Below, piece by piece: positions 1-64,000 of a DNA stretch of 64,000 nt (within the stretch, counting starts at the first letter, position 1; every line of letters starts with the position of its first letter). A program made the translations under genes and the position numbers. The DNA lies in NCBI GenBank assembly GCA_963784695.1, contig CAWARZ010000006.1:545282-609281 (forward strand), written 5' to 3'. Source of the DNA: an uncultured Chloroflexia bacterium (GTDB lineage Bacteria > Chloroflexota > Chloroflexia > QHBQ01 > JAICKM01). Under the pieces are notes generated by a model. The model saw nothing but the letters and a program-made list of their open reading frames with translations. It was not told where the DNA came from and did not search any database.

Positions 1-2270
<2,270 letters not shown>

Positions 2271-2326
2271 CCCGTTGCCCCCTCAGCAAAAGAGCCGGTC
2301 GCACTGCACCGGCCCGGCACTCCATA

Positions 2327-2376
2327 GAATGCATGTTCTACCCAAGCAGTATAGCAAACACCCAAAATGCTGTCAA
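2327..2376 (-). promoter_or_regulatory. uvrA sigma70 promoter with LexA (Cheo-type) SOS box
   Basis: On the minus strand TTGACA (2371-2376), 17 bp, TATACT (2348-2353). GAATGCATGTTC at 2327-2338 is one mismatch from GAAC-N4-GTTC. Confidence 0.75.
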
Positions 2377-2571
2377 TGAGTCCGTAGACGGATCCCGGCC
2401 GAGTGCGGCCGCCAGCCTCTAATTATACCATAATGGCTCCGGCCGCCGGGGGCGATTCTGTGACCCGATCGTGATGCGCCGGGGCCGATCCGCGCTTGTA
2501 TCTGCCCGCCCGATCCTGCTAGAATCCCGCCCGGCCGGTCGCATAGACCCGACCGAAGGAAGGAGTGACGC

Positions 2572-3000
2572 ATGCGACGACACGTTTGGGGGCTCCGGGC
2601 AGCTTTGGCCGTGCTGCTCGGCCTGGTCGCGCTGGGCCTGCTGCCCGGCACGCCTGCGAGCGCGGCCAACCTGTACCCCTACGGCCAGTGCACCTACTAC
2701 GCCAAGAAGATGCGCCCCGACGTGGGCAACCACTGGGGCAACGCGCGCAACTGGGCGGCAAGCGCCCGGCAGGCAGGCTTCCCGGTGAGCGCGACGCCGC
2801 GCGCGGGCGATATCGTGGTGCTGCAACCCGGCGTGCAGCGCGTGAACCGCACCTACGGCCACGTCGCTTACGTCACCACGGTACGTGGCACCTGGTTCCG
2901 CACGGTCTCGATGTGGGGCAATGAGGCGAACGGGCGGCTGCATGTGGTCTGGTACCATACCGGGCCGGGTGTCAGCTTCATCCACAAGCGCATCGGCTAG
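2572..3000 (+). CDS. Secreted CHAP-domain peptidoglycan amidase
   Basis: Signal peptide, then YPYGQCTYY...WGNARNW...PRAGDIVVLQPG...YGHVAYV with the catalytic Cys and His. RBS AAGGAGG. Confidence 0.9.
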   Translation: MRRHVWGLRAALAVLLGLVALGLLPGTPASAANLYPYGQCTYYAKKMRPDVGNHWGNARNWAASARQAGFPVSATPRAGDIVVLQPGVQRVNRTYGHVAYVTTVRGTWFRTVSMWGNEANGRLHVVWYHTGPGVSFIHKRIG

Positions 3001-3734
3001 GCAGGCAGCGCGTCCAGCAGCGCGGGCAGGTCGGCCAGCCGGTCCACGCGCCAGGTCGGGGCGACGGCGCCCGGCGCCGCCGGACCGACGAGCACGGTGC
3101 GGGCGCCTACTCCCGCGGCCCAGGCCACGGCGGCAGGGCTGTCGTCCACGACGACCGCGGCTTCGGGCGCCACTTCGGCATCGGCGAAGATCCGCGCGTA
3201 GTAGGCGGGCCCGGCCTTGAAGGTGTCGACCAGGTCAGGGCCGTAGAGCCGGACGAAGAGCCCGGCCACGCCCTCGGCGCCGAGGTAGCCGGCGAGGTCC
3301 CAGGACGGCTCGCCGGAGGCGGTGTAGCACAGGTGGCCGCGAGCGTGCAGGCGGCGGATCGCGGCGACGGCGCCCGGGTAGGCGGCGCGCACCCGGTGCG
3401 TGACCGCTGCGGCGGCCTGCCGCGCGAGCGCGTACGCCTCGTCGGGCGGGGGCAGCGGCACGCCGACCTCGCTGCACATGCCGGCCAGCCAGTCGTGCTG
3501 ATAGGCCTGGTCGAACGCGGCATAGCTGCCGGCCGCCGCGAGTCGGGCCCCCCAGGCGCCAGGTGCGAGGATCGCTTCCATCACCGCGCGGTTGGCCGCG
3601 GCCCAGCGGGCGGGGTCGCCGCCCAGGCGCGGCGCGAAGAAGGCCGCCACGGCTTCCTGCCATTGCGGTCCCCGCCGCCGGTTGTCGCTGATCACGCCGC
3701 CGTCGTCGAGGAACAGCACCGGCGGATCCGGCAT
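2997..3734 (-). CDS. HAD-family hydrolase
   Basis: N-terminal LFLDDGGVI, motif II YTASGE, K in TFKAG, motif IV VVVDDS. Confidence 0.8.
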   Translation of the reverse strand: MPDPPVLFLDDGGVISDNRRRGPQWQEAVAAFFAPRLGGDPARWAAANRAVMEAILAPGAWGARLAAAGSYAAFDQAYQHDWLAGMCSEVGVPLPPPDEAYALARQAAAAVTHRVRAAYPGAVAAIRRLHARGHLCYTASGEPSWDLAGYLGAEGVAGLFVRLYGPDLVDTFKAGPAYYARIFADAEVAPEAAVVVDDSPAAVAWAAGVGARTVLVGPAAPGAVAPTWRVDRLADLPALLDALPA

Positions 3735-3766
3735 GGGCGCGTCTCCTTCCCGGCCGGGGGGCCGGC

Positions 3767-4156
3767 TCAGAACTGCAGGGTGCCGTTGCTGAGTGCGAGC
3801 AGCACGCTGAGCAGGTAGCAGAGCGCGATTACGCCGACGGCGGGGATCAGCAGCACGGGGCCGAGGAAGCCGGGGCGGCTCGGGGCCCGTGCGGCGGTGC
3901 CCAGCCGTCCGAGGGCCGCGAGCGCCCCGGCGCCGACGATGAGCGCGGCGGCGGCGACCAGCAGGACCGGCCGCACGACGGCGGGACCGACGCTCGTGGC
4001 GAGGAGCCCGGCCAGCACCAGCGGGAGGACACCGATCAGGCACCAGCCCGCGGCGCGGATGTCGCGACGGCGCCGGGCGCGTCCGTCGGCCATCAGCCAG
4101 CTACCGAGCAGGCCGCAGGCCAGCGCGGTCAGCAGCAGGGGGAAGAGCGCGTACAT
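3767..4156 (-). CDS. Small multi-pass membrane protein, unknown function
   Basis: 129 aa with about 4 hydrophobic segments; co-oriented between the TPR and HAD genes. Confidence 0.6.
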   Translation of the reverse strand: MYALFPLLLTALACGLLGSWLMADGRARRRRDIRAAGWCLIGVLPLVLAGLLATSVGPAVVRPVLLVAAAALIVGAGALAALGRLGTAARAPSRPGFLGPVLLIPAVGVIALCYLLSVLLALSNGTLQF

Positions 4157-4239
4157 CGCGCTAGCCGGGCGGCACGGCGCGGCCCGGACGCGCGACGAGC
4201 ACCGGACCTGCGCCCGGTGCTCGTCTGGCCGCCGATCGC

Positions 4240-5070
4240 TTACTCGCGCTCGTCGATCTCGTCGTCTTCGTACTCGCCCTCTTCGTCCAATTCCTCGGCT
4301 TCGAGCTCGGCTTCGCCTTCGCTCTCAAACTCCCCCGAGTCCTCGTCGTCGTCGTAGTTGTAGCGGGCGCTGCTCCCCACGGCGCGATACGTCGCCACCG
4401 GGCCTTTCGCCGGGAAGGAGAGCCGCCCGACCATGGCGGGCGCCTGGAAGCGCTCGCGGATGATGACGGACAGGCTCTTGTCGCTGACGGTGGTGACGGC
4501 GGCAGAGTAGCGGTTGCCCGCCTCCATGAAGCGGACCAGACGCTGGGCCACGCGGGGCTCGACTTCGCCGAGGTACTCGCCCTCGTCGGAGTGGACCTCG
4601 AGATGGTTCTCGCGCACCACGAGCTCCAGGCTGTCGCCCGCGGTGAGCGCGTGCAGCTTCGTGCCGCTGGCCAGGTTGATCAGATTGGCGAGCCCGGTCT
4701 TGCCCGTCTCTTCGATGAAGGTGTGCGGGGTGACGCGGTCGACCGGGCGCACGCCCGGCCGGCGGGCCGGCGCGGCGGTGGCCTGTTGGGCCAGCGGCGC
4801 CAGCCAATTCATGTTCTTCTGGGCGATGGCATTCCCCGGGGCCAGCTCGACGGCGCGCTTGTACGCTTCGTAGGCCTCGCGGTAGTTGCCGAGCTCGAGC
4901 TGGGCTTTGCCGAGCCGGTTATAGGCGTCGGCGTCGTTCGGCTCGATGGCGAGGATGGCGCGGTTGACCTCGACGGCCTCGCCCCAGCGGCTCTGCATCG
5001 CCAGCGCGATGGCCCGCTCGGGCAAGATGCGCCGCAGCCGCGCCGAGTCATCGGGAAGGTTTTGAGCCAT
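4240..5070 (-). CDS. TPR protein with HIRAN-like C-terminal domain and acidic tail
   Basis: Start MAQNLPDD. TPR motifs (EPNDADAYNRLGKAQLELGNYREAYEAYKRAVELAPGN), a beta-rich segment (GDSLELVV...GEYLGEVEPRVAQRLVRFMEAGNRYSAAV) and an Asp/Glu tail. Confidence 0.8.
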   Translation of the reverse strand: MAQNLPDDSARLRRILPERAIALAMQSRWGEAVEVNRAILAIEPNDADAYNRLGKAQLELGNYREAYEAYKRAVELAPGNAIAQKNMNWLAPLAQQATAAPARRPGVRPVDRVTPHTFIEETGKTGLANLINLASGTKLHALTAGDSLELVVRENHLEVHSDEGEYLGEVEPRVAQRLVRFMEAGNRYSAAVTTVSDKSLSVIIRERFQAPAMVGRLSFPAKGPVATYRAVGSSARYNYDDDEDSGEFESEGEAELEAEELDEEGEYEDDEIDERE

Positions 5071-5293
5071 GCAAGATACCTCACTCAGGAAACTACGCAG
5101 CCGGAAGTAGCCGGAAGTACTCGTGGCGGCTGCGCTGCCTAGTATATACGATGTCGGCGCCGGAACGGTTGTGTTCCGGCGGGCGAAATCACGCACGAAA
5201 ACGCCGTAGCTCCGCAAACGCATTAGGTAAACGCAGGGGTCCCGTCCGGGTTACGGCTTTGCGGGCCGGCCGGTCTAGAGCGAGGGGTCGGAC

Positions 5294-6658
5294 CTAGGCC
5301 GATGTCAGCTCGAATTGCGCCCCGACCAGGGGAATAGGCTCGGCGAGCTCGCCGGTGAGCGACCAGGCGCCGGCATCGGTGATGCGCACGCGGCGCAGCC
5401 CCCCGCGATGGGGCTCCGACGCGGCGCCGGGGAAGTAGACGATCTTGTTGCCCCGGGTGCGCCCGGTCCACTTGCCGCGCTCGCGGGCCTCGACGAGGAT
5501 CTCGAGCGTGGTGCCGACCAGCGTCGCGTTGAGCTCGCGCCCGATTTGCTCCTGCTGGGCCTCGACCGCGTGCAGTCGGGCCAGCTTCTCGTCGTGCGGC
5601 ACGTCGTCTTCCCAGGTCGCCGCGACCGTGCCGGGGCGTGGGGAATAGGCGGCCACGTGGACCTTGTCGAAGCGGATCTCGGCCAGCAGATCCAGCGTGT
5701 GCTGGAACTGGGCGGTGGTCTCGCCGGGGAAGCCGACGATGATGTCGGTGGCCAGGGTGACGTTCGGGATGGTCGCGCGGATGCGCTCGACCAGATCGCG
5801 ATAGTAGCGCAGTGTGTAGCGGCGCCGCATGCGGCGGATGATCTCGTCGTCGCCCGCCTGCACGGGCAGGTTGATGTACTCGCAGGCCTTCGGCAGCGCG
5901 GCAACCGTGTCGATCAGGCGCTGGCTCATGTCCTTGGGGTGCGAGGTGAGAAAGCGCACGCGCTGCAGCCCGTCGATCGCGTCCATGGCGACAAGCAGGT
6001 CGGCAAGCTCGGTGCGCGGCAGCAGGTCGTGGCCGTAGGTGTCGACGTTCTGGCCGAGCAGGGTGACTTCGCGCACGCCCTGCTCGGTCAGCCCGCGGAC
6101 TTCGGCGGCGATCTCGGGGATCGTGCGGCTGCGCTCGCGCCCGCGGCGGAAGGGCACGATGCAGTAGGTGCAGGTTTTGTTGCAGCCGTAGATGATCGGG
6201 ATGTAGGCGGCGACCGTGCCCGCCTGCGCGGTCGGCAGCAGCCCTTCGAGGGCGAGCGAGACGCCGTATTCGCCCAGGTCGGGCGCGGCGTTGTTGGGCA
6301 GGCCGACCAGGAAATCGCGCACGGCCGACGGCTTGAAAAAGAGGTCGACCATGGGGAAGCGCCGGCGCAGCGTGGTCTGATCATCGGTAACCATGCAGCC
6401 GGTCAGGGCGACGAAGGCGTTGGGGCGGCGGCGCTTCAGGCCGGCGATCTCGCCGAGCTTGCCGGCGATGCGCTCCTCGGCGTTCGCGCGCACGGAGCAG
6501 GAGTTGAGGACGATTATGTCGGCCTCGTCCATCGCATTGGTCGCCTGATAGCCCCGCTTTTCGAGTGCGGCGCCCACGTAGTTGCTGTCGGCCACGTTCA
6601 TCTGGCACCCGACGGTCCAGATGAAGTAGCTGCGGTCCTGCGCCGAAGTGTCCGCCAT
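5294..6658 (-). CDS. miaB: tRNA-2-methylthio-N6-dimethylallyladenosine synthase MiaB
   Basis: TVGCQMNVADS and LNSCSVR (UPF0004 domain), radical SAM motif CNKTCTYC, IIVGFPGET, YSPRPGT and a C-terminal TRAM domain. Confidence 0.95.
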   Translation of the reverse strand: MADTSAQDRSYFIWTVGCQMNVADSNYVGAALEKRGYQATNAMDEADIIVLNSCSVRANAEERIAGKLGEIAGLKRRRPNAFVALTGCMVTDDQTTLRRRFPMVDLFFKPSAVRDFLVGLPNNAAPDLGEYGVSLALEGLLPTAQAGTVAAYIPIIYGCNKTCTYCIVPFRRGRERSRTIPEIAAEVRGLTEQGVREVTLLGQNVDTYGHDLLPRTELADLLVAMDAIDGLQRVRFLTSHPKDMSQRLIDTVAALPKACEYINLPVQAGDDEIIRRMRRRYTLRYYRDLVERIRATIPNVTLATDIIVGFPGETTAQFQHTLDLLAEIRFDKVHVAAYSPRPGTVAATWEDDVPHDEKLARLHAVEAQQEQIGRELNATLVGTTLEILVEARERGKWTGRTRGNKIVYFPGAASEPHRGGLRRVRITDAGAWSLTGELAEPIPLVGAQFELTSA

Positions 6659-6894
6659 GGTCTGTCTCACCTACCTGCTAGCGCGCCGCCGGGGGCGGTC
6701 ATCTGACCGGTCTCGTGTCGGACCGGCCGTTGCCGATTGCGTGCTATTATACTCGATGCGGCAAACGCGCTGCAAATCCGGGACCAACGCCAGAAATGCA
6801 TTCCACCAGCAAGTCCGCAGCTTTCCTCAGCCGGTCTGTGAGCTTTTACGACCAACGCCGCCTGATGGCACGGTTGGTGATGATGCGGCTCGCA

Positions 6895-6924
6895 TTGACT
6901 CCCGTTGGCGGCGCATGGTATAGT
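6895..6924 (+). promoter_or_regulatory. sigma70-type promoter upstream of the SH3 membrane protein
   Basis: TTGACT, 18 bp, TATAGT with a TG extended -10 motif. Confidence 0.5.
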
Positions 6925-7069
6925 GATCGCGTTACCTCATCACGCTTGACAGCAGCATGACCAACGCCTGCGCCTCGGCCCGGCCCGCGGGCAAGGCCCG
7001 GCACCCGACGCCGCGCAGGATCAGCAACTCACCCGAGCACACGAGCATAACATGGGAAAGGGGCCCGGA

Positions 7070-8080
7070 ATGTCGTCGGCGAAGCCGCGTGATCGCAAGT
7101 GCGGTACCTGTCGTTTCTATGAGTCCTCGCCACTGTGGCGCCGGGGCTGGTGCCGGAATCCGCTCCTGTACGATCCATCCACCAATCACCTGGTCGAAGC
7201 CAACTCCCTGGCCTGCAGCCGGACTTTCATCGACTACTGGGAGCCGCGCGCGTCGGGTCAACGGGCGCCGAACCCGACGACCGGCACGGAGCGGCTGGTG
7301 CGCCGGGCGCCGTCGATCCCGCTGACGGCCACCGGCCCGGGTGGCCGGCCGCTGAGCGGCACGACCGCGGCGACGGCCGCGGCCCAACCCGTCGGCGCGC
7401 CGCGGGAGCGGCCGCCGCAGTTGTCGCTGGTCAAGCCCGAGCCGCAACTGGAGGAGCCGGCGCCCCCGCCCGCGTCGGCACCGGCCGCGCCGGGCGAGCC
7501 CGCCCTGACGACCCCTCTGAGCCCGCCCGTTGCCGACACGCCGGCCGAGCATTCCGCCCCGACCGTCGCGCTGCCCGCGCCAATCGTGGCTGGGGTGCCC
7601 GAGCCCGCGCTGCCGGCGGACCGCCGGCGCCGCTTGCGCACGTTCCTCCTCGTCGCGGATATTGTCGCGGTGGCCGTGCTGGTGTTGGTGCTCTCGCGGA
7701 TGCACACCCCCACGCCCGCGGTCGTCGACCTGCCCACGCCCACGGCGGTCTCGCTGGGCATCGGCCTCGTGCCGACGGATACCGTCGTGCCGCCCACGGC
7801 CACGCCCCTGCCGCGGACGACGGTGCCGACGCCTGCCAAGCCCGTCATGGCGCCCGGCGGGAAGGCCACGCTGACCGGCCTCGGGAGCTCTGGGCTGCGG
7901 GTGCATAAGGACGCGGGTCTGAACAGCACTGTGGTGGGCGTGATGCGGGGCAACGTTACTGTCCAGATCGTCGCTGGGCCCAAGGATGCCGACGGTATCA
8001 CCTGGTGGCAGGTCAAAGGCTGGGACAGCAAAGGCACGCTCGGCTGGGCTTCGGGCAAATACCTCGCGCCGACGCGCTAA
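7070..8080 (+). CDS. Single-pass membrane protein: N-terminal 4-Cys cluster, Pro-rich linker, TM helix, C-terminal SH3-like domain
   Basis: CGTC...GWC...LAC motif; TM segment FLLVADIVAVAVLVLVL; SH3b-like GLRVHKDAGLNSTVVG...GITWWQVK...GWASGKYL. Confidence 0.75.
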   Translation: MSSAKPRDRKCGTCRFYESSPLWRRGWCRNPLLYDPSTNHLVEANSLACSRTFIDYWEPRASGQRAPNPTTGTERLVRRAPSIPLTATGPGGRPLSGTTAATAAAQPVGAPRERPPQLSLVKPEPQLEEPAPPPASAPAAPGEPALTTPLSPPVADTPAEHSAPTVALPAPIVAGVPEPALPADRRRRLRTFLLVADIVAVAVLVLVLSRMHTPTPAVVDLPTPTAVSLGIGLVPTDTVVPPTATPLPRTTVPTPAKPVMAPGGKATLTGLGSSGLRVHKDAGLNSTVVGVMRGNVTVQIVAGPKDADGITWWQVKGWDSKGTLGWASGKYLAPTR

Positions 8081-8139
8081 CAGCGCGCAGTACCTTTAGC
8101 CATAGGGCACGCGGTGCAGTGACGGTACGGGCAAACAGT

Positions 8140-8169
8140 GGGGCCGGGGAGGAATTCCTCCCCGGCCTC
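8140..8169. terminator. GC-rich hairpin between convergent genes (REP-like family member)
   Basis: GGGGCCGGGGAGG-AATT-CCTCCCCGGCCTC; related hairpins at 9517-9548, 14031-14063 and 37328-37356. Confidence 0.6.
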
Positions 8170-8212
8170 GCCGCTTTCCGCGCAGCGCGCGGCACGGTCC
8201 GTCGGGCGACGG

Positions 8213-9169
8213 CTACTCGCGCCGGGGCACCCGCCGCAGGAACGCGCCGACCCCGACCAGAAGCCCCGCCAGCAGCAGGGCCATCAGGCCCGCCGGGAGG
8301 GCCGCCGGGGCGCCCGTCGCGGGCATTCCGGGCATGTGTCCGGCACTGGGCGCCGCGTCCGTGCGGATCACCGGGCAGTCTACCACGACGCCCGGGTGGG
8401 CGATCGGGTAGCCCGAACGCATCACCGCGTCGACCGAGGCGATCGTGTTCGCCTGATACCCCGCCGGCACCTGCACGAAGTGCACATCCCAGAAGGCGCT
8501 GTAGCCCGGCTGGCCGGGGACCACGCCGATGATGTTGTGCTGCCCGGCGACCATCTGGGGCTTACCGTTGGCGTCGAAGCCGGTGATGAAGGCATAGATG
8601 GGCAGGGTGGAGTCGGTGTTGGGGCCGAAGTCGAAGTAGTCGACCTCGCGCCCGCGGTACCAGCCCTGGGTGAGCCCCGGCGTGCCCTCGGCCAGATGCG
8701 AGCCGATCGGCACCACCGGGCAGTTCACGAGCATCGGGGTGGCCTTGATGGGATAGCCGGCCTGCTTGATCGCGTCGAGCGAGCGGATCGTGTTGGGCGC
8801 CGTCCCGGCCGGGACGGTGACGAGATGGACCTGCCAGAGGTCCGAGTAGCCGGGGTCGCCCGGCACGGCGTCGATGATGTTGTGCTGGCCGGCGAGCATC
8901 TGCGGGTTGCCGCCGGCGTCAAAGCCTGTCACGAGGACATAGATGTCGTCGGTGGCGACCTTGGCGCCGCCGTTCAGGGGGGGCGTGTTCATGCCGAAGT
9001 CGTAGTAATAGGTCGCCCGCCCGTCGAACCAGCCCTGGGTCACCGGGAAGGTCTTGGGCGGGTCGGTGAACACGTCACGGGCGGGTGCCGCCGTGGCGGG
9101 CACCGCGAACGCCAGCCCCGCCATCAGGGGCACACAGGCCAGGATCGCGCGCGTCAGTACGGTCTTCAT
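8213..9169 (-). CDS. Secreted protein with an internal tandem domain duplication and a sortase-type sorting signal
   Basis: Signal peptide; two copies of TQGW(F/Y)xG...Y(Y/F)DFG...GQHNII...PGxPGYSx(L/F)WxVH; C-terminal MPATG followed by a hydrophobic helix and RRVPRRE. Confidence 0.8.
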   Translation of the reverse strand: MKTVLTRAILACVPLMAGLAFAVPATAAPARDVFTDPPKTFPVTQGWFDGRATYYYDFGMNTPPLNGGAKVATDDIYVLVTGFDAGGNPQMLAGQHNIIDAVPGDPGYSDLWQVHLVTVPAGTAPNTIRSLDAIKQAGYPIKATPMLVNCPVVPIGSHLAEGTPGLTQGWYRGREVDYFDFGPNTDSTLPIYAFITGFDANGKPQMVAGQHNIIGVVPGQPGYSAFWDVHFVQVPAGYQANTIASVDAVMRSGYPIAHPGVVVDCPVIRTDAAPSAGHMPGMPATGAPAALPAGLMALLLAGLLVGVGAFLRRVPRRE

Positions 9170-9589
9170 CGTAGCAACGTCCCTTCTTCCTGCGGACTGC
9201 TGTCGCTCGGCGCGCGCGCTGCGGGGTGTGGAGGTGTCGCGGAGCACGCCGCATCCGTGGCGGCACGCGCCCGTTGTCTCCCTACCCCGGCCATTGCCTG
9301 CCGCTGCCCCCGATCCGTTGCCGATCTTGGCGCGGGTGGCAGGGCAAGCCTCGGCGGCCACGCAGGTACAACGGAGAACAGGTACCGGGCCGGGAAAGTT
9401 CCACGCCCTGCCGGAAGAACCCCCGGCGACCAGCGGATTCGGGCTGTCTTGCGTTGCTTCCCCCGCTCTATGCTCGCCGAGTTTGGAATTGGGCGGACGA
9501 CAGCCTGGGGACGCGACGGGGCCGGGAAGGCGAACCTCCCCGGCCCCGCGGCTTGCCGATGATGGGGGCCCGCCGAAGCGGGCCCCCGG

Positions 9590-10250
9590 GTTGCACTACT
9601 TGGTGACCGTCGGGATGTTGCAGCTGCCGGTCCCCGTGATCGACAGGTAGACGATCTTGGAGATCTGGCCGCGGGTGGCGTCGTTGCCCTGGCGGAAGTA
9701 CGGGCGGTTGTTCGGGCCGCACGGCTCGCCGGGGCCACCGCAGTCGTAGCCGCTGATGATGCCGTGGCAGTAGGCCGTCTCCACGAAGGTGTAGAAGGCC
9801 GTATTGGGCAGCACGTCCTCGAAGGAGCCGGTTGGCGGATTCTGGAGGTCCCAGCCCGCCGCGACGACGTCGATCTTGGACAACTGGCCGCGGGTCACGT
9901 TGTTGTACGGGCGGAAGTACGGGCGGTTCTGCGCATCGCAGGGCTCGCCCGGGCCGCCGCAGTCGTAGCCGCTGACCACGTTGTCGTGGGCGGCGGTCTC
10001 GATGACGTCAAAGAACGGGAAGTCGGGCTTGACGTCCGCGAAGGTGTAGTCGCCGCCCGGCGGTATGTAGGTGGGCAGACCGAAGCCGAGGACCACGATC
10101 TTGACCATCTGGGCGCGGGTGGTGGAGTTGTAGGGCCGGAAGGTGTTATCGGCGTAGCCGCTGATCACGCCGTGGCAGTAGAGGTACTGCACCGGCACGT
10201 AGAAGTAGTCGGTTGGGTGCACGTCGCTGAAGGGCAGCGGGCACGGCGTC
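9590..10250. repeat. Near-identical direct repeat encoding the SLH module (second copy ~14113-14770)
   Basis: The 3' ends of SLH genes 1 and 2 align with only scattered substitutions; offset 4523 bp. Confidence 0.9.
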
Positions 10251-13200
10251 TCGGTGGCCGTCGGCGGGCCTGGCGTGTTGGTGGGGCCCGGCGTCGCCGT
10301 TTCGCTCGGCACGGCCGTGGCGGTGATGCCCGGGCCAGGGGTGTCGGTCGCCGTGGCGATCGGCGTGATCGTGCCCGGAACCTCCGTCGCCGTGGCCGTC
10401 GCGCTTGGCGCCGCGGTCGGCGTGGCCGTGGTGCACGGCGGCGGGGTAGTCAGCAGCTCGGTGCTGTTCGTCGCGCTGCTGGACGTGTCCATGCCGGCGT
10501 AGACGATCACCCGGCCGTCCGGCAAGGTGCCCTGGGCGTGCCCGAGCCGCGCGTTGTTCAGCGTCGGCCCAGCGGTGTACGAGTTGGTGGCGATGTCGTA
10601 GACGTGCGTGGTGGCCACCGGATTGAAGCTGCCGTCGCCGCCGTCGGTGATGAACAGCTGGCCGGTACCAAAGGGCGAGACGCGGGCGTAGTTGCCGGCG
10701 CCGCCGAGATTGGCCGAGGCCAGCATGGCCCAGCTGTTGGCGGTCGGATCATAGCTCAACATCGTGTCGATGGGGAAGGTGTTGCCACCCTGGATGTAGG
10801 CGCCACCGAACACGTAGATCAGCCCGCCTGCGACGGTCGCGGCCGTGTTGGTGCGGCCGTTGGCGTCGGGCAGCGCGGCGCCCGTCGACCAGGTGTTGGT
10901 CGCGATATCGTAGATGTAGGCCGTGGTGACCGCGGCGGTGCCGTCGTCGCCGCCGATCACGTAGAACTTGCCGTTGAGCGCGGCGCCGGCCGCGGCTTCC
11001 ACCGGGGCGGGCAGCGACGCGCCGAACGTCCACGTGCCGGTCGCGATGTCATAGATCTGCAGCGTCGAGGTCACGACGTACGGCGAGTTGCACGACGAGC
11101 AGCCGCCCGCGACGAACACCTTGCCGCCCGTGGCGGCCACGGCGTCCTGGCCGACCGGCACCGGTAGTGGGGCTTCCTGCTCCCAGGCATCGGTCGTCGG
11201 ATTGTAGCGGTCGACGTCGCCGAACTGCTGCGTGTTGTCGCCACTCTGGCCGCCCGCGACGTAGAACTTGCCATCCGTGCCCATGTCGCCCAGCAGGAGT
11301 CCGCGCGCCGGATCCTGTGTCGGGCCCTGCGCCCAAGCAGGCGGGCCGCCGCACGCCAGCGGCGTAGCCGTGGCGGTCGGCGAGGGCGTGGTGCTCGGGG
11401 TAACCGGCGGCGAGGTCGGGCTGGGGGTCGCGCCTCCGGGCGCGCACGGGTTGATGGTGATGCTGTAGAGCTCGCAGCCGATGTTCGGGCTGACCTCGTT
11501 GACGACGACGACGGCAGTCTGGCCGGCGCCCAGCGAGAACGAGTAGCTGTAGCCCGGACCTGAGGCGCCGCCGTCGGCCAGGTAGTTGGCCTGGGGGTTG
11601 CTCGGGTTGAACGAGCCGAGGTAGGCGATGCTGTTGATGGCGTTGTCGCTGCACTCGGGCACGATGCTCACGGTGACGCATTCCGCGCTCCCCGTGCTGT
11701 TCGTGTAGGTGTAACTGTCGTAGTGCCGGGTGAGCGTGTCGCTCATGCCGGCCACCGACTTCGGCGCGGCGCAGGAGCTCTTCGGGTCAAACAGGCCGAG
11801 GCGGCCGGTCTGCGTCGCATCGGTATCGGTGATGCTGCCGGAGGCCTCGATGCTGCCGGGGCAGAGGGTCGGGGCCGGGCCGGGCGTGTTGGTCGCCGTC
11901 GGCACGGGGCCGGTGGCGGTCGCGACGGGCGTCGGGGTGCCCGAGGCCGCACAGCCGGGGAACTTAAAGCTGCCGATGCGCGTGCGCCAGTTGCGCTCGC
12001 CGGTCGTCCGCCAGTACATCTGGGTATACCAGAAGGTGCAGTCGTCGGCGGGGTCGATCTGCATCGCGCTGTAGTCGCCCCAGCGGTGGGCGGCGGGGAA
12101 GTCTTCCGAGCCGGTACCGGCGAAGAGGGTGGTCTCACCCTGACCGAGGGTGCCCAGCGGGTCGCCGGGCACGCGGCCGGCGTAGGCGATCCCCGGGTAG
12201 GTCGTCGCGTTGCCGAAGCTGAAGCCGACCGCGATGTCGCCGGCGCGGTCCTGGGCGATGGAGCCCATCCAGCGGTAGAGGCCGTCGCCCGGGGCATAGG
12301 TGCCCTGCTGGTAGACGCTGGCGCCGGCCGCGTTATTCGGGTCGCGGAGCTCATACCAGCGGACGCCGTCGACGCCGCCGGCGTTCACAGTGTGGTTCAC
12401 GACGAGCAACTCATAGGCCCCGAAGTTACGATAGGCCAGCCGGTACATCAGCCGGTCCGACAGGTTGTCCAGCAGCGTGCTGGTATCGGGCTCCGGCACG
12501 CTCGGCGCGGGATAGGAAAACGCGGCCACCGTGATCGCGAAGGGCCCCGTGTAGGTCGAGTTGGCCGGATTCGCGAAGTCGGCATGGAACTTGAATTCAT
12601 GGAGCTGGCTTGTGCTGTACCACTCGAGGAAGTAGTTGGGACTGCCGGCCGGCGGGAGCATGCCCGCGCTGTCGAGGTCGGTCGGGAGCAAACCCTGATC
12701 GCTGCCGTGGAAATAGATCTGTGTCGCGCCCGGATTACCCTGGAGCATGGCGACGCGGTCGTAGGCATAGTTGCCTCCGCCGCCGCTGCCGCCGAACTCA
12801 TTGGTGCTCATGTAATAGCCGTCCGGCCAGATGCCGAACTTCGGGTAATCGCCGAGTGTATTGCCGCTGTTGTGGTCGAGGAAGCCGTAGCGGTAATAGG
12901 AGCCCGTCGGGTCGCCGCTCGTCGACAGCGCGATGCACTGCATGTAGGGCGCGGAGCTCGTGAACTGGCTGAGCAGCCAGCGGTCGGCCATCGCGTCGTA
13001 GAGCGCGATCGGGTCGCCGTCGTTGTGCGACTCGCAGACCCCGCCGAAGCCCTGCCACAGGGTGTTGATGTTCACGGGACCGTAGAGCAGATTACCGGAC
13101 TTATCGTAGACGGCGAACATCGAGTTGACGATCTGCACGTAGTTGTTGCGGCCGACGTCGCCGTTCGTATCGGGCGGCAGGGGACCGTTCTCATTGTACT

Positions 13201-13552
13201 GCCCGTCGACATTCACGATGGGGGTTGGCATGGCCAACGGGCCCAGCGCGCGCTGGATCACCTGGTCGATGCCGTTGCTCTTCACGCCCGGCTTGGCGAT
13301 GGCCGGGTTGTCGTTATCCTGGATCTTGTACATGCCCCCGACCAGCGGGCGCATCGAGCGCAGCGGCGGCGACGTGTCGCTGTGAACCGCGGTGCGGACC
13401 TCGGGGTTGCGGAGAACCTGCACCCCGGAGGGCGCGGCGGGGGTCGCGAAGGCGGCAGGCAGCACGAACAGTGCGCCGGCTGCCAGCAACCCCACAAGCG
13501 CGACGACCACACCCACGGTGCGCCGCCGGCTCGTGCCTGGCAATGTGAACAC
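9596..13552 (-). CDS. SLH-domain surface protein 1 (conserved PPDTNGDVG N-terminal domain, Kelch propeller, Thr/Pro linkers, SLH repeats)
   Basis: 1318 aa, RBS GGAGGAGG, signal peptide. Kelch repeats (GKFYVIGG...YDIATNTW) and C-terminal FSDVHPTDYFY...GVISGYADNTFRPYNSTTRAQMVKIVV. Confidence 0.9.
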   Translation of the reverse strand: MFTLPGTSRRRTVGVVVALVGLLAAGALFVLPAAFATPAAPSGVQVLRNPEVRTAVHSDTSPPLRSMRPLVGGMYKIQDNDNPAIAKPGVKSNGIDQVIQRALGPLAMPTPIVNVDGQYNENGPLPPDTNGDVGRNNYVQIVNSMFAVYDKSGNLLYGPVNINTLWQGFGGVCESHNDGDPIALYDAMADRWLLSQFTSSAPYMQCIALSTSGDPTGSYYRYGFLDHNSGNTLGDYPKFGIWPDGYYMSTNEFGGSGGGGNYAYDRVAMLQGNPGATQIYFHGSDQGLLPTDLDSAGMLPPAGSPNYFLEWYSTSQLHEFKFHADFANPANSTYTGPFAITVAAFSYPAPSVPEPDTSTLLDNLSDRLMYRLAYRNFGAYELLVVNHTVNAGGVDGVRWYELRDPNNAAGASVYQQGTYAPGDGLYRWMGSIAQDRAGDIAVGFSFGNATTYPGIAYAGRVPGDPLGTLGQGETTLFAGTGSEDFPAAHRWGDYSAMQIDPADDCTFWYTQMYWRTTGERNWRTRIGSFKFPGCAASGTPTPVATATGPVPTATNTPGPAPTLCPGSIEASGSITDTDATQTGRLGLFDPKSSCAAPKSVAGMSDTLTRHYDSYTYTNSTGSAECVTVSIVPECSDNAINSIAYLGSFNPSNPQANYLADGGASGPGYSYSFSLGAGQTAVVVVNEVSPNIGCELYSITINPCAPGGATPSPTSPPVTPSTTPSPTATATPLACGGPPAWAQGPTQDPARGLLLGDMGTDGKFYVAGGQSGDNTQQFGDVDRYNPTTDAWEQEAPLPVPVGQDAVAATGGKVFVAGGCSSCNSPYVVTSTLQIYDIATGTWTFGASLPAPVEAAAGAALNGKFYVIGGDDGTAAVTTAYIYDIATNTWSTGAALPDANGRTNTAATVAGGLIYVFGGAYIQGGNTFPIDTMLSYDPTANSWAMLASANLGGAGNYARVSPFGTGQLFITDGGDGSFNPVATTHVYDIATNSYTAGPTLNNARLGHAQGTLPDGRVIVYAGMDTSSSATNSTELLTTPPPCTTATPTAAPSATATATEVPGTITPIATATDTPGPGITATAVPSETATPGPTNTPGPPTATETPCPLPFSDVHPTDYFYVPVQYLYCHGVISGYADNTFRPYNSTTRAQMVKIVVLGFGLPTYIPPGGDYTFADVKPDFPFFDVIETAAHDNVVSGYDCGGPGEPCDAQNRPYFRPYNNVTRGQLSKIDVVAAGWDLQNPPTGSFEDVLPNTAFYTFVETAYCHGIISGYDCGGPGEPCGPNNRPYFRQGNDATRGQISKIVYLSITGTGSCNIPTVTK

Positions 13553-14118
13553 GATTTACCTCCTCCTGAAAACTGGCTGTCGGACCTGGAAACCGTGCCG
13601 GAGGGCACCGCGCGGGCCGTGGTGGCCAACCCCCGGGCAAGGGCCGGGCGAAGTTGGTTCTCCGGTGGGACGGGGGGAACTTGCGCCTGGGAGGAAACGC
13701 TATCCCGGCGCACGGGCCGCCCACACGAGGCGCGCGCTTGCTATTATGCTCCGTGGTACGTGGCTAACCAGGTCAATGGGACCGCGGGGCGGCCGCCGCG
13801 CATGAGCGCCGGGCCCCTACTGGGCGTGCGAGAGTAACGCGCTGGCCTCCGGCATCCCTCCCCGTGACGACCGCGGCGGCCCTGGTTCGAAGCGGCGCCG
13901 CGACAACCACCGCGTGGCTGCCGTGCGCAGCCCTGAGATGACTGCTATTATAGTACAAACCAGGTCCGATCGCTAGTGGGTTTTTGCGGCAGCGGGCCGG
14001 CTGGCGGGTCGGCGCGCCACAGACGGCGAACGGGGCCGGGGAGAGAATCTCTCCCCGGCCCCGCGCTTTGCCGACGGGGGCGGGGAAGACCGGCCGGCCG
14101 GTCTTCCCCTGCTCGGTG

Positions 14119-17100
14119 CTACTTGGTGACCGTCGGGATATTGCAGCTCGAATTCCCCGTGATCGACAGGTAGACGATCTTGGAGATCTGGCCGCGGGTG
14201 GCGTCGTTGCCCTGGCGGAAGTACGGGCGATTCTGCGGATCGCAGGGTTCGCCTGGGCTGCCGCAGTCGTAGCCCGAGATGATGCCGTGGCAGTAGGCCG
14301 TCTCCACGAAGGTGTAGAAGGCCGTGTTCGGCAGCACGTCGGTGAACGAGCCGGTTGGCGGGTTCTGGAGGTCCCAGCCCGCCGCGACGACGTCGATCTT
14401 GGACAGCTGGCCGCGGGTCACGTTGTTGTACGGGCGGAAGTACGGGCGGTTCTGGGAGTCGCAGGGCTCGCCCGGCCCGCCGCAGTTGTAGCCGCTGACG
14501 ATGTTGTCGTGGGCGGCGGTCTCGATGACGTCAAAGAACGGGAAGTCCGGCTTAACATCGGCGAAGGTGTAGTCGCCGCCCGGCGGTATGTAGGTCGGCA
14601 GACCGAAGCCGAGGACGACGATCTTGACCATCTGCGAGCGGGTGGTGGAGTTGTAGGGCCGGAAGGTGTTATCGGCGTAGCCGCTGATCACGCCGTGGCA
14701 GTAGAGGTACTGCACCGGCACGTAGAAGTAGTCGGTTGGGTGCACGTCGCTGAAGGGCAGCGGGCACGGGGTTTCGGTGGGCGTCGCCGTGCCGAACACA
14801 GGCGTGTTGGTCGCGCTCGGGTTCGGAGTGCCGGTGACGCTCGGGCCGGGTGTGTCGGTCGGCGCGGTCGTGGCCGTGGCCGTCGGCGGGATGGACGTCT
14901 CCGTAGGCGAAGGCGCCGGGGTGTCCGTCGGCGGCACCGGGCACGGGGCGAGCGTGAAGGTCAGCTGCATGCCGGTGGTCAGGTGCGAGGTGTTGCACTC
15001 GAACTCGGTCGACTGGCTCGCGCCGCGCATGATTCCGACCGTGGCTGAGCCCACGTCGTCGACCACGCCGTAGACGAAGACGACCTGCGAGGCCAGACCG
15101 GGCGGCGGGGTTTCGTACAGCTGGATTTCGAAGTTGTCGTCATCGTTGCTCGCGTAGGACATCGCGCGCCACTCGATGTTGTAGATGCGGTTGGGCGCGA
15201 CGCCGACCGTCGAGGTGAAGATGCCGTGGCCGGTACCGCTGGTGACCAGGTCATCCCAGAACGGCGCCAAGGCGTAGCTGAAGATCGGCACCGGCAGGCA
15301 GTCGTTGCCGAAGGCGTAGTCGCTCGAGTTCGAACTCCATGGTGCCGTTCGAGGTGATGTAGGCGTTCGTGAAAGATTGGTCGTAGATCTGGACCGGGAA
15401 CGGCAAGTTTACGCTCGTTTCGCAGTCATCGCAGTGGTTGCCGATGTCGGTCGTGCCGGGGACGATCACGCCCGTGGTCTGCGTGTACGAGTAGTTCGCG
15501 CAGATGGTCGGGAAAGGCGTGGGAGTGCTCGTTGCGGTCGGCTGCGGGGTCTGCGTCGGCGGCGTGCCGGTCACGGTCGGCGTTGGCGTGGTCTGACCGC
15601 AGCCCGGGAACTTGAACGTCCCGACGCGGGTGTGCCAGCTGGCGCTGCCGGTGCTGGGATAGTACTCCTGGGTATACCAGAAGGTGCAGTCGTCCGACGG
15701 GTCGACGGTCATGTCGCTGTAGTCGCCCCAGCGCCCGCTGGTGCTTGTCTGCGAGCCGGCGCCCGCGATCAGCGTCGTCTCGCCCTGGGCCAGCACGCCG
15801 AGCGGATCGGTCGCCAGGCGGCCGGCGTAGCGGATGCCGGGGTAGACGGTGGTGCTCGACACACTGTAGCCGACGGCGATGTTGCCATCCTGGTCTTCGG
15901 CGACACTGCCCATCCAGCGGTTCGTCGAGTTGGGCGCGTAGGTGCCTTGCTGGTAGATGAAGGGCGTGCCGTTGGGGTCGCGGATCTCATACCAGCGGAT
16001 GCCGGACAGATCGTTCCCATTGGCGTCGACCGACTCGTTGGTGACCATCGACTCGTAGGAACCGTGGTTCCGATACGCCAGGCGGAACATCGTGTGATCG
16101 CCCAGCGTATCGAGATACGCGCCCGCGCTGACCCCCGGCTGCGGGATACAGTTGCGGGAGAGGCCGCACAGGTCGGGATCCCACGGGTCGGCCGCCAGGT
16201 TGGTCGGGCCGTCAAGGTGCGAGTTCGCCGGGACGGCGAAGTCGACGTGGAGGTTCCATAGGTGCAGATGGGTGGCGTTGCCGCTGACGGTCAGGAACGG
16301 CTCGCGCGCGCCGGACGGCGGCGGGGTGCTGCCGTCCAGGTCGGCGGGCAGGGCGGCGTAGTAGTAGTTGCCCGGGTTGAACTGCTGGAAGGTAGCGCTC
16401 AGGCCCTGCAGCATGCGCGTGCGGTCCATGGCGATGAACGCCGGGAAGCCGTACGACTGGCCGTTGAGGAAGACGTTGGCCGTCAGGTAGTAAGCGTCGG
16501 GCCAGACTCCGACCTTCGGATAGTCATACAGGTCGGTCGCGCTCTCGGTAAAGGCGTAGCGATACCAGGACCCGGTCGGATCGCCCGTCTGTGAGACGGC
16601 AACGCACTGCGCGTAAGGCGGCGAGGAGGTGAACTGGCTGATGACCCAGCGGTCGGCCATCGGGTCGTAGTTGACCACGGGGTCGCCGCTGTTGTGGGTC
16701 TCGCAGGTACCGCCGAACCCGCTGAACAACGTGTTGATCTGCAGCGGGCCGAGCAGCGAGGTGCCGCTCTTGTCCCAGATCTGGAACGCGGCGTTCACCG
16801 TCTGGACGTAGTTATTGGGGCCGACGTCGCCGTTGGTATCGGGCGGCAGACATCCGCAGCCCGACGTGGCGTAGCTGATGCCCTCGAACGACAGAGCCGG
16901 CGTCGGCATGGCCAGTGCGCCGAAGTAGTTCTGGACGTCCGGATCCTTGGCTACTGCCTTGGGCGCCAACTGGGACGGGTAGGGGTTTTCCGGAGCCTCT
17001 TGCATCGGCACGACCGGCTTCGGGGGGATGTCGCGCAGGGGCGGCGAAAGGTCGTGCTTGTCGTCGCGGCCGACGAGCGTGCCGTTCGCCAGGACTTTGC

Positions 17101-17299
17101 GCTCGCCGGGCTTCAGCTGGTCGACGATCGGACCGCCGGCCGTATTGAAGTTCGCCAGCAACGCGGGGCTGCTGGGCGTGGCAATGGTGCTCGCCGCGAC
17201 CTGGTTGACGGCGTAGACCGCGCCGCCCAAGACCAGCAAGAGCACGATGACGGGGGCCAGGTACAACAAGCGATTTCTACCGGGTTTCCGTAGGGGCAT
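14119..17299 (-). CDS. SLH-domain surface protein 2, paralog of protein 1, interrupted by a 1-nt frameshift near 15331
   Basis: ORF 15251-17299 holds the signal peptide and PPDTNGDVG domain. Its frame ends ...YITSNGTMEF and a second frame continues NSSDYAFGNDCLPVPIFSYALAPFWDDL into the SLH module (ORF 14119-15291). Total length is 3n+1. Confidence 0.85.
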
Positions 17300-17780
17300 G
17301 TTCCTGGTTCTCCTTCCGAAAGTGGGTTGGCCGCGGTGGACTACCGCAAGCTCCCGAGATAAATCGCGGACGATGGGATCACGGAGCGATCAAGCGCCCC
17401 GGCAGCGCGCGGCGCGCATGGAACGGGCATACATCGGAATGGCGCCGCGGCCGTTGCTTGGGTTGCGGGTGATCCTCTCCGTTCAGGTATCCCGATAATC
17501 CGCAGACGATGGGCCTGCCCGCCGGTTCGGGGTCTGTGGTAGGGCGGGCCTGGCCGCGCGCCGCAAGAAGCATACCGCCGTATCGCCCCGTGTCGAGGCA
17601 TGGACGGGCCTCGGTGCGAGCCGCACACGGATTCGGCCGGCCGGATCCGCATGTGACAGGCGCTCAGGCCGCGCCGGCGACGGGCCCCGTGGCATACCGG
17701 CAGGCCCGCGAGAGCAGGACCGGCCGGAGGTTCTCCTTCGCATTATACGCCAGACCGGCCCCGCTGCCCAGGGATGTGGG

Positions 17781-18947
17781 CTAATCGGCCTGGAAATCGG
17801 TGCGCGAGCGGGTCGGGGCGGGGGTGGCGGCGCGCGGTGCCGGCTGATCCGCGGCCAGGAGGCGCTGGAACAGCGCCTCGTAGGCCTCGGTGACCTGGGC
17901 CCAGGAGAAGTCAGCCCGGGCCCGGGCGCGCGCCCGGGCCCGGGCCGCCGCGACGCGCGCCGGGTCGGCCAGGAGCTCGGCCAGCAGCGCGCGCAGCCCG
18001 GCCACCGGGTCGGCGCCTCCGTAGTGGAACCCGGCGTCGCCCACCGTCTCGCGGTTCTCGGCCGTCTCGTAGGCGACCACACAGCTGCCGAAGCCCATCG
18101 CTTCGACGAGCGCCGGGTGGGTCCCACCGGCGGCCGAGGGCTCGACGAAGAGGTAGGCGTGCGAGCTGAGCTCGCGATAGGCGGCACCGAACTGGTAGCC
18201 GGTGAAGACCACGTTCGGGCCGGCGAGCGCATGCAACTGCGCGATATAACGGGCGGCGTAGGGTGCATCGCCGACAATCACGCACTTCTTGCCGGACGGC
18301 ACCTGCTGAAACGCGCTGACCAGGGTGTGGATGCGGTTCTCGGGCACGAGGCGGCCGACGAAGAGGACGTACTCGTCGGGTTGCAGCCCGAAGCGGGCCA
18401 GCGTGTCGCCCGGCGGCACCGGCGCGACGTCGGCGCCGTAGGCGATGTACTCGGCATGCGCGCCGAAGGTGTCGCGGTAGTATTGCTGGACGACGCGCGA
18501 ATCGGTGATGAGCGCGTGGGGCAGGCGGGCGCCCAGCCACTCGGCGGCGCGAATGTAGCGCTTGGCCGGGCCGGGCCACTTCTCGCGCTTCCAGTCGAGG
18601 CCGTCGACGTGCAGTACGGTGTGCCGCCCGGCGAGCCGCGGGATGGCGATGAGGGGGCTATTCGCGGCAACGAACACGAGCACGATGTCGGCGCCCGCCG
18701 CGCTGGCGTGCAGGGCCGCGAGCCCGGTGTGCACGAACGTGTCGAGGTATTTGTTGCGGATCGTCGGCAGGCGCACCAGCCGTACACCGGCATAGGTGTC
18801 GCCCGGCCAGTGCACGTGGTGCGGGCGGTTGTAGACGGTCACCGCGTGGCCGCGCGCCGCCAGCCGTGTGCTCACGGCCTCGACGCACGTCTCGAATCCG
18901 CCATAGTTGGCGGGGATGCCGCGGGTGCCCATCATGGCGATCTTCAT
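17781..18947 (-). CDS. Glycosyltransferase family 4 (DUF1972-type N-terminus)
   Basis: MKIAMMGTRGIPANYGGFETCVE; FVGRLVPEN; GTHPALVEAMGFG. Confidence 0.9.
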   Translation of the reverse strand: MKIAMMGTRGIPANYGGFETCVEAVSTRLAARGHAVTVYNRPHHVHWPGDTYAGVRLVRLPTIRNKYLDTFVHTGLAALHASAAGADIVLVFVAANSPLIAIPRLAGRHTVLHVDGLDWKREKWPGPAKRYIRAAEWLGARLPHALITDSRVVQQYYRDTFGAHAEYIAYGADVAPVPPGDTLARFGLQPDEYVLFVGRLVPENRIHTLVSAFQQVPSGKKCVIVGDAPYAARYIAQLHALAGPNVVFTGYQFGAAYRELSSHAYLFVEPSAAGGTHPALVEAMGFGSCVVAYETAENRETVGDAGFHYGGADPVAGLRALLAELLADPARVAAARARARARARADFSWAQVTEAYEALFQRLLAADQPAPRAATPAPTRSRTDFQAD

Positions 18948-19050
18948 GCCTGGCTCCTCGGCGCTCGGATCTCCGAGGCCGCCCTCGGTGCGTGCGCTCG
19001 ACTGGGGGCACCACGTGGCTCGCGCGCGGCGGCCTCAACCGGCAGGGCGA

Positions 19051-20271
19051 TTATAGCATACCGCGCCCGCTACCGGATCCGGCATTCGCATCGGCCGCGC
19101 ATCTCGCGACCGCCCGGTAGCAAGCCAGCAGCCGATCGGTCTGTTCGGGCAGCGCGTAGCGCGCGGCGATCTGCCGGGCGGCAGCGGCGCCCTGGGCGGC
19201 GCGGGCCGCCAGGTCGCCTGCGGCCATAATGGCGGCGGCCAGCGCATCGGCATCGCTGGGCGGCACCAGCCGGCCGGACGGAGGCGCGTCCCGCGCCAGA
19301 TCGGCCAACGCGCCCACCGGCGGCCCGATCCAGGGCAAGCCGCACGCGCCGGCTTCGAGCACCGCCAGGCACTGCGCCTCATGCCGCGAGGTGAGCACGA
19401 AGACGTCGTGCACGCGATAGAGCTCCGGCAGCGCGTCGTGGAGCAGCGCGCCGGCGAAGCGCACCCGCTCGCCGAGGCCCAGCCGCCGCGCCCGCGCCTC
19501 CAGATCCGGCCGCAGGGGGCCGTCGCCCGCCAGCGTCAGCGTGGCCGCCACGTCGTGACCCCCGGCCGGCACGCGGGCCAGCGCCTCCAGCAGCAGCGCC
19601 TGATCCTTGACAGGGATGAGCGACGCGGCCTGCACCAGGCGCAGCGGCGCGCCAGGCGACTGGGCCGATGCGTTGGGCCGGGGATGGAAGCGGGCCAGGT
19701 CGACGCCAAAGGCCCAGGCATGCGCCTTGGGCAGCAGGCGCGGGTAGGTGCGAGCCAGTTGCCCGTGTATAGGTCCGGAGGGCACCGTGATCCCGTTGGC
19801 GAGGCGCAGGCTGACGGCGACGAGCAGGCGGGCCAGGCCGGGGCGGCGGTTGCCGTAGCCGATCGCCGGGTCGACGGTAAGCTCGCCGCCGGCCAGATGC
19901 ACGAGCGTCGGGATACCCAGCCTCCGCCCGGCCAGCGCCGCCAGATAGCCCGACTCGGTCGCCCAGAAGCCGTGGAGCACGGCGAAGGGGGCATGCCGGT
20001 GCTCGCGGGCGATCGCGCCGAGGGCCTCGGCCCAGAGGCGCAGCAGGCTGGCGCCCCAGACGCGATGCGCGCCGAACGGGGCGCCGCCGAAGCTGTGCAC
20101 CCGGGTTCCGGCCAGGGCGTAGCGGTCGCGGCGCGGCGGGTAGCGCAGGGCGAAGACGTGCAGGTCGACGTCCGGCCGGGCGGCGAGCGCGCGCGCCAGC
20201 GTCGTCAGCGCCGGGATGCACCAGTCCGCCGGGTCGCCTGCGAAGCCGGGCACGATAAAGCCGATCTTCAT
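19051..20271 (-). CDS. Glycosyltransferase family 4
   Basis: GT-B fold motifs: AASLIPVKDQ and DVFVLTSRHEAQCLAVLEAGACG. Confidence 0.9.
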   Translation of the reverse strand: MKIGFIVPGFAGDPADWCIPALTTLARALAARPDVDLHVFALRYPPRRDRYALAGTRVHSFGGAPFGAHRVWGASLLRLWAEALGAIAREHRHAPFAVLHGFWATESGYLAALAGRRLGIPTLVHLAGGELTVDPAIGYGNRRPGLARLLVAVSLRLANGITVPSGPIHGQLARTYPRLLPKAHAWAFGVDLARFHPRPNASAQSPGAPLRLVQAASLIPVKDQALLLEALARVPAGGHDVAATLTLAGDGPLRPDLEARARRLGLGERVRFAGALLHDALPELYRVHDVFVLTSRHEAQCLAVLEAGACGLPWIGPPVGALADLARDAPPSGRLVPPSDADALAAAIMAAGDLAARAAQGAAAARQIAARYALPEQTDRLLACYRAVARCAADANAGSGSGRGML

Positions 20272-21821
20272 GGTCCGGCTCCGCCCGCGAACAGGTAGAC
20301 CGTGGCGAAGGGGTAACTCGCGCTGCCCAGCGGCGGGTAGCGGGCGCCGACCAGCGCGAGCAGGCGGCCGCCGGGATCATTCGCGGGCAGGTAAATCAGC
20401 CAGACGCGCCGCGCACCCGCCGCCCGCGGTTCCAGGGCGGCCCACTGGGCGTCGACGAAAGCCGGTTGGGCGGGCGGGGGCCAGAGGGCGTAGCCGTCGC
20501 GCACGTCCTGGCTCGCCGGGAGACCCTGGGTGGGCCCGTCGTAGTACTGCGCGACCTGCCAGAGCAGCAGGCCCGCGTTCGAGACGACGAGATCGCCGGG
20601 CCGCACTCTGGCGGTCAGCAGCGCGCCGATCGTGCGTAGTCCGTCGCGGCCGTGCACGGGGTCGCGGTAGAAGGCGAGCACGCCCGCACCCTGCGCCACC
20701 AGCCAGCCCGCGAGCAGCAGCGCGGCGAGGGCCGCGGGCGCGGCGGGACGGGCGCCGCGCAGTCCGGCGGCGAGCCCGGCGCCCGCGGGCACGAGCAGCA
20801 GCGGCAGCACGAGCGCAAGGAAGCGCGGCTGCACGAGCCACGCGCCCGTGAGCGCCGACCCGCCAACGATGACGGCGAGGAAGCCGGCCGCGAGCAGCGC
20901 CGGGATCCAGACCAGCCGCTGCGCCGGCCGCCGGTGCGTCCACAGCCCGAGCGCCAGGAGCGCGGCTCCCAGCGTAACCGCGAACGCAAGCACCGACCGG
21001 GGCCAGGCGCCCGCGGCGCTCGCGCCCATGGTCACCTGGCCGATCAGCCCGCGGACGTCCGCCCAGCCCGCGCGGTGCTCCAGGTGGGCGTACTCGTCCC
21101 AGCGCTGGGCCAGGCGGATGCTCATCGCGACCAGCCAGGGCGCCCAGAGCAGCGCGATCAGCGCGTGCAGCCGCAGCCAGGGCGCCCGGTGCCCCGCGGG
21201 CGCGTCTCCAAGCAGGCCCGGCCGCGCCTGCCAGATCAGCCCGACCGCGAATAGCTCGCCGAGGAGCAGCGCGCCCATGTAGTGGGTGTAGAGCAGCAGT
21301 GTGGCCGCCGCAACGTAGGCGGTCGCGCCGCGCCCGGTGATCAGCCAGGCCAGGCCCGCCGCCACGACCAGGGTGGCGAAGAGGCCGGTCCAGGCGTACA
21401 TGGTCGCTTCCTGGCCGATCTCCACCGCGAGCGGCGACACGGCCAACAGCGCCGCGGCGAGCAGCCTCGCCGCCCGCCCGCTGGTCAACCGGCCCAGCCA
21501 GGCGAGCGCGGGCACGGCCGCGGCCGCCGCGGGCACCGATAGCAGGCGCACCGCGACATCGCCGTGCCCGGCCACCAGGATCCAGGCATGCAGGGCGAGC
21601 CAGTAGAGCGGCGCCGAGGGCGGCTGAGCCCAGGCGACGCGCAGCACGTCGAGCGCCGACGGCAGGCGCGCCGCCCAGACGCGCCAGGCTTCGTCGCCCC
21701 AGAGCCCGCGGCTGTCGACGGCGACGAGGCGCAGCAGGAGCGCCCCGGCGGTCAGGCCACCGAGCGCCCAGGGCAACACCCGCAGCCGCGCGACCGGGCG
21801 CGCTACCGCCGCGACGGTCAC
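20268..21821 (-). CDS. GT-C fold membrane glycosyltransferase (GT39/PMT-like)
   Basis: RGLWGDEAW, PPSAPLYWLALH, EIGQEATMYAW, LYTHY and many TM helices. Confidence 0.8.
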   Translation of the reverse strand: MTVAAVARPVARLRVLPWALGGLTAGALLLRLVAVDSRGLWGDEAWRVWAARLPSALDVLRVAWAQPPSAPLYWLALHAWILVAGHGDVAVRLLSVPAAAAAVPALAWLGRLTSGRAARLLAAALLAVSPLAVEIGQEATMYAWTGLFATLVVAAGLAWLITGRGATAYVAAATLLLYTHYMGALLLGELFAVGLIWQARPGLLGDAPAGHRAPWLRLHALIALLWAPWLVAMSIRLAQRWDEYAHLEHRAGWADVRGLIGQVTMGASAAGAWPRSVLAFAVTLGAALLALGLWTHRRPAQRLVWIPALLAAGFLAVIVGGSALTGAWLVQPRFLALVLPLLLVPAGAGLAAGLRGARPAAPAALAALLLAGWLVAQGAGVLAFYRDPVHGRDGLRTIGALLTARVRPGDLVVSNAGLLLWQVAQYYDGPTQGLPASQDVRDGYALWPPPAQPAFVDAQWAALEPRAAGARRVWLIYLPANDPGGRLLALVGARYPPLGSASYPFATVYLFAGGAGP

Positions 21822-22786
21822 GGCGCCGCCTCGGGCTTGCGCGCGGCGATCACGGGGAAATGAGCGTGCTCGCGCGCACCCGGGTGTCGGCGCAGCAGGC
21901 GGCGCAGCCGCCCCAGCGGGCGCTCGACCCCCAGGTAGCGCGGCGCGAGCCCGGCCGAGCGCAGCGCCGCGTCAAGATCGGCACCCAGCAGGTATCCGGC
22001 GCCACCGGGCGGCGGTGCGGGCTCCGCACCGAGCAGGGCCCGCGCGCGGGCGCGCCCCTCGGCGGCCATGGCCGCGCCCGCTGCCCCGTCCGCGTAGACG
22101 GGGCTATCGGTGATGGCCAGCAGCCCGCCCGGCGTAAGCACCCGGCTGATCGCCGCCAGGGTAGGCCACAGGGGCGCGTAGTGCAGGGCGCCGCTGACTG
22201 TGCAGAGTGCGAAACTCGCCGCGGCGAAGGGCAGGAGGTCCATGGTGCCCCGCACCCGCCCGAACCAGCCGCCGTCGTGCTCCAGGTAGAGCTGCCCGCC
22301 CGCCAGGCCTTCGATCCCCGTGGCGTTGAGGTCGAGCGCCACGGTGTGGTAGCCCCAGGTGGTCAGGTGGCGGGCGAGCCAGCCGTTACCCGCGCCCAGG
22401 TCGAGCGCCCAGCGCCCGTGCCCCGGCACGACGAGGCGGCGCAGGCGCGCGAAGCTGCGTCGCCGGATCCGCCAGACCGCGGCCACCGGGTCGGACGGCT
22501 TGACATAAGGTAAGTGTAGATAATAGTCCGGCGCGCGCTCCCAGCCCTCCTGCCGTCGCAGGCTGCGGTAGGAGTCGAGGAAGGGCGCCAGGCCCGCCGA
22601 TTGGGCGGGAGTCAGCAGGTCCCACACGCCGTCGCGGCAGGGGTAGGGGGCCGCGCAGCCGGTACAGCGGGCGCCGCCCGGCGTCGCCCGCAGCGCCCGC
22701 CCGCAGGCCGGGCAGCGCAGGCGGCGTAAGAGCTCGCCCTCGAGGATGGCGTGGCCTGCCGGGCGGGGCGTGGGCTCCGCGGTCAT
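21818..22786 (-). CDS. Class I SAM methyltransferase with N-terminal Trm112-like Zn ribbon
   Basis: LRCPACG...CTGC...YPCRDGVWDLL; ALDLGAGNGWLA; ATGA overlap with the upstream gene. Confidence 0.85.
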   Translation of the reverse strand: MTAEPTPRPAGHAILEGELLRRLRCPACGRALRATPGGARCTGCAAPYPCRDGVWDLLTPAQSAGLAPFLDSYRSLRRQEGWERAPDYYLHLPYVKPSDPVAAVWRIRRRSFARLRRLVVPGHGRWALDLGAGNGWLARHLTTWGYHTVALDLNATGIEGLAGGQLYLEHDGGWFGRVRGTMDLLPFAAASFALCTVSGALHYAPLWPTLAAISRVLTPGGLLAITDSPVYADGAAGAAMAAEGRARARALLGAEPAPPPGGAGYLLGADLDAALRSAGLAPRYLGVERPLGRLRRLLRRHPGAREHAHFPVIAARKPEAAP

Positions 22787-23514
22787 GGCGTGCCCGGGTG
22801 CATGGCGAAGATGTGCAGCATCTCGATCCAGATGTCGCGGCGCGCGACCTCCTGCAGCCGGCAGCCGTCGCCGCCGAGGTGGGCAAGGATGGCGGGCATG
22901 TGGCCCGCGTCGCCGAGGACGACGAGCGCGCGGCCGCCCGGCCGCAGGTGCGCGGGCACGCCCGCCGCGAAGCGGTCCAGCCACTCGTACGCCTCGCCGC
23001 CGTAGTAGGCACGCTCGGCGAGCGTGCGCGGCGTGCCGCGGAAGTAGGGCGGGTTGCAGACGATCAGGTCGAACCGGGCGCCGGCCAGCGGGGCGAAGAG
23101 GTCGCCCTCGCGCACCTGCAGCCGCGCCTCCAGCCCATAACGCCGCGCGTTGGCCCGCGCGCAGACCACCGCCGCCGGGTTGATGTCGACGGCGACGACC
23201 GCACCGGCCCCGGCCCGGGCCGCGGCGATCGCGGCGATGCCGCTACCGGTGCCGACGTCGAGCACGCGGCCGCCGCGCGGCACGACGCCGGGCCGCCCGA
23301 GGTAGCGGGCGAGAAAGGCGCTCGTGAAGTGCGGGCCCGGGTCGAAGACGCCCGGCGCCACGTCGAGGCGCAGCCCGGCCGCGCGCACGCGGTGGGCCGG
23401 GGCGCTGCCCGGCCGATAGTGCCGGTAGCGCCAGGCGAGCAGGCGCCGCGCGCCCCGCCCGGCCAGGCGTTGCCAGGCTGGGCGGCTTGCCGGCTGCCAT
23501 GCGGGAGCGATCAT
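22783..23514 (-). CDS. HemK/PrmC-like SAM methyltransferase
   Basis: VLDVGTGSGIAA, VDINPAAV, GDLFAPL...FDLIVCNPPYF. Confidence 0.85.
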   Translation of the reverse strand: MIAPAWQPASRPAWQRLAGRGARRLLAWRYRHYRPGSAPAHRVRAAGLRLDVAPGVFDPGPHFTSAFLARYLGRPGVVPRGGRVLDVGTGSGIAAIAAARAGAGAVVAVDINPAAVVCARANARRYGLEARLQVREGDLFAPLAGARFDLIVCNPPYFRGTPRTLAERAYYGGEAYEWLDRFAAGVPAHLRPGGRALVVLGDAGHMPAILAHLGGDGCRLQEVARRDIWIEMLHIFAMHPGTP

Positions 23515-23639
23515 GGGCGCATCATACGGGAGCGGGTGCGGCCGGTCAAGCCGCCGGGGATCGCGCGGGCCGCGTATGCTATAATGGGCAACGTCGCGTT
23601 ACCGTGGCGCCGCCCTGGCGCCGTCCTGGGAGATCGTGC

Positions 23640-24851
23640 ATGGACCTGGCCCCTGGTTCCCCCGCCCATCGCGCCGCGGCCCGCCTCGGGCCGCGGCGCC
23701 GGGTGGCGAGCCTCGCCGCCGTCGTCGGTATCACCGCCGTGCTGACCGCGCTCCTGCTGGAGGGCGGTCTGCGCCTCTTCGCGCCCCAGTACGGTCCCGA
23801 GATGCTGCGCGCCGCCCTGAGCGGCCTCTACATACCCGATCCGGCCGCCGGGTACCGCAATGCCCCCGGCGCCCATGTCGTCTATGATTACGGCGAATTG
23901 CACGCCGTCTACGACATCAACGCGCAGGGGCTCCGGGAGGATGCGGCTATCGGGCCCGCGCCGGCCGGGACCATGCGCCTGCTGGTGCTTGGCGATTCGT
24001 TCGCCTTCGGTTGGGGCGTCCCCGCCACGCAGACCTTCCCGCGCCTGCTGGCGGGCAGCCACGCGGCCGGCGGCGATCCGGTCGAGCCCCTCAATGCCGG
24101 CGTTGACGGCTACGGCACGGACAACGAAGCCGCCTGGCTCGCCACCTACGGCTGGGCGCTGCAGCCGCGACTGGTGCTCGTCGCCTTCTTCGTCGGCAAC
24201 GACGTCCGAGATGTGATGCTCGGCATCCACAAGACGTACGTCGATCCGCAAGACGGTCTGGAGCCGGACGGCAGCGCCCGCGTCGCGGTCGGGCTACCGG
24301 CGGCGGAGGGCACACCGCTGGGCGCGGCCAAGGGCTGGCTGGCCCTCCACTCGCAGGCCTACGTGCTTCTGCGCGCCCTGGCGCACGGCCTGGCCTCTGC
24401 CGTCGCACCCGACACCGCGCCCGCGCAGCCCGGGCTTGCCGATGCCGCGCCCTTCTACTACGCCACGCCTTCGCCCGAGATCGAGGCGGGTTGGGCGAAG
24501 ACGCTCGGCGTGCTCGACGGCATCCGCGCGGCTGCCACCGCCCGTGGTGCCGAGGTGGTCGTCGTGGCAATCCCCACGCGGGAGCAGGTCGAGGACACCT
24601 ACTGGCAGGCGATGAAAGGCCGCTTCGGCCTGCAGGACTCCGCACTGGTGCGCGATGCCCCCCAGCGCCGCCTGGCCGTCTGGAGCCGCGAGACCGGCAC
24701 GCCGCTGATCGACCTGCTGCCCGGCTTCCGCGCCGCGGGCCCCACGCCGCGCTACTTCCGCACCGACCCGCACTGGAACGCCGCCGGCTACGCGCTCGCG
24801 GCCCAGCTAATCCACGACGGGCTGGTCCGGCTCGGCCTCTTCCGCCCGTAG
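23640..24851 (+). CDS. Membrane-anchored SGNH/GDSL hydrolase (AlgJ/AlgX-like acyl-transfer family)
   Basis: N-terminal TM segment LEGGLRL; LVLGDSFAFG, LNAGVDGYGT, FFVGND, DPHWNAAGY. TGCTATAAT lies upstream. Confidence 0.85.
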   Translation: MDLAPGSPAHRAAARLGPRRRVASLAAVVGITAVLTALLLEGGLRLFAPQYGPEMLRAALSGLYIPDPAAGYRNAPGAHVVYDYGELHAVYDINAQGLREDAAIGPAPAGTMRLLVLGDSFAFGWGVPATQTFPRLLAGSHAAGGDPVEPLNAGVDGYGTDNEAAWLATYGWALQPRLVLVAFFVGNDVRDVMLGIHKTYVDPQDGLEPDGSARVAVGLPAAEGTPLGAAKGWLALHSQAYVLLRALAHGLASAVAPDTAPAQPGLADAAPFYYATPSPEIEAGWAKTLGVLDGIRAAATARGAEVVVVAIPTREQVEDTYWQAMKGRFGLQDSALVRDAPQRRLAVWSRETGTPLIDLLPGFRAAGPTPRYFRTDPHWNAAGYALAAQLIHDGLVRLGLFRP

Positions 24852-25769
24852 CCTCGCCGCACGGCGCAGGTCACTTCGCCGCCGCGTACCGGCGAGGTAC
24901 GCCAGTGGATCGGCCCACGGTCGACCGCGCAGGCCGCGGAATGGGCCGGTGCGGCCAGACCAGGCGCCGGTCGCCACGAAGGCGCGGTACTCTGCCGCCG
25001 AGAGCTCGCGGAAGCCTTCGGCGGCGCGCGGCAGGCCGTAGAGGCGCGCCACGTAGCGGTCGCGCCGGGGGACCTGCGCCAGCCCGGCCGCCTGGCTGCG
25101 ATAGGCGGCCAGCGCCCGCACCTTGCGCCCGGCGACCGCCCCGATAGCCGCCACCCGGTTCGCCAGACCGGGCCCGAGCGGCACGAAGACCTCGTAAATG
25201 CGCACTTTCGGGGAAATCTGAGGCGGGAGCCGGGCCAGCGCCGCGGCGAGCGCCTGCGCGGTGCGCTGGTGCTCCGGGTGGTAGTCGACCGGGGAGGGTG
25301 CGTAGACGATCGCGGGCTGCGTCGCCGTCAGCGCCGCGGCCAGGGCCGCCGTCCCCGCCTCGGGCGGCCAGCGCCCTTCGGGCAGGCCCGCGAGGACCGG
25401 CGGAGCGATCCCGAGCGCCGCCGCGGCGGCCCGTGCCTCGTCCGCCCGGCAGGCGACGATCGCCGCGCGGGCCAGGCCGCCCGCCCGCGACGCGCCGCCA
25501 TCCGTCAGGATGAGCACGTGGACTGGGTCGCCCGCGGCGGCGTGGAGCGCGAGCGCGCCTCCGCAGCCCGCGACCTCGTCGTCGGGGTGCGGCGCCACGG
25601 CCAGCACCGGCCGCCCTCCGGCCGGGGTCCAGGGCCTGGCCCGCGCCCGGCCCGACGCGCGCAGTGTAACCCCGGCCAGCCCGAAGCCCGCCGCCCAGAC
25701 GGCGGTCAGCGCCGGATAGACGATTCGCCGGAGCCCCACGCGCGCGAGGCGGCGCGCGCTAGACCACAT
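24807..25769 (-). CDS. PIG-L family deacetylase
   Basis: AVAPHPDDEVAGCGG, LTDG, DYHPEH. Confidence 0.88.
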   Translation of the reverse strand: MWSSARRLARVGLRRIVYPALTAVWAAGFGLAGVTLRASGRARARPWTPAGGRPVLAVAPHPDDEVAGCGGALALHAAAGDPVHVLILTDGGASRAGGLARAAIVACRADEARAAAAALGIAPPVLAGLPEGRWPPEAGTAALAAALTATQPAIVYAPSPVDYHPEHQRTAQALAAALARLPPQISPKVRIYEVFVPLGPGLANRVAAIGAVAGRKVRALAAYRSQAAGLAQVPRRDRYVARLYGLPRAAEGFRELSAAEYRAFVATGAWSGRTGPFRGLRGRPWADPLAYLAGTRRRSDLRRAARLRAEEAEPDQPVVD

Positions 25770-26842
25770 CGAAGTCGCCACCGGCCACGAGCCAGGCGGC
25801 CGGGTCGCCGAGCGCGGCGGCGGCGATCCCCGCGCCCAGCGGTACGATCTCCAGCTGGAACGCGCCGCCCGCGGGCCGGAACCCGGCCGTGGCGAAGTGG
25901 GCGCTGAGCGCCGATCCCGGGGCCACGGGCGCGCGCGCGGCCGCGGCGCCCAGTGCCCATAGGTCCTCGAGCGCGGCGCCGAGCAGCGCCGCCGCCGTCG
26001 CCGGGTCGTCCGGCGCGACGCACAGGTCGGCCACGAAGCCCGTGCGCCGCCCGCTAGTGTCGACGCAGCGATAGGCCACGTAGCCCGCCGGAGCGGCGCT
26101 CGCGCGGGCGAGCAGCACGCGGTAGCCGCCGTCCGGAGCCCCCAGGAAGCGCCAGCGCACCCAGGCGGCGTCGCGGACCAGGGCGCTGCGGTAGCGCGGC
26201 GCGAGGCGCGCCCAGAGGGAGTCCAGATCGTCGCCGCCAGACGGCAGTGGCCCCACCTGCCGCCCCACCCCGGCGGCGCCCAGCCGCCGGGCCTGCGCGC
26301 GCCGGCCGGCGGCGGTGGCCAGCCGGCCGGTGGCGGCGACCGGGCCGCGGAGTGGCGGGGGCACGCGCGCCGCCAGGCGCGCCTCCGCGTGCAGGCGCAC
26401 CTGCTGCCAGAGCAGAGGGAAGAGCGGCACCCACCCCAGCGCGTCGGTGCGCGAGCCCCACTGCTGGTTGGGCAGGCCCAGGACCGCGGCGACGCCCGCG
26501 GCGGCCCAGGTCGCGTAGATCGCCTGGCCGAGCGCGGTCAGGATGCCCCGTCGCCGGAACTCCGGCGCGGTCATCGTGTCGACCGAGATCATCGCCGGGT
26601 CGACCCGGCCGTCGTGCTGCCAGCGCACGGGGATGCCCGCGTACTGCCCGACCACCCGGCCGTCGTCGGCGGCGATGGCCACCCAGACGTTCTCGACCGG
26701 TGCGGGCAACCCCTTCAGTTTCCAGCGCCAGGCCTCCACGGGCAGCGGCCGGCCGAAGACGCGGCCGAACAGCGCCGCCAGCGCGAACTCGTCGCCGGGC
26801 GCGTACGGGCGGATGCGCCCAGCCGGGAGCGGGTTCGGTCAC
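25759..26842 (-). CDS. GNAT-family acyltransferase with a 1-nt frameshift near 26819 (extra G in GGG)
   Basis: GTG start overlaps the upstream stop: MTEPAPGW, then after the shift RIRPYAPGDE...AWRWK...GRVVGQYA...SVDTMTAPEFRRRGIL...GLPNQ. Confidence 0.75.
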
Positions 26843-28488
26843 GGCGCCGCGTCGCCCACGCGATAGACCGTGTAGCCGTCCGCCTGCCCCGCGGGCTGCA
26901 GGGTGTAGTGTGCCTGCAGCCAGGCCCAGCGCGCGGCCAGTGGGGTGCCTCCCCACTGTTGCGCCAGGTCGCCGAGGGGCAGCACGAGGAGGCGCGGGCC
27001 GGGCGCGGCCCAGAACCGCGCGATGGCGGCCGGATCGGCGTCGTACAGGTCGGCAATCGGCCAGTGGGTGTAGTGGTAGAGCGCGGCGGTGATGCCAAAG
27101 GCCAACGCGTGCGGCGGCGCGGCCGGGCTCGTTGGGCCCGCGGCCTGCTGCGCCGCGGCGACCACCGCCTGCTCGCCTGCCTGCCAGCCGGCATGCGTCG
27201 CGACCCAGTCGCGCGCGCCACGTTGCCCTTGCCACGCGCCCGCGGCGATCCCGGCCAGCACGAGCACGGCGAGCAGCGCCGCGCCGCGCTGCGCGGGGGA
27301 TCGGGCGGCGCGGGTGGCCAGGACGGCCTCCAGCGCCGTGGCGGCACCCCAGCCCGCGAGCAGCGCGGCGACGGGGAGGTAGGCCAGCACGAAGCGGTGG
27401 GCCTGGTAGGGCGTGCCCGCGTAGAAGAGTGCCGGGCCCAGCCACCAGGCGGCCAGCAGGCCGAGCACCGGTCCGGCCCGGCGCCGCACGAGGCCGGCCG
27501 CGCCGAGGACGATCGCGGGCAGATAGAACGGTGCGAGGAAGTCCGTGCCGTCCCAGACGGGCAGCAGGCCATAGAAGACGATCATCGGCTGGGCGAACGT
27601 GCTCGTGCCGTCGACGCTGCTGACCGTGGTCGCGAGCACGTTGCCCGGCTGCCAGGCGCCGAGCCAGGTGGCGTAGCCCGCGTCCGCGCCCTGCGTGAGC
27701 AGGTAGGCAGCCTGGGGAAGCAGCGCCACGACCACGCCAAGGGCAAGCGCCACGGCGGGCCGCCCGGACGCGGCTGTGACGCGTAGCGGGAGGGCGCGCA
27801 GGAGCAGGTAGCCGCCGAGCGGCAGCACGATCAGCCCGGCGCCGTAGCGCACGAGGATGGCCAGGCCGAGCGCCAGGCCCGCGCCGGCCGCCCAGGCAAC
27901 CTGCCGCCGCGCGGCGGGCGCGCCGGGGGGCGGCCAGGCGTGCAGCACGCCAACCAGCGCCAGCAGGCTCCAGAAGAGCGCGGGCACGTCGCTCATCAGC
28001 GAGAGGCCCATGCGGGCGAAGGTGCCGCTCAGCAGGAGGGCGCCGCCCGCCACCAGCCCGGCGACCACCCGGGGCCGCGCTGCCAGGTCGGGGCGCAGCA
28101 GGCCGGCGAGGGCATAGACCAACAGCGGGCAGCCCACGGCCAGCAGAAGCGTGATCGCGCGGCCGCCCGCGGGCGAGTCCGCGCCCGCCAGCAGGAAACC
28201 GAGCAGCAGATGGAGGTGGTAGCCGATGGGCCAGTGGCCCAGGCTCGCGGTGGAGTAGGGCTGCCCGGGCGGTGCGGCCTGGCCGGTGAGGCGGTCCCAG
28301 AAGGCCAGCGCCTCGTAGTAGTAGGCGTAGGCGTCCTGACCGTAGAGCCCGGCGTAGGGGAAGCGAATCAGCAGCCAGGCCGTCCAGGCCGCCGTGCCGG
28401 CCAGCAGCCCGGCGGCCCCGGCGCGCGCCCACCCCGCGGCGGGCAAGGCGCGCCCGGCCGCCCGCGCGCCTAACCCAGCGATTCCCAT
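26839..28488 (-). CDS. GT-C fold membrane glycosyltransferase (GT39/GT83-like)
   Basis: LYGQDAYAYY, HWPIGYH, LMSDVP, LAILVRY and more than 10 TM helices. Confidence 0.75.
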   Translation of the reverse strand: MGIAGLGARAAGRALPAAGWARAGAAGLLAGTAAWTAWLLIRFPYAGLYGQDAYAYYYEALAFWDRLTGQAAPPGQPYSTASLGHWPIGYHLHLLLGFLLAGADSPAGGRAITLLLAVGCPLLVYALAGLLRPDLAARPRVVAGLVAGGALLLSGTFARMGLSLMSDVPALFWSLLALVGVLHAWPPPGAPAARRQVAWAAGAGLALGLAILVRYGAGLIVLPLGGYLLLRALPLRVTAASGRPAVALALGVVVALLPQAAYLLTQGADAGYATWLGAWQPGNVLATTVSSVDGTSTFAQPMIVFYGLLPVWDGTDFLAPFYLPAIVLGAAGLVRRRAGPVLGLLAAWWLGPALFYAGTPYQAHRFVLAYLPVAALLAGWGAATALEAVLATRAARSPAQRGAALLAVLVLAGIAAGAWQGQRGARDWVATHAGWQAGEQAVVAAAQQAAGPTSPAAPPHALAFGITAALYHYTHWPIADLYDADPAAIARFWAAPGPRLLVLPLGDLAQQWGGTPLAARWAWLQAHYTLQPAGQADGYTVYRVGDAAP

Positions 28489-29066
28489 CGTGGGGCCTGT
28501 TGCTGCACGGCGGGGTGCGACACGAGCAGGTGCCAGACGATGGCTTGCAGGCCCTCGGTGTGCGGCGTCACGCGCTCGGGGTTGACCGTGGGCACGACGA
28601 CGCAGGCGGTGGCGACCTTGGCGGTGAAGCCGCCGTCGCGCCCGACCACGCCGATGATGCGCGTGCCGCGCTCGCGCGCAAGCTCCAGCGCGGCGACGAG
28701 GTTCGGGCTGACATTCTGCTCCGTGCTGCCGCCGCCGACGGAAAAGACGAGCACGAGATCGTCGGCGCGCAGGCGGCTGGTGCGCAGCCAGCCCACGAAG
28801 ACCGTGGGCCAGCCCTCGTCGTTGGCCCGCGCCGTGAGTTCGGCCACGTTGTCGGTCGGCGCGTAGGCCTCAATGCCCGCGAGCTTGCGGAAGTCGTTCA
28901 CCGCATGCGACGCGTGCGCCGCGCCGCCGCCCACGCCGAGGACGAACAGCCGCCCGCCCCGCGCGCGCGTCTCGGCCAGCAAGGCGGCCATCCGCTCGAT
29001 GGCCGCGGCGTCGAGATTGTCCACGAGGTACCGGGCCTCGGTCAGGTATTGGGCGGCAAAACTCAT
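28470..29066 (-). CDS. gmhA: SIS-domain phosphoheptose isomerase
   Basis: GRLFVLGVGGGAAHASHAVNDF, LTARANDEGW, SVGGG, VSPNLVAALELA, TPHTE. Confidence 0.8.
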   Translation of the reverse strand: MSFAAQYLTEARYLVDNLDAAAIERMAALLAETRARGGRLFVLGVGGGAAHASHAVNDFRKLAGIEAYAPTDNVAELTARANDEGWPTVFVGWLRTSRLRADDLVLVFSVGGGSTEQNVSPNLVAALELARERGTRIIGVVGRDGGFTAKVATACVVVPTVNPERVTPHTEGLQAIVWHLLVSHPAVQQQAPRWESLG

Positions 29067-29794
29067 GAGCGCACCTCCTGTGTGCGGGCGCGGGCCTCCA
29101 GATAGCGGCGCGTGGCGGCGAGGCCGGCGGGTGAGCCGACTTCGTAGAAGCGCCGCCGCACGAGATAGGCCGCCAGCCGGCCCTGCGCGGCCAGGGCGGT
29201 GTAGAGATCGGCCAGGTCGGCGGTGGCGGTCTCCGGCAGGGCCGCGAGCGCGTCCGGGGTGAGGACGCCCAGGCCGTAGTCGACGTGGTGCATCGCGGGC
29301 GTGGGCCGGCGCTTATCATAGGCGCGGATCGCGCCCTCGCCGTACTCGACGTTGCTGCGGTCCCAGCGGCCGTCGTTGCGCAGCACCGTCATCAGCGCGG
29401 GCCGGCCGCTGGCCGCCCAGGCTGTGCCGACGGCTTGGTAGTCGCAGTCGAGGTAGGAGTCGCCGTAGAGCACGTAGAACTCCGGGCCGAGCAACGGTAG
29501 CGCGCCGCGCAGCGCCCCGGCCGTGCCGCGCAGCGCCGGGCCGTCCCAGGCATAGGCCACGTCGACGCCCCAGGAGTGTCCGTCGCCGACGGCGGCGGCG
29601 ATTTGCGCGCCGCGGTGGCCGATGCAAAGCACGACACGCGTCAGCCCGTGCGCCCGCAGCAGCCGCAACTGATGGACCACGAAGGGCATCCCCGCCACCT
29701 CGACCAGCGCCTTCGGCCGATCGGCGGCCAGCGCGCCGAGGCGCGTGCCCAGGCCTCCGGCCAGGATGGCGACGGTCTCCGGCGCGCCGCTCAC
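29063..29794 (-). CDS. Sugar-phosphate nucleotidyltransferase (HddC-like guanylyltransferase)
   Basis: AILAGGLGTRLG...PKALVEVAG, LRGTAGA, VLYGDSYL, EVGS. Confidence 0.85.
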   Translation of the reverse strand: MSGAPETVAILAGGLGTRLGALAADRPKALVEVAGMPFVVHQLRLLRAHGLTRVVLCIGHRGAQIAAAVGDGHSWGVDVAYAWDGPALRGTAGALRGALPLLGPEFYVLYGDSYLDCDYQAVGTAWAASGRPALMTVLRNDGRWDRSNVEYGEGAIRAYDKRRPTPAMHHVDYGLGVLTPDALAALPETATADLADLYTALAAQGRLAAYLVRRRFYEVGSPAGLAATRRYLEARARTQEVRS

Positions 29795-30772
29795 GACTGC
29801 GCCACCACGCGCGTGCCCTCGAAGTCGAAGCGGAAGCGTACCTCGGCCAGGCCCGCCGCGCGCAGCGCCGCGCGCAGGCGGACCTTGTCCTCGGCGTAGA
29901 ACATCAGGAAGCCGCCGCCGCCCGCGCCGATCAGCTTGCCGCCGAGTGCGCCGTTCGCGCGCGCCAGCGCGTACCAGGCGTCGATCTGCGGGCTGCTCGT
30001 GCCGGAGGCGCGTGCCTTCTTGATTTCCCAGTGCGTGTTCATCAGCGCGGCGAACCCAGCCAGGTCGCCCGCCTCAAGGGCCGCCCGGCTCTGCGCGCCG
30101 AGCGCCTTGACGGCGTGCAGGTTGTCGAGCAGGGCGGCGTCGCCCGCGCGGCCGCGCCGGTCTTGCTCGGCGAGCACGCGGGCAGCGGGGCGGGTGATGC
30201 CGGTGTAGAAGAGCAGCAGATTCTCCTCCAGGTTGGCCAGTGTGTCGGGGGCCAGGGCCAGCGGCCACGCCTCGACCGCGCCGCCGGGGAGGAAGCGGAA
30301 GCAGGTCAGCCCGCCAAACGCGGCGATGTAGGGGTCCTGCTTGCCGACCGGCGCGCCGAGCCGCTCCATCTCGATCATGCACGCCTCGGCGGCCAGCTCG
30401 CGCGGGTGAATGAACTCCTGCTTGTAGCCGTGCAGCGCCTTGAGCAGTGCGGTGGTGAAGCTGCCCGACGAGCCGAGGCCCGTGCCCGCCGGGATGTCGG
30501 CCAGGCTGGCAATCTCGAGTGGCGGCCCGAGGCCGGTCAGCCGCAGCGCCTCGCGGATGATCGGGTGGCGTACGGCGTCGACCGAGTCGAACTCGCTCCA
30601 TCTCGGAGTACTTCAGGATCAGGCTGGGCTCGAAGCTGCGGTGCACGGTGAGGTAGACGTACTTGTCGATCGCGGCGGCGATCAGGAAGCCGGTGTGCGC
30701 CTCGTAATAGGCGGGCAGGTCCGTGCCGCCGCCGCCGAGGGTGATACGCAGGGGGCTGCGGGTGATGATCAT
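29791..30772 (-). CDS. GHMP kinase (HddA-like heptose-7-phosphate kinase) with a 1-nt frameshift near 30590
   Basis: [18 protein letters not shown]...LKYSEMERV, then after the shift DSVDAVRHPIIREAL...ADIPAGTGLGSSGSFT...GKQD...GGKLIGAGGGGF. Length is 3n+1. Confidence 0.85.
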
Positions 30773-31725
30773 GCCCGGCGTTCCAGCAGCCAGGGATTGG
30801 CGCGCAGGTAGGCCAGGGTGCGCAGCACCGCCTCGCGGATACCGGCGCGCGGCGCCCAGCCGAGCGCGCGGATGCGCGCGCAGTCGAGCTCGATGCGCGG
30901 GCTGTCGCCCGCCCAGCCCCGCGGCCCGCCCGCGTAGACGCGCCGCGGTGCCACGTCCAGTGCCTCGCAGATCCAGGTCAGCAACTCGTCGACCGTGCAG
31001 ACGGCGTCCGTGCCCAGGTTGAAGATGCGCAGCGGCGCGTCCGGCTGGGCGAGCGCGCACAGCATAGCCTCGACGCAGTCGCCCACGTAGAGGTACGACT
31101 TGGTCTGCCGCCCGTCGCCGAGCACGCGGATCTGCGTCGGGTCGGCACGCAGGGCGCGGTAGAAGTCGAAGACGTGGCCGTGAGAGTAGCGCTCGCCGAG
31201 GATCGAGACGAAGCGGAAGATCGTCGCCTGGAAGCCGAACGCCGCGACGTAGGCGCCAATCAGGCCCTCGCCCGCCAGCTTGGACGCGCCGTAGAACGAG
31301 GTTTGCACAGGGAAAGGGGCGTCCTCCGGCGTGGGGAAGACGGCGGGCTCGCCGTAGACCGCGCCGCTGGAGGCGAAGGCAATCCGCCGCACCCCCGCCG
31401 TACGCATGGCCGCGCAAACCGCCAGCGTGCCGCCCGCGTTCTGGTCGAGATCGCGGCCGGGGTCGTCCGGTCCCGAACGCACGTCGGCATGCGCGGCCAG
31501 GTGGCAGACGACATCGACACCGGCCAGCGCCGCGGTCAGGCGGGCGCGGTCGCGGACGTCGCCGCGCACAAGTTGGAAGCCGGGGTACTCGGCCGCCCCG
31601 GCGAGGAACTCGGGCTGCCCGGTCGAGAAGTCGTCGTAGGCCGTGACGCGGTTGCCGGCCGCCAGCAGGCGGTCGACCAGGTGGCTGCCGATGAAGCCCG
31701 CCCCGCCGGTGACGCAATAATGCAC
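30769..31725 (-). CDS. NAD-dependent epimerase/dehydratase (extended SDR)
   Basis: GTG start with RBS GAGGAGG; [26 protein letters not shown]. Confidence 0.92.
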
Positions 31726-31947
31726 GTCCCCCTCCTCGCCCCGGCGCCCGCGGCCGGGCGCGTCCGGTTGGGGCATGATAGCGCGGCCCGGGGGCCGACG
31801 TCAAGCGGGCGCACCGCGCCCAGCACTACTGGCCCGTCGGGCGGACCACCTGGGATCCGCCGTCCGGCCGATCCCTCCACCCCGCGTCTGTGCTATCCTT
31901 ACGGCGATCAGTCCGATTCGCCCCCTCACAGAAACGGAGGCCCCCCT

Positions 31948-32189
31948 ATGGTCACGCACATCCCCGACGACGACTGGCCGTCCTTCTGAGCGCACCAGCA
32001 AGCGCCGTCGCGGCTTCCCGTCCGAGACGCACGTCAAGCGCGGCCCGCGCGTCGTGCACGGCGACCAGGCCCTGCAGGAAAAGCTCGGGCGCAACGATCT
32101 CTGCCCCTGCGACTCCGGGAAGCGGTTTCAAGCGCTGCTGCCGCGGCCGCGGCCGCTATGACGGCGTGGTGCGCGCCTACTACTTTTAG
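31948..32189 (+). CDS. Small SEC-C (Zn-binding) motif protein encoded across three frames (two +1 changes at ~31987 and ~32129)
   Basis: RBS GGAGG then ATG: [13 protein letters not shown] / [19 protein letters not shown]...[16 protein letters not shown] / KRCC...YYF. Confidence 0.7.
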
Positions 32190-32214
32190 GGACGCCGCAG
32201 GCGAGGACGCGGCG

Positions 32215-33020
32215 ATGCTGGATCATGACAACCTGGAGGAGTTCGCCGACGCCGCCCGCTACGACCGGGAGGACCACTCCACACGGGCGTCGCGTTCTAC
32301 AGCGCGCTCGCCGCGGAGACCGGCGGCCCCGTGCTTGAGATCGCCTGCGGCACGGGCCGCGTCAGCATCCCCATCGCTCGGCGCGGAATCCCGATCGTCG
32401 GGCTGGATCGCGTGCCGGGGATGCTGGCGCGGGCGCGCGCCAAAGCCGCGGGCTTGCCCGCGCGCTGGGTCGCGGGCGACGCGCGCACGTTCGCGCTCGC
32501 CGCGCGCTTCCGGCTGATCTTCCTGACCGGCAACGCCTTCCAGGCCTTCCTGACCAACGCCGACCAGGCGGCGCTGCTGGGCCGCGTCCGCGCACACCTG
32601 GCCCCCGGCGGCATCTTCGCCTTTGAGACGCGCAACCCCCGCTGGCGCGGATCGGCGGGGGATGCCCGTGCGGCTCCGCCCGGTGAGGGGCTGTTCGCCT
32701 ATCTGGAGACCCGGGCGGAGGAGGTGCCGGGCCGATCCTACGTCGACGCCGACGGCCGTGAGGTGCGCCTGGCGCGGACCCAGGTCTACGATCCGATCGC
32801 CCAGATCCTGCACTGGACAACCTACCGGCGCCGCCTCGTCGGCGATCAGGAAGAGACGACGGTCACGCGCATCGCCGTGCGCTTCACCTTCCCGCAAGAG
32901 CTTGCCGCGCTGCTGGACGGCCACGGCTTCGCGGTCATCCGCCGCTACGGCGACTGGGACTTATCGCCGCTGACCGGCGCCAGCCCGAGCATCATCTGCG
33001 TCTGCCGCCCGCGACCATAG
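32215..33020 (+). CDS. Class I SAM methyltransferase with a 1-nt deletion near 32281
   Basis: RBS GAGGA; MLDHDNLEEFADAARYDREDHS, then after the shift TGVAFYSALAAETGGPVLEIACGTGRV. Confidence 0.85.
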
Positions 33021-33163
33021 CCGCGTGCCCGGCTCCCGCGTTCTTCCATCCGGAGCCTCACGAGAAATGCGGTCCGCGCGTGCGGTTGTGCCTGGTCGCC
33101 GCCCGGTGCTATACTGCCCGCGCCCGGAGCGTGCGGAGATCGCCCGTGAGCCGCGAGGGAGCC

Positions 33164-34099
33164 ATGGCCGAACGATCACCCGTCAGCGTCGTCATTCCCA
33201 CCTACAACCGCGCCGAGTTGCTGCGCGCCACGCTGGCCTCCGTCGTGGCGCAGACGCTGCCGCCACGCGAGATCGCCGTCGCCGACGACGACTCCACCGA
33301 TCACACGGGCGCCGTAATCGCCGCCTTCGCCGCGGCGGGCGCGCCGATCGTCGCCGTGCCGGGTCCGCCCGACAGCCCGCCAGGCACGAACCGGCGCAGC
33401 GCGGCGCGTAACCGGGGTGCCGCCGCGACCACCGCGCCCTGGGTCGCCTTCCTCGATTCGGACGACCTCTGGGAGCCCGTGCGCCTGGAGCGCCAGATGG
33501 CGGCGCTCGCCGGACAGCCCGCCGCGGGCTTCGCGTTCTGCAACCTGCAGCAGTTCGGCCCCGGCGGCGCGCCGGTCGCCCCGCCCTACCTGCCCCGCGC
33601 GGCCGACTACAACGGCCGCATCCTCGACGCGCTGCTGGCCGAGGCGCTGATCCCGTCGAGCACGCTCGTGGCGCGGCGCGACGCGCTCGCCGCCGTCGGC
33701 GGGTGGGGGGACGTGCGCAACGGGGAGGACTACGACCTGACGCTGCGCCTGGCGGCGCGCTATCCGGCGAGCTACGTGCCCGAGGCGCTGGTGCGCCTGC
33801 GCGAGCACGCCGGGCGCGGCTCGCGCAACGAGCGCGAGCGTCCGCTGGCCGATACGCTGACCATCCTGGCCCGCTTTCTGGCGGACCATCCCGACCTGCC
33901 GGCGCCCACCCGCGCCCGCGGGCGGCGGGGCCTGGCCAACGTGCACTACAAGCTCGCGCGGCTCTATCTGGCCTGGGGCGAGCCCGCCGCCGCGCGCCGC
34001 CACTTGCGCGCGCTGCTGCGCCTGCGGCCGTGGGAGCGGCGCGCGCTGGGCGCCTACCTGCGCTCCTGGGCGCCGCCTGCCGGGCGCGCGGCGGGCTAG
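33164..34099 (+). CDS. Glycosyltransferase family 2
   Basis: VSVVIPTYNR, DDDSTD, SAARNRG, AFLDSDDLW, EDYDL. Confidence 0.92.
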   Translation: MAERSPVSVVIPTYNRAELLRATLASVVAQTLPPREIAVADDDSTDHTGAVIAAFAAAGAPIVAVPGPPDSPPGTNRRSAARNRGAAATTAPWVAFLDSDDLWEPVRLERQMAALAGQPAAGFAFCNLQQFGPGGAPVAPPYLPRAADYNGRILDALLAEALIPSSTLVARRDALAAVGGWGDVRNGEDYDLTLRLAARYPASYVPEALVRLREHAGRGSRNERERPLADTLTILARFLADHPDLPAPTRARGRRGLANVHYKLARLYLAWGEPAAARRHLRALLRLRPWERRALGAYLRSWAPPAGRAAG

Positions 34100-34980
34100 A
34101 TCCGCTCGAATTCGACCAGTAGATGGTCGCCCAGCGCCCAGGCGGGCCAGACGGCCGCCCAGTGGCGGTCGAGCCGGGCCAGGCGGCGGAAGAGGCCCGG
34201 GGCGCGGCGCACCAGACCGTCGAGATAGAGCGGCGGCAGCAGCCAGGGAAGGCCCTGGCGGCGCACCACGCGAAAGTGGGGCGCGAAGGCACGCGCGGTG
34301 ACGCCCGGCGTCCAGTAGTAGCAGGTGAAGCGGATGTCCTGCCAGTCGCCGCGCGCGGTCCCTTCCGCCTCGCCGCCCCAGCGGCGGAAGGCGCGGCCGG
34401 GGTCGCGAGCGCGCAGGTACCAGGCGGTCTCCCAGAGGCAGTAGCGGTTGAGGAGCGAGAAGACCAGGCGCCCGCCCGGGCGGATCAGGCGCGCCAGCCC
34501 GGCGGCCACGGGCGCCAGCGACGGCTCGCAGTTGAGCGGCCCGAGGCTCGAATAGGCGCCGTCGAAGCTGCCGGGACCGTACTCGGCGGCGAGATCGCCG
34601 ATGCGATGCGCGGGCAGCAGCCGCGGCGTGATGCGGTCTGCCAGCGCCGCGGCCCGCCCGCCCGGCGCCAGCTTGGCCGCGAGCGCGGCGATCATACCCG
34701 GCGCCACGTCGGTCGCGACGACGTGCACACCGCGCGCGGCCAGGTGGGTTGCCTCGATGCCGGTGCCGCAGCCGATCTCGATCACGCGGGCGCCCGGCGC
34801 GAAGGCGGCGTCGAGCGTGGCCAGGCTGCGACGGCGCGTCCAGCGCGCCAGCGGATTCCGCGCCTCGTCGGCGTCGAACAGCGGCGCGGCGAGCGTGAAG
34901 GCCCGGGCGGATGTCCCTGCCGGGGGCGTCTGTAGCGCGGCATCGCCGGTCGGTGTTGTCTGCTCGCTCTGATCGGTCAT
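34096..34980 (-). CDS. Class I SAM methyltransferase
   Basis: VIEIGCGTGIEA, TDVAPGMI, FDGAYSSLGPLNC. Confidence 0.88.
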   Translation of the reverse strand: MTDQSEQTTPTGDAALQTPPAGTSARAFTLAAPLFDADEARNPLARWTRRRSLATLDAAFAPGARVIEIGCGTGIEATHLAARGVHVVATDVAPGMIAALAAKLAPGGRAAALADRITPRLLPAHRIGDLAAEYGPGSFDGAYSSLGPLNCEPSLAPVAAGLARLIRPGGRLVFSLLNRYCLWETAWYLRARDPGRAFRRWGGEAEGTARGDWQDIRFTCYYWTPGVTARAFAPHFRVVRRQGLPWLLPPLYLDGLVRRAPGLFRRLARLDRHWAAVWPAWALGDHLLVEFERI

Positions 34981-35086
34981 GCCCACCTGCCTTCGGGTCG
35001 GCGCCGCCCGGCTTGACAGGGCTCGGGCGTGCCGTCTACGATTCCCCGGTAACCGCGCGCCGGCCGCGCGGGAAAGGAGCCCGGTT

Positions 35087-36481
35087 CTGATCGCGCCCGC
35101 CCCGGCCGCGGCGCCTGCCGCGCGGCCCGCCACTCCAGTCCGCCCTGCCTGGGGCGACCGCGCGCGCCTCGGCGCGTTCGCCGTGCTCGCCGTGGCCGTG
35201 ACGCTCGACCATTATACCCTGGATGTGGCCGGCGCGCGGATCAAGCTGGAGCACGTCGTCCTGGCCGCGCTGCTCGCTCTCGGCGCGGTCGCCGCGCTGC
35301 GCGGTCGCCGCCCGCCGATCCCCGGTGCCCTGCTCTGGATCCCGGCCTGGCTGCTCGTAACGGCGCTGGCCTCCCTCGTGAACGCGCCTGCCCCGGCGAC
35401 CAGCCTGCGGCACACAGCCATGCTGGCGCTCGTGACGAGCGGCGCCTTCGTCACCTACGCGCTGCTCGACAGCCCCGCCCGGCTGCGCCGGGCGGTGGGG
35501 CTGCTGGCGGGGCTCGGCGTGCTCGAAGCCCTGGCCGCGCTCGGCGCCGCGGGTCTCGCCCAATTGGGCGGCACCTGGGGCACCCAGCCGGGCTTCATCG
35601 GCACGCGCGTGCCCTACGGCACGCTCTGGGAGGCCAATATCCTGGGCAGCTACCTGGCGGCCGCGGGCACGCTGCTTGTCTTCCTGCTGCTCGCCGCCCG
35701 CCGCCTCCGCCCCGCACTGATCCTGGCAGGTGGGTTAGCGGTCCTGCTCGTCGCGCTGGGCCTGAGCGCGACGCGGGCCGCGTGGGTTGCCTTCCCGCTG
35801 GGCGTCGCGGCGGGCCTGGCGGCGCTGCTGTTGCTGCCCGGCGGCTTACCCCGCCCGCGCCGCCCCGTCGCCGTGAACACCGCGCTGGGCGCCGGGGCAT
35901 TCGGGCTCGCGGTCGCGGCGCTGCTGCTGACGCCCGCCGTGCTGCCGCGCGCCGCGCAGGGCCTGGCCGGGCGAACGGCGCTGGCTATCTATGACCCGCG
36001 CACCGACCCCTCGGTGGCCGCGCGGGCCGGCAGCCTGAGCACGGCCTGGGCGGGCATCGCGGCGCACCCGATCCTCGGCAACGGCGCGGGCAGCTTCGCT
36101 GCCGTCTATAGCGACGCGCAAGGGGAGCCGGGCTGGCTCAGCAATCTGGAGCTCCACCTGCTTTACGACAGTGGTCTGCTCGGCCTCGGCCTGGTGCTGG
36201 CCGGCGCAGCCCTGCTGGTGGCCGGCGCCTGGCGGGGGTTGCGGCGCGGCGGCGCGGCGGCGGCCGGGCTGGTCCCGAGCCTGGCGGCCCTGCTGGCCGT
36301 GGGCGTCGTGCTCGGCGTGGCCTACCAGACGACGGAGGCAACGTGGTTGGGCTACACCTGGGTGTACGCCGGCTTGCTGGCGCGTGCGGCGCAACTGGCG
36401 AACGCGTCTGCCCCGGCGGGCTCCGGCATAGCGCGCGCGGGCCAGAGGCCGGGCACCGCCAGGGGCGACCTCCGTCCATAA
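35087..36481 (+). CDS. O-antigen ligase/polymerase (Wzy_C) family membrane protein
   Basis: About 12 TM helices; GTLWEANILGSY, SATRAAW, HPILGNGAGSF, HLLYDSGLLG. The start is uncertain; CTG at 35087 follows AAAGGAG. Confidence 0.8.
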   Translation: MIAPAPAAAPAARPATPVRPAWGDRARLGAFAVLAVAVTLDHYTLDVAGARIKLEHVVLAALLALGAVAALRGRRPPIPGALLWIPAWLLVTALASLVNAPAPATSLRHTAMLALVTSGAFVTYALLDSPARLRRAVGLLAGLGVLEALAALGAAGLAQLGGTWGTQPGFIGTRVPYGTLWEANILGSYLAAAGTLLVFLLLAARRLRPALILAGGLAVLLVALGLSATRAAWVAFPLGVAAGLAALLLLPGGLPRPRRPVAVNTALGAGAFGLAVAALLLTPAVLPRAAQGLAGRTALAIYDPRTDPSVAARAGSLSTAWAGIAAHPILGNGAGSFAAVYSDAQGEPGWLSNLELHLLYDSGLLGLGLVLAGAALLVAGAWRGLRRGGAAAAGLVPSLAALLAVGVVLGVAYQTTEATWLGYTWVYAGLLARAAQLANASAPAGSGIARAGQRPGTARGDLRP

Positions 36482-36594
36482 CGCCGCGGGCCGCCGAGAA
36501 GTCGTGGGAGTGCCGAGGGGATTGGGGAGGATCCAGAGCGCCGCCGGGATCCCGACGACCGGTCGTCGCGGACCCCGGCGGACGCCGGGCAAGC

Positions 36595-36736
36595 AAAAGC
36601 CCCGAACAGACCTTGCGGTTCATCCGGGGCTCTGCCGCTCCACCGAATTGCTTCGGGGAACAACCCTCGTCACGATATCCTGAGCTTCGCGTCGCCCTTG
36701 CGGGTTCCGTTCCGCTGAGTACTTCGTTTCGCTGGT
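36595..36736 (-). ncRNA. Putative structured small RNA, copy 1
   Basis: Follows TTGACT-17-TAATAT (36766-36771 and 36743-36748). Hairpins CCC-GCAA-GGG and CCGAA-GCAA-TTCGG; terminal AGCCCCG...CGGGGCTTTT terminator; conserved with copy 2. Confidence 0.7.
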
Positions 36737-36787
36737 GACCCTATATTAGCACGATTCGGCTACTGAGTCAATAGATGCGATCGCAGG

Positions 36788-36819
36788 TTATACACCACTT
36801 TATCCACGACTTATCCACA
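36788..36819. promoter_or_regulatory. Cluster of DnaA-box-like 9-mers upstream of ncRNA copy 1
   Basis: TTATACACC 36788, TTATCCACG 36800, TTATCCACA 36811. Confidence 0.6.
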
Positions 36820-37063
36820 GGCTCCGGACCCGCTTCGTTGCTCGGCAGCCTGCCGCGTGGCGCGCGGTGGGGCGCGCGCCCGTGGGCAGCCAGCCGGGTG
36901 GCGGGGGCCGCATCCCGCCCGGCGAGGTGCGCCGGCCGATGGGTTAGCCCGCGCTTCGGGGACGCCACGGCCTCTTGCCACGCAAGAGCGGATCAGCCGG
37001 CGTGCGTCGGCCGGTGCGGTGGTGGGCGGGATGACTGCGGGGCGGAGGCCGGGCGGAAGGCAT

Positions 37064-37210
37064 AACAAAAGCCCCGAACAGACCTTGCGGTTCATCCGGG
37101 GCTTTGTCGCTCCACCGAATTGCTCCGGCGAAACATCCCTGCGTCTCGCGATACCAAACTTCGCGTCGCCCTTGCGGGTCCCGTTCGGCTCAGTATTTCG
37201 GTTCGCTGGT
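37064..37210 (-). ncRNA. Putative structured small RNA, copy 2
   Basis: Follows TTGACT-17-TAGCAT (37240-37245 and 37217-37222). Same hairpins as copy 1 (CCGGA-GCAA-TTCGG keeps pairing via G-U) and an identical terminator core. Confidence 0.7.
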
Positions 37211-37261
37211 AGCCCTATGCTAGCACGAAACGCGCGACGAGTCAAGAGATCGGCCCGCAGG

Positions 37262-37306
37262 TTATACACCACTTTTTCCACAAGTTGTCCACTTGCCGGT
37301 GGATAA
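37262..37306. promoter_or_regulatory. Cluster of DnaA-box-like 9-mers upstream of ncRNA copy 2
   Basis: TTATACACC 37262, TTTTCCACA 37274, TTGTCCACT 37285, and an inverted TTATCCACC at 37298-37306. Confidence 0.6.
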
Positions 37307-37327
37307 CATGCCGCCCCGGCATGACAA

Positions 37328-37356
37328 CGGGGCCGGAGCATCATGCTCCGGCCCCG
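37328..37356 (-). terminator. Perfect hairpin downstream of the DUF4190 gene
   Basis: CGGGGCCGGAGCA-TCA-TGCTCCGGCCCCG. Confidence 0.6.
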
Positions 37357-37377
37357 CGAATACCGCCCGCGCCCGCC

Positions 37378-37884
37378 TTAAGGTGCCGGGGTCGGGACGA
37401 CGGCGGTCAGCGTCAGGATCGCGTCGTTGATGGCGTTGCCGAACAGCGACACGCCCGCGAGGGTGATGATCAGCTCGAGCAGACCCAGCACCAGCGCGAC
37501 GATGCCGAGCACGAGACCGGCCATCGCCAGGCCGCTCCCGCCCTGGGCCGACTGGCGAATCTGATTGCGAGCCATAAAGCCCAGGATCGCGCCGATTGCG
37601 CCGAGCACGATGCTCACAGGAGAGAGGAACACACACAGCGGCAGGAGCGCCAGGATGCTGACGATCAGTGCCACGATCGCCAGCACGTTCGTGCTGCCGC
37701 CGCTCGCCGTCGCGGCAGTATATGTGCCGCCGGGCGGCGGGGTATAGCCGCCGGCCGGCGGGGCCGGCGGAGGCGTGTAGCCGCCACTGGGCGGGGGCGT
37801 GTAGCCGCCGCTCGGGGGTGGCGTGTAGCCGCCCTGGCTGCCTGTGCCGCCCTCGTTGCCCGACGGGGGTTGTCCGTAGCTCAT
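37378..37884 (-). CDS. DUF4190-type membrane protein with Pro/Tyr-rich N-terminus
   Basis: GGYTPPP repeated about 4 times; TNVLAIVALIVSIL...AILGFMARNQIRQS...GSGLAMAGLVLG. Confidence 0.8.
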   Translation of the reverse strand: MSYGQPPSGNEGGTGSQGGYTPPPSGGYTPPPSGGYTPPPAPPAGGYTPPPGGTYTAATASGGSTNVLAIVALIVSILALLPLCVFLSPVSIVLGAIGAILGFMARNQIRQSAQGGSGLAMAGLVLGIVALVLGLLELIITLAGVSLFGNAINDAILTLTAVVPTPAP

Positions 37885-37927
37885 GAACTGGACCCTCCTA
37901 AAGCTAAGTTGATAACACCGCCGTATC

Positions 37928-38314
37928 TCAGAGGCTTTCCGCCAACGCGGCCCCCACGCGCTGCAACTCGAAGCGTGCACGGCCGAGATTGCCGTCCGCC
38001 TGGACGACGAGCAAGAGGAAGTAATCGGGGGTCACCAGCCGGGTGAGGAAGGCGCGCTCCTCGGTTTCGAGGCTGATGGTGCGCAAGGTGCCCCAGTGCG
38101 CGGTGTCCGCGGCGCGGCGCGCGGCCAGCACGAGGTCGGCCAGCTCGACGCCCCAGGCCTGCGGATCCTGCGCGGCCGGCGTGGAGCCGTTCTGCGGCAG
38201 GGTCTTGGCCCCCGTGACCGTCTCGACGGCCAGCCCATCCACGCCCAGCAGGCTGATCGCTACCGCTCCGGGGATTTTCTCGACGGCCCCGGCGAGCAGC
38301 TCGGTCAGATCCAT
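37928..38314 (-). CDS. Roadblock/LC7 (MglB-like) protein
   Basis: IPGAVAISLLGVDGLAVE...YFLLLVVQADGNLGRARFEL. Confidence 0.8.
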   Translation of the reverse strand: MDLTELLAGAVEKIPGAVAISLLGVDGLAVETVTGAKTLPQNGSTPAAQDPQAWGVELADLVLAARRAADTAHWGTLRTISLETEERAFLTRLVTPDYFLLLVVQADGNLGRARFELQRVGAALAESL

Positions 38315-38534
38315 CACAGGGACTCTCCTTTCGGGGTCTCCACCTTGGGATTGAGCTGCCACCTCCTGAGGAGGCAGCGGGCCACCGGCGGCGTCACGCT
38401 CCGATAGGCACTACGACTCTGCACGGAGTATAGCAGAACAGGCAGGCAAATGCAACGGTTTGCGCGCGCGCCGCGCGCGAACGCGCGGCGGGGGATTGCC
38501 GCGCGATAGAGTGGATTGGGGCGAGGGCCGGGCG

Positions 38535-39134
38535 CTACATCTCGCGCCGGCCCTCGATGGAGCGGGCCAGCGTCACCTCGTCGGCGTACTCCAGGTCGCC
38601 GCCGATGGGCAGGCCGCGCGCCAGGCGGGTGACGCGCACGCCGAGAGGCACCAGCTGGCGGGCCAGGTACATGGCCGTGGCCTCGCCCTCCATGTTCGGA
38701 TTGGTCGCCAGGATCACCTCGTCGGCCTCGCCCAGCTTGACTCGCCGCAACAGCTCGGCGATGCGCAGCTTGTCGGGCGTGATGCCCTCCAGCGGCTGGA
38801 TCGCCCCGTGCAGCACGTGGTACAGGCCTTTGTAGATGCCGGTGCGCTCCAGCGCGAGCACGTCGAGCGGCTCCTCGACCACGCAGATCTTGGCGCGGTC
38901 GCGGCCGGGGTCGGCGCAGAGGGCGCAGGGATCCGTCTCCGTCACGTTGTAGCAGACCGTGCAGAAGGTGATCTTGTCCTTCATGTCGGTGATCGCGGTC
39001 GCCAAGGCCGCGGCTTGCTCGCGGTTGCTGCGCAGCAAGTAGAACGTAAGCCGGGACGCGCTCTTCGGGCCGATACCGGGCAGGCGGCTGAACTCGTCGA
39101 TCAGCCGGGCAATCGGCTCTGGGGTTGACTGCAT
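38535..39134 (-). CDS. recR: Recombination mediator RecR
   Basis: LPGIGPKSASRL, CTVC...CALC, Toprim motif EVILATNPNMEGEATA, TRLARGLPIGGDLEYAD. Confidence 0.97.
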   Translation of the reverse strand: MQSTPEPIARLIDEFSRLPGIGPKSASRLTFYLLRSNREQAAALATAITDMKDKITFCTVCYNVTETDPCALCADPGRDRAKICVVEEPLDVLALERTGIYKGLYHVLHGAIQPLEGITPDKLRIAELLRRVKLGEADEVILATNPNMEGEATAMYLARQLVPLGVRVTRLARGLPIGGDLEYADEVTLARSIEGRREM

Positions 39135-39211
39135 CGTAAAATCACAACTTTCTACGCGTGAATTCGGGGAATCAGACCCTCAATTATACCATAATTGGGG
39201 CAGGCGCCGCG

Positions 39212-40369
39212 CTACCAGAGGCTCGCCTGCTGCGGAGGACGGCGGCCGTCAAGCAGGATGTAGGGGGCCGCCTGCTCGGGCGCGCGGATGCCCAGGCCGC
39301 GCAGCTGCGCCAGATCGGTCAGCCGTCGCGAGCGCCGTCCGCGCAGGATCGCCTCGGCCCCGCGCGGGCCGATGCCCGGCAGGCGCAGCAGGGCGGGCCG
39401 CCCAGCCGTCTGCACGTCGACGGGCCGTTCGCGCAGGTGCTGCTCGGCCCAGGCGCGCTTCGGGTCGATCCCGGCGGGCAGATTGCCGTCGGCGGCGAAG
39501 GCCAGATCGGCCACCGGCCAGGCGTAGTCGCGCAGCAGGAAGGCGGCCTGGTAGAGACGGTGTTCGCGCGTACCGTCGACCGGCGGGTGGTCCTCGAAGG
39601 GGGTCTGCACGATCGGGTGGAAGGCGGAGTAATACGTGCGGGTGAGGCCGAGGCGCCGATACAGGTCGGCGCTCAGCGTCAGGAGCTCACGGTCGGTGTC
39701 GCCGACGGCGCCGACGACGAACTGCGTCACCGCGCCCGCCAGGCGCTCCTCGGGGTGCGCGCGGCGGATGCGCGCCGCCCACTCCAGCATCTGCAACAGC
39801 TCGCGGCCCCAGTCCTTCTTCGGGGCCAACGCGGTTAGCCGCTCCTGGGTCGGCGCCTCCAGGTTCACCGAGACGCGGCTGGCGAGCTGCATCGCCCGGT
39901 GCAGTTGGTCGTACTCGATGCCGGGCATGATCTTGAGGTGCAGGTAGCCCTGGTAGCCGGTGCCGCGGATGATCTCGGCCGTGTCGAGCAGGCGATCCTG
40001 GGTGGCCGTGCTGCCGCGCAGGATGCCGGATGAGAGGAAGATCCCGTCGACCTGCCCAGCTTCCCGGATGCTGGTGAAGCCGCGCGCCATCTCGTCCGGC
40101 GTGAAGTTGACGCGGGGCGTGCGGGTGCGCCCGGCGCGGAACGGGCAGTAGTAGCAGTTGCGCTCACAGGCCGTGGTCAGCATCGCCTTCAGGATCGGCT
40201 TGCGCCCGGTCGGCGTGGCCACCGAGGTGATGCAGTCGGCGAGGCCGCGCGCCGGGCCGCGGCGGGCGTGCGCCTCCTGCGCGGGCTGGTCGCCCGCCGG
40301 CTCGAAGGCGGTGACATCGCCCAACTCGGCCAGCCGGGTCACGGGGTCGGCAACGGAGCGGATCTGCAT
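39212..40369 (-). CDS. Radical SAM protein with C-terminal helix-hairpin-helix (putative DNA repair/modification radical SAM family)
   Basis: LTTACERNCYYCPF, GIFLSSG, YLHLKIMPG, SVNLEAPT, REHRLYQAAFLLRDY, LRLPGIGPRGA. Confidence 0.88.
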   Translation of the reverse strand: MQIRSVADPVTRLAELGDVTAFEPAGDQPAQEAHARRGPARGLADCITSVATPTGRKPILKAMLTTACERNCYYCPFRAGRTRTPRVNFTPDEMARGFTSIREAGQVDGIFLSSGILRGSTATQDRLLDTAEIIRGTGYQGYLHLKIMPGIEYDQLHRAMQLASRVSVNLEAPTQERLTALAPKKDWGRELLQMLEWAARIRRAHPEERLAGAVTQFVVGAVGDTDRELLTLSADLYRRLGLTRTYYSAFHPIVQTPFEDHPPVDGTREHRLYQAAFLLRDYAWPVADLAFAADGNLPAGIDPKRAWAEQHLRERPVDVQTAGRPALLRLPGIGPRGAEAILRGRRSRRLTDLAQLRGLGIRAPEQAAPYILLDGRRPPQQASLW

Positions 40370-40375
40370 AGCCCC

Positions 40376-40404
40376 ATTATATGGAACATCTGTTCGATCG
40401 TCAA
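40376..40404 (-). promoter_or_regulatory. Leaderless promoter of the radical SAM gene with a perfect LexA box
   Basis: TTGACG (40399-40404), 17 bp, TATAAT (40376-40381). GAACATCTGTTC at 40384-40395 sits in the spacer, and the ATG at 40369 lies at the expected transcription start. Confidence 0.8.
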
Positions 40405-40441
40405 TACTCCGACGGACGGGTTTCGTGCTATAATGGCCGCC

Positions 40442-41533
40442 GTGAGCCTGCTCTATCGCCCCCTCAAGCCGCTGCTCTTCCGCCTCGACGCCGAGCGCGC
40501 CCATGGCCTGGTGACCTCCGGGCTCGGTGGTGCGGTGCGGCTGCCAGGCCTGCCCCGGCTGCTGCGGGCGCTCTACCAGGTTGAGCATCCCGCGCTGCGC
40601 GTGGATGTCGGGGGGCTGGCCTTCGCGAACCCGACCGGACTCGCCGCCGGCTTCGACAAGCACGCCACGCTCATCGCGCCGCTCGCCCTGCTCGGCTTCG
40701 GCCACGTCGAGGTCGGCACGGTCACGCCGCGCGCGCAGCCCGGCAACCCGCGGCCGCGCCTCTTCCGCCTGCCCGACGACGGCGCGCTGATCAACCGCAT
40801 GGGCTTCAACAGCCCCGGCATGGCCGCCGCCGCGCGGCACCTGGCCGCCCGCCCGGCCGGAGTGGTCGTCGGCGTCAACCTGGGCAAGAACCGCACGACG
40901 CCGCTCGACCGCGCCGCCGACGACTACGCGGCCGCCTTCGCCGCGCTGGCGCCCCTGGCCGATTACGTGGCCGTCAACATCTCGTCCCCCAACACGCCCG
41001 GCCTGCGCCGCCTGCACGAGCGCCACGCACTGGCCGCGTTGCTGGCCCGGCTGACGGCGGCCAACGCCGCGCTGCCGGCACCGCGGCCGATCTGGCTGAA
41101 GGTCTCGCCGGACGAGAGCGCTGCCGAGCTCGACGCGGTGATCGACGTGGCGCTGGCGGCCGGGATCGCGGGGTTCATCGCCGGGAATACGACGCTGGCG
41201 CGCGAAGGCCTCTGCAGCCCGCGCCGCGTCGAGGCCGGCGGCCTGAGCGGCCGGCCGCTGCAACCCCGGGCCCGCGCGGTCATCGCGCGGATCTATCGCG
41301 CGACCGACGGCCGCGTGCCGATCATCGGGGTGGGCGGCATCGCCACGGCCTGCGACGCCTACCGGGCTATCCGGGCGGGGGCAAGCCTGGTCCAGCTGTA
41401 CACAGGCTTGATCTACGAGGGGCCCGGCGTGGCCGCCGCGATCAGCCGCGGCCTGATCCGCCTGCTGCACCGCGACGGCTTCCGCCGGGTGCGCGAGGCG
41501 GTCGGCGCGGACGCCCGGCTGGCGGCGGATTAG
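40442..41533 (+). CDS. pyrD: Quinone-dependent dihydroorotate dehydrogenase
   Basis: LFRLDAERAH, GLAAGFDK, EVGTVTPRAQPGNPRPRLFRL, INRMGFNS, NISSPNTPGLR, GGLSGRPL, QLYTGLIYEGP. GTG start 7 nt after TGCTATAAT. Confidence 0.95.
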   Translation: MSLLYRPLKPLLFRLDAERAHGLVTSGLGGAVRLPGLPRLLRALYQVEHPALRVDVGGLAFANPTGLAAGFDKHATLIAPLALLGFGHVEVGTVTPRAQPGNPRPRLFRLPDDGALINRMGFNSPGMAAAARHLAARPAGVVVGVNLGKNRTTPLDRAADDYAAAFAALAPLADYVAVNISSPNTPGLRRLHERHALAALLARLTAANAALPAPRPIWLKVSPDESAAELDAVIDVALAAGIAGFIAGNTTLAREGLCSPRRVEAGGLSGRPLQPRARAVIARIYRATDGRVPIIGVGGIATACDAYRAIRAGASLVQLYTGLIYEGPGVAAAISRGLIRLLHRDGFRRVREAVGADARLAAD

Positions 41534-42822
41534 CGCCCGAGCGGGCCGGGGAGGCGCCGGGCGCGGTCGCGCAGGGCGGGCGCCAGCGCGTTGCTGAGCG
41601 CCACACCCGCGGCGAGGGCGCCCCCCAGGAACGAGGCGTGGACGAGCACCAATAGCCCGGCGATGCTCTGGTTCTGGGCCAGGTCGAGCATGCCGTTGTA
41701 GATGGTCACGCCGGGCAGCAGGGGCAGGATGCCCGGCAGCACGTAGAGCGTGACCGGGGCGCGCTGGCGGCGGGCCAGGCTCCAGCTCAGGGCGCCGACC
41801 GCGAACGCGGCCAGGAAGGTGCCCGCGAGCGGCGAGATCCCGATCTGGCCGGCGAGCAGGTAGGTCAGCCAGCCGAGCGCGCCCGCCAGGCCGCCGGTCA
41901 GCACGGCGAAGCGCGGCACATGGTACCAGACGGCGTAGCAGGCCGAGGCGACGAAGGCGGCGGCCACCTGGATGGGCATCTGCCAGGTCGCCGCGGCCAG
42001 GTTCTCGACCGAGACGTGCATGCCCACGGCGACCGCGCCGCTCAGGCCCAAGCCCACGCCGGTCGCCAGCGCGGCGCCCTTGAGCAGCGTCTCGAGTGCC
42101 CGGGCGGCGCTGCTGAGCAGGTTGCCCGAGATGCCGTCTTGCACGGCGGTCAGCAGGGCGGCGCCGGGCACCAGCTGCATGATGCCGCCCGCGATGACCA
42201 GCCCGGCGTGGATCGGCAGGCCGAGCCAGACGAGGCCGAGGCCCACGGCCGCCGCCGTCGCCGCGCCCGCGAAGTCGCCGAAGAAGGCCGGGATGCGGCT
42301 CTGCTGCAAGCGCGTGACCAGGAGCAGTACGACGATGGTGCTGGCGAAGGCGGGGGCGACGTCGACGATGGCGCCGCCGAGGAGCAGGGCGACGCCCGCG
42401 GCCGAGGCCGCCCCGGCGCCGACCCAAACGGCGAAGGGGTAGGGGTCGGGCGCGGCGGCAACGGCGTCGAGGGCGGCGCGTGCCTCGGCCAGGCCCATCC
42501 GCCCGGCGGCGACGCGGCGCGAGAGATCGTTGATGGCCCAGATGCGCTGGTAGTTGACCGCGCGCCCGTGGACGCGATGCACGAGGGTCACGGGCTGGGG
42601 CAGGCGGGGGTCCTCGACGGAGAGGTAGATGCCGGTCGGGGTGACCAGGCAGCTGCTGGCGGCCAGGCCGAGGGCGCGGACGAGGATGTCGACCGTCTCC
42701 TCGACGCGCGAGGTCTCGGCGCCGCTGCGCAGCATGATCTCGCCGGCCTCGACGGCGAGGCCGAGCACGGCGTTCGTGTCGGGCAGCGCGGCGGCGGCCG
42801 GGGTCTCGCCGATCCGGATCAC
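41530..42822 (-). CDS. Threonine/serine exporter family (ThrE, fused two-domain type)
   Basis: GEIMLRSGAETSRVEETV, IMQLVPGAALLTAVQD, PGILPLLPGVTIY; RBS AAGGAGG. Confidence 0.88.
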   Translation of the reverse strand: MIRIGETPAAAALPDTNAVLGLAVEAGEIMLRSGAETSRVEETVDILVRALGLAASSCLVTPTGIYLSVEDPRLPQPVTLVHRVHGRAVNYQRIWAINDLSRRVAAGRMGLAEARAALDAVAAAPDPYPFAVWVGAGAASAAGVALLLGGAIVDVAPAFASTIVVLLLVTRLQQSRIPAFFGDFAGAATAAAVGLGLVWLGLPIHAGLVIAGGIMQLVPGAALLTAVQDGISGNLLSSAARALETLLKGAALATGVGLGLSGAVAVGMHVSVENLAAATWQMPIQVAAAFVASACYAVWYHVPRFAVLTGGLAGALGWLTYLLAGQIGISPLAGTFLAAFAVGALSWSLARRQRAPVTLYVLPGILPLLPGVTIYNGMLDLAQNQSIAGLLVLVHASFLGGALAAGVALSNALAPALRDRARRLPGPLGR

Positions 42823-43219
42823 GGGGGTCCTCCTTCGCGCAGAGTCGCGGGTAGTATAGCATACGGCGGCGCATGGTCCGGGGTCCCGGGCGGGCAGGGA
42901 TGCCCCAGTTTGTCCCAGAGTTCCCCATTCTTGGCGGTTTGCCGTCCGGCGCACGCGGGGCAGCTCCGGAGGTTCACCCCTCCAGCGGGTGTTGCGTATC
43001 TCGGCTGAGTTGAGGCCTAATCGCTGGTTGGGCCGTCTAGTTGTGCGCAGCGCGGGCAATTGCGTGGGGCCGCAGGCGGATGGGCTCGCCCGCCCGGGCT
43101 GGGACGTGCAGGAGAGGGGGGGATCTGGTATAATTTTGGGTGCGGCTGCGGCTCCGCGCAGAGCCAGGATTGGTTGTGCGCGCGGTCTGCGGCGGTCCAG
43201 AAAGCGAGGGATCTTATTC

Positions 43220-44053
43220 ATGGCGGCTTCGCCCCCCGCAGGCTCCGATTCAATATCTGCGTCTGTAACGGCGTCCGGGTCCGAGAGCGTATCCGCCGGT
43301 CCGGCGCAGCGTCCCGCAGGCTACGGCAAGGCTGACCTGCACATTCATTCCACCTACAGCGACGGCCTCGACTCGATCCCCAAGATCCTGGAATACATCG
43401 AGCATGAGACGGATCTGGACCTCATCGCCATTGCCGACCATGACGACGTGCGCGGGGCGCACGAGGCGCGCGAGCTCGTCGCGCGGCGCGGCTACCGGGT
43501 GCAGGTCATCGCCGGCACCGAGATCACCACGCGGCAGGGCCACCTGCTCGCGCTGTTCGTCGAGCGCGATTTCCCCATGCTGCGGTCGCTGCGCGCCTCG
43601 GTCGAGGCGGTGTACGCGGCCGGGGGGCTGGTCGTGGCGCCGCACCCACTCAGCAAGCTGACGGCGAGCATCCAGGAGAAGACGTTCCGCGAGGTGCACG
43701 GCAGCGATACGCCGTTCCACGCGATCGAGACGTTCAATCCGAGCGTGGCCGGGCGCGTGTCGCATATCGCCGTCGCGCGGCTGAACGCCGAGATCGGCCT
43801 GCCCGAGCTCGGCGGCAGCGACGCGCACGCGCTGTCGATGATTGGCCTCGGCTACACCTACTTTCCCGGGCGCAGCATCGCCGACTTCCGCGCCGCGCTG
43901 GACGCGGGCACGCTGGTGGCGGGCGGACGCTTCATGACCTTCCGCGACCACGCCGTGATTGCCGCGCCCAACCTGTGGCGCAGCATGATCGTCTCGCCCG
44001 CCTACAAGGTGCAGCGGGCGGTGCGCCGGAGCATGGGAAGGCAGCCGACGTGA
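43220..44053 (+). CDS. PHP-domain phosphoesterase
   Basis: KADLHIHSTYSDG, AIADHD, GTEITTRQGH, VAPHP, GGSDAH. Confidence 0.88.
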   Translation: MAASPPAGSDSISASVTASGSESVSAGPAQRPAGYGKADLHIHSTYSDGLDSIPKILEYIEHETDLDLIAIADHDDVRGAHEARELVARRGYRVQVIAGTEITTRQGHLLALFVERDFPMLRSLRASVEAVYAAGGLVVAPHPLSKLTASIQEKTFREVHGSDTPFHAIETFNPSVAGRVSHIAVARLNAEIGLPELGGSDAHALSMIGLGYTYFPGRSIADFRAALDAGTLVAGGRFMTFRDHAVIAAPNLWRSMIVSPAYKVQRAVRRSMGRQPT

Positions 44054-45423
44054 AGATCTGCCTGGTCTCGCCCTACGATTACCCCTATCCGGGGGGCGTC
44101 ACGGAGGTCGTCAAGGGCCTGGAGAAGGCTCTGGCCGGGCGCGGCCACGCGGTGACGATCCTCGCGCCGTCGTCGATCGTGGACGAGAGCCAGGTGCCCG
44201 CCAACGTGCGCCGGGTGGGCAACGTGGTCGAGATCCCGGCGAACGGCTCGCGGGCGCGCATCTCACTGTCGCTGGGCACGAGCCACATCGTGCGCGACGT
44301 GCTCGCCGCCGAGGCGTTCGACGTCATCCACCTGCACGAGCCGCTGATGCCGATGCTGCCGCTCATCGTGCTGCGGCAGTCGCAGACGTGCAACATCGGC
44401 ACGTTTCACGCCTTCGGCGACGAGAGCGTGGCCTACGCGGCGGCGCGCCCGCTGCTGCACGGCTACTTCCAGCGGCTGCACGGGCGCATCGCCGTCTCGG
44501 AGGCGGCACGCGTCTACGTCAGCCAGTACTTCCCGGCGGACTACACGATCATCCCGAACGGGGTGGACGTGGCGCGCTTCGCGGCGCCGCGCCCACCGAT
44601 CGCCCGCTACCGCGACGGGCGCCCGACCATCCTCTTCGTGGGGCGCTTCGAGGAGCATCGCAAGGGATTCCGGACGCTGCTGCAGGCGCTGCCGCTGATC
44701 CGCAGTGTGATCCCCAACGTGCGCCTCGTGGTCGTCGGCAAGGGCGACCCGGACCTGTTCAACGATCTGTTGCCGGCTGATCCGGGGGTGGTGGAGTTCG
44801 CGGGCTACGTGGCGGCCGAGGAGCTACCGCGCTTCTACCAGAGCTGTGACGTCTACTGCGCGCCGTCGACCGGGCAGGAGAGCTTCGGCATCGTGCTGCT
44901 GGAGGCGATGGCGGCGGGCGCGCCGGTCGTGGCGAGCCGGTGCACCGGCTACGCCGCCGTGCTGACTCACGGCCGGGAGGGCTTCCTGGTCGATCCGCGC
45001 ACGCCGGAGCTCCTGGCGGTGGCGCTGGTGCGGGTGCTGAGCGACGCGCCGCTGCGCGCGGCCATGCGGGCGGCGGGCGCGGCCACCGCGGCGCGCTACG
45101 ACTGGCCGGTCATCGCGGAGCGGCTGGAGGCGTTCTACATCCGCACGCGCACGCAGTTCCTGGCTACGGGCGGCACGGGCGGCCGCTTCTCGCTGCGGCG
45201 CCTGCGCACGCTCGCGCCGATCAGCGTGCCGCGCATCCGTCCGCTGGCCGAGGAGCTGGAGCAGAGCCTCGACTGGGCCACCGCGCGGCTGGGCGACCTG
45301 CTGGGCGGCGATTCCGACGATGCCCTGCGCACCTGGCGCCGCCCCGTCGGCCTCCGCCGGCCCGAGTCGTCCGCGGGGCCCGGCGGGGATGACGCGGGCC
45401 CGCCCGAGGCCGGCACGCCCTGA
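44050..45423 (+). CDS. GT4 glycosyltransferase, PimA-like phosphatidylinositol mannosyltransferase
   Basis: MKICLVSPYDYPYPGGV, IPANGS, HLHEP, GTFH, RIAVS, PSTGQESFGIVLLEAMAAG. Confidence 0.8.
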   Translation: MKICLVSPYDYPYPGGVTEVVKGLEKALAGRGHAVTILAPSSIVDESQVPANVRRVGNVVEIPANGSRARISLSLGTSHIVRDVLAAEAFDVIHLHEPLMPMLPLIVLRQSQTCNIGTFHAFGDESVAYAAARPLLHGYFQRLHGRIAVSEAARVYVSQYFPADYTIIPNGVDVARFAAPRPPIARYRDGRPTILFVGRFEEHRKGFRTLLQALPLIRSVIPNVRLVVVGKGDPDLFNDLLPADPGVVEFAGYVAAEELPRFYQSCDVYCAPSTGQESFGIVLLEAMAAGAPVVASRCTGYAAVLTHGREGFLVDPRTPELLAVALVRVLSDAPLRAAMRAAGAATAARYDWPVIAERLEAFYIRTRTQFLATGGTGGRFSLRRLRTLAPISVPRIRPLAEELEQSLDWATARLGDLLGGDSDDALRTWRRPVGLRRPESSAGPGGDDAGPPEAGTP

Positions 45424-45472
45424 CGCGGCCCCGGGTGCGCGCCGCGTGCCCGGCTGCCCGAGGAGAACCGCT

Positions 45473-46093
45473 TTGCTGAGCAACGTTTTGCAGGGATGGA
45501 CCCGCGCGCAGATGCGGCGGATCGCCACCATCTTTGTGAACACCCCGATCACCCCGAACATGCTCACCATGGTCGGGCTCCTCATCAACCTCGGGGTCGC
45601 CTTCGTCATCGCGACGGGCAATTTCCTGGCGGCGGGGCTGCTGATCCTCTTCGCGGCGCTGTTCGACCTGCTGGACGGGGCGCTGGCGCGCATCACGGAC
45701 CGCATGACGCCGTTCGGCGGCTTCCTCGACTCGACGCTCGACCGCTACTCGGAGGGCGCGTTCTACTTCGGTCTGCTCTGGTACTTCCTGCAGCGCGGCG
45801 GCACGACGCAGGCGCTGCTGATCTTCGCGGTGATCGTGGGCTCGCTGATGGTGAGCTACACGCGCGCGCGGGCCACGCCGCTGAACGTGAACGCGGAGGT
45901 GGGGTTGCTGGCGCGCTCGGAGCGCATCGGCATCCTGGCCGTATCGCTGATCCTGGCGCCGTGGATCCCCGACGTCATCACGTGGGGGCTCTGGGTGCTG
46001 GCGATCGGCTCGCAAATCACGGCGATTCAGCGGATCGTCTACGTCTATCAGCAGACGGAAGGGGGGCTGGCCGGGCGGGCCGCCAAGCGGTAA
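45473..46093 (+). CDS. CDP-alcohol phosphatidyltransferase, phosphatidylinositol-phosphate synthase-like
   Basis: ITPNMLT, DLLDGALAR...TPFGGFLDSTLDR, VSYTRARA, RSERI; TTG start after GAGGAG. Confidence 0.85.
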   Translation: MLSNVLQGWTRAQMRRIATIFVNTPITPNMLTMVGLLINLGVAFVIATGNFLAAGLLILFAALFDLLDGALARITDRMTPFGGFLDSTLDRYSEGAFYFGLLWYFLQRGGTTQALLIFAVIVGSLMVSYTRARATPLNVNAEVGLLARSERIGILAVSLILAPWIPDVITWGLWVLAIGSQITAIQRIVYVYQQTEGGLAGRAAKR

Positions 46094-46161
46094 TGCGGCC
46101 CGCCGCGGCGGGCGCGCGGCGGTTGCAAAGCCCGGCGGGATTTGGTATAATACGCGTGCCC

Positions 46162-46237
46162 GGGTCTGTAGCTCAGCTGGGAGAGCGCTACATTCGCATT
46201 GTAGAGGTCAGCGGTTCGAGCCCGCTCAGATCCACCA
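46162..46237 (+). tRNA. tRNA-Ala(CGC)
   Basis: 76-nt cloverleaf, acceptor GGGTCTG/CAGATCC with G3-U70, anticodon loop TTCGCAT, GGTTCGAG T-loop, CCA end. Promoter TTGCAA-17-TATAAT at 46123-46151. Confidence 0.97.
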
Positions 46238-46265
46238 CAAACTGGGCCGACGTTAGGCGCACAGG

Positions 46266-46295
46266 GGCCCCGATCTCGCAGATCGGGGCCTTTTT
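46266..46295 (+). terminator. Intrinsic terminator after tRNA-Ala
   Basis: GGCCCCGATCT-CGC-AGATCGGGGCC-TTTTT. Confidence 0.85.
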
Positions 46296-46413
46296 GCGGT
46301 TACTTGCTCCTGCCATGTAGCCAGACACTTTGCGGTTTGGCAAGGGTCTCATAAATCCTGGTCCTGTTTAGCCGTCGCATGACACCCGGAGTAAGGCAAC
46401 ACATCAAGGAGCC

Positions 46414-46725
46414 TCATGAATGCTGGTCGAAGTGTCGCAGCAGAAACCGACCACAGGCCAGATCGCCCCACTCGACCAAGTTCGCGGTCTGCTATTCATC
46501 GCGGATTACCAAGCGCCGGTAGTTCTATAGCCAGGCAAGCAGCCGTTCCACGCGCCCGCCCCGCTGAGTCCTCCGCAAGGCCCGGCCAGTTGCGTCTGGT
46601 GCCGATGGTTGCGCCGCTGCGCGGCCGGCATCTCCACTCCGCGGATAGCCGTCGCGCAGCGAATCCATCACCGTCGTAGACTTTGTCGCGCGCAATTGCC
46701 GCGGCTTAGCGTCGACCAGGTTCAC
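46414..46725 (-). pseudogene. IS5-family transposase C-terminal remnant
   Basis: Manual translation gives DKVYDGD...GRALRR...VERLLAWL*NYRRLVIRDE*QTANL...LAC..FLLRHF, matching the IS5 DDE C-terminal pattern with two in-frame stops and frameshifts. Confidence 0.7.
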
Positions 46726-46751
46726 GTCCAGCGGCCCCGGTCACAGGCCGC

Positions 46752-49700
46752 TTACGGCTTGGCGCCGGCGTCGTTGGGTCCGGCGAATGCCTGGAAGATT
46801 ATCTTGCTAAGCTGCGCGCGAGTGGCCAGGGCCTCGGGGCGGAAGTAGCGCCCGGGGCACGGCTCGCCGGGCCCGCCACAGGCGTAGCCGCCGACGATGT
46901 TGTGCGCCGTGGCCGTCTCGATGTAGCTGTACGCCCAGTAACCGGGTGGCACGTCGCCATACGTCGGCGTCGGGGGCGTGCTCAGCGGCAGCCCACGGGC
47001 CAGCATGACCATCTTGGCGAGTTGCGCGCGCGTGACGTCGCTGTAAGGTTGAAACGTGCCGTCGGCGAAGCCGCTGATGACGTTGTGGGCATAGGCCACC
47101 TCGACGTAGATGTAGAAGGGACTGCCGGGTGGCACGTCGGAGAAGTGCGGGGCGCCGGGCGGCAGGACGAGTGGGAAGCCGGCGGCCAGCACGGCCATCT
47201 TGGCGATTTGCCCGCGGGTCGTGTTGTTCACCGGCCGGAACGTATCGTCGGCATAGCCGCTGACGATGCCGTGGCAATCGGCCCAGGCGATGTAGCCGTA
47301 GGCCCAGTAGTCCACCGGCACGTCGGTGAAGGTGATCACGCAGGCGGTAGCCGTCACACTCGGCGGCGCGGGCGTCGCGCTGGGGGCAGGCGCGGGCGTA
47401 TTCGTCGTCGGCGGGCTGGTCGCGGTGAGCGCCGGGGTGGTCGCCGGCGTATTGCTCGGCGGGATGACGGTACCGGTCGGCGTGTACGTCGGCGTACTGG
47501 TGGGCGTCGGAGTTGCCGTCGCCGTGTTGCCGGGTGTGGGCGTGGTGGGCGTGCCGGCCGGCGTGTTGGTCGCCGTCGCGGTACCCGTCACCGTGTTGCC
47601 GGGTGTGGGCGTGTGGGTGGGCGTGCCGGTCGGCGTGTTAGTCGGCGCCAGCGTCGCCGTCGCCGTGTTGCCGGGCGTGGGGGTGGTGGTGGGCGTGCCG
47701 GTCGGCGTCGGGGTACCCGTGGCCGTGTTGCTGGCCGTGGGCGTGCTGGTGGGCGTGTCTGTCGCCGTACTCGTCGGCGTCAGCGTTGCCGTCGCCGTGT
47801 CCGTGGCCGTTGCGGTGTTCGTCGGGGCCGGCGTGGGCGTGGTGTCCCCGCAGGTGCTTTGGGGCACGATAGACATCTCGACCGTGTTTGTGTTGTTGAG
47901 GTTGTTGTAGCCTCCCACCGCGATCAGCCGGGTGCCGACGGACGTGCCCGCGGTGTACAAACGGGCCACGTTCAAATTCGGGCCGCTCGCCCAGCTATCG
48001 CTGGCAATGTCGTAAATGTAGGTGCTGCTGTACGAAATGCCGGCTATGCCGCCGCCGTAGAGGTAATTCTTGCCGGACGTGTTGCCGCCAATGTTGGCCG
48101 CGCCCGCCCCGTAAATGGGCACCGGCACGGCGGCCAGCGCGGCCCACGTGTTGTTGACGATGTCGTAGCGCTCGTGGGCGGTGGAGCCGTCATAGTTGTT
48201 AAGCGAGCCCATCAGGTAGATGTACCGGCCGGCGATGACGGTGCCGCTGGCCGCCTGGGCCAGCGGCTCGTTGGCCCGTGCGGTGTTCCAGGTGTCGGCG
48301 ATCGGGTCGTACTCCCAGACCTGGCTGTGGTCGGTACTTCCGTCGTTGCCACCGATCACGTAGATCTTGCCGGTCGCGGCGTAGTAGGCCACATTGGGCC
48401 ACCTGCGCCCGGCGGGCATGGCGGCCGCGCTGGACCAGGCGTTCGTGCTCAAGTTGTAGCGCCAGACGGTGGTCACGACGCTGTTGTTGCCGAAGACGTA
48501 CACCGAGTTGGTGTTGGCGGCGTAGGCCGCGCCGGCGTAGGCAACCGCGGTGGGCAGGGGGGTCAGATAGGTCCAACTGTCCGCTAGCGGGTCGTAGCGC
48601 CCGAAGGTGCTCACGGCCGGGCCGTTGAGATTGCCGCCCGCCGTGTACAGGTAGGTGCCGTCCGAGGCGGCAGCAATGCCTTCGAGTGCCAGCTGATACG
48701 GAGCTGCCGTGGCCCAGGGCCCGGGCGTGCCGAGACCACCGGGAGGAGCGCTGTAATGCTCGGTGAGCGTCTGGCTGGCCCCGCCGTTGTCGTACTCGCC
48801 GGCCGCCCAAACATCACCGCTGCTGACCACCGCCACCCCGCTGAGGAAGTTGCTGCCCGTGCCGGGGTTGAGGCTGACGATCACCGACCAGGCGCTGCCG
48901 TCCCAATGTTCGGTCAGCGTCTGGTAGTTGCCGCCGTTCGCGTATCTGCCGACGGCCCAGACGTCCGTGCTGCTGACGGCGGTTACGCTGGAGAGGGCGT
49001 TGTTGCCCGTGCCCGGGTTGGGGCTGGCGACGATCGACCAAGCGCTGCCGTTCCAGCGTTCGGTCAGAGTTTGGATGTTGCCGCCGCTGGAATAGCTGCC
49101 GGCGGCCCAGACATCCGTGCTGTTGACAGCCGTTACGCTGAAGAGGACGTTGTTGCTCGTGCCGGGGCTAGGGCTGCTGACAATCGTCCAGGCGCTGCCG
49201 TTCCAGTGTTCGGCCAACGTCTGGAAGTTGCTGACGGTTTGGTAGCTGCCGACCGCCCAGACATCACCCGTGCCGGCGGCGGTGACGCTGTCAAGGTTGT
49301 TGTTGAACGTGCCCTGGTTGGGGCTGCTGACGATAGACCAGGCGCTGCCGTCCCAGTGTTCGGTCAACGTCTGCTGGGCGCCGCTGCCGCTGCTGTCGTA
49401 GCCCACCGCCCAGATATCCGTGCTGCTGACGGCGGTCACCGCGAGAAGTTGGTTGTTGCTCGTGCCGGGGCTAGGGCTCGCGACAATCGTCCAGGCGCTG
49501 CCGTCCCAGTGTTCGGTGAGCGTCTGGAGGGCGTTGCCGGCGTCGACATAGTAGCCCACCGCCCAGATATCCGTACTGCTGACGGTGGTTACGCCCAGGA
49601 GGACGTTGGTGCCGCTGCCCTGATTGGGGCTGGAGACGACCGACCAGGCGCTGCCGTTCCAATGCTCGGCCAGGGTCTGGTAGACGCCGCTGCCGTTGTC

Positions 49701-51525
49701 ATAGGCGCCGACAGTCCACACGTCATAGGCGCCGGCGACGGCCACGGCTTGCAGGACGTTGCTGCTCGCGCTGGCGTCGGGGCTGTCGACTACTCGCCAG
49801 GCCAGGATGCAGTCCGAGATAGGCGTGCTCGTCGGCGTGCTCGTCGGCGTGCTCGTCGGCGTCTCCGTGTTGGTCGGCGTGGCCGTGCGGGTCGGCGTGG
49901 CCGTGCTGGTCGGCGGGATTCCGCTGCAGGAGGGGAACTTGAAGTTGCCGATGCGCGTGCGCCAGTTGTCCGTGCCGGTGGTCGTGAAGTACTCGTTCGT
50001 ATACCAGAAGGTGCAGTCGTCCACCGGGTCCACGGTCAGGTCGCTGTAATCGCCCCAGCGGTTGCCGCCGCCGCTCTGCGAGCCGGCCCCCGCAATGAGC
50101 GTGGTTTCGCCCTGGCCCAGCGTGTTGATCGGATCGGTCACCAGGCGGCCGGCGTAGCGGATCTGGGGATAGATGGCGGCGCTCGAGGCGCTGAAGCCGA
50201 GGGCCAGGTCGCCACTGCCGTCCATGGCCGCGGAGCCCAGCCAGCGCCAGGTGCTGTCGGGCTGGTAGGTGCTTTCCTGGACAAGCTCCACCGGCCCGGC
50301 GGTGGGGTTGCGGATCTCGAACCAGCGGATGCCGGCGACGTTCGCGGCGTTGATCACATAGTTGCTGACCAGCGCCTCGTGCCCGTCGGGGAACTTACGG
50401 TAGGCCGCACGAAACATCGGGACGTTGTTGATCGGAGCCAGTCCCTCGCCCCCGAGCGCGGGCACGCAGTTGTTGTTGCCGGGACACAGCTGGATGAAGG
50501 CCGCGGCCGGCAGGGTGGCGAAGGTAATAAAGTAGCTGTTTGCCGGCGTGATGAAGTCGACATGGAAATGGTAGATGTGGTACGAGCCCGAGCCGGGGTA
50601 GTCCACGAAGGATTTCGGCGCGCCGCTCACGGGCAGGATCGCGCCGTCGAGGTCGGCCGGGAGGATGGGGTTGGCGCCCGGCAAGGGATCGAAGGTGACG
50701 AAGGTGGCCGGGTTGCCGGCGAGCATCTGGCCGCGGTCGAAGGCGAAAGGCTCCGGCCCCCCGGACGTGTTGGCGCTCATGTAATACGCGTCGGGCCAGA
50801 GGCCGAACTTGGGATAATCATACGTGCTGCTGCCCAGATGGAAGCTGTAGCGATACCAGCTGCCGGTGGCATCGCTGCTCGTGGAGACGGCGAGGCACTC
50901 GTCGCCGGTGGCAAAGGTGGCGATCTGGCTGACGAACCAGCGGTTCGCTACCTGGTCGTAGAGGACAATCGGGTCCCCGGCGCCGCCGGTTTCGCAGGCG
51001 CCGCCGAAGCCGCTCCAGATCGTCTCAATCGAGCTGGGGCCGAGGATGGAGGCGCCGGTAGCCTTGTCGAAGACCTGGAAGCTAATGTTGGTGAGCTGCA
51101 TGTACTGGGTGGCCCCGACGGCGCCGTTGGGATTCGGGCGGCTGATGGTTGGTGAACGCAATGCCGTCGAAGTTGAGGATGGGCGTGGGCATGGCCGGGG
51201 GGGCGAGGAAGTGTTGCACCACCGCGGCGTCGGGCGCGTCCTTGTGGCCGCCGCTCAGCAAGAGGGACGGGTTGCCCGGCGCCTCGGGGGCCTGGCCGGC
51301 CCGGGGCGGCACCGGCGGCATGTCGCGCAGCGGCGGCGAGGTATCGTGATGCGAGTCGTGCCCGACGATGATCCCGCTGGAGGGGGTGCTGCCGGCGGGT
51401 GGCGGCACGACCGCCGCCTGCGCCTGGTGGACTAGCGCGACCAGCGCCACGATCAGCGCCAGGGTGCCTAACTCGACGGGCCACATGCGCCGCTTGGCGA
51501 GCACGTTCCACCGGTTCCGCTTCAT
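46752..51525 (-). CDS. SLH-domain surface protein 3 (PPDxNG domain, 7 x ~50-aa WAVG/EHWDG repeats, Kelch propeller, long Thr/Pro linker, SLH), 1-nt frameshift near 51134
   Basis: ORF 51082-51525 (signal peptide, [29 protein letters not shown]) continues after one extra base as [13 protein letters not shown] in ORF 46752-51161. Confidence 0.85.
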
Positions 51526-51710
51526 GCTACAGCCTCCGTCCGGTTTGCTAGGGCCGCACTTGTACCGCTGGCGCTCAGACTTCGAAGCGCGGGGCGCTGC
51601 ATTACCGCAGGGTATAGATCTGTCGTAAGGGAATGATACCGGGAGGCATTATATCACAGTTTGTGCAGTGATCAGGCGGTCGATTTAGGAGATGTGGAGG
51701 CGGTGGTATC

Positions 51711-52110
51711 ATGAGCGCCACTCGCCTGCTGGCGCTGACCTCCTGGCAGAGGAGGTTGTTGCCCGGCCCGCCCCGATTGCCGGCCTACCGCCGCCGCGCG
51801 CTCCTGACGACCTTTCCGGAGATGGGCGCCCACGTCCTGACCGGTGCCCACGCCCACGTCGCCGCGCGCACCGTCTTCGTCAGGAGTGCCCACTTCCGCG
51901 CCGGCCGTTGGCCCCCTTGACCGGCCGGGCAGTCGCGTTCCCACCCGCCGTCGAAGACGACGTCCGGGCGCTGCATGCCGGGCACCTCATCTGGGGCAAG
52001 GCCCGCATACGGGCCGCAGTGGTCAAGGCCCACGACTGGCCGCGGGTCGTCTCCGCCATCACCATACGCCGCACCTTGCGCGAGGTGGGTTCATGCCGGT
52101 GCCGCGTCGC
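51711..52110 (+). pseudogene. Degenerate transposase N-terminal HTH remnant (IS630/IS481-like)
   Basis: Fragments in different frames: ARTVF...F.AG, DRP, VEDDVRALHAGHLIWGKARIRAAV...VSAITIRRTLREVG. Confidence 0.45.
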
Positions 52111-52346
52111 CCAGTCGCCGCGGCGGCTCCCATACGGGGCTCGCAGTCCCGAGGGCACACCCTAGGGGCCCTTTTGCATGTCCCGCCCCCTGCACCGCCT
52201 GGTGGCAACCCCACAGGCGGCGCCTCCCCGAATCGCCGTGACGCCTCCGTCCGCGGATCCTGCACGCCCCCCCGATCAATCCCCGGGGGTTGTGGATAAT
52301 AGAGGTGCAAGCACTCGAACGACATCGCGGAACGAGGACCGGCGCG

Positions 52347-52892
52347 TTGCAGGAGCACGAGGCCGTCGCACGGCTCAAACGGGGCGATATTAGCGGGCTG
52401 GAGGCGCTGGTCGCGCGCTACCAGCAGCCCGCGCTGCGCGCCGCCGTCCTGGTCTGCCGCGACCCCGCGCTGGCCGAGGACCTGGTGCAGGCGGCTTTCG
52501 TGCGCGCTTACGAGCGGATCGGGCAGTATGACCCGCGGCGGCCGTTCGGGCCCTGGTTCATCCGCGGCGTGGTCAACGACGCGCTGAAGGCGGTGACGCG
52601 CCACCAGCACACGCCGTGGGACGCGGAGCGCGACGCCAGCCCGGCGCCGCCGGCCGACGATCCGGTGGCCCAGCTGGAAGCGGCCGAGACGCGCGAGGCG
52701 ATCTGGGCACTGGTCGACCAACTGGCGCCGGGGCAGCGCGCCGCCGTGGTGCTGCGCTACTACTGTGACCTGGACGACACGGAGGTGGCCGCGCGCCTCG
52801 GCGTCCCGCCGAGCACGGCGCGCCGCCGGCTGCACGACGCCCGGCGGCGCCTGCGGCACCTGCTGGGCCGGCAAATGGAAGCCGGCGGATGA
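52347..52892 (+). CDS. ECF-family RNA polymerase sigma factor
   Basis: TTG start after GAGGA; region 2 (AEDLVQAAFVRAY...FGPWF) and region 4 (LAPGQRAAVVLRYYCDL...EVAARLGVP...RRLHDARRRL). Confidence 0.9.
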   Translation: MQEHEAVARLKRGDISGLEALVARYQQPALRAAVLVCRDPALAEDLVQAAFVRAYERIGQYDPRRPFGPWFIRGVVNDALKAVTRHQHTPWDAERDASPAPPADDPVAQLEAAETREAIWALVDQLAPGQRAAVVLRYYCDLDDTEVAARLGVPPSTARRRLHDARRRLRHLLGRQMEAGG

Positions 52893-52943
52893 CCGCGCCG
52901 GCACCGGGCGCGGCCCGGTTCGCGACAGAGGCGGAAGGGAGCG

Positions 52944-53618
52944 ATGGCAATGCGCCGAGATGAGATCCGGCAGGCGCTGGACGAGGATGCGGACCGCCGG
53001 CTGGGGGGCGCGCCCGATGTCTGGCCGGCCGTGCACCGCGCGGCGCGCGCCCGGCGCCCGGCGGCGGGCCGGATCGTCATCGAGCCGGCCGGCGTCCGGG
53101 CGCGCTGGGCGCTGCCGACGGTCGCGCTGCTGGCGCTGCTGGTGGCCGCCGCGGTGCTCGCGCCCGCGCTCCGTCCGCCCACGACGCCGGGCGCGACGAC
53201 GCCGACGGTCCATTCCGGCGGGGGCGCGGCGACACCTGCGCTGCCGTCCAGCCCCGTCGGGCGCACGCCGCTACCCGGTGCCGGGCTGAGCCCGGCACCT
53301 GACGCCACTCCGGGGACGCCCGGGCCGGCATCCTATGCTGATTTCTTGACCGCGGATCTCGCCAAGCGGCTGGGGGTGGCACCCCCGGCGCTGGATGCCG
53401 CCTTCGCCACGGCGGCGCGCGAGACGATCGATCAGGCGGTCCGCGACGGCGGTCTCACGCCGGACGCGGCCGCGCAGGCAAAAGCGCAGGCCGGCCAGGG
53501 CTTGACCGCCCTCCTGGCTCGCGCGCTCGACTCGTCCGGCGCCGATCCGGCATCGGGGGATACCACCCCGTGGCTGGAGAGCCCACCGGGGGCGTCGAGC
53601 ACGCCCAAGACTCCATAG
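52944..53618 (+). CDS. Putative anti-sigma factor, single-pass membrane protein
   Basis: Directly after the ECF gene; short cytoplasmic N-terminus, TM helix, Pro/Thr linker and an extracellular helical domain. Confidence 0.6.
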   Translation: MAMRRDEIRQALDEDADRRLGGAPDVWPAVHRAARARRPAAGRIVIEPAGVRARWALPTVALLALLVAAAVLAPALRPPTTPGATTPTVHSGGGAATPALPSSPVGRTPLPGAGLSPAPDATPGTPGPASYADFLTADLAKRLGVAPPALDAAFATAARETIDQAVRDGGLTPDAAAQAKAQAGQGLTALLARALDSSGADPASGDTTPWLESPPGASSTPKTP

Positions 53619-53669
53619 GCCACGAGGACACGGCGCCGGCCCTTGCGGCGCGAGAAAGGATGACACGCA

Positions 53670-55058
53670 ATGACACACGCACGAATCACGATAGGGAGTA
53701 TGCTCCTGGGGATGGTGGCAATGCTGGCGATCGGTGCGCTGCTCCTCGGGGTGCTGAGCCCGAGCGCGGCCGCGCCGGCCGCGAGCAGTCAGCACGTCTT
53801 GCAGGCGGCGGGCGCCGCCGCGACGGCCACCCCGGCCGCGGCATCCGGCAAAGGCGGCGCGCCTGCTGACTCGGCCCACTACGCCGACCTGCTGGTGCAG
53901 AACTTCGCCACCCAACTGGGCGTGGACACGACGCGGCTCAACAGCGCTTTCACGGCCGCCGCCAACGCCACGATCGACCAGGCGGTGCATGACGGCAAGC
54001 TCAGTGCCGACCAGGCGACGAAGGCGAAGGCGCAGGTAAGCGAGGGCCTGGGCACGCTCCTCGTGGCGACCCTGCCCGGGGCGGCCGCCCAGTCGCGGGC
54101 GGCCACCGCGAACCCGGCCATGGACGCGGCAAACGGCGCTGTCGTGCCTGCCCTCGCCGGCGCGTTGGGTATGGACCAGAAAGTGCTCATGGACGCGCTG
54201 CAGAGCGGCAAGAGCCTGCAGAGTTTGGAACAGGCACATAACGTCACGCACGCCCAGGTGACGGCCGCGGTGCTGGCCGCGGTGCACAGCGCGCTGGCCG
54301 CGGGCGTGCAGCAGGGGACGTGGGGGCAGGGTGACGCGGACAAGATCAACCAGCTCTTCAGCGCCAACATCGACGCGATTCTGGCGAAGACGATCGGCGC
54401 GGCGGGGGGTGCGCCTCCGGACGCTACCCAGTCGGCACCCAGCAACGCGCAGGAAGCGGCGTTCACCGCCGCGGGCGACGCCGTGGCCGGTCTCTTCGGG
54501 ATGCAGTTCGACGCGATGACGGCGGCCATACGCAACGGGCAGACGACGCTCCTCCAGCTCGAGCAGGCGCACAACGTCACCGAGCAGCAGGTGGCCGACA
54601 AGGCACTGACCGCCGCGCAGAGCGCGGTGGCGGCGGGCGTGCAGAACCGCAGCTGGACGCAGGCCGACGCGGCGCCGGTCGCGCAGGACCTGAATGCGCA
54701 CATCTACGACTACCTGGCGAAGTTCCGAAACGCCTTTGAGATGCCGGCGCTCATCAAGGCCGCGCAGGGCGCCGTCGCCCCGCTCTTTGGCATGACGGCC
54801 GACCAGCTCCTGACCGCCCTACAGGACGGGCAGACGCTCCCCGCGTTGGAGCAGGCGCACCACGTCTCGGATTTGCAGGTCCGCGATGCGGTGAAAGCGG
54901 CGGGGCAGGCGCGGCTGGCGGCGGGCGTGCAGGCCCAGGAGTGGACCGCGGCCCAGGCGGCCGATGCCGCCCTGGTCTTCCAGGAGACGCTCGACGAGCT
55001 TGTGACCGGCAACCTCGGCGCCGGCGTCAAGGGCGCGGGCGTCCAGACCGGCAAATAG
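53670..55058 (+). CDS. Secreted alpha-helical repeat protein
   Basis: Signal/TM segment; repeats LQ.G..L..LEQAH.V...QV..A...A....LAAGVQ...W.Q..A (3 copies) plus an N-terminal LG...AF..AA..TIDQAV.DG.L unit. Confidence 0.75.
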   Translation: MTHARITIGSMLLGMVAMLAIGALLLGVLSPSAAAPAASSQHVLQAAGAAATATPAAASGKGGAPADSAHYADLLVQNFATQLGVDTTRLNSAFTAAANATIDQAVHDGKLSADQATKAKAQVSEGLGTLLVATLPGAAAQSRAATANPAMDAANGAVVPALAGALGMDQKVLMDALQSGKSLQSLEQAHNVTHAQVTAAVLAAVHSALAAGVQQGTWGQGDADKINQLFSANIDAILAKTIGAAGGAPPDATQSAPSNAQEAAFTAAGDAVAGLFGMQFDAMTAAIRNGQTTLLQLEQAHNVTEQQVADKALTAAQSAVAAGVQNRSWTQADAAPVAQDLNAHIYDYLAKFRNAFEMPALIKAAQGAVAPLFGMTADQLLTALQDGQTLPALEQAHHVSDLQVRDAVKAAGQARLAAGVQAQEWTAAQAADAALVFQETLDELVTGNLGAGVKGAGVQTGK

Positions 55059-55298
55059 CCGGCCCTGCGCCGGACGCTCCGCGCGCCCGGGCCGGGTGGC
55101 AGGCCCCTCCCTGGGACCCGCGCCCGGCCCGGGCTTGTCTGACCTCCATCGGGGCATGGATTGTGCAGCCCGCGTGGATGACCCACTGCTGCGCTCGTCG
55201 CGGCGGCGGGCGGACGTAGCTCGGCACGCCGGATCCCATAATCCGGCCGTGGCCGTCGCGGGAAGTCCCAGCGCTTCCTGGAAAGGATCCACTTCCAC

Positions 55299-55514
55299 AT
55301 GGACCAACTGATTCAAGAGATCTCCACCAAGACCGGCATCACCGACGCGCAGGCGCGGCAAGCGGTGCAGATGGTCGTCAACTTCGTGAAGCAGCAGCTG
55401 CCGCCGCAACTGGCCGGGCAGGTCGACGCCTTGCTGGCGGGGCAGGGCGGGGGCAACGACATGATGGGGCAGGCGATGGGCGAGCTCGGGGGAATGTTCG
55501 GGAAGAAGGAGTAG
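55299..55514 (+). CDS. Small conserved-looking helical protein (71 aa)
   Basis: MDQLIQEISTKTGITDAQARQAVQMVVNFVKQQLPPQLAGQVDALL; RBS AAAGGA; followed by a hairpin at 55540-55562. Confidence 0.75.
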   Translation: MDQLIQEISTKTGITDAQARQAVQMVVNFVKQQLPPQLAGQVDALLAGQGGGNDMMGQAMGELGGMFGKKE

Positions 55515-55763
55515 GCTCGCACTGCTCCATGCCGTCGCGGGACCGCCGGTTGCCGGCGGTCCTGTTGCTTTCGGGCGGCGGGCCCAGCCGACCGCGAATA
55601 TGCCAATGCGCTCCAGAATCCCGGTGCTCCTCGGGCGGGATCTTGGGCCGGCGGGGGTCGCCGGGCCTTGCGGCCTTGCGTCGTGCCGGGCCGGTTTGGT
55701 ACGATGCACGCGGAGCGCGGCACTGGATCGGCGCAGGGGATGGTGTAGATGGGGGAGAGGGGC

Positions 55764-57740
55764 ATGACGAGCCGGTTTCATACGTTCAATCCGCAGGCGC
55801 AGCAGGTGATGGCGCGGGCCGCCGCGGAGGCGCGGCGCATGGACCAGGAGTTCGTCGGCAGCGAGCACATTCTGCTCGGGCTGCTACAGGCGCCCCCGGG
55901 ACCCGCGGGCGCGGTGCTTGCCGCGCAGGGGCTCGAGCTCGACGCGGCCCGCGCCTGGGCGGCGGAACTGGCGGCGGAGCGCGCAATCCCGCCCGACGCG
56001 GTGGGGCTGACGCCGGAGGCGCGGACGGTCGTGACCTTCGCGGTCGAGGCGGCGCGGGACATGGGCCACGCGGCGCTCGGGCCGGAGGATTTGCTGCTCG
56101 GCCTGACCCGCGCGCCCGACGGCATCGCGGCGCGCATCCTGGCCCGCCAGGGTATCGCGCTCGACGCGCTGCGTGCCGCGCTGCTGGCCGCGCTCACGCC
56201 GCCGCCCGAGGCGGCGCTCATGCCGCCGCTCGGCGATTGGCCGATTGCGGAGTTCGAGACGCACGGACGCGCCGTGCTCGACCTCATCGGCGACTACTTC
56301 CGCGACATCGAGCACCTGCCGGTCATGGCGACCATCCCGCCCGCCGACCTGGGCCGCCTGCTCGACGCGCCGCTGCCCGAGGCGCCCGAGCCTTTCGAGA
56401 CGCTGCTGACAGACACGCGCGACAAGATCATCCCGAACCTGACCCACTGGAACCACCCGGCGTTCTACGGCTACTTCGCCATCAGCGGCAGCATGCCCGG
56501 CATCCTCGCCGAGACGCTGGCCGCGGCGTTCAACGTCAACATGATGGTCTGGCAATCCAGCCCCGCGGCGGCCGCGCTGTCGCGGCTGGTGCTGCGCTGG
56601 ATCGCCGAGCTGGTCGGCTACCCGCCCGGCGCCGACGCCGTCTTCACCAACGGGGCGTCGCTCGGCTCGTTCTACGCGCTCTGCGCGGCGCGCGAGGCGC
56701 TGGGCCTGCAGGTGCGCGAGCAGGGGCTCACCGGACGCGACCTGCCGCGCCTGCGCCTCTACATCTCCGACCAGACGCACTCGTCGCTGGAGAAGGCGGC
56801 CATCGCGCTGGGGATCGGGCTCGACAACGTGGTCAAGGTACGCACGGACGACCGCTACCGGATGATCCCCGAGGCGCTGGAGGCGGCGATCCGCAGCGAC
56901 CGGGCGGCGGGCTACCGGCCGCTGGCGGTGTGCGCGACGGTCGGCACGACCTCGACCGCCAGCGTCGACCCGGTGGGCCCGATCGCCGCGATCTGTCGGG
57001 AGCAGGACCTCTGGCTGCACATCGACGCGGCCTACGGCGGCTTCTGGGGGCTGGTGCCCGAGGCGCGTGCGGCCATCGGCGACCTGAGCCTGGGCGATTC
57101 GCTCATCGTGAACCCGCACAAGACGCTGTACACGCAGGTCGAGGTCAGCTGCCTCTACTGCAAGCGGCCGGGGGCGCTGGCCGCCACGTTCAGCCTGATC
57201 CCCGAGTACCTGCGCACGCCGCCGTCCGCCGACGTGGTCAACTACATGGACTACTCGCTGCAATTGGGCCACTCGTTCCGCGCGCTGAAGCTGTGGTGGG
57301 TGCTGCGGACGTTCGGCGTGTCGGGCATCCGGGCGCGGCTGGCCGACGCCATCGGGCTGGCCCGGCATCTCGAAGCGGTGGTCGACGCCGACGCGGACTT
57401 CCAGCGCCTCTCGACCTCGCCCTTCGCGCTGGTCTGCCTGCGCGCCTTCCCCCACGACCTGCGCACGGCCTATGCCGAGGCGGACGCGGCCGAGCAGGCG
57501 GCGATCCTGGCCTACGTCCAGCGGCTCAACGAGCGGATCCTGACGCGCATCAACACGAGCGGCACCGCGTTCATCTCGCACACGGTGCTGCGCGAGGGCT
57601 ACACGCTGCGCGTGTCGATCGGCAACATCCGCACGGAGGCGCACCACGTCGAGGCGCTGTGGACGGCGCTGCGGACCGCCGCGGCCGAAGCGGACCTGGC
57701 GCTGCAGGCGGAGGGGGTGCGCCCGCGCCCGGCGCCGTAG
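55764..57740 (+). CDS. Clp N-terminal domain fused to a group II PLP-dependent (aromatic amino acid-type) decarboxylase
   Basis: Residues ~1-145 hold two ClpN repeats (ARRMDQEFVGSEHILLGLL; ARDMGHAALGPEDLLLGL). The decarboxylase part has THWNHPAFYGYF, HSSLEKAA, ATVGTTST, HIDAAYGG, NPHK and RALKLW. Confidence 0.88.
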   Translation: MTSRFHTFNPQAQQVMARAAAEARRMDQEFVGSEHILLGLLQAPPGPAGAVLAAQGLELDAARAWAAELAAERAIPPDAVGLTPEARTVVTFAVEAARDMGHAALGPEDLLLGLTRAPDGIAARILARQGIALDALRAALLAALTPPPEAALMPPLGDWPIAEFETHGRAVLDLIGDYFRDIEHLPVMATIPPADLGRLLDAPLPEAPEPFETLLTDTRDKIIPNLTHWNHPAFYGYFAISGSMPGILAETLAAAFNVNMMVWQSSPAAAALSRLVLRWIAELVGYPPGADAVFTNGASLGSFYALCAAREALGLQVREQGLTGRDLPRLRLYISDQTHSSLEKAAIALGIGLDNVVKVRTDDRYRMIPEALEAAIRSDRAAGYRPLAVCATVGTTSTASVDPVGPIAAICREQDLWLHIDAAYGGFWGLVPEARAAIGDLSLGDSLIVNPHKTLYTQVEVSCLYCKRPGALAATFSLIPEYLRTPPSADVVNYMDYSLQLGHSFRALKLWWVLRTFGVSGIRARLADAIGLARHLEAVVDADADFQRLSTSPFALVCLRAFPHDLRTAYAEADAAEQAAILAYVQRLNERILTRINTSGTAFISHTVLREGYTLRVSIGNIRTEAHHVEALWTALRTAAAEADLALQAEGVRPRPAP

Positions 57741-57786
57741 GGCGGGGCCGGATCCCAGCGGCGGCCCAGCCCCCCATCCCGGCTGG

Positions 57787-58179
57787 TTGCAGGCCGAATC
57801 GCCACCGCCTCGGGCTGCGCGCGGCGGCCAGTGGAAGGCCCAGCGCGCGGCAGCCCTGGCCCGCGACGGCCACCAGTGCACCGAGTGCCGCGCAGTCGCT
57901 TGCCTGGAAGTCCATCATATCGTGCCGCTCTACAAGGGCGGCTCGCACGTGCTCAGCAACCTGCAGACGCTGTGCCGTTACCATCACAAGCTTAAGCACC
58001 GATGGGGGAGTCAAAATGCCCGCGCCCGAAGCTCTTACCGCCCTGGCCCGGATCGTCAATCCGTCGGCGCTCTGCCGCGTCGTGGGCAAGCGCCAGGATT
58101 ATTCGACGGCAAATTGCGATCACACCTTCACGCATACCCTGGCCTTCATGGCACCCTACGCGCGCCGGGCGGGGCGTGA
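57787..58179 (+). CDS. HNH endonuclease
   Basis: ARDGHQCTEC...LEVHHIVPLYKGGSHVLSNLQTLCRYHHKLKH; start and true stop are uncertain. Confidence 0.75.
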   Translation: MQAESPPPRAARGGQWKAQRAAALARDGHQCTECRAVACLEVHHIVPLYKGGSHVLSNLQTLCRYHHKLKHRWGSQNARARSSYRPGPDRQSVGALPRRGQAPGLFDGKLRSHLHAYPGLHGTLRAPGGA

Positions 58180-58276
58180 CCCCGAAGCCGTGCTCGATCT
58201 GATCCGCCAATTGGGCGCCGGCAGCGCTTGCGAGTTCGGGCTGACCGCCGGCGGCCGCTACGTCAACGGCGCGTGA
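58016..58276 (+). CDS. Small Cys/His protein resembling DUF2695
   Basis: RBS GGGGAG; CDHTFTHT...DPEAVLDLIRQLGAGSACE. Confidence 0.5.
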   Translation: MPAPEALTALARIVNPSALCRVVGKRQDYSTANCDHTFTHTLAFMAPYARRAGRDPEAVLDLIRQLGAGSACEFGLTAGGRYVNGA

Positions 58277-58583
58277 CGCGGTTGATACCGGCGCGTGGCG
58301 GAGCGCCGACTTGCTCCTTGTCAATTCCCCGGGTTGAGCCATCCGCTACAAAGGTGGCGGTACCGGAAAGTATGGACCTTTGGATCTTAACTCACCGGCG
58401 CACTGGGTGTACCATTGACGCTGTAGCACGGGACCCCCAACAGAGACCTGCCCTTTCACCAGCATTTGACCGCACGTACTGCTATAAGCTCTTCAGGATA
58501 AGGCATCTCGGCCATACGGGGCACGCATCACAAAATGCCCGCCCGGGCGGGCTACGTTTGCCCCGGTAGGAGGTCCCCAGACG

Positions 58584-61500
58584 ATGAACACGCCCTCGGC
58601 CGGTATTTCCTCCCCCGACTCCGCCCGCCCGTACGCGACGGCTCCTGCTCCTGGTGTAGCACCAGCCTATGTCTTTGCGGCGTTGGGAGTGCTCTTGTTG
58701 CTGTTAGTGGTGCTTTCACAGGTGTTCCCAGCAACGAGCACCGCTGCCGCCGCTGCAGCGCCGGCGATTGGCGCTGTGCCAGGGCAAGCCAGGCAAGATT
58801 CAGCGTCCAGAAACCAACCGCGCGTTCAACTCTTCCAGGTCAGTGGACCTCCGGTGCGCGTTGTGTCGGCAGCCCGCGACTACCAACCGGCGTACACCGC
58901 CACCGCCACGCCGTCGAGTACCCCGACCGCCTGGCGCACACCGACGAGCACGCCGGAATCGGGCGGGGCGGCTTCTCTTGACACGCTTGCCGGCACCGCG
59001 GTTCCGTTGCTGCTCATCGACGTTCACGGCCAGTTCTTTGCTAATCCTGACAACAGCCAGGATTTCAATATCGGCCCCTCGGCCACTCCGCCAACCCCCC
59101 TCTTCGAGCAGGACTTCCCGCTGATCGACTTTAACCCACCCATTGTCGCCCACGTACCTTGCATCCCCACGCCTTACGTCTACAGCAGCACCCATCCTTT
59201 CACGGACGTCATTCTCAACGCGCCGGGGCTGCCGTGCGCCTATCAAACAGCCGGAGCCGTGGTCTCCGGCACCCCCGTCATCCTGGCGCCCACGCCCAAC
59301 ACCCCCTTTCACGCGGTCTACACCGGCCAGTTGTATGTGGGCGAAGCGGGCGCGGTTACGTTCGATTTCTGGTCGGATGATGGCTGGATCCTCGGCATCG
59401 GGCCGGAAGTCTACGTGACCGGCACGCCTCCTCAGCCGACGTACACGGCCGGGGTGGTGGTCCCGCCCTGGCCGGCCACCGGGACCCCGCCGCCTCACAG
59501 TCCCTTCTACAACTATTTGGTCGTGGGGCGCGCGGACGATTCGCATGGGCCGGACGGGGAGAATTTGACCGTGAACTTCCCAGCGGCCGGTTATTACCCT
59601 TTTGAATTAGATTACACCGAATGCTGCCAAGATCCGCTGACGCTCGTCATGGGGAGCGACGGCATCCCGATCTTGCAGGGGCCAAGCGTCACCGTGACCC
59701 CTACCTTCACCTGTGTGCCTGGCCCCTACTGGTGCGGAGGGAGCGGAGAAGATCCGTATGGCGCCAATTCGTTGGCAGCGATTGCGGCGGTCGACTCTGC
59801 GGACGTGTGGGCGGGGGGATCGCACGTCGATCTTACCCCGGGCAGCGGGCACACGCTGCTGGAGCACTGGGATGGGCAGCGCTGGATCATCCCCAGGATC
59901 CCCAGCACCCGACATCGGTCCGATCAACGCGCTCGCGGTGGCGCCGGATGCGACCCAGGTGTGGGCGGCGAGCGACACAAGCATTATCGGTTGGGACGGC
60001 ACGGCGTGGAGCACGCCATACCCCGCAACGCCGGGCGTCAAGGCACTGGCCGCACGCGCGGCGGACGACGTGTACGCTGCCGGCGGCACGGTGGTGCAAC
60101 GGTGGGCGGGGAGCGCGTGGGCACAAGTGACCACGGCTCCGGCCGGCGCCAGCCTGAACGGGGTGGCGGTCGCGAACGATGGGACAGCGGATCGCGTGCT
60201 CGCCGTCGGCAGCAACGGATCGCAGCCGTTCTCCATGCACAAGGGGCCGAGCAGTTGGTCCACCCCGCCCGTGCCCACGCCGACCGGCGTGGTCGTGAAC
60301 TCGGCCGTCCTGGCCGGCGTGGACTACCTGCACGAGGGCGCAGACGGGGCGAGCGCCTGGGCAGTGGGCAGCTACTTCGACCTTTACAACCAACCCCACG
60401 CCCTGACCGAATACTGGGACGGCAGCGCTTGGACGCTGGTGCCCAACCCCGCGGCGAGCTCCTATTCCAGCAGCAAGCTGACACACGTCTGGATCGACGC
60501 ATCGGGGGACGTCTGGGCGGCCGGCTGGGGAACCACGGTCTCCGGCGGGGATGCCCGCCCAAGGGGCGGAGCACGGTCATCTTGCGCTGGGCCGACTACG
60601 AATGGATCCAGGACACCACTGCCAACCTCGGAAACGGTAGCGAACTACTCGCCAACACGGCAACGGATCCCGCGATCAGCCTATGGGCGGCAGGCGACTA
60701 CGCCGACCCGGCCGCGGGGCAGCAGACCCTCGCCGAGCGGATCGTGGCGCCCACGCCGGTTGGGGTCACGCGCAGCTACTACGAGAGCCAGGTTGACATT
60801 GCCACACACACCGCCCAGGGCTGCAGCGCTGCCCGCACGCCAATCAGCGGGCTGGTCGTGCTGGATTACGGCCAGCCTTGGGTACGACGCGAGCAATGGA
60901 TACGGCACCAGGCTCATACCACCGTTTGGCATAACCGTCACACCGACGTTTGTACCAATGAATCAAATTGAGGCAGCTGTTGGCGCATTCGCTGCGGGCT
61001 TACAACGATTGCGCGTACTCCTAGAGCGGCCAGCAAATCATAGTGGTAGCCGGCGTGAACAACAGCTATTCGAGTCTACCTGAATAGCGACTCACGGCAG
61101 GGCAATGGGCGCAGTATGCTCAAGGAGCCTCCAAGCGACAATCACGCCTATTGCGCGCGAGGTTTCACTGGCGGGAGGCATTGACGCAGAGCCCGGCGAG
61201 GACTTTGATCCGGACGTACACATCAACGGCCGACTGGGTCAGCGGCTTCCTCGCGGGCGGCAAGTCGTTCCTATACGATTTTGGTTCACCTGACACCTAT
61301 CCATATAGGCCGACACCGGGCCCGTTGACGCCGACGCCGGTACTGACGGCGCGGCCGTGGGCCAACTCCTGACGCAGTGGACTACCGATCAGTACTACGC
61401 AATCTCATATGGTATGTCTCTCCGGCCGTGTGTTTGCGCTGCCGCAGAGTATACAAGTCGATAAAGCGCTGGATGGTGGTATGATATCGCCCGAGCCGGA

Positions 61501-61690
61501 GTGGACCTTCACGGACACGAAGATTGTCATTCGGCGGGCCGACGGGTAGCCAGGGAGACCAGCTTGGATTACCGAGATGCGTGGCCTGTATTATGGACCG
61601 CAATAGATGGGGATGCATCAACAGCGCAGAACTCTCTTTATTCGACACTTATGACGCACGACTATGCCCCGCCTCCGTGATATTCAATGA
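58584..61690 (+). pseudogene. Large secreted multidomain protein (PA14-like domain, WAVG/EHWDG propeller repeats, C-terminal putative hydrolase-like domain) broken by many frameshifts
   Basis: TM segment; FHAVYTGQLYV...FDFWSDDGW...GYYPFELDYTECC. Frame changes at ~59892 (CCCC), ~60548 (GGGG), ~60880 (GGG) and several more. Later fragments LVVLDYGQPW, AGVNNS, AGGIDAEP, FLYDFGSPD, WTTDQYYAISYG. The 3' end is approximate. Confidence 0.6.
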
Positions 61691-61857
61691 AGCCCGTTTG
61701 CACGGACTTCTGACAGACCGCCGTCGCAGGGTGGCTGCAAGGGCTCGGCCCAGTGACTCCGATTCCTGACGCGCACGGTGCATTTGCCTTCGCGGTGCGT
61801 CCTCGTCGGAAGTCCGTTTGGCGGCGCTGCGCGTTTACCAGGACAGGAGGAACTAGC

Positions 61858-62644
61858 ATGGAGAAGAGTTGCCCCGAGCTTACATTCGCGCGATTGCCGT
61901 AGGGCCGCTCCTGCTCGCGCACGTTGCTGGCTGTCTGTTCGATCATCGCGTGCGGCCAGATCGGCGACTCCCGCCCAAGCCCCCGGGACGCCGACGATCG
62001 AGCTACCGGCCGCTACAGCACCGCCGACCCAGTCCCCGGTCGTCACCGTTACTCCCGACCTGGCTGCGACCGCGACCCAGGTGACCTGGGACGAGTACAG
62101 CGTCGGAGTCCCGCGGGCTCGTTCTGGGACCCCACGTATGCGGCAGGCGCCACGGAGACGAGTCGCCGCTGGGACCAGCACCTGACGGAAACGGCGCTCA
62201 CTCCCACTGATACGCCCTGGCCCACGCAGCCCTACTGGACGCCCAACCCTACCGCCACCTTCTTTGTCGGTAAGATCACCGAAATGGGCTGTGTGACGCG
62301 CCCCGCCTACGGGGACGCCCCGCAGTTCAACAGCTGCTGGCGGACCCTGCTCGCCGGCCAGTGGTACTTTGTGGCCGCGGGCTGGGATGACTACGACGGG
62401 CCCCGGCCGTCGCTCTTGCAGAAGAGCCTGCTGGAAGTCTGCCCCGAGCCCTGCCCGTCACGCGTGGGGTGGGACCCCGCGGATGCTCTACCGGCCGCCC
62501 TGGAACGTGGGTGAGCTGCGCGTCGTGAGCATCACGGACGGGTTGGTGACCATGGAGCCGCGCGATCCGGCCCAGCACGCGGTCTTCGTCTTCGATATCC
62601 CCAACCGCCAGTGGTTGCCGCCCGCCGCCACGCCGACGCCGTAG
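61858..62644 (+). pseudogene. Lipoprotein paralog A (multiple frameshifts)
   Basis: RBS AGGAGG; lipobox-like IIACGQ; shares TPWPTQPYWTPNPTATFFVG...PQFNSCWRTL...WNVGELRVVSITDG with copy B; split over several frames. Confidence 0.65.
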
Positions 62645-63548
62645 CGGGGGACGCGCCCGGTTATCACGGAGAGGACGCCCCGGCATGGATACGAACCGCG
62701 CCAGCGCGCATACACGTGCCGTCGGGCCACTCCTGCTTACAGCCGCCGCCGTATGCCTACTGATCGTCGGGTGTGGGCAGGCGGGGAGTCGCCTGCAGGC
62801 GCCGGAGATCCCGACGGCCGAGCTCCGCCCGCAACGGCTCCGCCAGCGCTATCACCAATCGGCACCGTTACACCGGATGTAGCGGCTACGCAGACCGAGG
62901 TTGCCCTAGAGGAGTTCATGGCCGGGGCCCCTCCGGGTTTCTTCTCAAATCCGACGGCGGCCGCTGTCGCTACGGAAACTAATCATCGCTGGAACGCGTT
63001 CCTGACCGAGATCGCGCTCACGCCCACCGAGACGCCCTGGCCCACCCAGCCGTACTGGACGCCTAACCCCACCGCTACCTTTTTCGTGGGCCAGATTACG
63101 GAAATGGGCTGTCGTGATGCGGCCCGCCTACGGGGCCGCCCCGCAGTTCAACAGCTGCTGGCGGACCCTGTTCAACGGCCAATGGTACTTCGTCGCCGGC
63201 GGCTGGGACGGCTATGACGGGCCGCGCCCGTCACCACTGCAGAAGAGCCTGCTGGAAGTCTGCCCAGAGCCATGTCCCGAGCGCGTGGGTGCGAACCCCG
63301 CGGTCCTGTACCGGCCGCCGTGGAACGTGGGTGAGCTGCGCGTCGTGAGCATCACGGACGGGTTGGTGACCGTGGAGCCGCGCGATCCGGCCCAGCACGC
63401 GGTCTTCGTCTTCGATATCGCCCGCCGCCAGTGGCTGCCGCCCGCCGCCACGCCGACGCCGTAGCGGGGGACGCGCCCGGTTATCACGGAGAGGACGCCC
63501 CGGCATGGATACGAACCGCGCCAGCGCGCATACACGTGCCGTCGGGCC
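62490..63548. repeat. Direct repeats with an 820-bp period in the lipoprotein array
   Basis: 62490-62728 and 63310-63548 are almost identical, including the intergenic spacer and the next start region. Confidence 0.9.
62685..63464 (+). CDS. Lipoprotein paralog B (two compensating frameshifts, ~62825 and ~63112)
   Basis: MDTNRASAHTRAVGPLLL...LIVGCGQ lipobox, Pro/Thr linker, Cys-containing C-terminal domain. Confidence 0.7.
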
Positions 63549-64000
63549 GCTCTTGCTCACGCTCGCGGCCACCTGCCTGCTAGTTATCGCCTGCGGGCAG
63601 GCGGCGAGTCCGCCCCAGGCTCCCGGAACGCCCGCGGTCGAGCTACCGGCAGCAACGGTACCGCCGACCCAACCACCGGTCGTGACAGTTACCCCAGACC
63701 TCGCCGCTACGGCAACTGAGGTGGACTTGGAAGAGTTCGCGGCTGGGGCGCTTCAGGGTTCTTTCTCGAACCCGGTATATGCAGAGGCGGCTACAGAGAC
63801 AGTCCGGCACTGGAACCAACACCTGACGGAAACCGCGCTCACCCCCACCGCGACCCCCTGGCCCACCCGCGCCCCGACGACGCCGGAGCCCACCGCCACC
63901 TTCTTCGTCGGCATGATCACGGATTCGCGCTGTGTGCGTCCGCTCTCGAGCAACGCGCCGCAATTCAACAGTTGTTGGCGGACCCTGCTCGGTGGCCAGT
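63505..64000 (+). CDS. Lipoprotein paralog C (runs off the window; intact frame so far)
   Basis: MDTNRASAHTRAVGPLLLTLAATCLLVIACGQ...ELPAATVPPTQPPVVTVTPDLAATAT...PQFNSCWRTLLGGQ. Confidence 0.75.
   Translation, partial: MDTNRASAHTRAVGPLLLTLAATCLLVIACGQAASPPQAPGTPAVELPAATVPPTQPPVVTVTPDLAATATEVDLEEFAAGALQGSFSNPVYAEAATETVRHWNQHLTETALTPTATPWPTRAPTTPEPTATFFVGMITDSRCVRPLSSNAPQFNSCWRTLLGGQ

Follow-up and report, generated by a model that had tools for sequence, protein, structure and literature searches.

The question raised by this locus is whether two similar units, lying in tandem on the minus strand of the window (the whole 64,000-nucleotide stretch of DNA that was analysed), are genes for functional RNAs, and if so, of what kind. 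The initial annotation had proposed two minus-strand units 472-474 bp apart, promoters of the form TTGACT-17 bp-TA(A/G)(T/C)AT, three GCAA tetraloop hairpins with a G-U-preserving change (CCGAA versus CCGGA) and a U-tailed terminator. All of these features were recovered at the coordinates given in Table 1; the -35 boxes lie 474 bp apart and the U-tails 472 bp apart, and the promoter scan located both promoters. Both -10 boxes are preceded by TG, giving the overall pattern TTGACT-17-TGnTAnnAT, and the only two promoter-like sites in 2 kb are exactly these two, against a mean of 0.2 in shuffles.

Each copy is predicted to yield a strongly folded RNA of approximately 142-150 nt, with three GCAA-capped hairpins and the U-tailed terminator. 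The fold energies of the two RNA copies are -61.4 and -62.4 kcal/mol (z = -2.7 and -2.9), and one of 200 shuffles folded as strongly as the real copies. Between the transcribed parts, 24 of the 151 aligned columns differ, all of them outside the 38-nt terminator segment and the 21-nt tip ACCCGCAAGGGCGACGCGAAG. The terminator, CCCCGGAUGAACC-GCAA-GGUCUGUUCGGGG-CUUUU in both copies, folds into a hairpin of 13-14 bp followed by UUUU; because its stem contains an internal mismatch, a simple terminator scan did not list it. Upstream of the second GCAA hairpin of each copy, the 5' domain (about 75-110 nt) appears as one three-tier hairpin, its internal loops rich in purines and its tip reading CCC[GCAA]GGG. 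Beyond the two copies the domain has no homologue, and two sequences plus thermodynamics are therefore the basis of its fold. K-turn and sarcin-ricin-like internal loops, considered by eye, were dropped, their sequence requirements being unmet or unconserved between the copies. Taken together, the two repeats are, as judged from sequence, real and self-contained promoter-RNA-terminator sRNA genes, with the transcripts, their ends and their abundance standing as predictions.

Table 1. Positions of the two RNA units, their upstream boxes and the adjacent genes (window coordinates, given 5' to 3' along the strand indicated)
Feature	Position	Strand	Basis or remark
Copy 1 box array	36819-36788	-	three boxes
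Copy 1 box TGTGGATAA	36819-36811	-	perfect DnaA-box consensus
Copy 1 box CGTGGATAA	36808-36800	-	
Copy 1 box GGTGTATAA	36796-36788	-	
Copy 1 sigma-70 promoter, TTGACT-17-(TG)C-TAATAT	36771-36743	-	promoter scan
Copy 1 RNA (~142-148 nt)	~36736-36595	-	fold, copy alignment, R2 match; 5' end predicted
Copy 1 5' hairpin domain	about 36735-36666	-	fold
Copy 1 second GCAA hairpin	36664-36634	-	fold
Copy 1 linker GCGGCAGAG	between second GCAA hairpin and terminator hairpin	-	aligned to R2
Copy 1 terminator hairpin	36630-36599	-	then UUUU, 36598-36595
Copy 2 box array	37306-37262	-	four boxes
Copy 2 inverted box TTATCCACC	37306-37298	-	
Copy 2 box AGTGGACAA	37293-37285	-	
Copy 2 box TGTGGAAAA	37282-37274	-	
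Copy 2 box GGTGTATAA	37270-37262	-	16 nt (37261-37246) before -35
Copy 2 sigma-70 promoter, TTGACT-17-(TG)C-TAGCAT	37245-37217	-	promoter scan
Copy 2 RNA (~145-150 nt)	~37210-37067	-	fold, copy alignment, R2 match; 5' end predicted
Copy 2 5' three-tier hairpin domain	about 37209-37138	-	tip CCC[GCAA]GGG
Copy 2 second GCAA hairpin	37134-37109	-	fold
Copy 2 linker GCGACAAAG	between second GCAA hairpin and terminator hairpin	-	aligned to R2
Copy 2 terminator hairpin	37102-37071	-	then UUUU, 37070-37067
GC-rich hairpin GGGGCCGGAGCA-UGAU-GCUCCGGCCCC	37356-37325	-	directly after DUF4190 stop
DUF4190 membrane protein gene	37980-37378	-	upstream, same strand; PF13828, E = 8.9e-14; context only
Wzy_C / O-antigen-ligase-like membrane protein gene	34979-36481	+	downstream, convergent; PF04932, 27.2 bits, below the 31.7 cut-off; context only

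Two covariance models place these units among relatives: R1, made from the window copies, and R2, made from 22 short (~70 nt) sRNAs of related genomes and containing no window sequence. R1 finds 35 of the 40 genomes of the window's order. Of 301 class genomes, R2 matches 44, and 35 of these come from the window's order; a single genome gives as many as 17 hits, and outside the order there are only nine weak single hits. In the window, R2 retrieves copy 2 (37135-37069) with 48.6 bits and copy 1 (36662-36597) with 43.1 bits (E = 3e-11 and 1e-9, respectively), the best matches of this genome. The genome has seven members in all, namely the window pair, a tandem pair on C4, one on C7 and two on C8; tandem arrays are frequent in the family. 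Thus, the RNAs, which had been described as orphans, are predicted to be enlarged paralogues in an uncatalogued multicopy sRNA family that, as far as sampled, belongs to one order. The earlier proposal of an undescribed sRNA family agrees with this order-wide distribution and with Rfam 15, which gave no family for the RNAs in the window at gathering score or at E <= 10, no match in the window to 6S RNA or other known housekeeping RNAs, and no relevant family at 29 related loci (14 + 5 + 10). In the literature searched, neither this family nor sRNAs under DnaA-box control were described.

The terminator alone accounts for 31.2 of the 48.6 R2 bits of copy 2, the part upstream of it has no significant R2 score by itself, and a BLAST search of one copy against 60 relatives matched the terminator alone. 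In the family this hairpin is conserved in sequence (CCGGAUG..-GNRA-..UGUYCGG plus U-tail, with tandem G-U pairs), and in this genome a regular expression for it finds only the sRNA genes and one chance match. The linkers of both window copies align to the R2 segment gAACAGAa, the family linker being A-rich ACARAG, and the body between promoter and linker may be as small as a 9-bp hairpin capped by a 7-nt loop or may contain an insert exceeding 200 nt. At the 5' end, relatives carry YACUUCG, which pairs with CGGAGG (closing helix P1), and a few start with YACCA.CG; the window RNAs begin with YACCAGCG and could pair through CCAGCG/CGC(A)GG. Because membership follows mainly from terminator, linker and promoter, these could be shared expression parts instead of evidence for common descent of the whole RNA. 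In a metagenome scan with the core 19-mer CCGCAAGGGCGACGCGAAG there were at least 120 matches, and 80 loci (L136-L215) were rescanned with R1. All seven of the higher-ranked R1 matches whose flanks were read lie inside an apparent protein-coding frame, R-K-G-D-A-K, and no homologue of the long body is among the metagenome matches listed. A blastn search of a plasmid collection gave no match, and viral contigs gave a single isolated R2 match (38.7 bits, in a 179-kb contig).

Neither copy has a co-oriented gene downstream. The hairpin at 37325-37356 is probably the DUF4190 gene's own terminator, separating that gene from copy 2, and the next gene downstream is convergent, in line with the earlier view that nothing is cis-regulated here. 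Several weak Rfam matches that were placed on this DUF4190 hairpin are spurious. No conserved gene neighbourhood was found, the contexts of this genome's seven members being unrelated, and a check for homologues that consistently sit upstream of a gene never revealed a consistent downstream gene in the family. In a same-genus genome, the Wzy_C-like homologue directly adjoins the DUF4190 gene at the syntenic site, with no sRNA genes between them; the sRNA genes are thus independent of their neighbours. The geometry, with the copy 1 terminator ending at 36595 and the convergent stop at 36481 (~115 nt apart), would allow partial read-through of this terminator to cover the 3' end of the Wzy_C-like gene in antisense. 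We consider such cis-antisense action very unlikely, given the unrelated contexts of family members and the gene pair without sRNA genes in the same-genus genome, and given that the strong hairpin and UUUU that would have to be passed form the most conserved part of the unit. Less credible still is a coding function, either through ORFs of 14-17 aa that end at UGA in the terminator stem or through long ORFs from the AUG of GGAUGA, such as that at 36138-36623 (161 aa). The starts of the short ORFs are unconserved (GUG versus GCG; an AUG created by an indel), the sequence past the terminators is unrelated between the copies, the AUG becomes ACG, AGG or AAG in relatives, and long spurious ORFs are expected at 70% G+C; the small-ORF reading was rejected.

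The earlier statement that conservation stops outside the unit does not hold, as approximately 50 bp upstream of the -35 boxes are also conserved between the copies (GTGGAWAAAGTGGTGTATAACCTGCG), including DnaA-box-like 9-mers, and the array is shared with the rRNA promoter. Both copies have the arrangement GGTGTATAA-N16-TTGACT plus two or three further boxes, and in relatives the proximal box is placed as GGATGTGGAAAAC-N15-TTGAC. Four of the seven DnaA-box-like 9-mer matches in the whole 64 kb fall upstream of these two promoters. The copy 1 array is almost identical to that before the rRNA operon promoter of the same genome, and a strict pattern of box, TTGAC and TAnnnT selects only seven promoters in 5.8 Mb: those of the rRNA operon, nrdR and five sRNA genes. 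Similarly, in two genomes of genus g3, nine of the ten exact TGTGNAWAA-N-TTGAC promoters precede predicted family sRNAs. The TGTGNAWAA 9-mer clusters at dnaA-dnaN of this genome and also upstream of dnaA in relatives, and it is the predicted DnaA-box consensus of the organism; phased A-tracts or UP elements could account for part of the box motif (compare family f3). An oriC reading of the boxes was rejected, since dnaA-dnaN and its box clusters are on another contig (C3:259-267 kb) and the GC skew in the window shows no switch.

Clusters of at least three boxes in 150 bp are rare in the genome (nine, around dnaA-dnaN and at sRNA promoters), and their layout of one inverted box and two to three direct boxes at ~12-bp spacing could suit a DNA-level element, in which the arrays and a strong short transcription unit titrate or modulate DnaA in the manner of datA or DARS, or act as an insulator, with the RNA as a by-product. 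This explanation is improbable, because the transcribed part in relatives carries compensatory changes and invariant loops, from which we infer that selection acts on the RNA. In type A relatives, 94.4% of cells are paired and 14 of 22 pairs show both-sided changes (none of 500 shuffles scored as high), and the apical loop of 7 nt, UGYUGAG, does not vary; in type B relatives, 90.3% are paired, with both-sided changes at 11 of 25 pairs. The terminator U-G, G-U and G-U pairs stay wobble pairs in most members. Moreover, the two long members on C8 retain the RNA frame without the box array, and members in genus g3 have one box only.

If the RNA itself is the product under selection, one candidate role is that of an orphaned riboswitch or a free-standing cyclic-dinucleotide sponge akin to c-di-GMP-I/GEMM (RF01051). 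The initial annotation had noted a loose resemblance to that aptamer and had suggested a nucleotide sponge. The likeness goes no further than short motifs that follow one another in a loosely similar order about a GNRA hairpin, and a well-conserved purine-rich core. However, c-di-GMP-I was absent from the cmscan output both at gathering score and at E <= 10, and a permissively filtered search of 1 kb did not place it among the nine weak matches at E <= 10. In place of a multi-helix junction aptamer, the 5' domain forms one extended hairpin of three tiers. The RNA lacks the two-helix aptamer with its tetraloop-receptor as well as a downstream gene (lacking throughout the family in any consistent form), no alternative antiterminator fold is evident, and the terminator is constitutive instead of switchable. 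With no Rfam 15 match to c-di-GMP-I or other families, the riboswitch and sponge ideas are without support, and we regard them as highly improbable.

How, then, might these RNAs act? The family has several features typical of classical sibling sRNAs, being multicopy and tandem with divergent bodies, and regulation of mRNAs in trans through short antisense contacts of loops and internal loops, independent of Hfq, is conceivable. The invariant UGYUGAG loop of type A could be a kissing seed, and in the window RNAs, tip and internal loops likewise do not vary between the copies. Nevertheless, the longest unpaired stretch in either window copy does not exceed 7 nt and is the 5' end, which differs between the copies, and the apical loops, being GNRA tetraloops, make poor seeds. 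Additionally, Hfq (PF17209) was over the Pfam cut-off in none of the 40 genomes of the order, with controls positive in five known genomes, and was also negative by tblastn. Base pairing of this type is therefore possible, and we hold it to be rather unlikely. Because the order has no Hfq and the RNAs offer no long single-stranded seed, we favour, with moderate confidence, abundant, protein-bound structured RNAs: the units would be uncatalogued multicopy sRNA genes whose products probably bind protein and act in trans.

According to this favoured explanation, a constant frame, comprising the box-bearing sigma-70 promoter, the ACARAG linker and the conserved G-U terminator hairpin, would express abundant, stable and almost fully base-paired RNAs that bind protein and so act in trans. 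The constant 3' module may serve as a handle for a protein other than Hfq, with specificity or decoy function falling to the variable body, and the rRNA-type, DnaA-box-bearing promoter might couple transcription to the state of growth or replication. Action in trans, protein binding and coupling to DnaA or growth are what we infer here. We speculate further that the family is a modular 'RNA display cassette', in which a constant frame of DnaA-box/rRNA-type promoter, P1, ACARAG linker and a G-U terminator bound by a lineage-specific protein carries varied bodies of 7 to more than 200 nt that have been amplified, often in tandem, with the window pair as a young genome-specific body and DnaA directly controlling the sRNA, rRNA and nrdR promoters. 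In this full form the proposal is doubtful; if true, it would mean replication- or growth-coupled RNA regulation in a Chloroflexia order, for which there is no described counterpart.

Essentially no regulatory RNAs have been described from Chloroflexia other than the cultured phototrophs. The family defined here is a large, covariation-supported set of sRNA genes, in which a genome can have as many as 17 hits, the 3' handle is conserved and the body varies in size. Such a handle in a lineage without Hfq points to an as yet undescribed RNA-binding partner. The promoter link, a DnaA-box-type array before the rRNA operon, nrdR and sRNA genes, is the most testable part; if DnaA binds there, the status of the replication initiator would feed straight into the synthesis of stable RNAs and sRNAs. 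R1 and R2 also make it possible to label hundreds of genes that have so far gone unannotated.

Among known systems, the Chloroflexi-1 RNA motif has a conserved promoter and terminator. The window family resembles it in being a Chloroflexi-specific, multicopy and apparently non-coding hairpin RNA, but is a different family, as no covariance-model match to Chloroflexi-1 (RF01698) was obtained in the window (E <= 10) or at the relatives' loci. That motif is listed for Chloroflexus aggregans (Weinberg et al. 2010, PMC2864571).

Sibling sRNA families, such as Listeria LhrC1-5, Vibrio Qrr1-5 and Pseudomonas PrrF1/2, have their own promoter and intrinsic terminator and are often in tandem. The window family likewise consists of free-standing genes that occur as several paralogues per genome and in tandem arrays, and whose bodies diverge within a shared frame; it differs in having no sequence or Rfam relationship to them, no Hfq and almost no single-stranded seed, and in its sequence-conserved G-U terminator, its bodies of widely differing size (a 7-nt loop at one extreme, more than 200 nt of insert at the other) and its rRNA-type box array. 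With regard to CsrB/RsmZ, 6S RNA and Ms1, the window RNAs lack a central bubble like that of 6S RNA and have no Rfam match, and a tblastn search with two CsrA sequences did not detect CsrA, its best match lying inside a larger unrelated ORF; the GGA motifs of the window RNAs are mostly in stems. The likeness to these RNAs is one of possible mode of action and not of membership: the window RNAs too are highly structured, probably abundant and served by a strong promoter, with repeated purine-rich (GGA/GAA) motifs, a conserved structural handle and little free seed.

The initial annotation's description of two minus-strand promoter-RNA-terminator units is borne out jointly by a promoter scan, the alignment of the copies and their predicted folds. 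The scan of positions 36000-38000 returned exactly two sigma-70-type sites, against a mean of 0.2 in shuffled sequences; the units are spaced by 474 bp between their -35 boxes and by 472 bp between their U-tails. Their transcribed parts differ at 24 of 151 aligned columns, but the final 38 nt, which comprise the end of the linker, the terminator hairpin and the U-tail, are identical, as is the 21-nt tip, ACCCGCAAGGGCGACGCGAAG. Both copies are predicted to fold (-61.4 and -62.4 kcal/mol; z = -2.7 and -2.9) into a long three-tier hairpin with a CCC[GCAA]GGG tip, a second GCAA hairpin, and a GCAA-looped terminator hairpin of 13-14 bp with a UUUU tail. Helix differences between the copies are mostly pairing-neutral (G-U to A-U, U-A to U-G, G-C to G-U), two mismatches of copy 1 are base pairs in copy 2, and a register shift preserves the lower stem of hairpin 2. 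Conservation had been said to stop outside the unit, but it extends ~50 bp upstream of the -35 box.

Features of the two sRNA units, their neighbours, and related promoters and genes (plain numbers are window positions; C3, C4, C7 and C8 are contigs)
Feature	Position	Strand	Remarks
Copy 1 promoter	36771-36743	minus	TTGACT-17-TAATAT; TG precedes -10; sigma-70-type
Copy 2 promoter	37245-37217	minus	TTGACT-17-TAGCAT; TG precedes -10; sigma-70-type
Copy 1 transcribed part	~36736-36595	minus	inferred from sequence
Copy 2 transcribed part	~37210-37067	minus	inferred from sequence
Copy 1 upstream array		minus	TGTGGATAA (perfect DnaA-box consensus), CGTGGATAA, GGTGTATAA
Copy 2 upstream array		minus	inverted TTATCCACC, then AGTGGACAA, TGTGGAAAA, GGTGTATAA
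DUF4190 gene	37378-37980		upstream neighbour; GC-rich hairpin of its own at gene end
Wzy_C-like gene	34979-36481		downstream neighbour; convergent to sRNA units
rRNA operon promoter	C3:139256-139334 (L256)		16S rRNA begins ~240 nt downstream
nrdR promoter	C4:95326-95411 (L257)		three GTGGATAA/GTGGAAAA boxes; leader ~170 nt
Further members	C4:304525 and C4:305697		tandem, 1173 bp apart; short RNAs, ~80 nt
Further member	C7:255484		short RNA, ~80 nt
Further members	C8:186830-187000 (L324) and C8:189428-189600 (L328)	minus	~160 nt; 2.6 kb apart

Two reading frames overlap the units on the same strand (36138-36623 and 36811-37344; 161 and 177 aa); they are of low complexity, show no conservation between the copies past the terminators and most likely are spurious products of the 70% G+C content, and a small ORF as the functional product is a less likely reading. 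Read-through that would make the RNAs cis-antisense to the convergent neighbour is also less likely; each copy ends in its own predicted terminator. In another genome of the genus (L331, G003:C785), the DUF4190 domain forms the C-terminal part of a Ser/Thr-kinase-like protein, and at the syntenic site ~50 nt separate the end of its gene from the convergent Wzy_C-like gene, with no intervening sRNA genes; the window pair would thus have been either gained in the window's lineage or lost from the other genome.

BLAST of the window RNA detected only the terminator in relatives. A covariance model built from both window copies (R1) matched 35 of the 40 genomes of the order, with 1-12 matches per genome, and the loci inspected were complete small-RNA genes; the RNA can thus no longer be called an orphan. 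The relatives' promoter carries a TGTGNAWAA-type box, most commonly GGATGTGGAAAAC, 15 nt ahead of TTGACA, followed after 17 nt by TATACT. Their RNAs (69-90 nt) usually start with YACUUCG and continue with one hairpin, GGAACARAG and a terminator, CCCGGAUGGUCC-GCAA/GUCA-GGAUUGUCUGGG-UUUU, nearly identical to that of the window. The body is of type A (9-bp stem, invariant loop UGYUGAG), type B (longer stem with GGUUCGCC as its invariant tip), type C (GCAA hairpins, family f3), type D (the short form found in the genus of the window) or type E (YACCA.CGA..., in which purine-rich internal loops flank a GCAA-capped tip of 3 bp), the last being closest to the window 5' domain. Longer members (150-300 nt) have the same two ends as the short ones. 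A structured RNA of ~290 nt with the family promoter (L336, G013:C1:109356-109650, minus; also L024, L028, L032 and L034 in genus g3) begins with CUACUUCGG and ends with CUUGAAGGACAAAAG plus the family terminator, thereby holding an insert of ~230 nt within the family frame; it is unmatched in Rfam. Likewise unmatched is a conserved RNA gene of ~202 nt in two same-genus genomes (L043 in G005, L300 in G004), which has a TTGAC-17-GCTACAAT promoter and a family-type terminator; we noticed no equivalent of it in the genome of the window. A group II intron domain (RF00029, 58.5 bits; L030:63-140, G008:C535) lies ~1 kb from a 162-nt member.

When the search was reversed with a model built from 22 type A RNAs alone, window sequence excluded (R2), the best matches in the window's genome were the window copies themselves (48.6 bits, 37135-37069; 43.1 bits, 36662-36597), with hairpin 2, linker and terminator spanning the whole short RNA. 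The terminator by itself scores 31.2 bits and the remainder, ~17 bits in context, nothing significant alone, so that the 3' module, the linker and the promoter architecture are the basis for counting the window copies as members. The 5' domain of ~75 nt is confined to the two window copies (n=2 sequences). R2 found five further members in this genome. The C8 pair lacks the GTGGATAA box array; one of its RNAs (CACUUCGAACGAAGGAUACGGCAACCGAAAGGGCGACCGG..., then an extra GCAA hairpin) has the overall layout of the window RNAs, with a purine-rich, P1-enclosed domain. A terminator regular expression retrieved the sRNA genes and one chance match from the 5.8-Mb genome, and nothing else. Across the class, R2 matched 44 of 301 genomes (at most 17 matches each), 35 of them within the order; the other nine matches were single and weak. 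Tandem or clustered copies are common (e.g. G011:C231, G015:C23, G019:C508, G033:C7). A metagenome scan for closer relatives gave at least 120 loci, 80 of which were rescanned with R1, and those inspected closely were chance coding matches. On a 179.5-kb viral contig, a 59-nt match in 42% G+C DNA (L347:863-921, IMGVR_UViG_3300005663_000028; R2, 38.7 bits), with a small hairpin, an ACACAGA linker and CCGGAUGGUCCGAUAGGGCUGUCCGG-UUUUU, could be a relative carried by a phage or else a convergent terminator.

The predicted promoters place the sRNA genes in a rare class common to the rRNA operon and nrdR and marked by the organism's DnaA-box consensus. A strict scan of the window's genome (box + TTGAC + TAnnnT) retrieved seven promoters only: those of the two window genes, the short sRNA genes on C4 (two) and C7 (one), nrdR and the rRNA operon. 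The rRNA array (CTGTGGATAACTCGGTGCATAAAGTGGTGGACA-N15-TTGACA) is nearly the same as the copy 1 array (CTGTGGATAAGTCGTGGATAAAGTGGTGTATAAC-N15-TTGACT). In two genus-g3 genomes, family sRNAs lie downstream of 9 of 10 exact box-promoter matches; the reversed-pattern control gave 0. In its relaxed form, TGTGNAWAA, the 9-mer is limited to 44 sites in 5.8 Mb, eight of them around dnaA-dnaN, and it also lies upstream of dnaA in three relatives. The arrays may be bound by DnaA, or the promoters may be under growth-rate control; phased A-tracts in family f3 show that a contribution from DNA bending or UP elements is possible. A role of the box arrays at the DNA level is less likely than one through the RNA, and an origin of replication was rejected for the window, as dnaA-dnaN is on another contig and the GC skew shows no switch. 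Further intergenic clusters of 3-4 DnaA-box-like 9-mers occur at C6:90610-90650, C3:75432-75483, C3:259021-259075 and C3:267489-267522, two of which flank the dnaA-dnaN region; none of the four has a visible sRNA gene beside it.

Selection at the RNA level is readily visible in the relatives. In type A (alignment A3, n=22 sequences), 94.4% of cells are paired and 14 of 22 pairs show both-sided changes; the covariation score is 0.513, whereas shuffled alignments give 0.247 and 0 of 500 score as high, and the signal collapsed when partners were slid by one to three columns. Type B (A4, n=21 sequences) is 90.3% paired, with both-sided changes at 11 of 25 pairs. In both alignments, three consecutive terminator wobbles (U-G, G-U, G-U) stay wobbles in most members without Watson-Crick drift, which suggests that something recognises this hairpin and that termination is not its sole role.

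The sequence-conserved, G-U-rich 3' hairpin, the invariant purine-rich internal loops of the window RNAs (GGAA/CGAA, AA/CGA) and the rRNA-type promoter together lead us to favour an abundant, stable RNA that would work in trans through protein binding, with the constant 3' module as the handle and the variable body as the specific part. The main rival is base-pairing through loops. Both window RNAs are almost wholly paired in the predicted fold, the longest unpaired stretch (at most 7 nt) differs between the copies, and every apical loop is GCAA. None of the 40 genomes of the order has Hfq (control genomes were positive), and tblastn found no CsrA. A riboswitch or nucleotide sponge, proposed from a loose resemblance to c-di-GMP-I/GEMM aptamers, is less likely: nine weak, scattered Rfam 15 matches at E <= 10 on 36400-37400 include no c-di-GMP-I, 6S, SRP or Chloroflexi-1, and none spans a unit.

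At gathering score, Rfam 15 matched only a tRNA in the whole window, and no family was found in 29 loci of relatives and the window's own genome. The sRNA family is thus new, having no Rfam 15 entry and no description that we found in the literature. As a kind of element, multicopy, free-standing sRNA genes are already known; what is unusual here is a constant frame around a highly variable body, and a promoter array in common with the rRNA operon.
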